Shown piece after piece: positions 1 through 55,465 of a stretch of DNA of 55,465 bases. Position 1 is the first letter of the stretch; each line of letters begins with the position of its first letter. Below the pieces are notes generated by a model. The model saw only the letters and a program-made list of their open reading frames with translations, did not search any database and had not been told where the DNA came from. Made by a program: the position numbers and the translations under genes. Source of the DNA: a virus (lineage: Duplodnaviria; Caudoviricetes); the IMG/VR virus record IMGVR_UViG_3300022827_000009, positions 1-55,465 of that record. One strand, written 5' to 3'.

Positions 1-653
1 ATAGCACCCTGAGATCCGATTGGACCTGTTACAAGTGAGTCAGCACCAGTCAAACCTGTTGCACCAGTGGGTCCTGTTACAAGAGAATCAGCACCAATTG
101 GGCCAGTTACAAAGCTGTCGGCTCCAATTGGGCCAGTAGGTCCAGTTACAAGAGAATCAGCACCAGTAGCACCAGTGGGTCCTGTTACAAGAGAATCAGC
201 ACCAATTGGGCCAGTTACAAAGCTGTCGGCTCCAGTTGGGCCAGTAGGTCCAGTAACTAGTGAGTCAGCACCAGTTGGTCCAAGGGTTCCAGTTGGGCCA
301 GTTACAAAGCTGTCGGCTCCAGTTGGGCCAGTAGGTCCAGTAACTAGTGAGTCAGCACCAGTTGGGCCAGTTACAAAGCTGTCGGCTCCAGTTGGGCCAG
401 TAGGTCCAGTAACTAGTGAGTCAGCACCAGTTGGGCCAGTTACAAAGCTGTCGGCTCCAGTTGGGCCAGTAACGGCACTATCGGCTCCAGTCGGACCAAT
501 AGGACCAGTTGGGCCAGTTACAGTGCTATCAGCCCCTGTAGGGCCCCCAGGGCCAGTAACTCCTTCTGCGCCTTGTGGGCCTGACGCAGAGACAGAAAGA
601 ATATGCCGCGGGTAGCGCCCCGCGGAGACAGCGGTCACCTCGTACTGAGACAT
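1..653 (-). CDS. Collagen-like (Gly-Pro-Thr repeat) virion/tail-fibre protein, partial (runs off window)
   Basis: Minus-strand ATG at 653 overlaps the upstream stop (TAATG). It reads [43 protein letters not shown]..., followed by repeated [13 protein letters not shown] units. The + ORF 67..615 is its shadow. Confidence 0.85.
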
Positions 654-1015
654 TATCTGGTTACCTCGGACCTAACTGCAAAGTTACCTTGAAGGATCTT
701 ATAAACAAATATGTCACCTGATGGGGCCACAAGCTCGAGGTCATAAGTGTACATACCTTCCTCGATTGTGGTCATTACATCATCAGAAATATAGATAGAG
801 ACGCTACCATCTGTCTCTCCTAGCTCTATGCCGTCATTTTCTGTAGTAAGGTTCAACAGCACTACAGGGCTCTCAGCAGATGTTCTAACTTGCATTCTTG
901 CAGAGTACCCGCGAAGGATTATCGGCTTATTCGCAGGATCCTTGTAGTAAACTACGCGTGAAAAAGTTGAGCCTTGGTCGGCTATAATGTTGTAAAGACC
1001 TGCGGGTGAGCTCAA
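653..1015 (-). CDS. Small beta-rich phage structural/adaptor protein
   Basis: Motifs I-x-x-DQGSTF, ARMQVR and YTYDLEL...GNF resemble proteins that often precede tail-fibre genes. Translationally coupled to the collagen-like gene. Confidence 0.6.
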
Positions 1016-1103
1016 TTAGACTCTTTTCAGCGGTATGATTGGCAGAGTTATCTCAATTGTACCGCAGATAGTGGACCACTACACGAGGAGCTATACTGGA
1101 CCC

Positions 1104-1331
1104 ATGAGTAGTATTCTAGAAAGTACAGAGTTAAACAATCTGGATGCAGAAGAGTCGGGTCCTGAATTCGCTCACTATGCTGAAGCAGCTTCTGTGACCG
1201 AAGGATATATCATGGGTAGGCCCGTAATGGCCATCTGTGGGAAGCTATTTGTACCGTCTAGAGACCCAAATAAATTCCCTATCTGCTCAATTTGCAAAAA
1301 CATTGCGGAAGCACTACTCTTAGATATATAA
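1104..1331 (+). CDS. DUF3039-like actinobacterial protein
   Basis: FAHY...PVMAICGKLFVPSRDP..FPICSICK pattern. Start moved to ATG 1104, which lies 6 nt after TATACT. Confidence 0.75.
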   Translation: MSSILESTELNNLDAEESGPEFAHYAEAASVTEGYIMGRPVMAICGKLFVPSRDPNKFPICSICKNIAEALLLDI

Positions 1332-1357
1332 TAAAAATCAACCACTAGATGTTGACT
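1311..1357 (+). promoter_or_regulatory. Putative tandem NrdR boxes upstream of nrdHIEF
   Basis: CCACTAGATGTTGACT (1342-1357) fits the CwAnATnTwG core. A degenerate copy GCACTACTCTTAGATA starts 31 bp upstream. TATACT -10 follows at 1358-1363. Confidence 0.45.
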
Positions 1358-1449
1358 TATACTGGTTATCCAACCGGTCCTGGCGTCTGCATTTTTGCAA
1401 CAAAAAACGCCAGGATTTGTCATCTCTTGCCATCTGAAAGGTATCAAAC

Positions 1450-1668
1450 ATGGTTACTGTATACACACTGCCTTCATGCGTCCAATGCGACAGCACCAAG
1501 AGAGTTTTGACTAGGAACGGTATTGAGTTTGAAACAATCGACCTAAGTACGGATGAAGCTGCCATGGCGCTCGTAAAAGAGCTTGGCTACAGTGCTGCAC
1601 CTATTGTTGTTGTAGGTGACGACCACTGGAGTGGGTTTCGCATGGATAAAATTTCTGCACTTGTGTAA
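1450..1668 (+). CDS. nrdH: Glutaredoxin-like NrdH
   Basis: CVQC motif and C-terminal WSGFR; first gene of the nrd operon; GAAAGG RBS. Confidence 0.95.
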   Translation: MVTVYTLPSCVQCDSTKRVLTRNGIEFETIDLSTDEAAMALVKELGYSAAPIVVVGDDHWSGFRMDKISALV

Positions 1669-1670
1669 TT

Positions 1671-2059
1671 ATGTACGACATAGTATATTTTTCTAACGTA
1701 TCTAATAATACGCACAGGTTTATGGAAAAGTTAGGCCTTCCAGCTCAGCGGATACCAGTCCGATGGGATGGTGAAGAGCCTTTCATGGCTTACGGAGAGT
1801 ACGTTTTGTTTCTCCCCACTTATGGTGGAGGAAATGACGAGCACACTGTGCCAAAACAGGTCAAGAGTTTTTTGAACATCAAAACCAATAGAGACTTGCT
1901 TCGCGGTGTTGTCGGACTCGGCAATACTAATTTTGGTGACCACTTTTGCGGTGCAGCCGAGATGATTTCAGCAAAAACTGGTGTACCTTTGCTGTATCGC
2001 GTAGAAATAATGGGTACACCGTATGACGTAGAACAAGTAAACGAGAGGTTAAAACAACT

Positions 2060-2087
<28 letters not shown>
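1671..2087 (+). CDS. nrdI: Flavodoxin-like NrdI
   Basis: [18 protein letters not shown] and GNTNFG motifs. Confidence 0.95.
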
Positions 2088-5154
<3,067 letters not shown>

Positions 5155-5164
5155 GGAGGCGAAA

Positions 5165-5209
5165 ATGGGTTGCGACTGCGAAGGCTGCGGATGCGGTACA
5201 AGTAAGTAA
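5165..5209 (+). CDS. 14-aa Cys-rich micropeptide MGCDCEGCGCGTSK
   Basis: TAAGGAGG Shine-Dalgarno overlaps the nrdF stop; ATG at 5165; stop lies just before the operon terminator. Confidence 0.5.
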   Translation: MGCDCEGCGCGTSK

Positions 5210-5244
5210 AAAGATAGGCCACCCTCCGGGGTGGCTTTTCTTTT
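5208..5244 (+). terminator. Intrinsic terminator of the nrd operon
   Basis: GCCACCC-TCCG-GGGTGGC hairpin with a T tract downstream and an A tract upstream. Confidence 0.8.
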
Positions 5245-5257
5245 GTATACTGTACCC

Positions 5258-5437
5258 ATGCCTACTTATTCCTATACCTGTGAGAATGGACACGAGTATG
5301 AGGAAGTCCGTGGGATTTCTGAAGATCAGCAAGTTTTCACTTGCGTTACCCCCCTGTGTGGCACTAGACTAAAGCGTAAGTTCACTGCTCCGACGATCAC
5401 TTTTAGCGGGCCAGGATTCAACACAACGCGAGGGTAA
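5258..5437 (+). CDS. FmdB-family zinc-ribbon protein
   Basis: MPTYSYTCENGHEYE...CVTPLC...F.GPGF. Start set at ATG 5258, 6 nt after TATACT. Confidence 0.8.
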   Translation: MPTYSYTCENGHEYEEVRGISEDQQVFTCVTPLCGTRLKRKFTAPTITFSGPGFNTTRG

Positions 5438-5442
5438 CCACC

Positions 5443-5763
5443 ATGGGAGACAAACAATACTTAAGAATACAAGTACCAGAGTTTATCTCCGAGGGTACTG
5501 CTTCTTGCGCTTCTGAATCTGTGGACCCTGAATTGTTTTTCCCCGTGGATGTTGAAGATCGTACTGGAAAAGTAACCTCGTCTTACAAGAACTTAAGGGC
5601 CGCTAAAGAAGTGTGCAACAAGTGCCCACTTAGTCTCAAGTGTTTAGAGTATGCCATAACAAGCTATGACTCGGGTATTTGGGGGGGCACCACTGAGGAG
5701 CAGCGCACTAATATTAGGCGCAAGGTCGGTAGAGATAGGTCTAGAATACAGCTTAAGCGCTAG
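5443..5763 (+). CDS. whiB: WhiB-family Fe-S transcription factor
   Basis: C...DPELFFP...AKEVCNKCP...CLEYA...GIWGGTTEEQR. Confidence 0.92.
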   Translation: MGDKQYLRIQVPEFISEGTASCASESVDPELFFPVDVEDRTGKVTSSYKNLRAAKEVCNKCPLSLKCLEYAITSYDSGIWGGTTEEQRTNIRRKVGRDRSRIQLKR

Positions 5764-5827
5764 ATGGTAGAATAGAAGTTGCCTGGGAGAGAGGCGTCTA
5801 TATTCGCAATCTATCTAAGGGAGTCTC

Positions 5828-6091
5828 ATGGGAATCTTCGCAGAAGTATTTCGTAGAACCGTAGCTCTAATTATTCTCCGTGTAAGTGGAGTCTTTGCTG
5901 GAGGCTCTCTTGCTGGAGTAGAACTCTGGCAAGCAGGTGCAATGGCAGCATTTATCGGCCTCATGGACGTAGCAGAGAATCTATCTCGTGCGTATATGAC
6001 TGATGGCGTGCTTGACATGCAGGAGATCAACTCGGCTTTTGGCTCACAGTCGGCCGAGGATGCAGATCCGTATCTAGCAAAAAGAGACTAA
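5828..6091 (+). CDS. Small membrane protein (possibly holin-like)
   Basis: Two hydrophobic segments; AAGGGAG RBS. Confidence 0.55.
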   Translation: MGIFAEVFRRTVALIILRVSGVFAGGSLAGVELWQAGAMAAFIGLMDVAENLSRAYMTDGVLDMQEINSAFGSQSAEDADPYLAKRD

Positions 6092-6096
6092 CAAAT

Positions 6097-6149
6097 AAAA
6101 AAATAACAGCTCCTACTGGACAAATGCTCCGGTAGGGGCTATTATTTTG
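6097..6149. terminator. Bidirectional-type terminator overlapping the next promoter
   Basis: AGCTCCTACTGGA/TCCGGTAGGGGCT stem flanked by A and T tracts; contains TGGACA-N17-TATTAT. Confidence 0.65.
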
Positions 6150-6151
6150 TC

Positions 6152-6391
6152 ATGGATACTTTTGAAATTTGGCTAGAACACGGAATTAAGATGGGCTGGT
6201 GCGGTCCTGCTATATGTGACACTCATGACGGGACCCCCATGTCAGAAACAGAAATGGAAGAATTTGAAGATGGTGGTGACCCCTGCCTCCACGTAATTCG
6301 TCTCTATGAAGATACCGATCAAAAGAAGTCCATTGAGGAAACCCACTCGCCTTCTGTCTGGCGGGCAACAAACCGTGGAATAGATGTATAG
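6152..6391 (+). CDS. Hypothetical Cys/His protein, paralog of 23135..23365
   Basis: FEIWLEHG..GW..PAICDTHDGTP...C; leaderless start. Confidence 0.75.
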   Translation: MDTFEIWLEHGIKMGWCGPAICDTHDGTPMSETEMEEFEDGGDPCLHVIRLYEDTDQKKSIEETHSPSVWRATNRGIDV

Positions 6392-6404
6392 TTAGTATCA
6401 ACAA

Positions 6405-6480
6405 CCCTCTCTAACTCAATTGGCAGAGTGGTTGACCGTTTACGGTTAACTGGTTCGTGGTTCAAGTCCACGGAGAGGGA
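6405..6480 (+). tRNA. tRNA-like gene (Asn/Lys-like body) with a non-canonical anticodon arm
   Basis: Acceptor CCCTCTC/GAGAGGG; D arm ACTC-AATTGGCA-GAGT; T arm CGTGG-TTCAAGT-CCACG. The anticodon arm GTTGACCGTTTACGGTTAAC is 20 nt instead of 17. No encoded CCA. Confidence 0.75.
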
Positions 6481-6518
6481 CGTCATCGATTTAAATAAAT
6501 TCGTGTAGTATTTTAAGC

Positions 6519-7502
6519 ATGAAGCATGAGATATTTGGCGATTTAGCCCCCATAGGCACACAGTACTCTGACGGGCTGTACGTCACATTTAAGGACAGCG
6601 ATGTGCACGCTGTATACGCGAGTGTAGGTGACGTACCCCCTAGCTCTTTGAGCAATCCGACAGTGATATCTGACATAAAAAACTGCGCCCTCATACCGAT
6701 CGTTCTGCAGTATGGGCACATGTTTGAAGAGTACCTAAGCGGCATCCTTTCCATGCATGAAGCGGCTACTCTTAGTTCTCAGGTAATTACCTTTATAGTT
6801 CCCCCAAAGGCAAGAGAGATCAGCGAGTACGAATTTTTTCTAAAACATTTAGAAGCATACGGTGTAAATTTTATCTACTGTAGTGCAGCTGAAGAATTCT
6901 CGACATTTAGATTTAGCAACCTACGCCTAGTTGAAGCCGTTGATCGGAATGCGCACACTATGAGTCTAGTGAGAGACTTTTGCTTATATGTTTCCGATAA
7001 ATTAGTCGATAGATCAGACGTGGCCGGATGCTCGTACTTGAGTAGGCAGAGTGGGGTAGACTCTCAAGATCTTGACGACGGAGAACTCGAGTGGCTGGCC
7101 AACAACAGACACTTAAAATACACAGCTACTCAATCTAGAGTTAACGAAGAATCTACTCTAATCAATTACTTTCTCGCAAAGGGGGACACCGAAATCCGTC
7201 TCTCTGAGGATTTTGCCTCTTTTGAGGACCAAGTAAGGTTCTTCTCCTCGCTGAAAACCTTAATATCTCCTTCTGGAAGCGGGCTATTCAATCTCTTCTT
7301 CATGAAACCAGGATCCGCTATCATAGAGCTAGCTACACCCTTGGGCACGCACTTCGGAAATGGCAACTACAGTAGTGCGTACCATCTCCAATACCCGCTT
7401 TACTCTTTTATATCGGGGCTCAACTACATAGGACTGCCTCATTCTAGGGAACCTAGGGAAATTATAAATAAGCTAGAACTGCTGCACGAATCGATACTCT
7501 AA
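6519..7502 (+). CDS. Glycosyltransferase family 61-like protein
   Basis: QYGH near the N-terminus, YLSR, and C-terminal FEDQVRFF...ISPSGSGLFNLFFMKPGSAIIEL resembling the GT61 signature. Confidence 0.6.
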   Translation: MKHEIFGDLAPIGTQYSDGLYVTFKDSDVHAVYASVGDVPPSSLSNPTVISDIKNCALIPIVLQYGHMFEEYLSGILSMHEAATLSSQVITFIVPPKAREISEYEFFLKHLEAYGVNFIYCSAAEEFSTFRFSNLRLVEAVDRNAHTMSLVRDFCLYVSDKLVDRSDVAGCSYLSRQSGVDSQDLDDGELEWLANNRHLKYTATQSRVNEESTLINYFLAKGDTEIRLSEDFASFEDQVRFFSSLKTLISPSGSGLFNLFFMKPGSAIIELATPLGTHFGNGNYSSAYHLQYPLYSFISGLNYIGLPHSREPREIINKLELLHESIL

Positions 7503-7927
7503 TGAGTACGCCTCTATCCGTATACACAGGAGGAACTTTTGACCTTTTCCATTGGGGCCATGCAAGGTTTTTAGAGCAATGCTCTCGCTTGGGTGATGTC
7601 TGTGTTTCATTAAATACAGATGAGTTTATCCAATTCTACAAAGGTAGTAATCCTGTAATGTCGTATCAAGAAAGATTGACTACCCTAGAGTCCTGCAAGT
7701 GGGTCACCAGTGTTATTCAGAACTTTGGCGGTGCCGATAGCAAGATCGCTATTGAGTCGACAATGCCGGACATTATTGCAGTGGGCTCCGACTGGGAAGG
7801 CAGAGACTACTACTCGCAGATGGGATTTACTCAAAACTGGTTAGATGCCAGGGGTATATCTTTGGTCTACTTACCTTACACAATTGGTATAAGCAGCACC
7901 GACATAAAAAACCGTCTAAAGTCCTAA
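7502..7927 (+). CDS. Cytidylyltransferase (TagD/glycerol-3-phosphate CTase-like)
   Basis: YTGGTFDLFHWGH (HxGH), GSDW and ISSTDIK motifs. Confidence 0.9.
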   Translation: MSTPLSVYTGGTFDLFHWGHARFLEQCSRLGDVCVSLNTDEFIQFYKGSNPVMSYQERLTTLESCKWVTSVIQNFGGADSKIAIESTMPDIIAVGSDWEGRDYYSQMGFTQNWLDARGISLVYLPYTIGISSTDIKNRLKS

Positions 7928-7965
7928 AGCTTGCGTAGTTATATCTAGTATGCTACCCTAAACGT

Positions 7966-9363
<1,398 letters not shown>

Positions 9364-9474
9364 GGTACTAAATATAGCATACTGAACACCGCTATTTTGC
9401 TGGTTAATGTACAAAAGGTAGTGTACATAAATGCCATACAACCTTAGGTCTAAGTTTGTATGGAAAACAGGGGA

Positions 9475-9503
9475 TTGACCCCCTATCGAAGAGGAGATAC
9501 AAT
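9475..9503 (+). promoter_or_regulatory. SigA-type promoter giving a leaderless mRNA
   Basis: TTGACC-N17-TACAAT-N6-ATG(9510). Confidence 0.75.
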
Positions 9504-9509
9504 TAAAGT

Positions 9510-9740
9510 ATGGAAAACATTCAAACATTAGCTTTAATAGTGCTAGCAGCCGAGTTTGTAATCATCTTGGTGCTCTTCTGGCACCTTGGCCGCGAGTCAG
9601 GCGAGTATGAAAAGAAGCACAGAAGCGACGAACGAGATTTGATTATTAGGTTGATCCAATCAACTAGACGCCGCTCCGTGAGCGACGAGACAAATGAATT
9701 TAGAGAAGTTCTAGTAGAAAAACTAAAAAACCGTTTGTGA
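9510..9740 (+). CDS. Small membrane-anchored protein
   Basis: N-terminal transmembrane helix; ERDLIIRLI motif. Confidence 0.65.
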   Translation: MENIQTLALIVLAAEFVIILVLFWHLGRESGEYEKKHRSDERDLIIRLIQSTRRRSVSDETNEFREVLVEKLKNRL

Positions 9741-9794
9741 GTTAGAGCCAAATAGGCTATGCTCATACAAGTAAATGAACCCCACTACAGATAG

Positions 9795-10040
9795 GTGCTA
9801 GCGTTGAAGATATTAACAGACTCAGAGGATTGGACGCTCACCAATAACGATAGATGTGACTTCGATTGCACATCCCAGGCTTACGTAAAAGCTGTAGGTA
9901 ATACGGGCGAGCTACTGTTCTGCTCTCACCACTACAACAAGACTTCAAATGACGCAGATGCGTACGAGAAACTAATGAACTTTGCTTACCAAGTAATAGA
10001 CGAGCGTGAACGTCTCATTGTGAACAGGCTTCAAGGCTAA
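9795..10040 (+). CDS. Small Cys/His protein
   Basis: DRCD..C..QAYV...LLFC.HH pattern, recalled from actinobacterial/phage proteins. Confidence 0.65.
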   Translation: MLALKILTDSEDWTLTNNDRCDFDCTSQAYVKAVGNTGELLFCSHHYNKTSNDADAYEKLMNFAYQVIDERERLIVNRLQG

Positions 10041-10044
10041 CCTA

Positions 10045-10608
10045 ATGGCATTAAAGGAACTAGTTCCCGGAGAGCTCTGGGAGTATGAGAACTTTATAAC
10101 TGATTCAGAGCTTGGGCTCTTGCTCGATAAGGCTAGGTTCGCCAGAGAAGAAGATTGGTTTGCCGAAGACTTACCTGACTATGATAAGCATCATGCTGGA
10201 AAAACTTTTGAGTTCCAAGATACTCCTGGGGGAAGCTACCTGTCAAAGGCAATTGACCTTAGAGTTGCTGCCCTGTTCAAAGACGTAGCATACATGAATG
10301 AAATAGGTAGTATATGCAGAGCTACATCCCATCTAGAACCTGTAGGGATGCACAGAGATAATGCTGACCAAGACATAGTCGGGGAACATAGAAACACTCA
10401 TGTGAAGTATGGAGTCCTTATGTACTTAAACGATGACTATATTGGGGGCGAGATATGCTATCCAGAGTTAGGAATAGAGTACAAACCTAAACCAGGTGTC
10501 CTGTTGATCCATCACGCTGGCAACTTACATGGTGTCAACCCAGTGACAGAAGGGGTCCGCTTCTCTATGACATCCTTTGTCTATGGCCTAGACGCCCTTA
10601 TTGTTTAA
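10045..10608 (+). CDS. 2OG-Fe(II) oxygenase (prolyl-4-hydroxylase-like)
   Basis: HRD...YLNDDYIGGE...HGV..V..GVR. Confidence 0.88.
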   Translation: MALKELVPGELWEYENFITDSELGLLLDKARFAREEDWFAEDLPDYDKHHAGKTFEFQDTPGGSYLSKAIDLRVAALFKDVAYMNEIGSICRATSHLEPVGMHRDNADQDIVGEHRNTHVKYGVLMYLNDDYIGGEICYPELGIEYKPKPGVLLIHHAGNLHGVNPVTEGVRFSMTSFVYGLDALIV

Positions 10609-11151
10609 TGTCTCGTGGAAGACAATAATTACGTTGACGCGGACGCCCTTAGTCACATAGTCAACCCCGTGGATAGTGTCATGGCCAGTAAAGAGAACTA
10701 GAGTTCCGGCCTTGGGATGTAAGCTAATTTTTAAGTCTGGGAAGTGTAGTTCCCCACCTTCGTAATCGTCGGTGAGAAAAAGCGCGGCTATGTATGGTTT
10801 CTGATCTGCAGCGTCGCCGTTAGAGTCTGGCTCCCAGTCGGCATGACCTGCCAGCCAAGCCCCTTCGCGCATCATGTTCCCATAACATCTATGGAGAGTG
10901 AACTCTCCCTTGATCTCGTAATTGTCCCTAAAAACTGAGTGAGCATGCTTCACTGCAAGTTTTATCTTGCCTTCGGCATCCCAATCGTAGGTTATAGCAT
11001 TATCTTCTAAAACTTCGGGGCCGAACAGGCTGAAAGTGCTATACATCTCACGGTCGTCATCTTGCGGAGACAACTGCATAGCTGCCGCTGCTCGGCTGGC
11101 CTCCTCCTGTGTGAGAAAGTCTTCAAAGATGAGGTAGTCTTTCGAGATCAT
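10588..11151 (-). CDS. 2OG-Fe(II) oxygenase
   Basis: HAD...LTDDYEGGEL...HGV..V..GVR. Confidence 0.88.
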   Translation of the reverse strand: MISKDYLIFEDFLTQEEASRAAAAMQLSPQDDDREMYSTFSLFGPEVLEDNAITYDWDAEGKIKLAVKHAHSVFRDNYEIKGEFTLHRCYGNMMREGAWLAGHADWEPDSNGDAADQKPYIAALFLTDDYEGGELHFPDLKISLHPKAGTLVLFTGHDTIHGVDYVTKGVRVNVIIVFHETLNNKGV

Positions 11152-11699
11152 GTTGCTAAAGGGATGTGGTCGCGGAAAAAGAATATAAAGTTATAACGTT
11201 TCCCCGAAAGAACCTTACGAACTCCATGGAGATTGGCCTCGTTACCTCTAAACATTATCAAGTCGCCTTGCTCTAGCTTTATATCTATGTTGTGATGCTG
11301 GAAGTACAGTTCTCCACCTTCATAGTCGCTGTTTAGCATTAAAATACAAGAATAGTGCAGCTCCACCTCGGGTTTACCGTCGTAGTGGTCCCCGTCGTCG
11401 TCGTGAGCGTAATTTTCCGCGCCAGTGTCCATAATGTTCCCGTAAAGGCGCTTCATGCCAAAAGTGTACTTCATGTCGTAATTGTCCTGAAAAAACGCTT
11501 TAACCTTAGTAAGCATCAATCTCACTGGTTGTAGGAAAGGTAGCTCCTCATTCTCCAAGTCTGTTAGGGGGACTCTTTGTAGTCGATATCCCGGTCTGAA
11601 TTGGTCTTTCATCGCGTACTCTTCAATCCATTGTGAGTAAGTCTCGCACTGCGAGGGCGTGAGCGCGTTTTTAATGAGCTTGTATGGAAGGTCTGTCAT
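11148..11699 (-). CDS. 2OG-Fe(II) oxygenase
   Basis: HDD...LNSDYEGGEL...HGV..V.SGKR. Confidence 0.88.
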   Translation of the reverse strand: MTDLPYKLIKNALTPSQCETYSQWIEEYAMKDQFRPGYRLQRVPLTDLENEELPFLQPVRLMLTKVKAFFQDNYDMKYTFGMKRLYGNIMDTGAENYAHDDDGDHYDGKPEVELHYSCILMLNSDYEGGELYFQHHNIDIKLEQGDLIMFRGNEANLHGVRKVLSGKRYNFIFFFRDHIPLAT

Positions 11700-11735
11700 A
11701 AGAACATTCTATCATTATTAGATTAGACTATTAGG

Positions 11736-13169
11736 ATGAAGATCATAGGTATCAATGAGACTACACACGATGCTGCAATGGCCGTCATTGAGGACGGTGA
11801 GATCCTATTCGCTGGACACGCCGAGCGCTACAGTAAGCAGAAGAACGATTGGTATAACAACGACCTTATTCTGATGGACGCCCTTAAGCACGGATCACCA
11901 GACAAGGTCGCCTACTATGAGAAGTCTTGGCTAAAGAAAATTAGGATTGCACGGCACGGTGGGTTCGGGGGTGGACGTCCCTACTACAAAGACACTCTTC
12001 TCGGTGGCCTACCAACCATTAACTTCACCCATCACTATTCGCATGCTGCTGCTGGATACTTTACCTCTAGTTTTGTGGACGCCGCTATTGTTGTGCTAGA
12101 CGCAATTGGAGAGTTTGAGACGTCTACAGTTTGGAAGGGGGAAGGTGAGAAGATAACGCAGGTGAGAAGGGACAAGTACCCCTTCAGCTTTGGACTCTTC
12201 TACTCTGCCTTTACGCAGCTAGTTGGGTTGAAGCCAAACGAGGAAGAGTACATCATGATGGGCATGGCTGCCTATGGTGACAAAGATAGATATTACGAGA
12301 GAGTACGCAGTTACTTCCCTATCTATTACGCCCAAGAGGGTAACTTTCATAGGGGTATCCAAGACTGGGGAGAAGAAGTAGAGGGCCAAGCAAGATTTGA
12401 CCTAGCAGCTGCAGTCCAACAGGTTTTTGAGGACCGACTGGTTGAGTACATAACCATGGTTAAACAAACTACTGGCAAGAAAAATCTAGTCTTTATGGGC
12501 GGCTGTGCCCTAAACAGTAAGGCCAATACCCTTCTTCACGGCATCTTCAAGAATGTCTGGATCATGCCTAACCCTGGAGATGCGGGGTCAGCACTTGGCG
12601 CTGCAGCCGCCCTCTATGGAAAACACCTGAACTGGACTGGACCATACTTGGGTACCAATATCCCTGGGGAGTATCCAGTAAAGAAAATCGTAGACGCCCT
12701 TATTAACGACAAAGTAGCGCCAGTAGCTTCAGGTAGGGCTGAGTATGGGCCAAGGGCGTTGGGCAATAGGAGTATTTTGGCCGACCCTAGGGATCCAGAC
12801 ATAAAGAATAAAGTAAATCTAATAAAGAAACGTGAGCTATTTAGACCATTCGCTCCAATTGTTATGGAGGAGTATGCAACCAGGTGGTTCGATATGGACT
12901 ACTACTCTCCTTATATGCAGTACACACCAAGATGCCTTAAGCCTTGGTTGATCCCTAGCGTGGTGCACGCAGACGGTACTTCTAGGGTTCAGACAGTAAA
13001 TAAGCGTCAACACCCGGGGCTTTATGAAGTACTAGAGAATTGGCATGCCTACAGCGGTGTGCCAGTTCTATTGAATACAAGTCTCAATATAAAAGGACAG
13101 CCTATGCTTAATGATCAAAATGATGTACTAGAATGGGAAGCACACTACAACACTAAAATCATCAGCTAG
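11736..13169 (+). CDS. NodU/CmcH-family carbamoyltransferase
   Basis: HDAA, ERYS, HHYSHAA, GGCALN, PGDAG, EYGPRALGNRSIL, FRPFAP, HADGTSRVQ and LNTSLN motifs. Confidence 0.93.
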   Translation: MKIIGINETTHDAAMAVIEDGEILFAGHAERYSKQKNDWYNNDLILMDALKHGSPDKVAYYEKSWLKKIRIARHGGFGGGRPYYKDTLLGGLPTINFTHHYSHAAAGYFTSSFVDAAIVVLDAIGEFETSTVWKGEGEKITQVRRDKYPFSFGLFYSAFTQLVGLKPNEEEYIMMGMAAYGDKDRYYERVRSYFPIYYAQEGNFHRGIQDWGEEVEGQARFDLAAAVQQVFEDRLVEYITMVKQTTGKKNLVFMGGCALNSKANTLLHGIFKNVWIMPNPGDAGSALGAAAALYGKHLNWTGPYLGTNIPGEYPVKKIVDALINDKVAPVASGRAEYGPRALGNRSILADPRDPDIKNKVNLIKKRELFRPFAPIVMEEYATRWFDMDYYSPYMQYTPRCLKPWLIPSVVHADGTSRVQTVNKRQHPGLYEVLENWHAYSGVPVLLNTSLNIKGQPMLNDQNDVLEWEAHYNTKIIS

Positions 13170-13179
13170 AGGACTAACA

Positions 13180-13878
13180 ATGACAGAACTTACATTTAGA
13201 TCAGACATGACCGTGGAGCTAGTCCAGTCAATGGGCGACGATGCTTCGGTAGTAAAAGCTGCTCGTGTCTCTACTGGCGGTAGCACTACTACTCCTGAGA
13301 AGGATGCTGGTTTAATTAACTACCTTATGCGTGATCGCCACGGCACCCCTTTTGAGCACAACGCTTTTACGTTCTATGTAGAGGCACCTATCTTTGTGTT
13401 CCGCGAGTTTATGCGTCACAGGGTTGCGTCCTACAACGAAGAGTCAGGCCGATACAAAGAGCTTGCTCCAGTGTTTTACATTCCTAGCGAAGATCGTAAG
13501 CTAATTCAAGTTGGTAAGCCAGGTGCTTACACTTTTGAAGAGGGAACTTATGACCAGAAAAAGATTGTTCCGGCAGACATCAAGATGGCAGCTAAAGAGT
13601 CATACGCTGCTTATCAGCGGATGCTAGAAAAAGGTGTTGCCCGAGAGGTCGCAAGGAGTGTTCTACCAGTTGGACTCTACTCTTCTATGTTCGTTACGAT
13701 GAACGCCCGTACACTGATGAACTTCCTATCACTTCGAACTATGCGTGAAGGAACAATGTTTCCTTCTTTTCCGCAGAGGGAGATAGAGATGTGTGCCGAA
13801 AAGATGGAAGACTTCTTTGCAGAGGTCATGCCAGTTACTTACGCAACGTTCAATAAGAATGGTCGAGTAGCTCCATAA
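13180..13878 (+). CDS. thyX: Flavin-dependent thymidylate synthase
   Basis: HGTPFEH, RHRVASYNEESGRY (RHRx7SxR) and AREVAR motifs. Confidence 0.95.
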   Translation: MTELTFRSDMTVELVQSMGDDASVVKAARVSTGGSTTTPEKDAGLINYLMRDRHGTPFEHNAFTFYVEAPIFVFREFMRHRVASYNEESGRYKELAPVFYIPSEDRKLIQVGKPGAYTFEEGTYDQKKIVPADIKMAAKESYAAYQRMLEKGVAREVARSVLPVGLYSSMFVTMNARTLMNFLSLRTMREGTMFPSFPQREIEMCAEKMEDFFAEVMPVTYATFNKNGRVAP

Positions 13879-13924
13879 GCAAGCACTATTATAGTCAACC
13901 TGCACAGCTAGTACACTGATACCT

Positions 13925-14542
13925 ATGGATATTAAATTTATTGGCGAGACTCAGATTGCTATAGTAGATGACTTAGTTGACGTTACCGTCTGTGACGCTC
14001 TCTCTGAAATGTCTAAGTGGTGCAAAGCTCAAGGCTTAGTGTTCAGAGGTGAGCTAGACACTGATGACCACATAGTTGTAGAAGATGGTACGAACTCCCC
14101 TCCCCGCGAGGAGGATGACACCTTCTGGCTAGACAAGAATACTCCCATATCGGAGCTCCCGCAGTACTACCAAGACCTTGCTCGAATAGTGTCCGACCGC
14201 TCAACTGAAGCTGTGGATGCCTACTTCGCTCTTATCGGGCAGACACTTCCTTACAGGGAGATTAACTTAGACGTTATACACATATTCTTTGCAGGCGAAG
14301 AGCTCGAATGGCACATGGACTGCTTTGACTACTCGCTAGTCTTCTACCTAAATGACCGGACAGAGTGGGAGGGTGGAGACCTCTACTATCCCGAATTGGA
14401 CATAAAGCTGTCACCAGTTAAGAATAGACTGGTAATCCAGCCCTCGCGGATTCCTCACTTGGTCACTAAGATCACTGGGGGCCTTAGGACTACAATGACA
14501 ACTTTCATCCCCATCGGGGACCCACCGTACCCATCCGACTAA
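13925..14542 (+). CDS. 2OG-Fe(II) oxygenase
   Basis: HMD...YLND..EWEGGDL...HLV..I..GLR. Confidence 0.85.
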   Translation: MDIKFIGETQIAIVDDLVDVTVCDALSEMSKWCKAQGLVFRGELDTDDHIVVEDGTNSPPREEDDTFWLDKNTPISELPQYYQDLARIVSDRSTEAVDAYFALIGQTLPYREINLDVIHIFFAGEELEWHMDCFDYSLVFYLNDRTEWEGGDLYYPELDIKLSPVKNRLVIQPSRIPHLVTKITGGLRTTMTTFIPIGDPPYPSD

Positions 14543-14555
14543 AGGCGTAATTATA

Positions 14556-14648
14556 ATGATGATTCTGTACTATATGGAACGTGCCTACCGCAAGATTAAG
14601 TACATCCTCTTTCCGAAGAAGAGGCCAAAGAAGGACTTTATCTACTAA
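14556..14648 (+). CDS. 30-aa basic microprotein MMILYYMERAYRKIKYILFPKKRPKKDFIY
   Basis: Fills the intergenic gap; TAATG coupling to the next gene. Confidence 0.55.
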   Translation: MMILYYMERAYRKIKYILFPKKRPKKDFIY

Positions 14649-15271
14649 TGTATGCTGGCGTAACTACGATAACTCGAGAGACTAGGCATCTACCTATACC
14701 CTTTGCGACACTTAACGATGTTCTGACGCTTGTCGAAGTCGACCTCTTGCGTGATTTTGCTCTAAACTTTTCGTCTGACGCTACTGGGGATGACTTCAGT
14801 GTGAAGCACGAACTACCTAACCGGCCTACCGAATGGGACCCTCACGGGTTGGTGATGAAGCTGCAGGATCAGTTTAGAGACTACATACAAAGAAACTTCT
14901 TCATACTGGGGTCTGTGGAGCCTAGATACTTTACAATCCTCAGGACCGACGAGCTGCAATCATATGTGGACAAGTATAGCTACTTTGAAAATGGTGGATA
15001 CGTCTTATATACTGCGATCATACCGCTCTCACACCAGGGTACTGACTATACAGGTGGAGATCTTACTTATATGCAAACCGGCGAGGGCGGATCTGGGAAA
15101 CCAGGGCAGATGCTAGTCCACCGAAACGAGACACTGAACTCTTGGGCGTTAAATAAGGTGGAGTCCGGAATCCGAATAGACTTAGTCCTTGTGCAACACG
15201 AAATAGAGAACAGAACAAGCTACACCGAGTTTGAGATGGAACAAACTATAGACGATGGAATGTCTTACTAA
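14648..15271 (+). CDS. Degenerate 2OG-Fe(II) oxygenase-fold protein
   Basis: DYTGGDL and V.SGIR retained; no HxD or distal His visible. Confidence 0.6.
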   Translation: MYAGVTTITRETRHLPIPFATLNDVLTLVEVDLLRDFALNFSSDATGDDFSVKHELPNRPTEWDPHGLVMKLQDQFRDYIQRNFFILGSVEPRYFTILRTDELQSYVDKYSYFENGGYVLYTAIIPLSHQGTDYTGGDLTYMQTGEGGSGKPGQMLVHRNETLNSWALNKVESGIRIDLVLVQHEIENRTSYTEFEMEQTIDDGMSY

Positions 15272-15876
15272 ATATAGCTCGGAGCATTAGCTGCGTCGTA
15301 CTGAAAACCTGTCATGCTGTATCTAACTCCGTCAGTAACTGGCGGTACTCCGTGAAGAATATCACTGGAATGCACAACTATCATGCCGGACTCTGCTTCT
15401 AGCTCTAGGTCGAGATCCGGATAGTAGAGACTGCCTCCTGAGTAACTACTGCCACTATTTAAATAGCAGATTACCCCATATTTTATCCCTGTATCTCCTT
15501 CTTCTCCCTCGAAGGAGTCGGTATGATCTGCTAGATAATCACCGTTGGTCCACCGGTGAACTATGTTCAGTGGCATTCCGATATACGCTCCGGCGAGCCC
15601 CCCTAGGGCAGATATGCACGCAAGTATGGCAGTGTCTGCAAACTCATTGAGTTCGTTGTAGTGCCGCACGTTCGCGTCCCCTTTAAGTGTATTGAGGTAG
15701 ACATTTCGTGCATCCCATCTAGTTACGGGGGTGCCGTCACTCGTTAGAGTCCCTATCTTGGTCAGCCCACTGTCGATTAAGAGCTCCGTATAGCCGGTAA
15801 GGGCTTTGCATAGCCCATCAGGTATTGCATTCCGGGCTATAGCAATATCAGCACCAGGCACTTTGATTATCTCCAT
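15268..15876 (-). CDS. 2OG-Fe(II) oxygenase
   Basis: HTD...YLN..SYSGGSL...HGV..V..GVR. Confidence 0.88.
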   Translation of the reverse strand: MEIIKVPGADIAIARNAIPDGLCKALTGYTELLIDSGLTKIGTLTSDGTPVTRWDARNVYLNTLKGDANVRHYNELNEFADTAILACISALGGLAGAYIGMPLNIVHRWTNGDYLADHTDSFEGEEGDTGIKYGVICYLNSGSSYSGGSLYYPDLDLELEAESGMIVVHSSDILHGVPPVTDGVRYSMTGFQYDAANAPSYI

Positions 15877-15955
15877 GGGAAGAGCCTACTTTACTTTTTA
15901 ACTAGTGTTGCGGGAGATGCGTTAGAGTTGTTGGTACATAGACGAAAGACTACCC

Positions 15956-16663
15956 TTGAGCGAGCTGGACGCCCCTATTACTAAAGCAATTCTGTACGCA
16001 CGCGTATCTACAATGATACAAGTAGAGGATGGTGTGTCGCTGGATGTGCAAGAGAGAACCCTTGTGCAGGCTAGGGAGATGTACGGATTCTCCGAAGGTG
16101 AGTTGGTCCGCGAAGAGGGCCGCTCCGGTAAGAACGTTACCGGCAGGCCCAAACTAATAGACGCCCTTAAGCGTCTAGACCGTGGCGAGGCAGACGCCCT
16201 TATTGTGACCAGGATAGATAGACTGGCCAGGAGTACAAAGGACTTCTTGGACATAGTGGATAGGGCCAACAAGAATGAGTGGAGGCTGATCCTCCTTGAT
16301 CTAAACCTAGACACCTCTACATACCAAGGAAGATTTGTCGTCACAATAATGAGCGCCTTGGCCGAGATGGAACGTGGAATTATTGCAGAGCGCTCAAAGG
16401 ATATCCATAAAGATCGCAGAGATAGAGGTATCGTCTGGGGCGAAGATATGGGACCGAAGATGTTTATCCCACCGCAGGTAAGGGAGCAAGTTTTGACTCA
16501 TAGGGGCAGGGGAATGTCTTATCAGGCAATAGCCGACACGCTGAATATTCAGGGGTTAGTTGCTTCTAGGGGTGGAACTTGGTATGGTTCAAGTGTGAAG
16601 AATGTAATAGACGCACTTACGAAAAATGAAAAGGGACTCAATGGCGAGAAAAAAGAAGCTTAG
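15956..16663 (+). CDS. Serine recombinase (resolvase catalytic domain plus short C-terminal DNA-binding domain)
   Basis: YARVST, SGK...RP.L, RIDRLARS and AEMERGII.ER motifs. Confidence 0.9.
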   Translation: MSELDAPITKAILYARVSTMIQVEDGVSLDVQERTLVQAREMYGFSEGELVREEGRSGKNVTGRPKLIDALKRLDRGEADALIVTRIDRLARSTKDFLDIVDRANKNEWRLILLDLNLDTSTYQGRFVVTIMSALAEMERGIIAERSKDIHKDRRDRGIVWGEDMGPKMFIPPQVREQVLTHRGRGMSYQAIADTLNIQGLVASRGGTWYGSSVKNVIDALTKNEKGLNGEKKEA

Positions 16664-16997
16664 AGAAGAAGAGATAACTGGTCCAATTAAAGATTGGACA
16701 GTATCTACTGAGATTCAGATTAACGGCAGAAACGTTACCGTCGGCACAGAGATGAAAATAAAAGGTGAGCGTGGAAGATTCAGGTTCATGAAGCACGTCA
16801 CTAATGCTGACGGAGTTGAGTGGATAGACGTTTGGGGGGGACCAAAAAAGTCTGAGCACACTAGGAGTTTTAGGTTGGATAGAGTGCAGAGAGTTCACTA
16901 TAGGAACACTACTGACCAAGCTCTAGCGGCAGAGTATAAGGCTAAGAAGATTGCCATAAAAGCTGAACTAGAGGAGAGTAATGAAGATCAGGATTGA
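16641..16997 (+). CDS. Hypothetical phage protein
   Basis: AAGGGA RBS before ATG 16641; GERGRFRF...WIDVWGG...RSF. Confidence 0.65.
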   Translation: MARKKKLREEEITGPIKDWTVSTEIQINGRNVTVGTEMKIKGERGRFRFMKHVTNADGVEWIDVWGGPKKSEHTRSFRLDRVQRVHYRNTTDQALAAEYKAKKIAIKAELEESNEDQD

Positions 16998-17412
16998 GAC
17001 CACTAACGGAGCAGTTGTACCTATCTATGCTCAGGATGGCGACGCGGGGGCTGACCTTGGCGCCAACGAGAACGTAGAGATTAGAGCTGGAGCGCGGAAA
17101 CTTGTTAAGACTGGTATAAAGATTGCCATCCCAGACGGATACGTAGGATTGATCCACCCGCGAAGTGGCCTCGCGCTGAAGCAAGGCCTAACAGTTCTAA
17201 ATGCTCCTGGAACTATTGACTCTGGATATCGTGGTGATGTTGGCGTTATCCTGTACAACACTGAGTTTAGTAAGACGGCAGTAATCAGTAAGGGTGACCG
17301 AATCGCTCAGTTGGTAATCCAAAAGGTTGAAAGAGCAAAGTTTGAAATCGTAGACGCCCTTGATGATACTGACAGAGGCGAAGGTGGATTTGGCTCCACA
17401 GGAGTTAACTAA
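16981..17412 (+). CDS. dut: Trimeric dUTPase
   Basis: AGADL, PRSGLA, GTIDSGYRG, RIAQL and RGEGGFGSTG motifs. Confidence 0.96.
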   Translation: MKIRIETTNGAVVPIYAQDGDAGADLGANENVEIRAGARKLVKTGIKIAIPDGYVGLIHPRSGLALKQGLTVLNAPGTIDSGYRGDVGVILYNTEFSKTAVISKGDRIAQLVIQKVERAKFEIVDALDDTDRGEGGFGSTGVN

Positions 17413-17414
17413 AG

Positions 17415-17528
17415 ATGAAAGCCCTCACCGATAAAGAGAAGAAGGCCGTAAAGCTAATCTTGTCTGCTCGGCAAGTACAACGTGCGACTGAATTTAAGAT
17501 TGCTCAGGAAAAGAATAGCTCTTCTTAG
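17415..17528 (+). CDS. 37-aa microprotein MKALTDKEKKAVKLILSARQ...
   Basis: Starts 2 nt after the dut stop; GGAG upstream. Confidence 0.45.
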   Translation: MKALTDKEKKAVKLILSARQVQRATEFKIAQEKNSSS

Positions 17529-17585
17529 CCCAACGTGATTTGCTGGGTGTAGACTTAGGGAAGATGTACCAACAAAGGAGCTAAA

Positions 17586-18896
17586 TTGTCAGATACCTCA
17601 GAGTCACAGACCACCTCAAATAAGGTAAGGACCTTTGTTTTAGACACATCTGTTCTCCTCTCTGACCCAAAGGCAATCTTTCGCTTTGCGGAACACGAAG
17701 TTGTTCTGCCCATCGTTGTGATTAATGAGCTTGAGAAAAAGCGAAACGATGGCGAGATAGGTTATCTTTCACGTAAAGCGCTTCGACTACTAGACGACCT
17801 CAGAGATGAGCACGGAAGACTGGACTTCCCTATCCCAGTTGGAGACGGTGGAACTCTACGCGTTGAGCTCGGAAACATTGAGCCTGGCATCCTTCCCGCA
17901 GGTTTTCAATTAGGAGACAATGACTCGCGGATCTTGGCCGTAGCGGCGAATCTTAAGAGCGTAGGGTATGACGTAACCTTAGTCTCCAAAGATCTTCCGA
18001 TGCGAGTAAAAGCTGCATCAATTGGACTAAATGCTGAGCAGTACCTGCACGAGCTTGCCAACGAAGAGTGGCACGGTATCTCAGAGATTGCCGTCTCTGG
18101 CGCAGACATAACTAATCTCTACGACAATGGTGAACTAGCACATGAATCCATCAAGGGTATGCCCGTCAATACTGGACTAGTACTATCTTCAGAATCTGGT
18201 GGTGCACTAGGTCGAGTCACAGACAGTGGGACCATTCGTCTAGTCAAGGGTGATCGAGAAGTCTTCGGACTACATGGACGCTCTGCTGAGCAGCGACTTG
18301 CTATCGATTCGTTGTTGGATCCGGGTATGGGTATCGTCTCGCTCGGTGGAAAAGCCGGAACCGGAAAGAGCGCCTTGGCTCTATGCGCTGGGCTCGAAGC
18401 GGTCCTTGAAAGGAAAGAGCACAAGAAGATTATGGTGTTCCGACCATTGCATGCAGTTGGCGGTCAAGAGCTTGGATACCTCCCTGGAACCGAAGCCGAG
18501 AAAATGAATCCGTGGGCGCAGGCCGTTTTCGACACGCTTGGATCGCTGGTCTCTAAAGAGGTAATTGAAGAGGTCATAGCTCGTGGCATTCTTGAAGTCC
18601 TACCACTAACTCACATTCGTGGGCGCTCACTCCACGACACCTTTGTAATCGTAGATGAAGCTCAGTCGCTAGAGAAGAATGTATTGCTGACTGTTCTATC
18701 TCGTATCGGTCAAAAGTCTAGAGTGATCCTGACGCACGACGTAGCTCAGAGGGATAACCTCCGAGTGGGCCGTCATGATGGAGTCGCCTCAGTTGTTGAG
18801 AGACTAAAGGGTCAATCGATATTTAGCCACATTACTTTGATGCGCTCCGAGCGAAGCGAGATTGCTGCGCTAGTTACTGACCTTCTAGATTACTAG
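17586..18896 (+). CDS. phoH: PIN-PhoH fusion (PhoH2)
   Basis: N-terminal PIN (VLDTSVL, NDSRIL, SKD..MR), Walker [13 protein letters not shown] and VDEAQ; TTG start with AAAGGAG RBS. Confidence 0.93.
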
Positions 18897-19049
18897 ATGG
18901 CCAAACGCGAAATAAAAAACGCCACTATTGACTACAGCGGAGACGCTAGGGAAACTATCTTTGGATGGTGCTCCACTGGACAACATGAGGATTGTACTGT
19001 AGAGTTCCCAGGGCATACATGTGTATGCACATGTCACGGAGAGGCCTAA
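18897..19049 (+). CDS. 50-aa Cys/His-rich microprotein (...GWCSTGQHEDC...CVCTCH)
   Basis: ATG directly after the phoH stop; probable metal-binding pattern. Confidence 0.6.
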   Translation: MAKREIKNATIDYSGDARETIFGWCSTGQHEDCTVEFPGHTCVCTCHGEA

Positions 19050-19050
19050 A

Positions 19051-20001
19051 GTGGATGACCATAAACCTTTAAATAATAAACTTTGGGGAGACCCTAGGAT
19101 AAATGGCCTGTTTAAAAGTCTACACTTTAGACAAGCGATCTCGGAAAATTTAGATACCGAGTATCTGGCACGCCAAAGTCAGGACCTGCACACAAAATAT
19201 AATGTCAACTCTGCTGGCTACAGGTCACCTGAATTTATACCCAATCCAGACATCATTGCCATTGGGTGCTCTCAGACTTTTGGTATTGGTGTACCAGACT
19301 GGGCAGTCTGGCCTAAGAGGTTAGCAGATATGACTGGGAACTCGTATGTGAACCTTGCGTACTCGGGGGCCTCGATTGAGGCGCAAACAAGATCTGCCAT
19401 AGAGTACTGCACTAAGTACGGAAAGCCCAAGTATATTGTTGCGCTTTTTCCTGACCTCTATAGGATGCTTGCCCCCGTTGTCGGTGGTGGTATGAGTATC
19501 AGAGATGCTGACAGTCGTAAGAAACAGATTATGGACAAGGGGATTGTAGATATAGCAGATATAAGTTTCCCTGACCAGGTTGAGCTGCCCGTGCTCTCTA
19601 AGCGCCCCCATGGCGTGACAGATATCCTACCCGCGGAATGGCCTCTATACTTATCGCTACAAGCAATTGCCCTACTCGAAGCATACTGCGCAGCAGCTGA
19701 CATACACCTCGTATTCTCTAGCTGGAATTTAGAGTCCCTACAAGTACTATCAAGAATGGGAGTCACTGGGGGACTAATTGAGGACAGGACTCAAGAGTTT
19801 AAAGATGAAAATGGTCTATATAACAGCACGTGCCATGAAGGAGGGTTCACTGAATTTGGACCTAACTGGGTGATAGGTATGGATAACTATGAAGACAAAA
19901 AACAAATTGGACATATTGGCATTCACCGACATTTAGACTATGCTGAGATGTTCGCAGACAATTTAGAGAGAGTAGTACTCAATGCCGAGAAAAACACCTG
20001 A
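19051..20001 (+). CDS. SGNH-hydrolase-like protein, paralog 1
   Basis: NSAGYRSPEF, GCSQTFG, NLAYSGAS and C-terminal HIGIHRH. Start set at GTG 19051. Confidence 0.6.
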   Translation: MDDHKPLNNKLWGDPRINGLFKSLHFRQAISENLDTEYLARQSQDLHTKYNVNSAGYRSPEFIPNPDIIAIGCSQTFGIGVPDWAVWPKRLADMTGNSYVNLAYSGASIEAQTRSAIEYCTKYGKPKYIVALFPDLYRMLAPVVGGGMSIRDADSRKKQIMDKGIVDIADISFPDQVELPVLSKRPHGVTDILPAEWPLYLSLQAIALLEAYCAAADIHLVFSSWNLESLQVLSRMGVTGGLIEDRTQEFKDENGLYNSTCHEGGFTEFGPNWVIGMDNYEDKKQIGHIGIHRHLDYAEMFADNLERVVLNAEKNT

Positions 20002-20392
20002 GCTTCAAAAAGAGTTTCAACGTAACTGGATGGCGAAGCGCAGAGCTGAGTGGATCGCGTCAAAGGGTGGAGTCTGCGCTAAGTGTGGCTCTACCGATCG
20101 TATCGAGATAGACCACATAGATAGAAGTCTAAAGACTTTAAACTTCTCAAGTATATGGTCCAGAAAAGAAGAGGTTCGTATTAAAGAGCTCGCAAACGGG
20201 CAGCTACTTTGCTACAGATGTCATAAGATTAAAACTAGAAATGAGAGAATAGACCCTAATCTTCAGCATGGAACAACTGGAATGTATAAAAGAAAGTGTC
20301 GTTGCCAGATATGTAAAGATGCAAATGCTGCAAGATGCAGACGACAGAGAGCCGCTAAAGAGGAGCGTGAGGCTAGTGAGTTTAATCTATAA
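19982..20392 (+). CDS. HNH endonuclease-like protein with a C-terminal Zn-binding tail
   Basis: CAKC, EIDHID, LLCYRCH and HG...CRCQIC. Confidence 0.8.
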   Translation: MPRKTPELQKEFQRNWMAKRRAEWIASKGGVCAKCGSTDRIEIDHIDRSLKTLNFSSIWSRKEEVRIKELANGQLLCYRCHKIKTRNERIDPNLQHGTTGMYKRKCRCQICKDANAARCRRQRAAKEEREASEFNL

Positions 20393-20582
20393 CTACAAAA
20401 CACCTGAAAAAGATGCAGCTGGACTGTGGGCCGTAATGTCGCTCAAGGATGGAATGGTCTTTGAGGGGATAGTGATCAATGAGGCACCACATGGTATCTA
20501 CCTCTCTATAGGTGGAAATCAAGATAGGCTCTCCCTATTCCCTTGGCATCAAGTTTCTAGAGTTGTGTATAAAGAAGTTTGA
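20376..20582 (+). CDS. Hypothetical small beta-rich protein
   Basis: GTG at 20376 after AGGAG. Confidence 0.55.
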   Translation: MSLIYNYKTPEKDAAGLWAVMSLKDGMVFEGIVINEAPHGIYLSIGGNQDRLSLFPWHQVSRVVYKEV

Positions 20583-20614
20583 TATTCGCTGGATAGTATG
20601 ATACTGTTCTTTCT

Positions 20615-22129
20615 ATGAAGAATACATCAGCATTTCTAGTAACAGCCCTAATACTTTCTGGATGCACCAGTGGTGCAGTAATTCAGACAAGCCCTCCGGT
20701 GGAAGAGACGAGTTCGTCATCTCCAGTAGAGAGCGCCAGCCCTAGTCAATCTTCGACCTCTACTCCAGAGTCTGATGCCCCTATTGTAGAAGAAACCTTG
20801 TCGACTACACCTACACCTGTCGACACTGCGACTAGTGGGCCAGTCCCGACTCCTACCAGTACAAAACCGCCCACCGGGGCAGACGTCCCTATTGTGAGAG
20901 AACCGCTACCTCAGCTGATACTGAGCTCCAATTCGATGAACCCCAATATCTGTAAGCTCAAAGAAAACAGTGGGCCACGCAATAAGTACGGATCTTCTGT
21001 TGCGACCAGCTTCCCTCTGGGAGCTACGACCTCTAAGACTGGTCCACGGACCGGGGTCTTCAATGTGGCGCTAGTGTTCATAGAGTGGGGTGACCTTAGG
21101 GGAACCGATGCTGACTACGAATACTGGACAAATCAAGTAGAAAAATTTGAAGACTTCTATTGGATGGTTTCCGAAGGGAAGCTAAATGTAGAAGTACATC
21201 AAGAAAAGAAGTGGTTCACGGTCGCTGACAGTTATAAGCCTTACATCACAAGTAACGACTTCTCTGGTGGGGACTGGAGGTCGACTCCTACTTTGCAGCC
21301 AAAACTTGATGACTTTGTTAGTGCTACTGACGCTGGTGTGGACTACTCCGGCATAGACATGATTATTTACGCGATACCCAGGGCTGAAGAGGTCTTTGAA
21401 ACCGGCCCCCATGATTTTGGAACGAACCCTGGAACGGTCGCTAATACCCAAGAAGGAAAGATATACAACTGGATAGCTCCTGGAAGCTGGTTTATAGACA
21501 ACCCAGGTCAGCCTAGTTGGGTATTCATGGCCCATGAGTTTGGGCACGTACTGGGATGGGCAGATTTCAGGGACTGGCTAGAGCAGGGTAAGCAGCCAAA
21601 CAACTATCAAGCATATATTGTGAATCCCATGCATGGTTTTGAAATCATGGACAACCAAGGTGGACCTATCAGAACTATCGTGTCTTGGCTTCGATGGCTA
21701 CAGGGCTGGCTCACAGATGATCAAATAACTTGCATCGATGGCGGTGCCGTTAAAGATGAACTGTATAAAGTCACACAGTTGAACAAGATCAACGGCACAG
21801 TGGAAGCGCTGGTAATAAAAACCAGTGCCACAACTGCACTAGTTGTTGAGTCCAGGAGATGGGACTCTAGATTTGATGTCCCAGTCGTGCACTCTAAGGA
21901 TGGCGTGATCATCTACACAGTCGATTCTACGCTTGGCAACCATGAGGGCCCTCTAAAGCTACTAAGCCCCAGGGACATAACTAAATACCTAAAAGAGACC
22001 ACAACTTACCCAGACTGGAGAACGTTAGACGCCGTGTTCTATGAGGGTGACTCTATTACGGTAGACGGGCTGACTATAAAGCTAGAACGAATGGACAGTG
22101 CTGGAGACATAATTAGGGTAAGTCGCTAG
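20615..22129 (+). CDS. Lipoprotein zinc metalloprotease (M6-like)
   Basis: Lipobox LSGC, Ser/Thr/Pro linker, HEFGHVLG..D, and WLRWLQGW. Confidence 0.8.
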   Translation: MKNTSAFLVTALILSGCTSGAVIQTSPPVEETSSSSPVESASPSQSSTSTPESDAPIVEETLSTTPTPVDTATSGPVPTPTSTKPPTGADVPIVREPLPQLILSSNSMNPNICKLKENSGPRNKYGSSVATSFPLGATTSKTGPRTGVFNVALVFIEWGDLRGTDADYEYWTNQVEKFEDFYWMVSEGKLNVEVHQEKKWFTVADSYKPYITSNDFSGGDWRSTPTLQPKLDDFVSATDAGVDYSGIDMIIYAIPRAEEVFETGPHDFGTNPGTVANTQEGKIYNWIAPGSWFIDNPGQPSWVFMAHEFGHVLGWADFRDWLEQGKQPNNYQAYIVNPMHGFEIMDNQGGPIRTIVSWLRWLQGWLTDDQITCIDGGAVKDELYKVTQLNKINGTVEALVIKTSATTALVVESRRWDSRFDVPVVHSKDGVIIYTVDSTLGNHEGPLKLLSPRDITKYLKETTTYPDWRTLDAVFYEGDSITVDGLTIKLERMDSAGDIIRVSR

Positions 22130-22146
22130 GTTGGTAGAATAGATAT

Positions 22147-22608
22147 ATGAAATTCCTACCTGCATACGCTGCATATCAAGACTCTAAACTATTTCTTGAC
22201 TACTTAGAGGCTAATGGGTCAACGAAAGTTAACGAAGCATCGTCTGAGGCCCCGGCAGAGTCACCAGTTAACGAAAGACTTGGTGGCTTCGCTAAGGGTA
22301 TTAGGGAATTCCATGGTAACCGCGCTCACAGTTACTCTATAGACAAGCATCAATATAAGCACACGTTGAGCCTTGACAGCTTTGAATACATCTCGGCTGG
22401 GGAGGACCTAGTAATACCCCCTACCACAGCATGGGTGGGGATTATCTATCTAGACACCCTGGGAGAAGAGTACCAAGGACTGCCTGACATTTTTGGAGAC
22501 CTAGAGATCTCGCCGGGGGCTGGCGATGTAATGGTGTTTCCCGCAGACGTAGAGAAGTTCTTTGGCGGAGCTGCTAGAAAGTTTGCCATGTACTGGAAGG
22601 CAGACTAG
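22147..22608 (+). CDS. Hypothetical, possibly a degenerate 2OG-Fe(II) fold
   Basis: IIYLD...EY.G and P.AGDVMVFP, without metal ligands. Confidence 0.5.
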   Translation: MKFLPAYAAYQDSKLFLDYLEANGSTKVNEASSEAPAESPVNERLGGFAKGIREFHGNRAHSYSIDKHQYKHTLSLDSFEYISAGEDLVIPPTTAWVGIIYLDTLGEEYQGLPDIFGDLEISPGAGDVMVFPADVEKFFGGAARKFAMYWKAD

Positions 22609-23138
22609 TGCACTTTCCTCCAGTGCTAATTGAAGATGCCTTCACCAACGAAGAGCAGCAAGCTCTTGCAGACGTAGTTCACGTCGAGTACGTTCCTTTC
22701 AGGGACGAGAGAAACAATAGGGACTTAGCGAAATTCAAAGCACTAAAAGAGTTCAGCGAAAAGCTAGAACCCCTGGCAAGAAAGATCTTTAACGACCCTA
22801 CGCTCAAAAGTACCTACAGAGTGTACATCGACTACAACGATGAGGACTCGACTCTTAATATGCATAAAGACCAAAACGCTTGTGTGTACACCATAGACTA
22901 CTGCGTCTCTGCGGAAACTGATTGGCCACTTATAGTCGAAGGTGAAGAGTACAGCTTTAAGCCTGGACAGGCGCTAGCATTTATGGGAGGCGAAGACCTC
23001 CACGGCAGAAACCCCAAAGGCGCGGGCCGCGTCGAGAACATAATGTTCCACTTCTGCCCCGAGGATCATTGGTGGTTCACGGAAGGACCTGACCACATAG
23101 AAGTTTTGAAGGAAGCTGGAAAGCTAACTATTTACTAG
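22608..23138 (+). CDS. 2OG-Fe(II) oxygenase-like protein (second subfamily)
   Basis: HKD..AC.Y...WPL...H.R...FHF; paralog of 23380..23907. Confidence 0.75.
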   Translation: MHFPPVLIEDAFTNEEQQALADVVHVEYVPFRDERNNRDLAKFKALKEFSEKLEPLARKIFNDPTLKSTYRVYIDYNDEDSTLNMHKDQNACVYTIDYCVSAETDWPLIVEGEEYSFKPGQALAFMGGEDLHGRNPKGAGRVENIMFHFCPEDHWWFTEGPDHIEVLKEAGKLTIY

Positions 23139-23365
23139 TAGAGTCCCCGCGTGTGAGCTCTCCAGTAAGAGGGTGGAAACTTTGCCATCATTGTCTCTAC
23201 CTCTTCAGTGTTCTGATATAGGAGTAGGTAGTGATTGCAAGCATCGACGTCCTCAGGCATTCCATCATGGGTACGACATATTGGTGAAGAGTTCCAGCTC
23301 CTAGACAAGCCGTATTCAATCCACTCATCGAATGACATCTCTTCTCTACCGGGTTCTGCTTCCAT
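23135..23365 (-). CDS. Hypothetical Cys/His protein, paralog of 6152..6391
   Basis: FDEWIEYG..W..PICRTHDGMP...C...SYWRA..RG. Confidence 0.7.
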   Translation of the reverse strand: MEAEPGREEMSFDEWIEYGLSRSWNSSPICRTHDGMPEDVDACNHYLLLYQNTEEVETMMAKFPPSYWRAHTRGLY

Positions 23366-23379
23366 GTTAGAATTCTATC

Positions 23380-23907
23380 GTGTATAAGCCTGAGCTAATT
23401 AAGAACCTCTTCAGTCAAGAAGACATTGATAGATTGAGGGCAGAGATCCTAGATGGATCTGAGCTGAAGCGTGACGACTACGATGAAGTCTGTAATCGGT
23501 CAGTCATAGAGCACCATCTCTTAGACTCTTACTTTAGCCGTAAAGCTCTAGATGATGTAAGAAGAATCTACGAGGATGAATCCATAGAGCCCACCATATG
23601 CATCTACTCTAAATATGATAGCCCCGACTCTTTTCTGCCTGAACACGTGGACAGGAACGCCTGCGAGTTCAACATCTCTTATGTAGTATCTCAGCAGGAG
23701 CCTTGGCCTATAATCATAAACGGCACTAAGTACTATCTAGAAGTGGGAGACGCCATTACTTATCATGGCACCAACTCTCGACACAGTAGGGGAGAGCTTC
23801 AAGAAACTAGCAATACTGAAGTAGAGATGTTAATATTCCACTACGTCTCCGGCTCCCATTGGTTCTTTAACCACTGCGACGACTTCTACCCGGACAGTGA
23901 GCTGTAA
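23380..23907 (+). CDS. 2OG-Fe(II) oxygenase-like protein (second subfamily)
   Basis: HVDRNACE...WPI...HSR...FHY. Confidence 0.75.
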   Translation: MYKPELIKNLFSQEDIDRLRAEILDGSELKRDDYDEVCNRSVIEHHLLDSYFSRKALDDVRRIYEDESIEPTICIYSKYDSPDSFLPEHVDRNACEFNISYVVSQQEPWPIIINGTKYYLEVGDAITYHGTNSRHSRGELQETSNTEVEMLIFHYVSGSHWFFNHCDDFYPDSEL

Positions 23908-25118
23908 TGCAAATAGCAATGCTTGGGTTTGGTAAAGTCTGCAGAAGTGTCACCAACAAGATAAAAGAGTTCCCAGAGTTTGGGAGAGGTGGCAAAGTTC
24001 AGATCTATGCTATTCACACTAAGCGTCACTCATTAAGTTATGGACCTGACCTTGCCGTTGAGATTCCCGACCCACATGATGATGGGCTTAGGACTTACAA
24101 AGATGGGTACCAAGCTACAGATAATTACTACACATCCGTCACTAACTATGAGGACTGGATATTGGGTGAGCTAGCAAAGGGTGCAATAGACACCGTAATC
24201 AACTGCATCCCGTACAGTGACGACTCTCTTCAGATGTTACACAGGTTCTTGGACGCAGCTCCCGAGCACACGAAGTTCTACCTGATAGGTAAGCCGGAAC
24301 AGAGTGAGCAGGAACTTTTAATATCTGAGGTTGCTGAGCTGAAGAGCTTGCGTATAGCTTTTGTGGAAGATGAAACTAATAGCGTGGACGGGATCTCCGA
24401 AGTACTAGTAAATGAGCTGCGAAAAGATTTGAATGGTGGGCTGCCCTGGGAGAAAGTAATCCGTAGTGAAAAGTTCTGGGAAGACGCAGAACAAAAGTAC
24501 GAAGCCGCACGGCACCAGATGGCTGCGCTACACGTCATGAAAAGAACGGAAGCTGTAGCAGAACGACTAAGTGAGATGCCCGCCGGCAGAACTTCGAATG
24601 GAGCTTGTAACATATCTAGTCCTATAACTGAAGCAGACCTAGAGTCTATACAGAGATTTGTAGTGAACGGTGAGGGATCCTTTGAGCGCAATGAGTGGTA
24701 TGACACCGATAGGAAGTGTCTTGTCGTGGAGCATGAGATGCTTAATTGGTTTTTTGGCCCCTTCTGCTTTGAGGATGCGGCCACGCAAGAGTTTCTGGAG
24801 CCTCTGCTGAGAACCACTAGTGCTAGGTACTACAAGTATGACTCTGCGGATAGCTATGTTGAAGCGCACGTTGAAGCGCCTTCGTGTGGTTACGTTATAG
24901 ATTACGTCATTTCTGGGGACATGCCTTGGCATCTCAATGTTTCAGGTGCGCCTCCCCAGGGTGTAGGAGTGCTAGAGGGAGTAGCTTACAAGTCTGGGCT
25001 AACAAGTAGAGCCCCTCTTGGGGTTGCGACAAGTCCTGTAGAATTGCTGGTAATACATTTTGCTAAAACAGTAAACGGGAAAGTACCTAACTGTACGTGC
25101 TATCAGGAGGATAAATAA
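23907..25118 (+). CDS. Rossmann (homoserine-dehydrogenase-like) N-terminal domain fused to a degenerate 2OG-Fe(II)-like domain
   Basis: IAMLGFGKV at the N-terminus. The C-terminus aligns by eye with 23380..23907 (EH.ML..F, YKYDS.DS..AHVE...C, PW, IHF). Confidence 0.55.
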   Translation: MQIAMLGFGKVCRSVTNKIKEFPEFGRGGKVQIYAIHTKRHSLSYGPDLAVEIPDPHDDGLRTYKDGYQATDNYYTSVTNYEDWILGELAKGAIDTVINCIPYSDDSLQMLHRFLDAAPEHTKFYLIGKPEQSEQELLISEVAELKSLRIAFVEDETNSVDGISEVLVNELRKDLNGGLPWEKVIRSEKFWEDAEQKYEAARHQMAALHVMKRTEAVAERLSEMPAGRTSNGACNISSPITEADLESIQRFVVNGEGSFERNEWYDTDRKCLVVEHEMLNWFFGPFCFEDAATQEFLEPLLRTTSARYYKYDSADSYVEAHVEAPSCGYVIDYVISGDMPWHLNVSGAPPQGVGVLEGVAYKSGLTSRAPLGVATSPVELLVIHFAKTVNGKVPNCTCYQEDK

Positions 25119-25753
25119 TGTTAATGAGTATTCTAGTACTTGGCTATGGACCCGCTGCCCAGGAGTTTGTCAAAGGCATTAAGGCGAGTAAGTTCTACAA
25201 AACTACAGACTTAGACGTCGACAAGGCTAGGATACATGTTGTCCAAGTAGAAGACAATAGTGACCCGAAATACTCTGACCTCACTACGGTTCATGAAATG
25301 GCAGATGGAAATGTCTTGAGGGTGATAAAAGATGGCACCGAACTAACCCCTAATGAAACACCGTTTGGTGATGACGTGTACTGGCTACTAGAATCAGACG
25401 GTCACGACACTGTAGTAGAACTTGAAGAAGGCGACACAAAATGGCTTGAAGAGCTTCTGCCAAAGTTGGCAAAACGTGGATATAGCATCCACCTAACTAA
25501 CCCAGATTTGGTATTGAAGATGCAGGCCAAGCTTGAGGAGGCCACCGCAGCGGGTGCTACTGAGACTGGCAGGCGTACTTCGCTAGTAACTCACAGTGTC
25601 TCTACGGTGCTGCCTAACATCCAAGATCTATTGCTCGATATTTGGCAGTCAAAAAGGCAAGCAACCTCGGTTTCGGCGGCTGATGAAATAGCAATCTCTA
25701 AAGAAGGCGAGCCTTGTGGCACCGAAGACTCAGTTCCTTGGAATAATCTGTAA
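25118..25753 (+). CDS. Rossmann-like protein related to the N-terminal domain of 23907..25118
   Basis: ILVLGYGPA and HDTVVEL. Confidence 0.5.
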   Translation: MLMSILVLGYGPAAQEFVKGIKASKFYKTTDLDVDKARIHVVQVEDNSDPKYSDLTTVHEMADGNVLRVIKDGTELTPNETPFGDDVYWLLESDGHDTVVELEEGDTKWLEELLPKLAKRGYSIHLTNPDLVLKMQAKLEEATAAGATETGRRTSLVTHSVSTVLPNIQDLLLDIWQSKRQATSVSAADEIAISKEGEPCGTEDSVPWNNL

Positions 25754-25773
25754 ACCTGTAGTAGGATAGCACC

Positions 25774-26100
25774 ATGAGTATAAATGATTGGGACTACGTA
25801 TCCGAAGGTGTGACTGAAGAGGATCTTGGGATCTTCACGCTAAGCCTATCCAAGGTCTTAGATAAAAAGGGTGAAGCATACCGTGCGATAGACGCGCTTA
25901 TTGACTCGGCTGGGGAATCCTGGTTTGAGATGGGAGAGAACCTGGAAAGAAAGAGGGTTCTAGATATACTTGACACTTTTGAGCATACCCTGGTAGACTC
26001 TGAAGAAGACGCTAAAATGGCGCTACACGTTCTTAGAGAAATGATTTCCAATGCTACGCAAGAAACCGCCGAAGGAACCGAAGGTTACATACCTTCCTAG
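25774..26100 (+). CDS. Hypothetical protein (ERxRI motif family)
   Basis: GENLERKRVLDIL; leaderless promoter TAGGAT-N6-ATG. Confidence 0.7.
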   Translation: MSINDWDYVSEGVTEEDLGIFTLSLSKVLDKKGEAYRAIDALIDSAGESWFEMGENLERKRVLDILDTFEHTLVDSEEDAKMALHVLREMISNATQETAEGTEGYIPS

Positions 26101-26431
26101 ACCTGCCCGCTCTTATAGGCCTGAATCTTGTCCGGGCCACAAATTTCTTACAGAGACTGAAGGTCTAGTCGATATGGCACTGTCCTATGAAGTTAATGAT
26201 AATTCAGTGTGCTTTAATTGTGGGTTTTACTTTTCGACGTGGGTGTGGTACTCTAATAAAATAACAACAACGTACAGAAAGGGTATTGATAATGAGGCCG
26301 GACAGGTTATTACGTTTCTTGCAAATCAAATTGCAAAAATTGATGATGAAATCCCAGCGGGCTGGGGAGACCATCTCCTGGGCAAACTACGAGATAGAAG
26401 AAAGAAGCAAAAAAATAATGACAGATACTAA
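26051..26431 (+). CDS. Hypothetical protein with CxxH/CxxC
   Basis: ORF within a tightly packed operon. Confidence 0.55.
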   Translation: MLRKKPPKEPKVTYLPRPARSYRPESCPGHKFLTETEGLVDMALSYEVNDNSVCFNCGFYFSTWVWYSNKITTTYRKGIDNEAGQVITFLANQIAKIDDEIPAGWGDHLLGKLRDRRKKQKNNDRY

Positions 26432-26576
26432 TCACGAATACACTATGGAACAGATTGCAGATATCTACTCTAAGCTGGAGGTCTCAAAACTTCTAATAAG
26501 TATGGGCACAGATATCGCCAAGCAAGTTGAAACTGACATTAAATTCTATAGGATGACTAATGACTCAGATAAATAG
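26418..26576 (+). CDS. Hypothetical small protein
   Basis: Start set at ATG 26418 (MTDTNHEY...). Confidence 0.5.
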   Translation: MTDTNHEYTMEQIADIYSKLEVSKLLISMGTDIAKQVETDIKFYRMTNDSDK

Positions 26577-26799
26577 GACTAAGGGCCCTCTGGTATCAAT
26601 CAGTGATGCTGCAAAGATGGGAGGTATCAGTCAAGAAACTATAAGAAAATACGTCAAGCAAGGCATACTGGAGACAGAATTTGACGGAGGGATGATCTAC
26701 TATCGTGAACTACTTAAGGCATCCTGGGAGACAAAACAACGCCACATGACTAGTAATGCTGGTGACAATAATTACAGGAGGCAACAAAATGATGTCTGA
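26560..26799 (+). CDS. MerR/excisionase-like HTH protein
   Basis: SISDAAKMGGISQETIRKYVKQG. Confidence 0.75.
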   Translation: MTQINRTKGPLVSISDAAKMGGISQETIRKYVKQGILETEFDGGMIYYRELLKASWETKQRHMTSNAGDNNYRRQQNDV

Positions 26800-26998
26800 G
26801 TGTGAGCTACACGACTGGGCATTCGGTACAGATGACGATATAGGATGCCCCGTATGTTACGGAATCTCTATAGAGCGTAAACGGATTATTGATCTAATGT
26901 ATGTGAAAGCTGCTAATCGTAATATCTTTGAGGCCCTAGAGCATCCGTACTCTGCGAAAGAGCTAGAGGATATGATCAGGGAGGGACAAGATGACTAA
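26789..26998 (+). CDS. Small Cys/His protein (ERxRI motif family)
   Basis: AGGAGG RBS; CELH...CPVCYG..IERKRIIDL. Confidence 0.65.
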   Translation: MMSECELHDWAFGTDDDIGCPVCYGISIERKRIIDLMYVKAANRNIFEALEHPYSAKELEDMIREGQDD

Positions 26999-27269
26999 GC
27001 AAAACGATTACCTAGGCTCACTTGATCCGGATGAGTTCCAGGCGGAGGAAGATTTCTTAAACAACCACTGGGCCAACGACATGCTAGATGCACCTCACGC
27101 TTTGATTGCGGTTATAGAAACCAAGATAGCTAGAGCGGTAATTGCAGAGCGTAACCAAATCTACAAAGAGATTGATAAGCACTTTCGGCTATTTGACGGA
27201 GAATCAATTTCGCACAAAATCAGCGAAGCGGAGCTTATAACGTTGATAAATGAGGCACTACACGACTAA
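26991..27269 (+). CDS. Hypothetical protein (ERxRI-like motif)
   Basis: GGAGG RBS; AERNQI. Confidence 0.6.
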   Translation: MTKQNDYLGSLDPDEFQAEEDFLNNHWANDMLDAPHALIAVIETKIARAVIAERNQIYKEIDKHFRLFDGESISHKISEAELITLINEALHD

Positions 27270-27416
27270 GCAAGCGTTCGGAAATCCCGAACAGTTCAAG
27301 TTGTACAAGATGTACAAGTCAGCAAAATGTCACACTAAACGCCGATTTGTCCTGCATACTTTGCACCTAAATACCATTTATGTCCAAACTATAGCGAAAA
27401 CGGTAGTGTTGTGACA

Positions 27417-27452
27417 GTCCACTAAAGTGGACAAGCTTCCACTAAAGTGGAC
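27417..27452. repeat. Two palindromic TCCACTAAAGTGGAC units 20 bp apart (operator-like)
   Basis: Copies at 27418-27432 and 27438-27452, in a non-coding gap. Confidence 0.7.
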
Positions 27453-27519
27453 GGAACTGTTACTGCAAAAGCGCCTTAGTAACACTTTGATAGAAACTGT
27501 TAGTAAGAAGAAGATAATA

Positions 27520-27666
27520 ATGACTGATCAAGAGCAGAAAGACTACGAGCTGGGCATCCAAGAAGAGCGTAAACGCATACTTGACATATTAATAGCAAAC
27601 TGCAATACTTATCACACAGCGTTAATGGGTTGTGAGTGTTCAGTGCAGATTGAACTTATAAGCTAA
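27520..27666 (+). CDS. Small protein (ERxRI motif family)
   Basis: MTDQEQKDYELGIQEERKRILDIL...C..H...CEC. Confidence 0.6.
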   Translation: MTDQEQKDYELGIQEERKRILDILIANCNTYHTALMGCECSVQIELIS

Positions 27667-27701
27667 AACGCAAATAATCATTTTTAACTATAAGGAGAAA
27701 A

Positions 27702-28280
27702 ATGAGCTTCCTATATATAGGACTAGATGGAGAGATGTCCTCCAGTGAGCTGGCTGAAGGCGGTAAGCTGATTCAGATTGGCCTGTTCACTCAGGACGGG
27801 TACCAACTCTCTATGAAGATAAATCCAGGTGAGTGCCAGTGGTCAGAGCGCGCCTTTGAGGTTCACGGCATAACACTAGAGTCTTTACAAAGTGCGCCTC
27901 TGCCAGATGAGGTTGACAGTCAAGTTTACGATTGGTTGATTGCAATAGGAGTAGATACTAACAGCAGGGGTAAAACTATCCCTGTCGGGTTTAACGTTGG
28001 CGCATTTGACATGCCCTTTGTGAAGGACTCTCTACCTAAAAGCTACTCGCTTTTCTCAAGAAGAACTGTTGACCTAAACGCACTCTGCTTCGCTCTGGAC
28101 TATAAAGAGGAGAACGGGATGCCCGTAAAGGCCGCGACTTGGAAGAAACGCGCGAAGGCTTATGCCATTGAAAAGATTGGTACAGAAAATCAGCACGATG
28201 CTGGTTGGGATGCAGAGATGCACTATTATTGCTTTGAATACCTGAAGGGAGTAATCGGTGCCACTACACGTTCAGATTAG
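27702..28280 (+). CDS. DEDDh 3'-5' exonuclease
   Basis: LDGE, VHGI, GFN..FD and HDAGWDA; TAAGGAG RBS. Confidence 0.85.
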   Translation: MSFLYIGLDGEMSSSELAEGGKLIQIGLFTQDGYQLSMKINPGECQWSERAFEVHGITLESLQSAPLPDEVDSQVYDWLIAIGVDTNSRGKTIPVGFNVGAFDMPFVKDSLPKSYSLFSRRTVDLNALCFALDYKEENGMPVKAATWKKRAKAYAIEKIGTENQHDAGWDAEMHYYCFEYLKGVIGATTRSD

Positions 28281-28500
28281 AGTAAATCGGACTCTTCTCA
28301 GTGAGATACATATCACTAGGGCGAAAGGTGGCACCGACCCCGACGATGTGAATACTTACATTGCTACTATTGGTGAAGATCCTACTTATCTTGACATTTA
28401 TGAGCAAGAAGGAGTATACTACAAACATCGCTATGGTGATGGTGCAGAGGTTTGCGTTAGGAAAGCACTCGAAGCACTTAAACCATCTATAAAAACATAA
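28258..28500 (+). CDS. Hypothetical phage protein
   Basis: HRYGDGA..CVRKAL. Confidence 0.6.
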   Translation: MPLHVQIRVNRTLLSEIHITRAKGGTDPDDVNTYIATIGEDPTYLDIYEQEGVYYKHRYGDGAEVCVRKALEALKPSIKT

Positions 28501-28537
28501 AAGCTAGCATCCGTAAAAACATGGAAATGAGGTCAAA

Positions 28538-28690
28538 ATGATTAAGTTTAGAAGATACAAAGACTCTGACTCGTTAGGGACTAAGTATGTGTTTGGTATA
28601 GACCTTTACGATATGAAGACTCAGCCAACACTGGACATTATTATTGGCAAGTGGGTGTTCGTATTCTTCTGTGACAGGAAGACCAGATGA
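28538..28690 (+). CDS. 50-aa hypothetical protein
   Basis: GAGG RBS; ATGA overlap with the next gene. Confidence 0.5.
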   Translation: MIKFRRYKDSDSLGTKYVFGIDLYDMKTQPTLDIIIGKWVFVFFCDRKTR

Positions 28691-28959
28691 TAATCACAAC
28701 TGAGTCTGGGGCTGTCTATGATCTAACTAACGGTTATTGCATACGCAATGGCCAGTTCGAATTTAGGTATTGGTGGATCTATTGTTTTGACTCTGAGGAA
28801 GACATGCCTATGTCCGGAGTACCTCAACCGTATGCAAGTGAAGATGCTGAAAAAAGACTTCCAATTCAAATTGGTAAGCGCATGTACCTAGGCGGCAAAG
28901 ACGGCTGGAGGATCTCGACTAAGATAGTTTCAATAGAGGAGGCCCAAAGTGAGGCATAA
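28687..28959 (+). CDS. Hypothetical phage protein
   Basis: TESGAVY...STKIVSIE. Confidence 0.6.
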   Translation: MIITTESGAVYDLTNGYCIRNGQFEFRYWWIYCFDSEEDMPMSGVPQPYASEDAEKRLPIQIGKRMYLGGKDGWRISTKIVSIEEAQSEA

Positions 28960-28989
28960 AATGGTCACGACTGAATCGAGGGGTTAGCA

Positions 28990-29913
28990 ATGCTAGACAA
29001 AGAATCTCAGAAGCAAAGTCTTGAGCAGAACAGTCTCAGCTCTAGCATCCTACCCGGCAATGCAACTGACTCTGTAGGGATGTTCGAATTTAGCGTATAT
29101 GACATGACGGGCAGGGTAAGGACCATTGCCGCGGACTCGGGCGACCGGACTCATGACTATTCTGATGTGAACTCTATGGGGTACAGGTCAGACGAACTTA
29201 AGCAAGCAGACCTGATAACAATTGGATGTTCGCAAACTTTTGGTATTGGAGTGTGTCTAGAGAACACATGGGGTGCAGTCCTGTCTAGGGAACTTAATAT
29301 GTCTCATGCGAACTTATCCTTTATGGGATGGTCTCTAATTACAGGTATAACAGCTGCTTATGCACACGCTAGAGAGCATGGTGCGCCTAAAGTGATTGCA
29401 ATACTTTCCCCGGACTTCTACAGAATTAGTTGGAACTCAAACAGTAAGATTCACACTAGTAGTCAGGACAACAGTAGAGATAATAAAGAAAAAGTTGAGA
29501 TTTCGGATCAGCACTTAACTGGAATCCAAGGCAGAGACCTTCCTAACTACTCTAAAGCTCCGCACTTAATTCAGGACATCATACCCCCCGAAGTGTCTTA
29601 CTATCAAAACTTCTGGGCCCTTAACTCTTTCGTTGAATACTGCAGATTAGCCAATATTAAATTAGTAGTTCAGACCTGGGAGCATAGGCTAGAATCTGTT
29701 CTCTCAGCTTTTGATCTACTCAAAGAGGTATACGTACCTAGAGACCACGACTCCACTAAGAGCTGCACTGTTGACCATCCTTATGGTAACATGGACCATC
29801 CTCACGAGATCTCTAACGGTACTGACATATATGGCAGAACTAGCCCACATATGGGGGCTCATGAGCACTGGCATGTCGCTACAGAGATGGCAGAATTTCT
29901 AAAGAAAGCGTAG
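28990..29913 (+). CDS. SGNH-hydrolase-like protein, paralog 2
   Basis: NSMGYRSDE, GCSQTFG, NLSFMGWS and GTD...HMGAHEH. Confidence 0.6.
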   Translation: MLDKESQKQSLEQNSLSSSILPGNATDSVGMFEFSVYDMTGRVRTIAADSGDRTHDYSDVNSMGYRSDELKQADLITIGCSQTFGIGVCLENTWGAVLSRELNMSHANLSFMGWSLITGITAAYAHAREHGAPKVIAILSPDFYRISWNSNSKIHTSSQDNSRDNKEKVEISDQHLTGIQGRDLPNYSKAPHLIQDIIPPEVSYYQNFWALNSFVEYCRLANIKLVVQTWEHRLESVLSAFDLLKEVYVPRDHDSTKSCTVDHPYGNMDHPHEISNGTDIYGRTSPHMGAHEHWHVATEMAEFLKKA

Positions 29914-29921
29914 GACACAAG

Positions 29922-30026
29922 ATGGGAGACTTTATGAGAGAACTATTTGGAAGTGCTTGGCCGTACTATTTGGCATTTGCTGGACTTTTGGTATGGTGGG
30001 TTGGAGCCAACCTCTGGCGCAAATAA
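29922..30026 (+). CDS. 34-aa single-TM microprotein
   Basis: MGDFMRELFGSAWPYYLAFAGLLVWWVGANLWRK; TAATG coupling to the next gene. Confidence 0.6.
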   Translation: MGDFMRELFGSAWPYYLAFAGLLVWWVGANLWRK

Positions 30027-30403
30027 TGAACAACACTTCTTTTTCACGTATGAAGTCAATCTACAGGGGTTGGAAAGAAAGATATGCGCCTGAGTTTATA
30101 GAGGGTGCTGAGGAAAACTTCCTGCTAGTTAAAGCTATGGATCAAAAAATGGTCTGGACTGCACACTCTACTTGTGATAGTGAGCAACTAACTCCTGGGG
30201 CTCACTGGTTTAATAACAGCTGTTGCTGGGATACCTTTGGTTGGTACGTCAGTGAAACTCCTTGGACTGATAAAGAATTCTACATATCCACTTCTTGGGC
30301 TGGCTTCTGCACTGAGTGCAATGAAGATGGAGAAGGAGCAGAGATTGATCCTGAGTGCACTACATGCGAGGGAGAAGGCACTATAACGGAGTACATAGAC
30401 TAA
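30026..30403 (+). CDS. Hypothetical protein with a DnaJ-like CxxCxGxG Zn finger
   Basis: Start set at ATG 30026; CTEC...CTTCEGEG. Confidence 0.65.
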   Translation: MNNTSFSRMKSIYRGWKERYAPEFIEGAEENFLLVKAMDQKMVWTAHSTCDSEQLTPGAHWFNNSCCWDTFGWYVSETPWTDKEFYISTSWAGFCTECNEDGEGAEIDPECTTCEGEGTITEYID

Positions 30404-30412
30404 GCTGAGATT

Positions 30413-31513
30413 ATGCCTAGTAAAGAGATTACCGCGGATGCCATTGTAATTGGTGCTGGATTTGTCGGGGTGAGGGCGGCCATCGAGCTAAGGGGGAGTG
30501 GCTACTCTAAAGTAATAGTATTGGAAAAAGAGTCACTACCGTTCTCTAGGGCATCTACATACAACCAGTTCAGGGTCCACAGAGGGTACCACTATCCACG
30601 AAGTTTAGAGACAGCTCGGCAGTCGGCCTTGAGCTACCAAAAGTTTATAGAAGAGTATGAACCCGCAATAATAAAAGGCACTAATAGCTACTACGCGGTG
30701 GCCGGCGACTCGAAAGTCAATGCCAAGGCATTTACTAAGCACTGCGCAGAAGTGGGCATACCTCTAGTTGATGCCACTCGCTCACAAAAGGATCACTTTA
30801 ATCTAGAAATGATTGAAGCTGTGTTTGAAGTAGAAGAGTCTTTCTTCAATCCTAATGTGGTCGGAACAATACTGGCTGAAGAGGCCGCCCAATTGGGGAT
30901 AGAGATTATTTGTAACACAAAAGTCTTAGAAGTTATAGACCATCCTGACTATCTCACGGTCAATGCTGATAACCTTAAGGCTTCAGCGGATGTGGTTGTT
31001 AATGCATCCTACGCTGGTATCAACCACATAGGTGGCTATGTACCTAGTTTCTCTAATGAGATTAAATACCAAGTAGCAGAGATCACTCACGTTAAAGCGG
31101 CTCCTAACTATAAGAATCAAGCTTTCACCATTGTGGACGGCCCTTACGTGTCACTAACTCCTCGGTATAACACTAAGTATCATAACCTGTCGCATGTTAC
31201 GTTAACCCCAAGAGAAGAGTTATTTGACACTGGTGCAGGAGAAGCTCTTGAAATTGGCAGGTACCACTCTCGTGCAAAAGATATGATTAGAGAAGCAACT
31301 AAGTACATGCCAGATCTTGGTACAGCTCACCCAACTGGTTCGCACTATGAGGTCAAAGCAATCCTTACTGAGAACTCAAGTGATGATGGCAGGCCAATGA
31401 CTATCAAGAATTTAGACAATCGTAGCTTCTCTATTTTGGGCGGAAAAATTGATGTAATCTCCACTGGGCTCTCCTTGCTGTCTGACCAGTTGCGAGATGG
31501 TGGTAGACTATAA
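30413..31513 (+). CDS. FAD-dependent oxidoreductase (DAO-like)
   Basis: VIGAGFVG, AS..NQFRVHRGYHYPRS, VDGPY and GGKID. Confidence 0.85.
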   Translation: MPSKEITADAIVIGAGFVGVRAAIELRGSGYSKVIVLEKESLPFSRASTYNQFRVHRGYHYPRSLETARQSALSYQKFIEEYEPAIIKGTNSYYAVAGDSKVNAKAFTKHCAEVGIPLVDATRSQKDHFNLEMIEAVFEVEESFFNPNVVGTILAEEAAQLGIEIICNTKVLEVIDHPDYLTVNADNLKASADVVVNASYAGINHIGGYVPSFSNEIKYQVAEITHVKAAPNYKNQAFTIVDGPYVSLTPRYNTKYHNLSHVTLTPREELFDTGAGEALEIGRYHSRAKDMIREATKYMPDLGTAHPTGSHYEVKAILTENSSDDGRPMTIKNLDNRSFSILGGKIDVISTGLSLLSDQLRDGGRL

Positions 31514-31536
31514 CTCGCCAACCTATAAGGAGAGAT

Positions 31537-31815
31537 ATGAAGGTACTAATTAATCGCTGCCCGCACGGGTTCACACTGTCCGAAGCTCAGAAAGAGCTCT
31601 TCCCGGAACTAGCAGCCAACCCAGGCATGCAGGTCAGCGACGTTAACCGCACTGACCAAAGGCTTATTGCATCATTTGAAGCTGGAGACAATCGTGGCGA
31701 TGGTGGCTCAACGCTAACTATCGTAGAAATCCCGGAGGGTGCAAGTTTCAAAGTAGCACCTCGTGGTGGCTACGAAGAGCTAGCTTGGACCACTGGAGAA
31801 TTGAACGTTATCTAA
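31537..31815 (+). CDS. Hypothetical phage protein
   Basis: KVLINRC..GF.LS...R.D..LI...L.IVEIP...GYE; TAAGGAG RBS. Confidence 0.7.
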   Translation: MKVLINRCPHGFTLSEAQKELFPELAANPGMQVSDVNRTDQRLIASFEAGDNRGDGGSTLTIVEIPEGASFKVAPRGGYEELAWTTGELNVI

Positions 31816-32021
31816 TGAAAAACACGTACGAAGAAGGATCAGCTGAGCACACTGCTTTTGAGCAAGGTTCTTTAGCTGAACGTACTCGTCTTCTTAAGGT
31901 GATAAATAAATACCATACAACTTTCTGTCAGGGCGAACTTTCGGAGCATGACGACTGCACAAAGACAATGCAAATTCGCTATCTGTATGAGTTTGCAACT
32001 GAGTCTAGAACGCTTAAGTAG
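31815..32021 (+). CDS. Small protein (ERxRI motif family)
   Basis: Start at ATG 31815 (TAATG); FEQGSLAERTRLL. Confidence 0.6.
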   Translation: MKNTYEEGSAEHTAFEQGSLAERTRLLKVINKYHTTFCQGELSEHDDCTKTMQIRYLYEFATESRTLK

Positions 32022-32028
32022 TCTAAGT

Positions 32029-33114
32029 GTGTCCAATAAGAACATAGCAATAGATAAAAATGGCGTTACTGTGTCATTCTCGGGTAGGTTTAAAGATGCC
32101 ATCTTCTCCAAGAAGGTGACCAAGCAGAATTTTCCAGGCAGACTAATATCTAGCTTTCTTGATGGTCACAATACTTACGAGATAAATACTCATGGGTACC
32201 GTGGACCTGAATTCACTGAAGGTGTAGGCATACTAGCTGCGGGCTGCTCACAGACCTTCGGGATCGGTGTTCCAGAAAATGGAACGTGGCCGCACTTGAT
32301 GGCGAAGAGTAGTGGGCTGTCTTACGCAAACCTGTCCTACCCCTCTGCTTCAATTGAGTGGATCGTAGAGTCTGTGTATAGGTACTGCGATGAGTTCGGC
32401 AGCCCTAAAAACATTTTTTGCTACTTCCCTGACCTGTTCAGGTCTGAGGAGGTCATCAACTTAGCGATCAACGATGTAACTAATAGAGACATCGGTGACT
32501 TCCCAAACGGGAGAACAGATGGAGACCAGAAAAAAGCGCTCATAATGTTTTCGGATCTGGACCTAAATTTGAAACAAAGAGCTAGAGTGTCTAAACGACC
32601 ATACCCGATAGATTCAACAACTCCCCCAGAATCTCCAGTTGTGCGATCAATAAAAAGTATTAGAGGCCTAGAGCGATATTGTAAAGCCGCAGGGATTCAC
32701 CTGAAATGGTCTGGCTGGACGGATGATTTAACCCAACTGATTGAAAACTACGGCGAAGAACTAGACTTTGACAACTATCTTTTAATGGAAAGTGCCCATA
32801 ACTGGAGGAGCTCTTTCGGGGATGGGCTGGATTACACGTCAACTAATCCAGAGGACTTGAAGGACTACAGACTTTTGCACAATAATACTAGTAACGAATC
32901 AATTAATAGATTTGGTTGCACGGATGCAATGGCAGAAGTTGGGAAATGCACTTGCTACTCTGACTGCCACTACGAATTTGAGGAAGACTTCCCTGAGTCA
33001 TTCCAGCTTGGTACTGATAGATTTAGAAATGGTCCTGCAACAGGTGCCCATTTAGGGGTGCACCGACACATGCACGTTGCCGATGAATTTTTGGAGAGTC
33101 TAAATGGAGCATGA
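32029..33114 (+). CDS. SGNH-hydrolase-like protein, paralog 3
   Basis: NTHGYRGPEF, GCSQTFG, NLSYPSAS and GTD...HLGVHRH. Start set at GTG 32029. Confidence 0.6.
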   Translation: MSNKNIAIDKNGVTVSFSGRFKDAIFSKKVTKQNFPGRLISSFLDGHNTYEINTHGYRGPEFTEGVGILAAGCSQTFGIGVPENGTWPHLMAKSSGLSYANLSYPSASIEWIVESVYRYCDEFGSPKNIFCYFPDLFRSEEVINLAINDVTNRDIGDFPNGRTDGDQKKALIMFSDLDLNLKQRARVSKRPYPIDSTTPPESPVVRSIKSIRGLERYCKAAGIHLKWSGWTDDLTQLIENYGEELDFDNYLLMESAHNWRSSFGDGLDYTSTNPEDLKDYRLLHNNTSNESINRFGCTDAMAEVGKCTCYSDCHYEFEEDFPESFQLGTDRFRNGPATGAHLGVHRHMHVADEFLESLNGA

Positions 33115-34093
33115 AATTTTCCTACAGTCTCATGGTTCGTACTTATATGTTAACCCTAGAGTCGCAAGTTATATCTATGGAGTGGGTGTGCATAGACTAA
33201 ATGATACCGGGCAGACGCAACTCTACCCAAAAAATGACCCCGATCAGGAGTACAAGATAAACTCCTTGGGGTACAGGTCAAAAGAATTTAAGAGAGGGAC
33301 GCCACTACTAGTGGCCGGGTGCTCATATACATATGGAGCTGGACTGCCAGAAGATGCTACATGGGGAGCGCAGTTAGCCGAGAAGCTAGACCTAGAGTAC
33401 TCAAACCTGTCGCAATATGGGGCATCAATACCCTGGATTGTAGGGAATGTTCTTGCCTACTGTAGGGAATTTGGTAATCCAGAGCACATTGTTTGTGGAT
33501 TCCCTAACCTGCTAAGAGGTCTGGTGGTGACAGATCAAAGGACCACCACTGCCTACCAAGATGGATCAGGCTACGTACCTCAATACCAAAATGATGTGCG
33601 GTCATACCTTATCAATGAGATAGACTCAAGCAAGAGGCCGAGAATTTCTAAGCGCCCCCACGAGGCAAGCGATGTCCTGACGCCCGAAACGGCTGTACTT
33701 TATGGAATTGATTACATAAGAATGCTTGAGCAGTACTGCGATGCTGCGGGAATTAACTTAATCTGGTCAATGCTTGAGGGGAGTGCAGACGAACATATAA
33801 GGGGTCTTCCAGAAAAGTATAGTTTTAATTACTATGCGGACCTATCTCTTAGGGAGTTTAACCGCCACACTGAGGATACTTCTGAGTGGGGATTCTACCA
33901 TAATGATGAGTTCCCTGACAAGGTTGGGGAAGTCTGCCACCAAGAAGAGCTCGAACGGTGGGGCCGGTATAGCTGGCTCCTGGGAACAGACAGAGGGTAT
34001 GGCAAAGTATCTGCCCATCCTGGCGTTCATACAAGTGTTCATTGGGCAGATGGGTTCTATAAAGAATTCATGAGAAGACAGGAGCAGGGTTAG
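33104..34093 (+). CDS. SGNH-hydrolase-like protein, paralog 4
   Basis: NSLGYRSKEF, GCSYTYG, NLSQYGAS and GTD...HPGVH. Confidence 0.6.
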   Translation: MEHEIFLQSHGSYLYVNPRVASYIYGVGVHRLNDTGQTQLYPKNDPDQEYKINSLGYRSKEFKRGTPLLVAGCSYTYGAGLPEDATWGAQLAEKLDLEYSNLSQYGASIPWIVGNVLAYCREFGNPEHIVCGFPNLLRGLVVTDQRTTTAYQDGSGYVPQYQNDVRSYLINEIDSSKRPRISKRPHEASDVLTPETAVLYGIDYIRMLEQYCDAAGINLIWSMLEGSADEHIRGLPEKYSFNYYADLSLREFNRHTEDTSEWGFYHNDEFPDKVGEVCHQEELERWGRYSWLLGTDRGYGKVSAHPGVHTSVHWADGFYKEFMRRQEQG

Positions 34094-34432
34094 ATGACTG
34101 AGCAACCAAAATGGTTTGAAGATGGCGGGCAACCAGAAGAAGACAGATTTGCTGATGGGTTTAAAGATGGATTTGGCAGGGCTAGAGAGATCTTCTGGCG
34201 AGACTTTATGCGCAAGGCAGGAGACGCTCGACTAATGTCAGAGCAGATCCGCGAGCTAAACCCCTTGAAAGCGGACGAGTTTGCGCTTACGGACGCTATC
34301 TATCGAAGTGTTGCAGATAATATCGCGCGGTCCCACAACTTGTACCCTGGTGCCATTGCAGGAGACGAAGCTCTAGAAGGACCTATCGGTAGAGGATTCA
34401 CTGTCAACTACGACCACCTATACAGGTATTAG
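34094..34432 (+). CDS. Hypothetical protein
   Basis: AGGAG RBS; abuts the previous gene. Confidence 0.6.
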   Translation: MTEQPKWFEDGGQPEEDRFADGFKDGFGRAREIFWRDFMRKAGDARLMSEQIRELNPLKADEFALTDAIYRSVADNIARSHNLYPGAIAGDEALEGPIGRGFTVNYDHLYRY

Positions 34433-34446
34433 GCAAGTGTTATTCT

Positions 34447-34977
34447 ATGGTTGAAGAACCCCGTCTTTACAGATTTGAAGCTTACACTTCAGGCAAAATT
34501 ATTATTGAGTGGGCCTGGCTTATGCTGGGTGAACTGCAGTCTTACTTGATCAATCAAGCTAACCCCGGCGCTTCCATATATCGAAGAGCAACCAAAGACG
34601 AAGAGCAACTCTATGATGATGCCTATGAAGACGGCTACCATATGGCAACGATACAAGAGGTTGTAGACAATAGTAATGGACTAACCTACAGGGTTGAGTT
34701 CAATAAAGATGCCAAGGGGGACCTGGATGTAAATGGCCTAGTGGGCCACAAGATGTTCGAGTGCGCGACTTGCGGGAAACATAAAGATCTAGACACTGAG
34801 GTTGCGATTATTGAGGCTGGCCCTTGGTATCTTGCAACTTTAAAGAACGATGTGCTATGGTTTAACTGCTACGACTGCACGTCTTTGGGTGTCGATATCT
34901 CTCAGATAGAGTTGGAAGTCGACATAGATTGGGATAGTAATGAAGTTCCGGACGAGGGTGAGCAAGGATCCAGTTGA
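34447..34977 (+). CDS. Hypothetical protein with two CxxC motifs
   Basis: CATC...CYDC; start position uncertain. Confidence 0.6.
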   Translation: MVEEPRLYRFEAYTSGKIIIEWAWLMLGELQSYLINQANPGASIYRRATKDEEQLYDDAYEDGYHMATIQEVVDNSNGLTYRVEFNKDAKGDLDVNGLVGHKMFECATCGKHKDLDTEVAIIEAGPWYLATLKNDVLWFNCYDCTSLGVDISQIELEVDIDWDSNEVPDEGEQGSS

Positions 34978-35432
34978 GTGAACTTGGTCTAGACTGGGGC
35001 CAATCTGCCGCCCCCCCTCCTAAACAGAGCAAGGCCATGAAGGCCAAAGCTGCAGTAAACGTTTCTATTTTTACTATGGATAAACATAAGTGTGAGGCAG
35101 CACATAAAACGCCTGCTACTTTTATTAAGTGTGCACTACGTGTTTATAGGAAAAACGTCGCCGACAGACTCGCCTTGCCGTCAATAGATGTTAAGGGCTC
35201 CGGCCCTTGGGCAACTACCCATACTAGCGAAAGTGACAGCTACTACTCACACACTGGGGAGTATGATCTAGACCATCAGCACGAACTTCTAGACGTCACC
35301 CTATTCGAGACTTTAGAGGAAGCAGCCGAGTGGCAGAAGTTTCAAGTAAAATTCTGTAAAAGCTCTACTGGTTGTAGTGATGATTGCAATAGTATCGGAA
35401 TGCATGGATATGTGACTAAGATAGTACTATGA
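34974..35432 (+). CDS. Hypothetical Cys/His protein
   Basis: HKC..AHKT...KC; C...C...C...H at the C-terminus. Confidence 0.55.
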   Translation: MSELGLDWGQSAAPPPKQSKAMKAKAAVNVSIFTMDKHKCEAAHKTPATFIKCALRVYRKNVADRLALPSIDVKGSGPWATTHTSESDSYYSHTGEYDLDHQHELLDVTLFETLEEAAEWQKFQVKFCKSSTGCSDDCNSIGMHGYVTKIVL

Positions 35433-35731
35433 ATGAAAATAAAGTGAATTTAGACGAATTTAGAAAAGTGGCCCATGAGTTCTACCAACATGGTGAAGAC
35501 GTACTTGTAAAGAAACAATCGGACTACGGACCGAAAAATATCTCCATGTCACCCGGCGGACCCCTTAATGGGCTCAGAGTTCGCATGCACGACAAGCTTT
35601 CTCGCATAAATAACCTAATTGACAGCGGAGTTGAGCCAGAAAACGAAAGTTTAGCCGACTCCTTCCTTGATCTTGCGAACTATAGCATCATTGCAATGAT
35701 GGTGATAGAGGGAAAATGGCCAAAAGAGTGA
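35429..35731 (+). CDS. DUF1599-like (nucleotide-modification-associated domain 1) protein
   Basis: KKQSDYG...VRMHDKLSRINNL...ESLADSFLDLANY. Confidence 0.8.
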   Translation: MNENKVNLDEFRKVAHEFYQHGEDVLVKKQSDYGPKNISMSPGGPLNGLRVRMHDKLSRINNLIDSGVEPENESLADSFLDLANYSIIAMMVIEGKWPKE

Positions 35732-35792
35732 AGAAATAACATCCTCTAGCGTTTGGTAGGCTATAGACATTAAACCGTCGAAAGGCTACAGT

Positions 35793-35981
35793 ATGACATC
35801 ACACCCTCCAATGTTCTCGTCTGATAAAAAAGAGCAAAAGAAATGGGACGACGGCTTTAAGGCCGGAATAGCAGAAGTCCTCCATGAACTTGAATCTTCC
35901 GTAGAGGTTGCAGATCTTGAATCACCAGCCACTGCGTGGGTGCAAGAGCTATCCCAGAAGCTCAGTAAAAAATACGTTTAA
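35793..35981 (+). CDS. Hypothetical small protein
   Basis: GAAAGG RBS; upstream TGGTAGGCT -10. Confidence 0.55.
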   Translation: MTSHPPMFSSDKKEQKKWDDGFKAGIAEVLHELESSVEVADLESPATAWVQELSQKLSKKYV

Positions 35982-36013
35982 TAGGGTGTGGCTTCTACTG
36001 ATAAAATTAGTAG

Positions 36014-36259
36014 ATGGGTACACCTATTACAGATTCTGACATTCCTTCGCTTGAAGGCCGGTTTGTCCACTTCGCTAATCCTAAATTCACAGGTGATGCT
36101 CCTTGCATTAGAGCTAAGGTCACCCATGTTGATGCATCAAATAACCCTAAAGTCCTGTATGTACAGCCTCGTGGGGTAGGATACTCTATAAGAGTAGACA
36201 TAAATTGCTACAACACAGCAGAGAAAGTAGAAGTCGATGAACTCCATACGAGCCACTGA
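36014..36259 (+). CDS. Hypothetical small protein
   Basis: TAAAAT-N6-ATG leaderless start. Confidence 0.6.
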   Translation: MGTPITDSDIPSLEGRFVHFANPKFTGDAPCIRAKVTHVDASNNPKVLYVQPRGVGYSIRVDINCYNTAEKVEVDELHTSH

Positions 36260-36527
36260 AAAGCAAATGCGGAACCTACAGAAGCAACGTCATGCTTATG
36301 ATATTCAGGTAATGGTACTCTCTAATCCTCTGTTTAAAAACCTGGGAAAGCGTGACCAGAAGAATCTAGTTAAGCTGATCTACAAAGCTGAGATGATGGA
36401 GATGTTCATGCGCGACAGTCAGATTGTGCACATTAATGACTCGTTTGATCAGATTGTAGAAGACGTAGCCAACATGCTGAACGAAGGGTATGAAGGCGAC
36501 GAAGACGGTGAAGAAGAGCAGCGCTAA
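36237..36527 (+). CDS. Hypothetical protein
   Basis: Last + gene before the convergent terminator. Confidence 0.6.
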   Translation: MNSIRATEKQMRNLQKQRHAYDIQVMVLSNPLFKNLGKRDQKNLVKLIYKAEMMEMFMRDSQIVHINDSFDQIVEDVANMLNEGYEGDEDGEEEQR

Positions 36528-36535
36528 TCTTTGGT

Positions 36536-36583
36536 AAAAAGATAACCCCCTATATCATTTCTGATTTAGGGGGTTCCTTTTTT
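36536..36583. terminator. Bidirectional intrinsic terminator
   Basis: AACCCCCTATATCA-TTTC-TGATTTAGGGGGTT with A and T tracts, between convergent genes. Confidence 0.8.
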
Positions 36584-36591
36584 ATTTTGAT

Positions 36592-36897
36592 CTAGTAAGC
36601 AGAATCTGGCTGTCCACCCTCATAGGTGACAGTGAAGTTTTCCTCTGAAGGAGAACCACCTGAAACCGTTGTAGAAAAGGCGTCAGTTGTTGGAGTGCCG
36701 CTATCCCCACCGATTAGACCAAAATCTGCAAGTATATTGAATACAGTAGATGCATCAGCTTGCGGTGCCCAGTCGGTGCCGTTAAACATAAAGATAGCGT
36801 TTAAGTCAGACCTATAGAAAAGTTCGCCCTCAGAAGCCACCCCTGGATTTACTGAACCAGAAGGTAGACCTACAGGGGTTAGAAATTTCTTTGCCAT
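36592..36897 (-). CDS. Small virion-associated-type protein
   Basis: P..ASEGELFYRSD...FNGTDW module, recalled from tail-fibre-associated proteins. Confidence 0.6.
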   Translation of the reverse strand: MAKKFLTPVGLPSGSVNPGVASEGELFYRSDLNAIFMFNGTDWAPQADASTVFNILADFGLIGGDSGTPTTDAFSTTVSGGSPSEENFTVTYEGGQPDSAY

Positions 36898-36900
36898 AGT

Positions 36901-38316
36901 CTAGTATTTATCGTTATCTAGAGCAGTAACGAGCGCCTGTAGGGTTTCAGGGCTCCAGGTGCCGTCTGTCTTACCTTTATACGTTCCTGCAGCCTTCAGG
37001 AGGCGCTGTAGGGCTGTGTGGGTCAAAGGACCTGGTTTACCATCTATAGGGCCATCATAGCCAAACGACTGTACACTGAGCTGCATTGCCTTATAAGTGT
37101 TCTTACCTGGCACTCCATCGGTTGGACCCGTGTAGCCAGACTTGCCTAGAGCCTTCTGGTACTTAGCCCAGTCTGCTTTAGGTAGACCGTTAGCGTATGG
37201 GGACTTAGGTGCTGGTGTTGGGGCTACCACCTTAGGCTTTGGGGCAACTACTTTTGGCGTAGGCTTAGGCGTAGGCTTAGGCTTAGGGACAGGCTTTGGT
37301 GTTGGCTTAGGCGCAGGTATCGCATTCGCTACCTCTTTGAGGCTAAGTCTTGGCGTAGGTGCTGGTGTCACCACTGGCTTAGGTGCTGGCTTTGCCTTAG
37401 GCTTAGGTGCTGGCTTAGGCTTAACGACTGCTTTAGGCTCAGGGTTTGGTACCTTTGGGGCTAGAACGTGAATGATAGCTGGAGCGGTAACATAGATTAC
37501 CTGGGGCTCATCCTCAACAGATTGCACAACCTCTGGTACCACTTCTGGTACCACTTCTGCAGCCACTGGTTCTGGTGCAGTTAGAGTCTCTTCAGAAACT
37601 ACAACATCATAGACCTCTACGGTAATCTTGTGAGAGTCTGTAAGAGTGATGCCCTTGTTGATCTCGTCAGACTTTTTCACTGTCTTGTAGTAAACGCTTG
37701 CGTCATCTTTGCGGATGCGAACGTTGGACCCTATCGGTGCTCCTGTAACTGTCACGACAACATTGCTGTTCTTAGGTGTGTAGAGTACGTCTACATCGTC
37801 CTGTATGTTCTCGTGGATCTCGCTTAAGATTAGCTGTTTAATGTCAGACTTCTCTGAAGTGGTTCCGAAGACGCTCTTTAGTGTCTTACCAGCTGTCGCG
37901 TGGAGGTGAACGCCAGAACTGGCTGCTCCACTGTTTCCCATTGTTAGACCGTGTGAAGTATCGCCAGCAACTAGTGTGTCGCCAACTTCTACCTTAACCG
38001 CTAGGGATCCGTTGTGACCACCTTTGCAGTTAGTTCCGTGCATGTTGCACTTTAAATGGCAGTAACCAAGATACCAGATAGTACCGTCTTTATCCATTGC
38101 AGTTTGAACTACAACCCAGCCCAAGATGTTACTGAACTGTATAAGCTGAACTGTTCCGTCCGCAATGGCTGGAATAAGAGTGATTCCGCTTCGTGAACCT
38201 CTAGGGGCCCAATCGGTTCCGGAGTGTGGCTGATATCCTCGGAGACGTCGGAATTCCGACATTGTTCCGAACTCGCCAGTGATGGTGCTCTCTGGGAATG
38301 GCATTACCCAAGTCAT
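36901..38316 (-). CDS. M23 peptidase lysin with Pro/Lys linker and C-terminal peptidoglycan-binding repeats
   Basis: HSGTD, YCHL and GVHLH motifs; C-terminal (Y.GP.DG.PG..T..ALQ) repeats. Confidence 0.85.
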   Translation of the reverse strand: MTWVMPFPESTITGEFGTMSEFRRLRGYQPHSGTDWAPRGSRSGITLIPAIADGTVQLIQFSNILGWVVVQTAMDKDGTIWYLGYCHLKCNMHGTNCKGGHNGSLAVKVEVGDTLVAGDTSHGLTMGNSGAASSGVHLHATAGKTLKSVFGTTSEKSDIKQLILSEIHENIQDDVDVLYTPKNSNVVVTVTGAPIGSNVRIRKDDASVYYKTVKKSDEINKGITLTDSHKITVEVYDVVVSEETLTAPEPVAAEVVPEVVPEVVQSVEDEPQVIYVTAPAIIHVLAPKVPNPEPKAVVKPKPAPKPKAKPAPKPVVTPAPTPRLSLKEVANAIPAPKPTPKPVPKPKPTPKPTPKVVAPKPKVVAPTPAPKSPYANGLPKADWAKYQKALGKSGYTGPTDGVPGKNTYKAMQLSVQSFGYDGPIDGKPGPLTHTALQRLLKAAGTYKGKTDGTWSPETLQALVTALDNDKY

Positions 38317-38354
38317 AATGCTCCTTACATAATTGATGGAGTTGCAGTACTATT

Positions 38355-38576
38355 TTACCGCGGATGTAGATGTTCGAGTTTGGCCTTGGCTGCCTCGTGA
38401 GAGTAACGAATCATTCCAGGATACATGAATCGTCTGAGATCGCGATAATAGTTCTCGTGCCAATGTTTGGGATGCATGTGAACGCACCACTCTCTGGCCG
38501 CAACGCAGTTTCTATTGCGTATAACTTTGGCGTCACTTTCCAAGAAATACCTAAAGTAGAGGGTTAGCCTTCTCAT
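38355..38576 (-). CDS. Hypothetical small basic protein
   Basis: Minus-strand TGATAAACT-N6-ATG leaderless start. Confidence 0.5.
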   Translation of the reverse strand: MRRLTLYFRYFLESDAKVIRNRNCVAAREWCVHMHPKHWHENYYRDLRRFMYPGMIRYSHEAAKAKLEHLHPR

Positions 38577-38706
38577 TAAAAAAGTTTATCATCGTTTGGT
38601 GCTTGGTGAGTTTGATGTGTGCTACTATTATGGGCTCTCGAATGGCAGGTAAAAGAATAACAGAAAAAGTGGCAATTTGTGCACCATGTATGTGTATAAT
38701 ATAACT

Positions 38707-38818
38707 GCTGCAAGGTTTTTCGTTCTCCCTTGTAGCTTTTGTTGATTGGTAGAACTGCTTAGCATGGGCAGTAAACGGTCCGAGGGTTTTTTCGTAATTT
38801 CCCCTCGGGCCGTTTTTT
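38707..38818 (+). ncRNA. Candidate three-hairpin small RNA with two anti-RBS loops
   Basis: TGTGTATAAT -10 at 38691-38700. Hairpins at 38707-38736, 38754-38772 and 38773-38815 plus a T tract. Loops TTTTTCGTTCTC and TTTTTTCGTAATTTC. No ORF. Confidence 0.65.
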
Positions 38819-38865
38819 ATCTTTGGTGGTTGACACGATTAGATTAAAACAGTAGTGTTCTATCT

Positions 38866-39336
38866 ATGATAAAAAACAGAGAAGAATATAACGAGTACAT
38901 GCGAAGCTATATGCGTGGCTACTCTAAGGAAAGAAGACTAGAGCATAGAACAAAGATCATGGCTCTACTGGGAAACGTATGTGCTTGTGGCTCCACGACT
39001 AATCTGGGCATGAGTCCTGGAGATGATGCGGACGTTAACTTTGACATCTCGAAGAAACTTTCAAGCGCCCCTCTTAGCAAGCTGATGGTACAAAGTAAAA
39101 CCTACCGTATTAGATGTGGGAAGTGCCGAGCTAAAGACTTCGGTGTTGAGCACGGTGGTGGAGCCTCTGGTAAGAGGAACTGCATCTGTGAACCTTGTAA
39201 AGCTCGTAAGGCAGAATACATGATAGCTAGAGGAATTAAATACAGAGCTGTACGAGACGCTAAACGAAAAAGCGATAGACTACTAAAGCAAAATGAATCG
39301 AATAAATCGAATGAATCGAAAGGAGAGAACAAATGA
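38866..39336 (+). CDS. Degenerate HNH-like protein, paralog of 19982..20392
   Basis: LG.VC.CGSTTNL, CGKC and HG...CICEPC; catalytic DH absent. Promoter TTGACA-N17-TAGTGT-N7-ATG. Confidence 0.6.
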   Translation: MIKNREEYNEYMRSYMRGYSKERRLEHRTKIMALLGNVCACGSTTNLGMSPGDDADVNFDISKKLSSAPLSKLMVQSKTYRIRCGKCRAKDFGVEHGGGASGKRNCICEPCKARKAEYMIARGIKYRAVRDAKRKSDRLLKQNESNKSNESKGENK

Positions 39337-39527
39337 TTGAACTAACCTGGAGTTGGTTTGCATTCTTCATGGGAGTGCTGGCAACAGTATCCATTGGTTT
39401 TTGGGTACTGATCTTTTTTGCCTTCAAGCAGTGGAAAAAGTCAAAGTCATTGGAAGGACCTAGTGATGCTTTTTCAAAAATGATGGGCGACTGGGACTAC
39501 AAGAGTAATAAACCTAATAGCCTTTAA
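39333..39527 (+). CDS. Small single-TM protein
   Basis: Hydrophobic N-terminus; AAAGGAG RBS. Confidence 0.65.
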   Translation: MIELTWSWFAFFMGVLATVSIGFWVLIFFAFKQWKKSKSLEGPSDAFSKMMGDWDYKSNKPNSL

Positions 39528-39579
39528 GCTCCACTTCTGGCTAAAACTAATCGCGGATACCAGCAGTTATACTAAACGT

Positions 39580-39771
39580 ATGACTAGCTGGTATTTTGCA
39601 TTCTTAATGATAATAGTTGTCTGGGCGCTTGGGGTGATTGGGTTTTCAATCTGGATATTCCGGAAGGTGATCCCGGACGTAAAGAGCCTATTTCTGGAAA
39701 GCGACCTGACTGAAGAAGAGAAGCAGATCCTAATGATTAAAGCTATGTTCCCGCCGAAGTTCAACCGTTAA
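39580..39771 (+). CDS. Small single-TM protein
   Basis: TATACT-N6-ATG. Confidence 0.65.
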   Translation: MTSWYFAFLMIIVVWALGVIGFSIWIFRKVIPDVKSLFLESDLTEEEKQILMIKAMFPPKFNR

Positions 39772-39782
39772 CCGCTAAAACT

Positions 39783-40034
39783 TTAATCTTCGTAAGAGTC
39801 TTGCTCTACTTCTTCTTCACCCCAGGCGTAAACCCTGACGGTTTGATATAAATCTATAACTTCTCCAACCAACTTCTCTGTGGCTATCAGAAGGTCAGCC
39901 TTTTGTTCTGAGTCAGTGGGCTGGTCAATCTCTAAATGAATCTCTTGGACCGCGTACGCGCAGAGGTCTAACCGTCTTAGCGCTGTGGCTAGGGCGGTTT
40001 TAGTGTTGCCTCCGGTTGTGTTTGGTAGTTCCAT
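39783..40034 (-). CDS. Small helical acidic protein
   Basis: TACACT-N6-ATG on the minus strand. Confidence 0.6.
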   Translation of the reverse strand: MELPNTTGGNTKTALATALRRLDLCAYAVQEIHLEIDQPTDSEQKADLLIATEKLVGEVIDLYQTVRVYAWGEEEVEQDSYED

Positions 40035-40054
40035 GTGACAAGTGTATATGTTTT

Positions 40055-40540
40055 TTAGAGCGGGGATTGGTTAGTGGGGGCAATCGACTTAATGACTCCA
40101 ATAGTCCAAAAGCGACTATTTGTCCCTGGGCAGTGAGAAGTTGAGAAATAGACCGTCCTATTATTATCAGTAAACGAAGAAGGTAGAGAGGGAGTTTTTG
40201 ATAATAGATGGAGGGAAAGGTAGGGAAGGTAAAAGGGGGTGTTTTTTAGTTTCTTGATAATAGAATTTTGTTTTATTATCAAAGAACAGAGTCTTGTTGA
40301 ATGTTTTTTATGATAATAGCACTTAATACTTACTATGTTAAGTGTTATGACTACTAAAAATAGTACTACGCGTGACGCATGTGTGTATGGGTGGGGTGAA
40401 TTTTTAGTACACATAAGACTTAACTCTGTAAGTGTATAGTATGTTAGTGTAGAGAAGGATTTATTTCCTGTTTGCTTGGGAGAAGATAGTGGCAAAAGTA
40501 AATGGTTGTATTGTGTATTGTATTTCAGTAGAGAAAGTGC
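40055..40540. other. Origin-like non-coding region
   Basis: AT-rich and C-poor on the + strand; five TGATAATA copies in both orientations; inverted repeats; lies between divergent genes. Confidence 0.45.
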
Positions 40541-40552
40541 TAGATTAATTTT

Positions 40553-41014
40553 ATGAACAAAGAGACAGAGACCTGGGAGTTACCTCCAGTGCCAAGATCC
40601 TATGTGGATAAATTACGTAGTGAGGGTAACGTGGTGCTGGCACAAGATTACGAGGATCTATACAAGCATCACCAGCAAGAGCGTGAGCAGTTTATTGAGG
40701 ATCACCTTGGTGGAGATGTTACGACCTTCCACGAGGCTAGCAAGCAGGTTAGGGATAGGTTCCACGATATAGCTTCTGACATTGTTGATCTTCAAAGAAT
40801 TTCTAATAAAGAAACTAACTATGGGAGAACACCAAAGCAAGAAGCGTTAGATAACTTAGATTTTATGAACGACCACAAGTTGGTCTACAGGCAACAAAAA
40901 GATTTACTGGCTGGCTGGTATCAGAATTTAGCTACTGAATTGTTTTACTATGACGGAGTCATTTGGGACAAGATCCCTGATGAGAAAATTAATGAATTGG
41001 AGTACTTGGGATGA
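40553..41014 (+). CDS. Hypothetical protein with a C-terminal GWYQ...YDG..W...LEYLG module
   Basis: Module shared with the next gene; leaderless start. Confidence 0.7.
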   Translation: MNKETETWELPPVPRSYVDKLRSEGNVVLAQDYEDLYKHHQQEREQFIEDHLGGDVTTFHEASKQVRDRFHDIASDIVDLQRISNKETNYGRTPKQEALDNLDFMNDHKLVYRQQKDLLAGWYQNLATELFYYDGVIWDKIPDEKINELEYLG

Positions 41015-41502
41015 TAGACGAAACGAAACTACAGTCAGTACCAGGAGGGGACGAGCGTGTTCTCTATGACGACTCTGGTAATACTTACTACAAAGATCAC
41101 AAGAAGGGCATCATCCCTTGGGCAGAATTAGTTGAGGATAATCTAGAACACTCTGTAGGAAGTTTCCTTGATTTAGACCTTGAGGATGTTGGAAAGATTA
41201 TTTACGTTCGGGTTACTGAAACTGGGTATCAAAAAATCATTGGCTCTGAACGTTCAGGTAAGGCAGTTAGTGGCCAAGTTTGGGAAGACCTGGCTCCAGG
41301 ATTATCAAGGAAGAGAGCAGCTGATTTAGCTGGCGGAGGATCTCTAGCATCAACTGAGAATCTCGAAGTTCAAGAACCAGAAGCAATAGAGATTGGCTGG
41401 TATCAAGATCCTGATGGAAACTTGTATCAGTACGATGGCGACAAATGGGTTGACGGATATGTTTCCGTTGAGCTTAAAAAACAGTTAGAATATCTAGGTT
41501 AA
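41011..41502 (+). CDS. Hypothetical protein with a C-terminal GWYQ...YDG..W...LEYLG module
   Basis: ATGA overlap; shared module. Confidence 0.7.
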   Translation: MIDETKLQSVPGGDERVLYDDSGNTYYKDHKKGIIPWAELVEDNLEHSVGSFLDLDLEDVGKIIYVRVTETGYQKIIGSERSGKAVSGQVWEDLAPGLSRKRAADLAGGGSLASTENLEVQEPEAIEIGWYQDPDGNLYQYDGDKWVDGYVSVELKKQLEYLG

Positions 41503-41514
41503 AGAAAGAGAGTT

Positions 41515-41868
41515 ATGTTTAAAGAAAATGCAGGACAAATGCGTGGATTCAGAATTGCACGTGATCCAGATGGAATTCTGTTTAGTCCATTCGACTATGC
41601 AGGAACGAAGATGGGATATGTAATTACCTATGGCGAAGGTGTGCCGGCTGTGCATGACGGAACCGACTGGGTAGTTGTCATTGAGGATGAGAAGGCTTTG
41701 ACTTTTGAAGATGATCTTCAGGGACTAATCGTTCAACAAGCAACTGCTATTGCTGCTGGGATGTCTAATCCTGTGTATGCAGAGCTAGGTGCCCAGATGG
41801 GTATGTACGCTCAAGCGGAAGCAAGTGTGGCTGACCCTGCAAGTTCCGCACAAACGTTCGGAGCCTAA
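41515..41868 (+). CDS. Hypothetical protein
   Basis: ORF within the operon. Confidence 0.65.
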   Translation: MFKENAGQMRGFRIARDPDGILFSPFDYAGTKMGYVITYGEGVPAVHDGTDWVVVIEDEKALTFEDDLQGLIVQQATAIAAGMSNPVYAELGAQMGMYAQAEASVADPASSAQTFGA

Positions 41869-42360
41869 ATGTTTGAGAGTGATTTTGGCATAAGCATGGA
41901 AGAGGCGAACATGATTAACGAGGCCTATGCAATAGACCCTCGTAGTAATGATCGACGAATTTGTATCTGCGGTCACTCTGTCTCAAGGCATAGTAAAGTA
42001 GCTAATACAAATGGAATCTATGCTTGTCGACCTGGCAGACTAGATTGCCCTTGTGCATCTATGAAGCCAGTTATTATTGTCCCCAACACTAGGTACTTCA
42101 TGCGGAAAAGTCTAGGCTCCGGAGCAAAGCACGCTTTGGTTCGAGGAGTAGCTGCTGCAATTGAAGCCTCTTCACCAGAAGAGTTTGAGCAACGACGTGA
42201 GTGGTTGGTCCCGGCTGAGTGTGAAGTCTGTCAAACCCCTGCGAAATATTACCCCGTTAGGATTACTGCTCAAGGTAAACCGATAACGGATGCAGCGACA
42301 GAAATAGATCAAGGACTTTACGCATTCATGTGTGAGTTCCACAGAAACGCAACATACTAG
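41869..42360 (+). CDS. Cys/His-rich Zn-binding protein
   Basis: CICGH...H...C..CPC; CEVC...CEFH. Confidence 0.65.
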   Translation: MFESDFGISMEEANMINEAYAIDPRSNDRRICICGHSVSRHSKVANTNGIYACRPGRLDCPCASMKPVIIVPNTRYFMRKSLGSGAKHALVRGVAAAIEASSPEEFEQRREWLVPAECEVCQTPAKYYPVRITAQGKPITDAATEIDQGLYAFMCEFHRNATY

Positions 42361-42409
42361 TAAGATAAACTATGATAGTTCGCTATCCCAACATGTTAGG
42401 AAAAAAGTA

Positions 42410-42706
42410 ATGAATGTAGAATACACGTTCCTCGATAAGGTTCGACAGTTCTTTGGGCTTGGTCCAACCGCTGCCACAGCTGAGGCACTTCACGCAGAAG
42501 TAGTAGCTAAGAGAGTTGCAAGTGCAGCTGCAAAAGCACAGGTCGAAGCTGATAAAGCAAAAGCTAAGAAGCCTGCTGTAAAAAAGCCAGTAGCTTTCAA
42601 GAAAGGTGCTGTTGATGGAGATGGCGATGGACTAGTTCAAGATGGAACTCCTCACGAGCGTCCAGCTAAGAAGAAGCCAGATCCAAAAGATAAGAAAACT
42701 AAATAG
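42410..42706 (+). CDS. Lys/Ala-rich small protein with a DGDGDGLVQDGT motif
   Basis: Start set at ATG 42410. Confidence 0.6.
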   Translation: MNVEYTFLDKVRQFFGLGPTAATAEALHAEVVAKRVASAAAKAQVEADKAKAKKPAVKKPVAFKKGAVDGDGDGLVQDGTPHERPAKKKPDPKDKKTK

Positions 42707-42750
42707 CAAAAAACCTTGCGTAACTTTTTAACCTGTGGTAGGTTGATCCT

Positions 42751-42853
42751 GTTACTCAAATACGTAGTCGAAAAACCTTGGGAGAGGTATTAGGTGACTA
42801 CAGCAAAATATACCGTCTCATCATGTTATAGTGATGGGGCGGTATATTTTTTT
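42751..42853 (+). ncRNA. Candidate terminated leader or small RNA displaying a GGGAG loop
   Basis: Promoter TTGCGT-N17-TAGGTT (42716-42744); GTAGTC/GACTAC stem enclosing ACCT-TGGGAG-AGGT; 19-bp terminator hairpin at 42805-42850. Confidence 0.5.
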
Positions 42854-42862
42854 AGGAGAGGT

Positions 42863-43111
42863 ATGACAGACCTAGTCAAGATCACACTGATAGCAGATGA
42901 CCTTGGTGTCTCTGTCAAAACTATCTACAACTGGATCAGTGTTGGGAAGCTCGTCATGGTCAAGCCTGGCTTCGTTAGTCAATTAGATGCGTATGAGGTC
43001 TGGCTCCAGCAGCGTAGCCTCAAGTCAATGTTTGCAACCTCCAGAGCACGGCAAGGTATTAGAAGAGATAGCTCTGGACGATTCATTCATGTCCCTAAGA
43101 CGGGGGAGTAA
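42863..43111 (+). CDS. HTH DNA-binding protein
   Basis: AGGAG RBS; IADDLGVSVKTIYNWI..GKL; C-terminal RDSSGRF. Confidence 0.75.
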   Translation: MTDLVKITLIADDLGVSVKTIYNWISVGKLVMVKPGFVSQLDAYEVWLQQRSLKSMFATSRARQGIRRDSSGRFIHVPKTGE

Positions 43112-43231
43112 AGTGGAGGCAAATGGAGAAGTGCTTAATGAAGCATCGAAAACCCTTCGTTCACCCTCTCCCCACGCACTTATTCGTCCGAGCACTAATC
43201 AACTAACTTTTCATCAGTGTACAATAGTGCT

Positions 43232-43332
43232 ATGTTAACGGCGTGCATAACTCATAACCCGACGGATCCCTTACACTTGGTCAAGGAAACGATCCGTCCA
43301 CAGTCCTCTCCCCAGTTGGACGGGTCGTTTTC
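43232..43332 (+). promoter_or_regulatory. Candidate attenuator or small RNA with alternative helices and a C-rich loop
   Basis: TACAAT at 43220-43225. Helix GACGGATC/GATCCGTC is mutually exclusive with the terminator at 43287-43330, whose loop is CAGTCCTCTCCCCAGT. Confidence 0.5.
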
Positions 43333-43385
43333 GCTTTACCCTGGTGTTCGCCTTCAGCACAATTACTTGACTTTAAGGACAACCC

Positions 43386-44339
43386 ATGGTAGAATCTAAC
43401 GGCGAGCTGGAATACACAATAGACGACCCAGTCTCAATCCTTGCCGACTTAACCGAGCTTGGAATCGAAGAGATGGACAGGGGTGTCTGCGAAGATACGT
43501 TTGCTAACCGTAAGATCCTCCGGAAATCAAAACTCATCTGGGAGAACCTCTACTCAAACGACGGTAAGATAACCGGCCTGTTAAAAGTACGTTCAGCAGA
43601 ATCAACTCGCGAGCGCCGGATTCAATCCCTCGCTGAAAAGCGTCCAATACTTGTTACTCCCTCAGACAACAATTCAGATTACCTAACCGGCCTGGATCTA
43701 ATAGCTGAGGATGCCTCCGACTACCTCGCCCCACCGTGGGTAATAGGAGCCACCAGAAAATGGCTCAAGGAAGTAGAAGCAGGTGGACCGCCCACTGAAA
43801 AACGTCAACCGGTTCCAATGCCACACCGATGCAAAGTTATTAAGTTCGACGGGATCCGCTGTATGCTTTGGGGATCGGGACGTCTAGTAGATGACGGCAT
43901 GTGCAGAGTTCACCTTCGCACTTTAACTTCGAAGACTTCTGATGACATCGAACGGGCCCGCGATAAGTTAACCCAGGCTGCACCGTATGCTGTTGACAAA
44001 CTTGAAGAACTTATGTTGACCGCTGAATCTGAACCGGTCCAACTTAAAGCTGCAACCGAGATCCTCGACCGAGCTGGGGTTAGGGGCGGCGTGGAAATCG
44101 AAACCACCCTTAACATTGATCTGCGTCCAGCGGCTGATGTTATCCAAGAACGGTTGGCCCGTTTAACAAGCGGCGCGCTATCCGAATCGCTGCGTCTAGC
44201 AAACCAGGGAACGGACATCATTGATGCAGAAGTTGTTGAAGAGCCAAAGAAAGAAGAAGAAGAAGACCGGCCCGCAACTATTGACGAAGAATCAGAAGAG
44301 CGGCCTGCAGCAACTATTAACGCGACGGAAGAGAAGTAA
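43386..44339 (+). CDS. Possible terminase small-subunit-like protein with a Zn-binding motif
   Basis: C-x9-C-x11-C-x2-H; SEPVQLKAATEILDRAG resembles a motif seen in phage TerS-like proteins; acidic tail containing IIDAEVVE. Confidence 0.45.
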   Translation: MVESNGELEYTIDDPVSILADLTELGIEEMDRGVCEDTFANRKILRKSKLIWENLYSNDGKITGLLKVRSAESTRERRIQSLAEKRPILVTPSDNNSDYLTGLDLIAEDASDYLAPPWVIGATRKWLKEVEAGGPPTEKRQPVPMPHRCKVIKFDGIRCMLWGSGRLVDDGMCRVHLRTLTSKTSDDIERARDKLTQAAPYAVDKLEELMLTAESEPVQLKAATEILDRAGVRGGVEIETTLNIDLRPAADVIQERLARLTSGALSESLRLANQGTDIIDAEVVEEPKKEEEEDRPATIDEESEERPAATINATEEK

Positions 44340-44342
44340 CGG

Positions 44343-44636
44343 ATGACCCTGGGTAGAGACTTCACTGAAATACTCAAGACGGCGCGCGATCATTACGAGA
44401 GCATAAAAGCTGACCTCCCGAATGCTAAAGACCGCGTCGAACATATTCGCTTAAGCTCCTTAGCTCAAGAAGCACAGAACTTGGTAACCGACCTTGCTAT
44501 CTTTGAGCTAGGGTTGGTTTATTCACACACCAATAACACCGATGCTTATATTGAAGAGCGCATTGCAGTTAACGTAGAAACGGGTGAGATCCTGGACCTT
44601 CCAGAGTTCAGGTCTCCATACAATCCACGTGCTTAA
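44343..44636 (+). CDS. Hypothetical protein
   Basis: ORF within the operon. Confidence 0.6.
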   Translation: MTLGRDFTEILKTARDHYESIKADLPNAKDRVEHIRLSSLAQEAQNLVTDLAIFELGLVYSHTNNTDAYIEERIAVNVETGEILDLPEFRSPYNPRA

Positions 44637-45303
44637 AACAGAACTTGCACTCGAGGACATCAAGGCACTAGGATTTGATGTTGAAGAACTAGCGCCTCAA
44701 TTGTTTGTGATCAAGAACTTTATAACAGCAGCTGAGCTGGAATCTTTGTATGAAGAAGTAACTTCTTATTCGGAAGAAGACTGGGATCAGTTTTATTTAG
44801 CAGAGATGCGCATCCACGCTCTTGATAAGTTTGGCCGGGATGATTTAGAGAATATGCGCAGAGAAGGCCTGATTAAAATCACAAAAGGTTTTTACAACAA
44901 AGTAGCTCGGGTTCGAAACGATGAGCTGCGTTTCCGACTGGGTACCCGGCTCGAGTCTATTTACGAAATCTTAGATGAACCTCTGGAGGTCTCCGGCTTT
45001 GTGATCTTTCAACGTTTATATGAAGCTACTGAGCTGAAGTATCATTACGACCAACAGTCAGACAAGCTTGTTGCACACGCAGGCGTGCTTTATTTAAATG
45101 ATGATTACACCAAAGGTGAACTCTTCTTTCCGGGGTTGGGTATTAATGTAACTCCTGAGCCAGGATCTTTGGTGATCTTTCCAGGAACTAAAGATTTCGA
45201 GCATGGTGTTCGCCGCCTAGGTGCAGGTCCGGTTAGGTACGTCCTTCCCGCGTTCATTAAAAGTAAACACCCAGATGGATCCATGGCCGGTTGGGCAGAG
45301 TGA
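44629..45303 (+). CDS. 2OG-Fe(II) oxygenase
   Basis: HYD...YLNDDYTKGEL...HGV....GPVRY. Start set at GTG 44629. Confidence 0.85.
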   Translation: MLKTELALEDIKALGFDVEELAPQLFVIKNFITAAELESLYEEVTSYSEEDWDQFYLAEMRIHALDKFGRDDLENMRREGLIKITKGFYNKVARVRNDELRFRLGTRLESIYEILDEPLEVSGFVIFQRLYEATELKYHYDQQSDKLVAHAGVLYLNDDYTKGELFFPGLGINVTPEPGSLVIFPGTKDFEHGVRRLGAGPVRYVLPAFIKSKHPDGSMAGWAE

Positions 45304-45767
45304 GTGCTTCGTTAAAAGATGCGATCGCTAGTCAGGAAGTACTCTTCTTGCCGAACTTTTCATCAGCGCTCCCTGGGTGGCCGGTCTTCATAGATCAAAT
45401 CAATACTGCAAAGTTGCGCGGCGACGCAGATCAAAGAAGAAGTTATTACTGGCGAGCGCCGGTGCGGCCAGGTGATCCCCTTCATGCAAAGTTAGCCATC
45501 CTCCAGCAGGCACTTACTGCTGAACTTAATATGGACGTTCGTCCCATCAATGCATATGTCAACATTGCTGTTGGAGAAGAGATCTGGCCAGCGCACGGGG
45601 ATCCGGAAGATTCATTGTTCGTTCTTTGCGAGGGTTCAGTTACTTGGTTCCTGGATGACGCGGAGTACACTTTGCACCAAGGCGATGCGATCTTCTTCCC
45701 GTCGATGACCAACCATGAGGTTAGAGCTCTCACCCCTCGCGCTGCATTCATTTTTGCTGTAGGATAG
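45300..45767 (+). CDS. JmjC/cupin-type oxygenase-like protein
   Basis: NAYV...HGD...CEGSVTW...GDAIFFP...HEV; GTGA overlap. Confidence 0.7.
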   Translation: MSASLKDAIASQEVLFLPNFSSALPGWPVFIDQINTAKLRGDADQRRSYYWRAPVRPGDPLHAKLAILQQALTAELNMDVRPINAYVNIAVGEEIWPAHGDPEDSLFVLCEGSVTWFLDDAEYTLHQGDAIFFPSMTNHEVRALTPRAAFIFAVG

Positions 45768-45771
45768 GTTT

Positions 45772-46614
45772 ATGTTTCGTAAACGTCCGAACCCAGGTGC
45801 TGCAGCTGCTCTTCTTGTGAAGACTGCGCAGAAGTACTTGGGTTACACATCAGACCTAGGTGGGAAAAATATCTTTGGCCAGAAAGTCGGATATGATTCT
45901 CAACCATGGGCCGGTTCATTCGTTGAAGTTTGCCTGAGGGAGGCCGGCCTGAGGGGCCCGTCATTTGTTTACACTCCAGCGGCGCTCGCTGATTATATTA
46001 GATCCGGTAACTTTTCACGAGAGCCGCGGCCTGGATCAATTGCTCTCTTCAACTTTTCATCAAACACTGGACATGCAGCGGACCCATTTGGGATGATGCA
46101 TTGCGGCGTGGTTACTGATATACGTGAGTTTGAATCAAGCGGCCGGTTCATAACCATCGAAGGCAACACTGAAGGCACAACAACTTTTAGTAAGCGGGAC
46201 GGCGTGCACCAAAAGGTTCGTTCAATCAATGACGTGGTCATCTTCTGTCACCCAGCAGCGGCTGGTACTTTTAACGGCTCGTTGCTTCGCCTCCTGGATC
46301 AGGGCCGCACCAAGTTTAACGGCGAGGATTTAGATGACATTGCTGCAGCGGCGAGCAATCCTAAACCTCTTGTGCTGAAGTCCGCCGTCAAGCACGGTGA
46401 CCGTAGTAAGAAGCTTGAGATCATACAGCTAGCGCTAGCAACAGTAACGGACCTGCGTGGAGCTGCATTAGGGACCTGGGATCCAGTTACATCAGCGGCG
46501 TGCTCAAGATATCAACGGACCATGGGCTATGTCGGGAAAGACGTTACTGGGTTACCCACTCTAACAACATTGAGACGGCTAGCTAAAGAGACAGGCCTGT
46601 TTACAGTTGATTGA
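45772..46614 (+). CDS. CHAP-like domain plus peptidoglycan-binding-like domain; canonical Cys apparently replaced
   Basis: AQKYLGY, PWAGSFV (canonical PWCxxFV), HCGVV and TIEGNT; C-terminal YQR.MG...TG.P...T. Confidence 0.7.
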   Translation: MFRKRPNPGAAAALLVKTAQKYLGYTSDLGGKNIFGQKVGYDSQPWAGSFVEVCLREAGLRGPSFVYTPAALADYIRSGNFSREPRPGSIALFNFSSNTGHAADPFGMMHCGVVTDIREFESSGRFITIEGNTEGTTTFSKRDGVHQKVRSINDVVIFCHPAAAGTFNGSLLRLLDQGRTKFNGEDLDDIAAAASNPKPLVLKSAVKHGDRSKKLEIIQLALATVTDLRGAALGTWDPVTSAACSRYQRTMGYVGKDVTGLPTLTTLRRLAKETGLFTVD

Positions 46615-46789
46615 TGATCTGACTCAACGGCCTGGACATCAATACCCAGAGAGTGACGTCCCTGTGATGTTAACCGTCTACACCAAGTGCCCACAGAAAT
46701 GGATACTGGTAGACAGGGAGACGGGTCAGTCCTACGAAGGAAACAACCCAGGTAAATGGAACAAGCTTAAGGAGCACACCGATGACTAA
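46607..46789 (+). CDS. Hypothetical small protein
   Basis: TKCPQKWILVDRETGQSY.G. Confidence 0.6.
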   Translation: MIDDLTQRPGHQYPESDVPVMLTVYTKCPQKWILVDRETGQSYEGNNPGKWNKLKEHTDD

Positions 46790-47120
46790 AGAATTTGATC
46801 TCAACAATTACCAGTACACTGAAGACCACATAACTTTTGACCAGTTCTTGGGGTACCGGCCGATCAAGAATCCATTTGCTCCTGAGGACGCAGCTTTTAG
46901 TGGAACCCTCTTTCTCCATCAGGATGAGGAGTGGCAGCATATTGTTTCATTGTCCGCGGCCAGCCTCTGGACTTTGTACGAAGAAGAAGGCGTGATCAAA
47001 ATCCGCAATGGATATCAAGTCAATGGCCGGCTCGGCTACTTTCACTGCGAGCAAATGCACAATGCCCATGGGACCATCATTGTTACAAGTGGCATCCCAA
47101 CAGCTGGGTTGACCCAGTAA
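46782..47120 (+). CDS. Hypothetical phage protein
   Basis: AAGGAG RBS; YRPIKN...WT...G...NGRLGYF. Confidence 0.65.
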   Translation: MTKEFDLNNYQYTEDHITFDQFLGYRPIKNPFAPEDAAFSGTLFLHQDEEWQHIVSLSAASLWTLYEEEGVIKIRNGYQVNGRLGYFHCEQMHNAHGTIIVTSGIPTAGLTQ

Positions 47121-47139
47121 CTTTTAACGAAGAGTAAAA

Positions 47140-47159
47140 GGCCAGGCCAGGCCAGGCCA
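47140..47159. repeat. (GGCCA)4 tandem repeat
   Basis: Read directly; intergenic. Confidence 0.85.
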
Positions 47160-47285
47160 AAATTGGCCTACACTTTTCACGGCGCGTTAATCAAACCGGA
47201 TGACGGGCGCGGCTGTAAATACCTGCACCAACAAAACTAACGAACGCTATCTTTTTCACGGAGCGGCGTGCTAAGATATAGTTAA

Positions 47286-47351
47286 GATCCTGGGTAGGTG
47301 CAAGCTAGCTAACGTCATTGCGATGTGGCTATGAACTAGCTGCCCAGGGTC
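47286..47351 (+). ncRNA. Candidate structured small RNA
   Basis: TGCTAAGAT -10 at 47269-47277; 12-bp closing stem GATCCTGGGTAG/CTGCCCAGGGTC with G-U pairs; inner TAGCT..ACGTC/GATGT.GGCTA hairpin. Confidence 0.45.
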
Positions 47352-47502
47352 GTTCTTTCTTCCTGGATGACACACGGTTTTTACCTTCTAACGGAGCATG
47401 CAAAGAAGAGATCCGATCGCACTCCTCCAGCTTGTGCAGCTATAGTTGCGTTTTCTCCATCTGGGTGTTATAGTTCTACTAACACAACAAAGGGAGAGAT
47501 AC

Positions 47503-47685
47503 ATGATAAAAGAATTCGTAAGCTGCGAACACAACCCGAAGCAGACAGTTACTGACGGGATCTATATCTGCACCTACTGCTTCAGGCAATTGCGACCTTG
47601 CGGCAGCTGCTACACAATTGAGCTGACCAACAACAGGACCAACTACGGCTGCTTCGACTGCGCTCCAGAAATGATGGTCGACTAG
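47503..47685 (+). CDS. Small Zn-finger protein (early-type)
   Basis: AAAGGGAGA RBS; CEH...CTYC...CGSC...CFDC. Confidence 0.65.
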   Translation: MIKEFVSCEHNPKQTVTDGIYICTYCFRQLRPCGSCYTIELTNNRTNYGCFDCAPEMMVD

Positions 47686-47850
47686 ATGGTGCCCTGCCCC
47701 TGCGATGACTATAAGAAATTTAAATGCATGGACTGCAGATAACTGCGGGGGTTTTCCTTTTTCCGACACGATAAAAATTAGTTTGCAAATGTGCTTGCTA
47801 TTTTTGCAGGGAGATGCTATACTATCTACACGAACGATGAAAGGGACAAA

Positions 47851-48084
47851 ATGCAAGAGCGAGTTACTTGGGTTGATTACAGTTGGAAAGACTCAGAGGT
47901 ACCTGGAGACACAAAGGCACAAGTTGTGATTCTGAACGACAGCAACAAGTATGAGCAGATGTCTGCGGACGAGACCTTCGATGAGCGTATCTGGTTCTAC
48001 TTCCAAGACGAAGCAGAGTTTCAGCGTGCCTTTGATACAAGCAATGACGAGTTTGAGTTTGTAATTACCAGAGAGGAAAACTAA
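47851..48084 (+). CDS. Small acidic early-type protein
   Basis: TGCTATACT -10 and GAAAGGGA RBS; start set at 47851. Confidence 0.7.
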   Translation: MQERVTWVDYSWKDSEVPGDTKAQVVILNDSNKYEQMSADETFDERIWFYFQDEAEFQRAFDTSNDEFEFVITREEN

Positions 48085-48275
48085 TGAGCAAGGTTATTAG
48101 AGCAAGCATTGTTTTTGAATACTTGGTGGATGGGGATGAAGTCCTAAGTGAACTTACACCCGAAGAACAAATTGAGTATGTCAAAGAAAATGTCGTAGAA
48201 GACATAATGTCTATGGGTTTTGGGAATTCTGATTCCTTACTAGCCGCAATTGAAATCAAAGTGCTAGAGGCATAG
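48084..48275 (+). CDS. Small acidic early-type protein
   Basis: GAGG RBS; TAATG coupling. Confidence 0.65.
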   Translation: MSKVIRASIVFEYLVDGDEVLSELTPEEQIEYVKENVVEDIMSMGFGNSDSLLAAIEIKVLEA

Positions 48276-48322
48276 AAAACTAGTTAGAGAGGGTAAAAAT
48301 GAACGCGCGCCTAGTAAATCGC

Positions 48323-48351
48323 TTGACTAATTAGCGGCTTGCTGCTACTGT
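48323..48351 (+). promoter_or_regulatory. SigA-type early promoter
   Basis: TTGACT-N17-TACTGT with extended TGC. Confidence 0.7.
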
Positions 48352-48379
48352 TGAACTACTAACGAAAGGGAGAAACAAA

Positions 48380-48865
48380 ATGGGATTAGACATGACATTA
48401 TCAGGCAAGCGCTATGTCCGAGGATATGAAGGCTCACCAGAGTCTGAGCAAAAGCTTTACAAAGATACTATGGAGTCACTAGGCCTGACCGGCTTGGGTG
48501 AAGGAACTCATATGTATGTGACGTTCACCGCTATGGACTGGCGTAAATGTTCCGCTGTCCACAACTGGTTCGTTGTAAATGTCCAGGACGGCGAGGACGA
48601 TTGCGGTAGTTACGGAGTGAGCCGTGAGCAAATCGGCGAGCTGATAGACCTATGCGAACGGGTTGCCAAGTCTGGAGACCCAGAGTATGCAGAGGAACAC
48701 TTACCGACGTCTATGGGCTCCTTCTTTGGGTCGACGGAGTATGACGAGTATTACTTCGAACAAATTGACGAGACGGCGAGACGGCTTGCAGAGATACTCA
48801 CACAGCTACCTGAGACCCCAGACTTCTTCACAAACGTCAGACTTGAGTATTCCTCTAGCTGGTAA
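48380..48865 (+). CDS. Conserved phage protein (MGLDM...WRK..AVHNWF...YSSSW type)
   Basis: Recognisable motifs; AAAGGGAGA RBS. Confidence 0.75.
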   Translation: MGLDMTLSGKRYVRGYEGSPESEQKLYKDTMESLGLTGLGEGTHMYVTFTAMDWRKCSAVHNWFVVNVQDGEDDCGSYGVSREQIGELIDLCERVAKSGDPEYAEEHLPTSMGSFFGSTEYDEYYFEQIDETARRLAEILTQLPETPDFFTNVRLEYSSSW

Positions 48866-48934
48866 TAACGGCGTGCAGTTCTTGCGGCGAGCGCCGTCCA
48901 AATAACAGGACGGCGTGCGCTGTATCCTATACTG

Positions 48935-49231
48935 ATGCGCTCACTAGAAGTCCACGTATTTGAAATTGAGACCGATCTCGATCACGCTCTGCGTTCAGGG
49001 ATTGCGTTGCCAGAGCAGTTAGCAATGACGGAGTGTCGCGAATGCGATCTAACTACTGGGATCTGCGATGGAGACTTTGAACCGTTCGTTGTAGTGATTG
49101 ACGAAAATGATCAAGACTGGATCCTCTGCACCGATTGCGCCAGCGCAATATTGGACTATGTCGATACCTACTTCCCTCCAGTGACTCGAAGTCACTTTGT
49201 TGTGGATGATGAAGAGTACGAACCACTCTAA
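48935..49231 (+). CDS. Small acidic Zn-ribbon protein
   Basis: CREC...CTDC; TATCCT-N6-ATG. Confidence 0.65.
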   Translation: MRSLEVHVFEIETDLDHALRSGIALPEQLAMTECRECDLTTGICDGDFEPFVVVIDENDQDWILCTDCASAILDYVDTYFPPVTRSHFVVDDEEYEPL

Positions 49232-49399
49232 GTATTCATTTTTTCTGGCTTTCTCTCTTCTTTGTTATTTGCTACTGTTTAGTTAGCAACAAATGAAAGC
49301 TAACTACCAATAAATGAAAGAGAACCAATTTCCAAAAAATAGGTTACTTTTTCCTTGCAAGTGTGCTACTGTTGACTCAACACCAAAAAAGGAGAGAGA

Positions 49400-49681
49400 A
49401 TGACAAAAAGGATTTACTGGGCAGACATCATAGTTTGCGAGGACCAACTGTTTGAAAACCTAGACGCATTAGTTGCCGTAGCAACTGAAACACCAGTGGT
49501 TTTTCTAGGTTCGTGGCACACAGACAACATTCTCGTTAGCGCCGAAATCAGAGATGGTTTAGAGCTAACTTGGACAGAGCTTGACTGTGACGAAAACGAC
49601 AACGACATACGAGTTCTCAAAATTGAGTCTTTCACCTACAGCGTTTCTACAGAGATGGCAGTTCTAGTAGGGAGCGACTAA
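49400..49681 (+). CDS. Small acidic early-type protein
   Basis: TGCTACTGT -10; AAAGGAGA RBS. Confidence 0.7.
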   Translation: MTKRIYWADIIVCEDQLFENLDALVAVATETPVVFLGSWHTDNILVSAEIRDGLELTWTELDCDENDNDIRVLKIESFTYSVSTEMAVLVGSD

Positions 49682-50445
49682 TGCCGAACTGGGTATCGAA
49701 CAGCGTTAGGGTTACAGGACTCGAAGCCGAGGTTCAGAGATTCATAGGGCAGGCAAAAGCTATGCCAAATACTTTTGTTGAGACAGACGAGGACAAGTGG
49801 GATTCCGAACTCTCATTCGCCAACTTTATTGCGCCACCACAGGAAAGCATTGACTCGGGAGAATACCACGAAACCAAAGGCTGGGTTGGGGGCAAGGAGT
49901 CTGGCAACTCAGAGAATAATTGGTATAACTTCAACAGCCGAGAGTGGAACACCAAGTGGGACGCTGGCGAGGTTTCTCTAACAGCCGAAGCAGCAAGCGC
50001 CGACTTCGAATTTCACACACCTTGGTCGCCACCAGAGCCAGTTTTCAGATCTATGGTTGAGCAGTTTCCTGAGCTACAGTTCGCCATTTCATACGAGGAA
50101 GAGCAAGGCTGGGGTGGAGAGTTGGTCGGTGCAAAAGGCGAGCTGGCTATTGTCGAGGAATACGACATTCCAGATTCTCACGCCGACTATGTTGGTCGTG
50201 ACAGAGAAGATAGTTGCGCCTGTTCTTGGGCAGAGGATAAGGACGATTGGTATGACGATTGCCCGAACAAACGAGAAATCTTTGTTCAAGTTACAAAGGT
50301 GTATCGTCTTAGTTCGAGCGACCCAACAGAAGCGAGAGCCGAATACTTAGAAATTGAAATGGGCGAAAAGAAATTGCCTGTCGAAGAATCTGACTTGGGT
50401 TCGTTTGTTCTCGTAGACGAAGATGGTAAGCCGCTACAAGACTAA
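49681..50445 (+). CDS. DUF1281/YubB ferredoxin-like domain protein
   Basis: MPNWVSN, WYNF...WNTKWDA, FHTPWSPP and FPEL.F...Y.EE..GW.G. Confidence 0.75.
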   Translation: MPNWVSNSVRVTGLEAEVQRFIGQAKAMPNTFVETDEDKWDSELSFANFIAPPQESIDSGEYHETKGWVGGKESGNSENNWYNFNSREWNTKWDAGEVSLTAEAASADFEFHTPWSPPEPVFRSMVEQFPELQFAISYEEEQGWGGELVGAKGELAIVEEYDIPDSHADYVGRDREDSCACSWAEDKDDWYDDCPNKREIFVQVTKVYRLSSSDPTEARAEYLEIEMGEKKLPVEESDLGSFVLVDEDGKPLQD

Positions 50446-50456
50446 TCACAAAGATT

Positions 50457-50484
50457 GACCTCACTTCGGTGGGGTTTCTCTTTT
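50457..50484 (+). terminator. Intrinsic terminator
   Basis: GACCTCAC-TTCG-GTGGGGTT followed by a T-rich tail. Confidence 0.75.
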
Positions 50485-50492
50485 GCCTAAAG

Positions 50493-50513
50493 TTGTATTC
50501 ATTTTTTCTTGCA
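50493..50513 (+). repeat. 21-bp motif TTGTATTCATTTTTTCTTGCA upstream of early promoters
   Basis: Identical copy at 54583-54603; 15-nt core at 49232-49246; degenerate copy near 55094. Confidence 0.8.
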
Positions 50514-50635
50514 GGTTTTTGCCGTTACCAAACTGTTACCAAACTTTTCACGAAACATTTGACATTCCCTCTTTTCTGTGGTTGTATTTACCTATCGCCA
50601 AAAGGTGAGAGACACGAAACGAAAGGGGAAGTCAA

Positions 50636-51274
50636 ATGACTTCATTAGCAGTAACAGCAGTAGCACCTAAGATTATTGGCAAGGCAGTCTACCTAGAGTT
50701 GGTAGTAAACCCTGCACTCACTCCCGACCAGCAGAGAACTGTTTGCGGTTGGCATGGGGCAGCAAGTAGCACGAAACAGATGATTATCTTTCCTCAGTAT
50801 CAGGACGATACTGGCAAAATTATGCAGTCAGTTGTAATGACCAGAACTGTCTCAGAACACTCGCCTAGAGCGCAGTGGGATACCAGCTACACCAGAGGCT
50901 TCGCCAAGTTGGACGAACCAGACATGGAAGTCGTTAGTGGACACCACTCGGACTACACAAATGTAGAGCATTACTCGAAAGAGGAATTTGACGAGCTTCC
51001 AATACTCCAACAAGTAGCGTCCAGACAGCGCACTTTGGCGCTAACTTTGAAGCGTGAACTACTCGGCACAGCTTATGGCGAAGTCATAAAAGATGAGCCT
51101 GAGAGTTCCGTAGTCCAAGCTTGGGTAGTTCGTGACGATACTCCACTTGCCGTTGAGATTACCAACGAGGACATGGCACTTTTGCATGACGAAAGCAAGA
51201 CACCTCAAGCAGTTATTCGCCGAATAAATAAAGTTCGTGAATCAGTCTTGACATTTCCAAACAAACTGGCATAA
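50636..51274 (+). CDS. Hypothetical early-type protein
   Basis: TTGACA at 50559; AAAGGGG RBS. Confidence 0.75.
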   Translation: MTSLAVTAVAPKIIGKAVYLELVVNPALTPDQQRTVCGWHGAASSTKQMIIFPQYQDDTGKIMQSVVMTRTVSEHSPRAQWDTSYTRGFAKLDEPDMEVVSGHHSDYTNVEHYSKEEFDELPILQQVASRQRTLALTLKRELLGTAYGEVIKDEPESSVVQAWVVRDDTPLAVEITNEDMALLHDESKTPQAVIRRINKVRESVLTFPNKLA

Positions 51275-51320
51275 TTAGACCAGACACAAAACGACACGAA
51301 AACTAAAGGGAGACACGAAA

Positions 51321-52391
51321 ATGTATCTAAAAAAGAGTATTTATCTAGCACCAGCACCAACGCTCAGTAGCACCTTGGACTTTGACAAGCTTATGACAGA
51401 GCTATCGTCCACAGTAGCACTACCAACTTTGGGCGTGACTACCTCGGTTCTTGATACCCTAATGCGACCAGAGGGCAGGGCAACACTTCGCTCGAAGGCA
51501 GGGGCAAAAGCAGTCAAGCCACTTGGGATAGACTTGGGAGCAGAAACCCCAAGCCTTGCGGAGACAGTTGAGATAATGGAAACCACAGAATCGCTCGAAG
51601 GCTCGGAGAGTTATCCTCGACCAAATGGTGAGGACTACTATGCTCGACCTTGGGGCGAACACACAGATGTTGAAGTCCTAAGAAAAGCCAGAGCCGAAGG
51701 TCATGCCATTTTACTTTATGGAGTCCCAGGAACAGGCAAGACAGCTTTAGTTGAAGCTGCTTTTCCAGAGGAACTTTATACCATTCTTGGCTCAGGCGAT
51801 ACTGAGGTTGCCGATTTGGTCGGTGGCTATGTCCAGACTCAGAGCGGTGGCTTTGAGTGGGTGGACGGAGTTTTGACCAGAGCTGCTTCTGAGGGCAAGG
51901 CACTTCTGATTGACGAAATTGGGTTGATTGACCCGAAGGTAATGTCAGTTGTTTATGGGCTAATGGACGGAAGGCGTGAGCTAGTCGTAACTCAGAATCC
52001 AGAGCGTGGCACTATCAAGGCTAAAGAGGGCTTCTATGTCGTTTCAGCCACGAATCCAAATGTCGCAGGTGTTCGTCTGAGTGAGGCGCTTCTATCGAGG
52101 TTCGCTATTCATGCCGAAATGACCACAGATTGGGCGCTTGCTAAAAAGCTTGGCGTTCCACAGAGTGCCGTAGTTGCTTCTCAGAATCTATCCAAAAAGG
52201 TAGAGAATGGAGAGACTTCATGGTCACCACAATTCCGAGAGCTTCTAGCTTTCCGAGACTTGGCAAAGAGTTTTGGAACTAAGTGGGCAGTTCAGAATCT
52301 ACTTGCCAGCGCACCAGAAATTGACAGACCAGTTGCCTCAGATGTATTTGGTCGAGTATTCGGCGAAGCGATAATGCCAGCCAAGATTTAG
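51321..52391 (+). CDS. MoxR/CbbQ-type AAA+ ATPase
   Basis: GVPGTGKT, LIDEI, ATNP and LSEALLSRF motifs. Confidence 0.9.
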   Translation: MYLKKSIYLAPAPTLSSTLDFDKLMTELSSTVALPTLGVTTSVLDTLMRPEGRATLRSKAGAKAVKPLGIDLGAETPSLAETVEIMETTESLEGSESYPRPNGEDYYARPWGEHTDVEVLRKARAEGHAILLYGVPGTGKTALVEAAFPEELYTILGSGDTEVADLVGGYVQTQSGGFEWVDGVLTRAASEGKALLIDEIGLIDPKVMSVVYGLMDGRRELVVTQNPERGTIKAKEGFYVVSATNPNVAGVRLSEALLSRFAIHAEMTTDWALAKKLGVPQSAVVASQNLSKKVENGETSWSPQFRELLAFRDLAKSFGTKWAVQNLLASAPEIDRPVASDVFGRVFGEAIMPAKI

Positions 52392-52519
52392 TTGAGTATT
52401 CGTGTCCTCGACTAATGGGGAGTGTCAGGAAAGTTTTTCTGAAATGGACTTGACACTCCTACCCATTAGGGTGCATAATTAGACACAGCACAGAAACGCC
52501 GACAAAAGGGAGATTCAAA

Positions 52520-54361
52520 ATGGCACACTACAAAGTAAAGAGTTCAAGGCTTACAAGTCGAGAGACTACAACTAGTCCAGAGTGGCTAAAAGTTGGAAGC
52601 CAGATAAGCAGATTTGTCAATGACCTATCGCTTCGAGGCGACCTAGTTGTATTCGTGGGTGGCGACGAAGTTGCCGAGGGCGAAGCAGTTGCGGCTTACT
52701 ACGCCGACATAGCCGAGATTGAGATAAACGCTTCAAAGGCGTTCGGTGAAATTACTACGCCAGAGTTCGTTGGAGATTTCAATGAGCGCACAGTCCAGTA
52801 TGAGTTCCCAATGGCAACTGGAATCATTTTTCACGAAGCACTCCACGCCAAGCACACAGCTTGGGACACAAACTACTTGCAGACTCAGCTAGACAACCAA
52901 GAAGGTCAAGCCTTCATGTTGTTAGAGGAATCCAGAATCGAAGCCAAGGGCGTTCTTGAGCGACCACTAAACAGAGAGTTCCTCAGAGCCTCAGCTTTGG
53001 AAATGGCGCTCGAAGGCGTGGACGAAAAGCAACTGGCAACTCTCGGTAGCGACCTATGGGTCGTTGCGAATCTTGCAGGGCTATCGCTTGCTCGGTATGA
53101 CGCCAGAGTTTTGGACAGGTCAGATGTCATAGACATTTACAAGATTGTTGTTTCCATTCTCGGTGAAAAACTTTATGAGGATTTGCGCCTAGTTTGGGTT
53201 GCGTTCCAAAAGCTCACAGTTCCACAGGTCGAAGAAGCTATTACGCTTGCTAAGAAGTGGGTCGAGCTATTGCGTGAGGCAGACCCCGAAGGTGAGCCAC
53301 AGGGAACAGGCTCAGCTTTTGAGCCAAGCGAAGGCGAAGGCGAAGGCGAAGGCGAAGGCAAGTCTCCAAGTGAAGGCGTTCAAAAGTTGCTCGATAAAAT
53401 GAGCGACCAAGGAATGACCACAGAGCTTTCAGCTAACGACAAGTTGGCAGACCAAGAGACTCAAGAGAAGTGGCAGGACGAAGCCAAGGCTCGCCAAGAG
53501 GAATCCAAGTCCAAGAATCAGAAACAGGACACAGCTCGCAAAATCTTTGACAAGAGCCATAATGCAACTGGCTCAAGCTCAAACTCGACAGTCAGCGAGC
53601 GCCGAGCGCCAACTGGCGCAGAGCGAGCCAGCGCAGTCAAGGTAGCGCAGATGTTGGACAAGGCGAAGTATCGTGAGCGTTCGGTTCATGTTCGCAAGAC
53701 TCAAGCGCCACAGGGTCGCCTGATTGCTCGTAATGCCGTCCAGAATAAGGCAAGCGAAGCTATGGGTCGCCGAGGCGAACTACCAGCTTGGAAGTCGAAG
53801 TCTCGCAAGCACACAGACGACCCGACACTACGCCTTGGTATCATGGTGGACATTTCAGGGTCAATGGGTTCTGCTATGCAAGCTATGGCGACCACAGCGT
53901 GGGTTATGGGTGAGGCAGGTCGCCGAATTCAAGCCGAGACAGCTATGGTTTACTACGGCTCGGGTGTATTCCCTACTCTCCGCAGAGGTCAGAGGCTAGA
54001 CGAAGTTTCTGTCTACACCGCACCAGACGGAACTGAAAAGTTCGGCGAAGCTTGGAGCGCACTAGACGGCGAACTTGGACTGACTTTTGGGACAGGCGTG
54101 AGAATGATTGTCAATGTATCGGACGGACAATACACACCTCAAGAGCGTGAGAGAGCTTTGGCTATGCTCACCGAGTGCAAGCAAAACGGCGTGGCAGTTC
54201 TTTGGATTACTCCAAAAGATTGCTACGGCTCACCAGCGAGCAACCTTATCCGACAGGCGAACTGGGGCGTGCATTTAGACCAGCTCGACACCGCTCAGAT
54301 TGCGTTGCTAGTCGGCAAGTCGGCAAGCGAAGCTTTGGGAAAAGTTGGGGCAAGCGCCTGA
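52520..54361 (+). CDS. VWA-domain partner of the MoxR ATPase (CobT-like, with N-terminal HExxH)
   Basis: FHEALH...EESRIE; MIDAS DISGSM...T...SDG; (EG)5 linker. Confidence 0.85.
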   Translation: MAHYKVKSSRLTSRETTTSPEWLKVGSQISRFVNDLSLRGDLVVFVGGDEVAEGEAVAAYYADIAEIEINASKAFGEITTPEFVGDFNERTVQYEFPMATGIIFHEALHAKHTAWDTNYLQTQLDNQEGQAFMLLEESRIEAKGVLERPLNREFLRASALEMALEGVDEKQLATLGSDLWVVANLAGLSLARYDARVLDRSDVIDIYKIVVSILGEKLYEDLRLVWVAFQKLTVPQVEEAITLAKKWVELLREADPEGEPQGTGSAFEPSEGEGEGEGEGKSPSEGVQKLLDKMSDQGMTTELSANDKLADQETQEKWQDEAKARQEESKSKNQKQDTARKIFDKSHNATGSSSNSTVSERRAPTGAERASAVKVAQMLDKAKYRERSVHVRKTQAPQGRLIARNAVQNKASEAMGRRGELPAWKSKSRKHTDDPTLRLGIMVDISGSMGSAMQAMATTAWVMGEAGRRIQAETAMVYYGSGVFPTLRRGQRLDEVSVYTAPDGTEKFGEAWSALDGELGLTFGTGVRMIVNVSDGQYTPQERERALAMLTECKQNGVAVLWITPKDCYGSPASNLIRQANWGVHLDQLDTAQIALLVGKSASEALGKVGASA

Positions 54362-54377
54362 ACTAACCCATAACGGA

Positions 54378-54493
54378 TTGCCTATCCAGAGGTCGAGCTA
54401 CCCTCAGTTACCGTTTTTCTGAGAATAAGTTCCTGACGGATAGGTAACAGAAACCCCAATTACCTTTACCCCCTTTTTGGTAGTTGGGGTTTC
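54378..54493 (+). ncRNA. Candidate structured 3'-UTR or small RNA with a C/U-rich loop
   Basis: TTGCCTATCC/GGATAGGTAA helix with an inner CTCAG/CTGAG hairpin; 15-bp hairpin at 54450-54493 with loop TTTACCCCCTTTTT. Confidence 0.45.
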
Positions 54494-54713
54494 GCCATAC
54501 CCTGAGATTTGTTTCCAACTGCAAAGCCCGCACCTTTTGACCGCACATGAAAAGTCAAGCCCGCAGATCTCGATACCAAAATTTGTATTCATTTTTTCTT
54601 GCACTTTTTCGATACTTCCAATGAGGCTTCCCTTTTGCTAGATAACCCTGCTAGTATTGGAGTATCCAATTAGGGCGAAACAAAAGTAGCCCAAAAAAGA
54701 AAGGGGGGACAGA

Positions 54714-55046
54714 ATGGCGACAGCCACTTCGTCCCAGACAGCGTCAGAAGGCACTGTCAAAGTTTCACGACAAATCGTGGAACTAATCAACGAGCTTTCC
54801 GAAGTTCGTTCCACCTACAACACAGCGAAGGCTCGTGTTGAGGAACTCCGCAAGGAAGTTCTATCGCAGGTTGGCAAGGCGAACTTGACCCTTATCCACC
54901 ACAACATTGAGGTGGCTCGCATTATCGAGAGCAACCCAGTTCGTGTCGATTCAAAGTTCTTGGAAGAGAATTTTCCAGAGGCGTATGAGGCGTCCTTGAC
55001 CTCGACTCAGCAGTTCACCATTCGCTCGGTCACACGAACGAAATAA
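54714..55046 (+). CDS. Hypothetical early-type coiled-coil protein
   Basis: AAAGGGGGG RBS; VDSKFLEENFPEAY motif. Confidence 0.7.
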   Translation: MATATSSQTASEGTVKVSRQIVELINELSEVRSTYNTAKARVEELRKEVLSQVGKANLTLIHHNIEVARIIESNPVRVDSKFLEENFPEAYEASLTSTQQFTIRSVTRTK

Positions 55047-55048
55047 CC

Positions 55049-55080
55049 AGAAGGGGTTGGGCGAAAGCCCAGCCTTTTCT
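55049..55080 (+). terminator. Intrinsic terminator
   Basis: AGAAGGGGTTGGGC-GAAA-GCCCAGCCTTTTCT. Confidence 0.75.
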
Positions 55081-55195
55081 CACCACCAGTTCCGTATCCA
55101 CTTTTTTATTGGAGTCCCGTAAAAACTTCACATCAGAGTTGCAAAGTTGCACCAAGTGTGATTAGATAGACACATCAAACGAAAAGGGAGACAAA

Positions 55196-55465
55196 ATGAA
55201 CGCACCACTAGAGCTAGAGGACATAGCCGGAATGAGCCTGTCAATAACAGGCGTGCTAGTCGAGAATTATTTGCAGAGCGGTTATGCCGACCCAACTATG
55301 TATCGGACATTGAGAGCCGTATCTGAGCTTGCCGAGCAGTATAAGGAACGGCTTGCGCTAAATGGTTCAGCACCAGACGACTTACTAGAAGCCGCAGATG
55401 AGCTAGTGAACAGCCTGAAGGTTACCGCTATGGAATGTGGCGAGATAGTCCAGAAGATTATCGAG
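55196..55465 (+). CDS. Hypothetical early-type protein, partial
   Basis: AAAAGGGAGA RBS, ATG at 55196, open to the end of the window. Confidence 0.7.
   Translation, partial: MNAPLELEDIAGMSLSITGVLVENYLQSGYADPTMYRTLRAVSELAEQYKERLALNGSAPDDLLEAADELVNSLKVTAMECGEIVQKIIE

Follow-up and report, generated by a model that had tools for sequence, protein, structure and literature searches.

The DNA analysed here (the window) is an IMG/VR virus record of 55,465 bp with an estimated completeness of 34%. The locus described is a hairpin unit that sits within a 289-bp gap (38577-38865) separating two divergent genes. The left-hand neighbour is a 73-aa gene on the minus strand (38355-38591) with a start of the leaderless type, in which TGATAAACT stands 6 nt 5' of the ATG; its population variants fall mostly at third codon positions of the minus-strand frame. 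Inside this gene, at 38369-38451, population variants have an 81-bp segment of equal length and diverged sequence. Also on the left side is a leftward 471-aa lysin-like gene (PG_binding_1; phrog endolysin). The right-hand neighbour, on the plus strand at 38866-39336, encodes a 156-aa HNH-endonuclease-like protein that matched phrog_4234 (E 3.4e-6) and no Pfam family. The ATG of the HNH-like gene at 38866 has no Shine-Dalgarno (SD) sequence, and TTGACA-17 nt-TAGTGT (38830-38858, plus strand) ends 7 nt 5' of it; this is likely the gene's own promoter, from which a leaderless mRNA would be made. In two HNH homologues (L002, 2979-2994; L005, 28-42), TAGACT stands 7 and 6 nt ahead of the start, respectively. 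Since a -10-like hexamer is found 6-7 nt 5' of the start in all three genes, the HNH-like gene needs no read-through from the hairpin unit. Each of the two neighbours looks leaderless and seems to have its own promoter; the hairpin unit between them appears to stand alone.

Leaderless-type starts (TAnnnT 6-7 nt 5' and no SD) were seen at the HNH-like gene (38853-38866), at its two homologues, and at the 73-aa gene (38576-38591, minus strand), which fits an actinobacterial host. The large subunit of the phage ribonucleotide reductase has 74-80% identity to Actinomycetota proteins. The PhoH/RecA-like ATPase (17586-18896, plus strand) has 81% identity to a chromosomal gene (locus L094) located ~471 kb along the largest contig of an Aquiluna MAG, and ~45% identity to proteins of large Arthrobacter phages. 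These similarities may point to the host or to a recent exchange of genes, and an actinobacterial host is therefore likely. Distant HNH-like homologues adjoin tRNA-like sequences upstream (L007:1-100, L008:~250-350, and L012:~2900-2950); a location directly 3' of tRNAs is typical for free-standing homing-endonuclease genes in phage tRNA clusters. Elsewhere in the window, ARAGORN called a tRNA at 6405-6481 (plus strand) of undetermined identity, with the four-base anticodon 'ttta' in an 8-nt loop; this could be an unusual tRNA of the suppressor or frameshift type or a mis-call.

On the plus strand, 38707-38815 folds as three hairpins with a minimum free energy of -46.6 kcal/mol (z -5.72; 0 of 200 shuffles were as stable). 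Hairpin 1 (38707-38736, -11.7 kcal/mol) has a 9-bp stem and a 12-nt U-rich loop (38716-38727) and is followed by a single-stranded linker (38737-38753), the most variable part of the unit. Hairpin 2 (38754-38772, -7.0 kcal/mol) has an 8-bp stem, including two U.G pairs, and a 3-nt loop. Hairpin 3 (38773-38815, with the T run extending to 38818; -24.1 kcal/mol) resembles an intrinsic terminator. Its 14-bp stem, which is the inverted repeat I1, encloses a 15-nt loop (38787-38801), and a T6 run (38813-38818) starts inside the stem and overlaps it by its last three pairs. Hairpin 3 accordingly has the G+C-rich stem followed by a U run that defines an intrinsic (Rho-independent) terminator, and the T run lies 3' of the stem on the plus strand only. 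It was not called by the terminator scan, the rule of which takes loops of 3-8 nt. Loops 1 and 3 are related and have GG-T5/6-CGT...TC-CC in common, the RNA of the loops reading UUUUU(U)CGU. An earlier note on this DNA, made from the letters alone, had described three hairpins ending in a terminator and related large loops in the first and third, and both observations were reproduced. The unit is also strand-specific in its fold. Of the 31 base pairs, 4 in the window are G.U and would be A.C mismatches on the minus strand, and because of these four pairs the plus strand is ~10 kcal/mol more stable than the minus strand, which folds at -36.5 kcal/mol with interrupted stems and with the stem of hairpin 2 down to 5 pairs. 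A 10-nt direct repeat (38700-09 and 38750-59) was considered as a switch and discarded, about one such repeat being expected by chance in 289 nt according to our estimate.

Upstream of the hairpins, the perfect -10 hexamer TATAAT (38695-38700), of the sigma-70 type, forms TATAATA with the next A (38695-38701, plus strand) and lies 6 nt from hairpin 1. The window is poor in TATAAT, with 10 copies found against 24.1 +/- 5.0 expected from shuffles, which suggests selection against stray -10 elements; its position ahead of hairpin 1 is therefore unlikely to be accidental. The -10 element proposed earlier was confirmed to this extent, but TGTGTATAAT does not form a canonical extended -10. Its TG is shifted by one base, for which reason TGNTATAAT is matched 0 times in the window. 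On reading, no sigma-70 -35 hexamer was found at 16-18 nt, and the promoter scan called no promoter. A conserved upstream block (38641-38694, plus strand) has an A-rich tract 5' of the -10, at the position of a putative UP-like element. The hexamer is TATAAT in the window, TATACT in a related contig described below, and TATGAT in a further variant, as deduced from the protein variant L23S; all three keep TAnnnT. Symmetric TATAATA, in which the -7T and -11A positions of the two strands coincide, is reported in one account of bidirectional promoters (PMC10268837), and by analogy the core may also fire leftward. There is no upstream gene on the plus strand, and a plus-strand transcript would therefore have to start in 38577-38706.

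A cis-acting role of the hairpins as leader or attenuator of a rightward operon was considered at this point. In this reading, hairpin 3 would end transcription as long as no factor is bound to the two related loops, which agrees with the order of promoter, hairpins, terminator, and gene on one strand and with the location of one of the two similar loops within the terminator itself. It agrees poorly with the start of the HNH-like gene: as the gene has no SD and its own promoter 7 nt upstream, an arrangement shared with the TAGACT of L002 and L005, read-through RNA would have an internal start without SD. No Rfam leader family was matched at E <= 10 either, and we consider a leader highly improbable.

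The only close relative found is L004, a 1,905-bp metagenome contig with an HNH-like protein of 85% aa identity. The whole unit is kept in L004 and is predicted to adopt an unchanged structure (z -5.22). The window and L004 can each form all 31 pairs; in L004, one G-C pair of hairpin 1 is changed to G.U (giving five G.U pairs), and 0 of 31 pairs show a compensatory change, in a comparison of two distinct DNA sequences only. Positions 38650-38698 are identical. Across 38650-38865, there are 8 differences in 216 nt, compared with 33 in 425 nt of the adjacent HNH-like gene (Fisher p 0.059) and with 14 in 141 third codon positions of that gene (p 0.023). Hairpin 3 is identical in L004 except for the T run, which is T5C. 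Two further haplotypes were seen at the protein level in the gene calls of a 15-member DUF6065 cluster. Variable sites of the linker are 38739, 38751, and, as deduced from the protein variant S5L, 38752. All 7 known variable sites are tolerable under the RNA model (-10 positions 4 and 5, one wobble-preserving stem change, three linker sites, and one site in loop 2), and loops 1 and 3 (27 nt) have 0 variable sites in all variants seen. The phage was present in 24 sequencing runs, all of DNA. Four variant-rich runs among these were examined; the three that cover 38664-38851 (X19, X21, and X23) show 0 differences there, and run X24 has no cover over this interval.

L004 carries ~970 extra bases (L004:166-1138) between the 73-aa gene and the conserved block, which encode a DUF6065 protein (PF19541; E 7.6e-44). 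Contigs from 3 of 4 examined runs break at 38633/38634, with loose ends like those of L004. The ~970-bp DUF6065 segment is a presence/absence polymorphism, the junction of which is the left edge of the conserved block.

The discrete unit claimed earlier was upheld in silico as a highly structured, plus-strand-specific stretch that runs from a -10 element to a terminator and is kept in one relative, but the description of it as ORF-less was wrong, as three ORFs overlap it. Two are on the minus strand, namely, a 45-aa ORF with an ATG start (38628-38765), which is antisense to hairpins 1 and 2 and to the -10 element, and a 45-aa ORF with a TTG start (38576-38713), which lies behind a minus-strand AAGGGAGA box; the third is a 33-aa ORF on the plus strand (38746-38847). 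The TTG ORF was rejected as a true use of the AAGGGAGA box, as its spacing is 10 nt versus 4-7 nt at real genes and L004 has a stop at codon 5, and the plus-strand ORF is frameshifted in L004. The frame of the ATG ORF is open in L004, where it continues in frame into the DUF6065 gene, and in every variant seen.

It may accordingly be asked whether the locus encodes a 45-aa peptide (38765 to 38628) that serves in L004-type variants as an N-terminal extension of the DUF6065 protein, the hairpins being incidental or secondary. Of the five substitutions between the window and L004, four are synonymous in this frame (simulated P(>=4) 0.008-0.02, uncorrected for frame choice), and the extension was called in 7 of the 15 DUF6065 cluster members, always in frame; the other 8 calls start downstream of it. 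On the 255-aa form, the DUF6065 profile (positions 11-232 of its 236) begins near an internal Met; this and the later starts count against the peptide. The ORF is on the same strand as the adjoining leftward block that contains the lysin, and the peptide has a hydrophobic stretch with basic residues on both sides. Against these points, the ATG at 38765 has, by reading, neither an SD nor a -10 hexamer at leaderless distance; the window and L004 versions have different C-termini; the protein variants include three non-synonymous changes at two codons, residue 23 being L, V, or S; and no homologue was found among proteins of 24-79 aa, with longer matches only within one DUF6065 cluster. Open frames of 45 codons are common by chance, and a purely coding explanation would leave the fold with z -5.7, the G.U pairs that exist on the plus strand only, and the antisense terminator all as coincidence. 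We regard minus-strand coding as unlikely.

Both signals could also be real if the plus-strand RNA were a cis-antisense regulator of the 5' part of the leftward mRNA (the 45-aa ORF or the DUF6065 extension), for which P22 sar and lambda OOP are precedents. Such a regulator would reconcile the RNA signals with the synonymous-substitution signal, and it would be consistent with the divergent arrangement of the genes and with the symmetric TATAATA core. However, neither the scan nor reading gave a promoter pointing leftward on the right side of the hairpins, and a leftward RNA from the symmetric -10 would begin to the left of the hairpins and not overlap them. This combination is, in our estimate, very unlikely. 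For structured units that seem ORF-less, a check for antisense coding constraint is advisable.

Searches for a family, copies, or relatives of the unit were run at several levels. Rfam gave 0 matches at the gathering score for the whole window and 0 at E <= 10 for 38560-38880. A covariance model of the unit (R1) found no second copy in the window and nine loci (91,837 bases), and searches with it of 5 genomes and of 151 genomes from the family to which an Aquiluna genome belongs were likewise negative. Arthrobacter phage Racecar matched the model twice, each time at E 0.21, and was rejected, as the fold there is only a terminator-like hairpin; the two matches are probably copies in the two terminal repeats of that phage. 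In IMG/VR, the exact loop patterns had 0 matches, and the lysin-like, 504-aa, and DUF6065 proteins had 0 relatives; the HNH-like protein had relatives of only 34-43% identity there, with unrelated upstream regions, and 0 relatives among genome contigs. The metagenome search with the HNH-like protein yielded one useful locus, L004.

The earlier note had gone further and proposed that the loops are antisense to ribosome-binding sites (RBSs) of the phage's own early genes, putatively those at 47-55 kb, which would be shut off later in infection. Under this proposal, a trans-acting RNA pairs through loops 1 and 3 with the SD and spacer of AAGGGAGA-led phage genes, the MoxR-like gene among them, and represses translation in the manner of P1 c4 or 6C RNA. 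Several of the underlying observations hold. AAGGGAGA is enriched, with exactly 7 copies in the window versus 2.6 expected; five copies lie 4-7 nt 5' of the starts at 47503, 48380, 51321, 52520, and 55196 and serve as RBSs, and one is the reverse complement of loop 1. As had been noted for loop 3, AGGGGAA is present ahead of 50636, and loop 1 does match the MoxR-like site with the exception of one bulge. The invariance of both loops is a further point in favour.

Pairing energies were computed for 92 initiation regions (-30 to +6) with 300 composition-matched shuffles per query. Loop 1 alone paired best at 49681 (-10.2 kcal/mol) and loop 3 alone at 16626 (-9.3 kcal/mol), and 96% and 93% of the shuffles, respectively, were as good or better. 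With flanking stem bases included, loop 1 paired best at 51321, the start of the MoxR-like gene (-20.1 kcal/mol; 21% of shuffles as good or better), and loop 3 at 29957 (-14.8 kcal/mol; 98%), which leaves loop 3 without a good site. By Watson-Crick identity score, the closest complement of loop 1 and its stem bases within the window is the initiation region of the MoxR-like AAA+ gene (51306-51323, plus strand), with 26 versus 20 for the next best. Of 200 shuffled queries, 6% did equally well for loop 1 and 97.5% for loop 3. In a ranking by pairing of non-self sites over the whole window, the MoxR-like site is 7th for extended loop 1, behind six sites inside genes. Among neighbouring targets, the 5' ends of the two flanking mRNAs (HNH-like and 73-aa) and the initiation region of the lysin gene also pair no better than shuffles.

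The MoxR-like match requires stem bases of hairpin 1 in addition to its loop. Of each anti-SD stretch assigned earlier to the loops, about half, namely the CCTT or CCC part, is locked in a stem. In the leaders of 48380, 50636, and 55196, ACGAAA lies 5' of GGGAGA, which is opposite to the order needed for a continuous duplex with the loop. The suggested likeness to the C-rich loops of 6C RNA fails on composition, as the loops are U-rich, with C at 3 of 12 positions in loop 1 and 2 of 15 in loop 3. The MoxR-like initiation region is the best in-window target candidate and is not distinguishable from chance, in a target search that covers the window, i.e., 34% of the phage genome. Pairing no better than that of shuffled U/C-rich loops is the outcome that the earlier note itself had named as contradicting its mechanism, and we give repression through these RBSs only a low probability. 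Loops rich in U and C always look antisense to SD boxes, and a shuffle test is required before such a match is interpreted.

The MoxR-like AAA+ gene and a 613-aa gene are both preceded by a near-consensus promoter of the form TTGACA-16/18 nt-CATAATTAGAC (51248-51280 and 52450-52484, plus strand). Both promoters are followed by an A/C-rich leader that contains ACGAAA-like boxes and a AAAGGGAGA RBS. The candidate small RNA and the MoxR-like gene both have host-type promoter elements.

From the fold, the strand bias, and the conservation, all of which were established in silico, we infer that the unit is transcribed and functional. The preferred model is a self-contained ~110-nt phage small RNA gene at 38707 to ~38818 (plus strand), an orphan, and we judge this model to have roughly an even chance of being correct. 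Host RNA polymerase would start ~7 nt past TATAAT without a -35 element, possibly in both directions. The transcript would fold at once into the three predicted hairpins and end at hairpin 3 and its U run, where the terminator would also shield the promoter of the HNH-like gene. The working parts would most likely be the two related, invariant U-rich loops, which would contact either RNA with ACGAAAAA-like purine-rich single strands or a protein. A more specific role of the loops as twin seeds or a decoy acting on phage leaders with ACGAAA and GGGAGA, on host mRNAs, or on a host protein is decidedly unlikely. A bolder variant of this unlikely reading is a dual-coded locus, in which the RNA would be antisense to a short leftward ORF, itself joined to the DUF6065 gene in sister phages.

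Four kinds of known systems were compared with the candidate unit. In T4-type phages, promoter/stem-loop cassettes (PeSL) border mobile gene cassettes and occur as many repeats per genome. The candidate unit is similar in that its promoter and stem-loops adjoin the HNH-like gene and the edge of a presence/absence segment; as a repeated cassette it was rejected, the covariance model having found no second copy in the 55-kb window. Divergent transcripts from symmetric -10 elements are a second case, and the candidate unit also has TATAATA with reciprocal -7T and -11A. The divergent RNA of bidirectional promoters is described in the account cited above as often non-coding (PMC10268837). By-product RNAs of this kind need no elaborate fold, whereas the candidate unit has three stable hairpins and invariant loops.

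For the proposed mode of action, the closest known analogue would be the c4 RNA of P1/P7, which a published description presents as a phage small RNA that has complementary sequences thought to lie in loops and that blocks translation by pairing around the RBS (PMC12197685). c4 acts on ant mRNA through a complementarity that is experimentally established, whereas the RBS complementarity of the candidate unit is not above chance: its best site for a loop specific to a phage RBS is the MoxR-like one, equalled by 21% (energy) and 6% (identity) of shuffles, and loop 3 is without a site. The candidate unit also differs from c4 in having no Rfam family match at E <= 10, the c4 covariance model included, and no nearby target was found. 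The actinobacterial 6C small RNA of high-GC Gram-positive bacteria is described as binding mRNA targets through C-rich hairpin loops (PMC6486639). The candidate unit is like it as a small RNA with hairpin loops and a probably actinobacterial host, and unlike it in having U-rich loops, no Rfam match, and no homologue in the 151 Aquiluna-family genomes; neither the covariance model nor the C-rich loops of the 6C family were found in it. No description of a regulatory RNA from actinobacteria phages was found in a literature search that was not aimed at this question. To our knowledge, actinobacteria lack Hfq. If verified, a small RNA with twin conserved loops would be an entry into RNA-based control in actinobacteria phages and their Hfq-less hosts.
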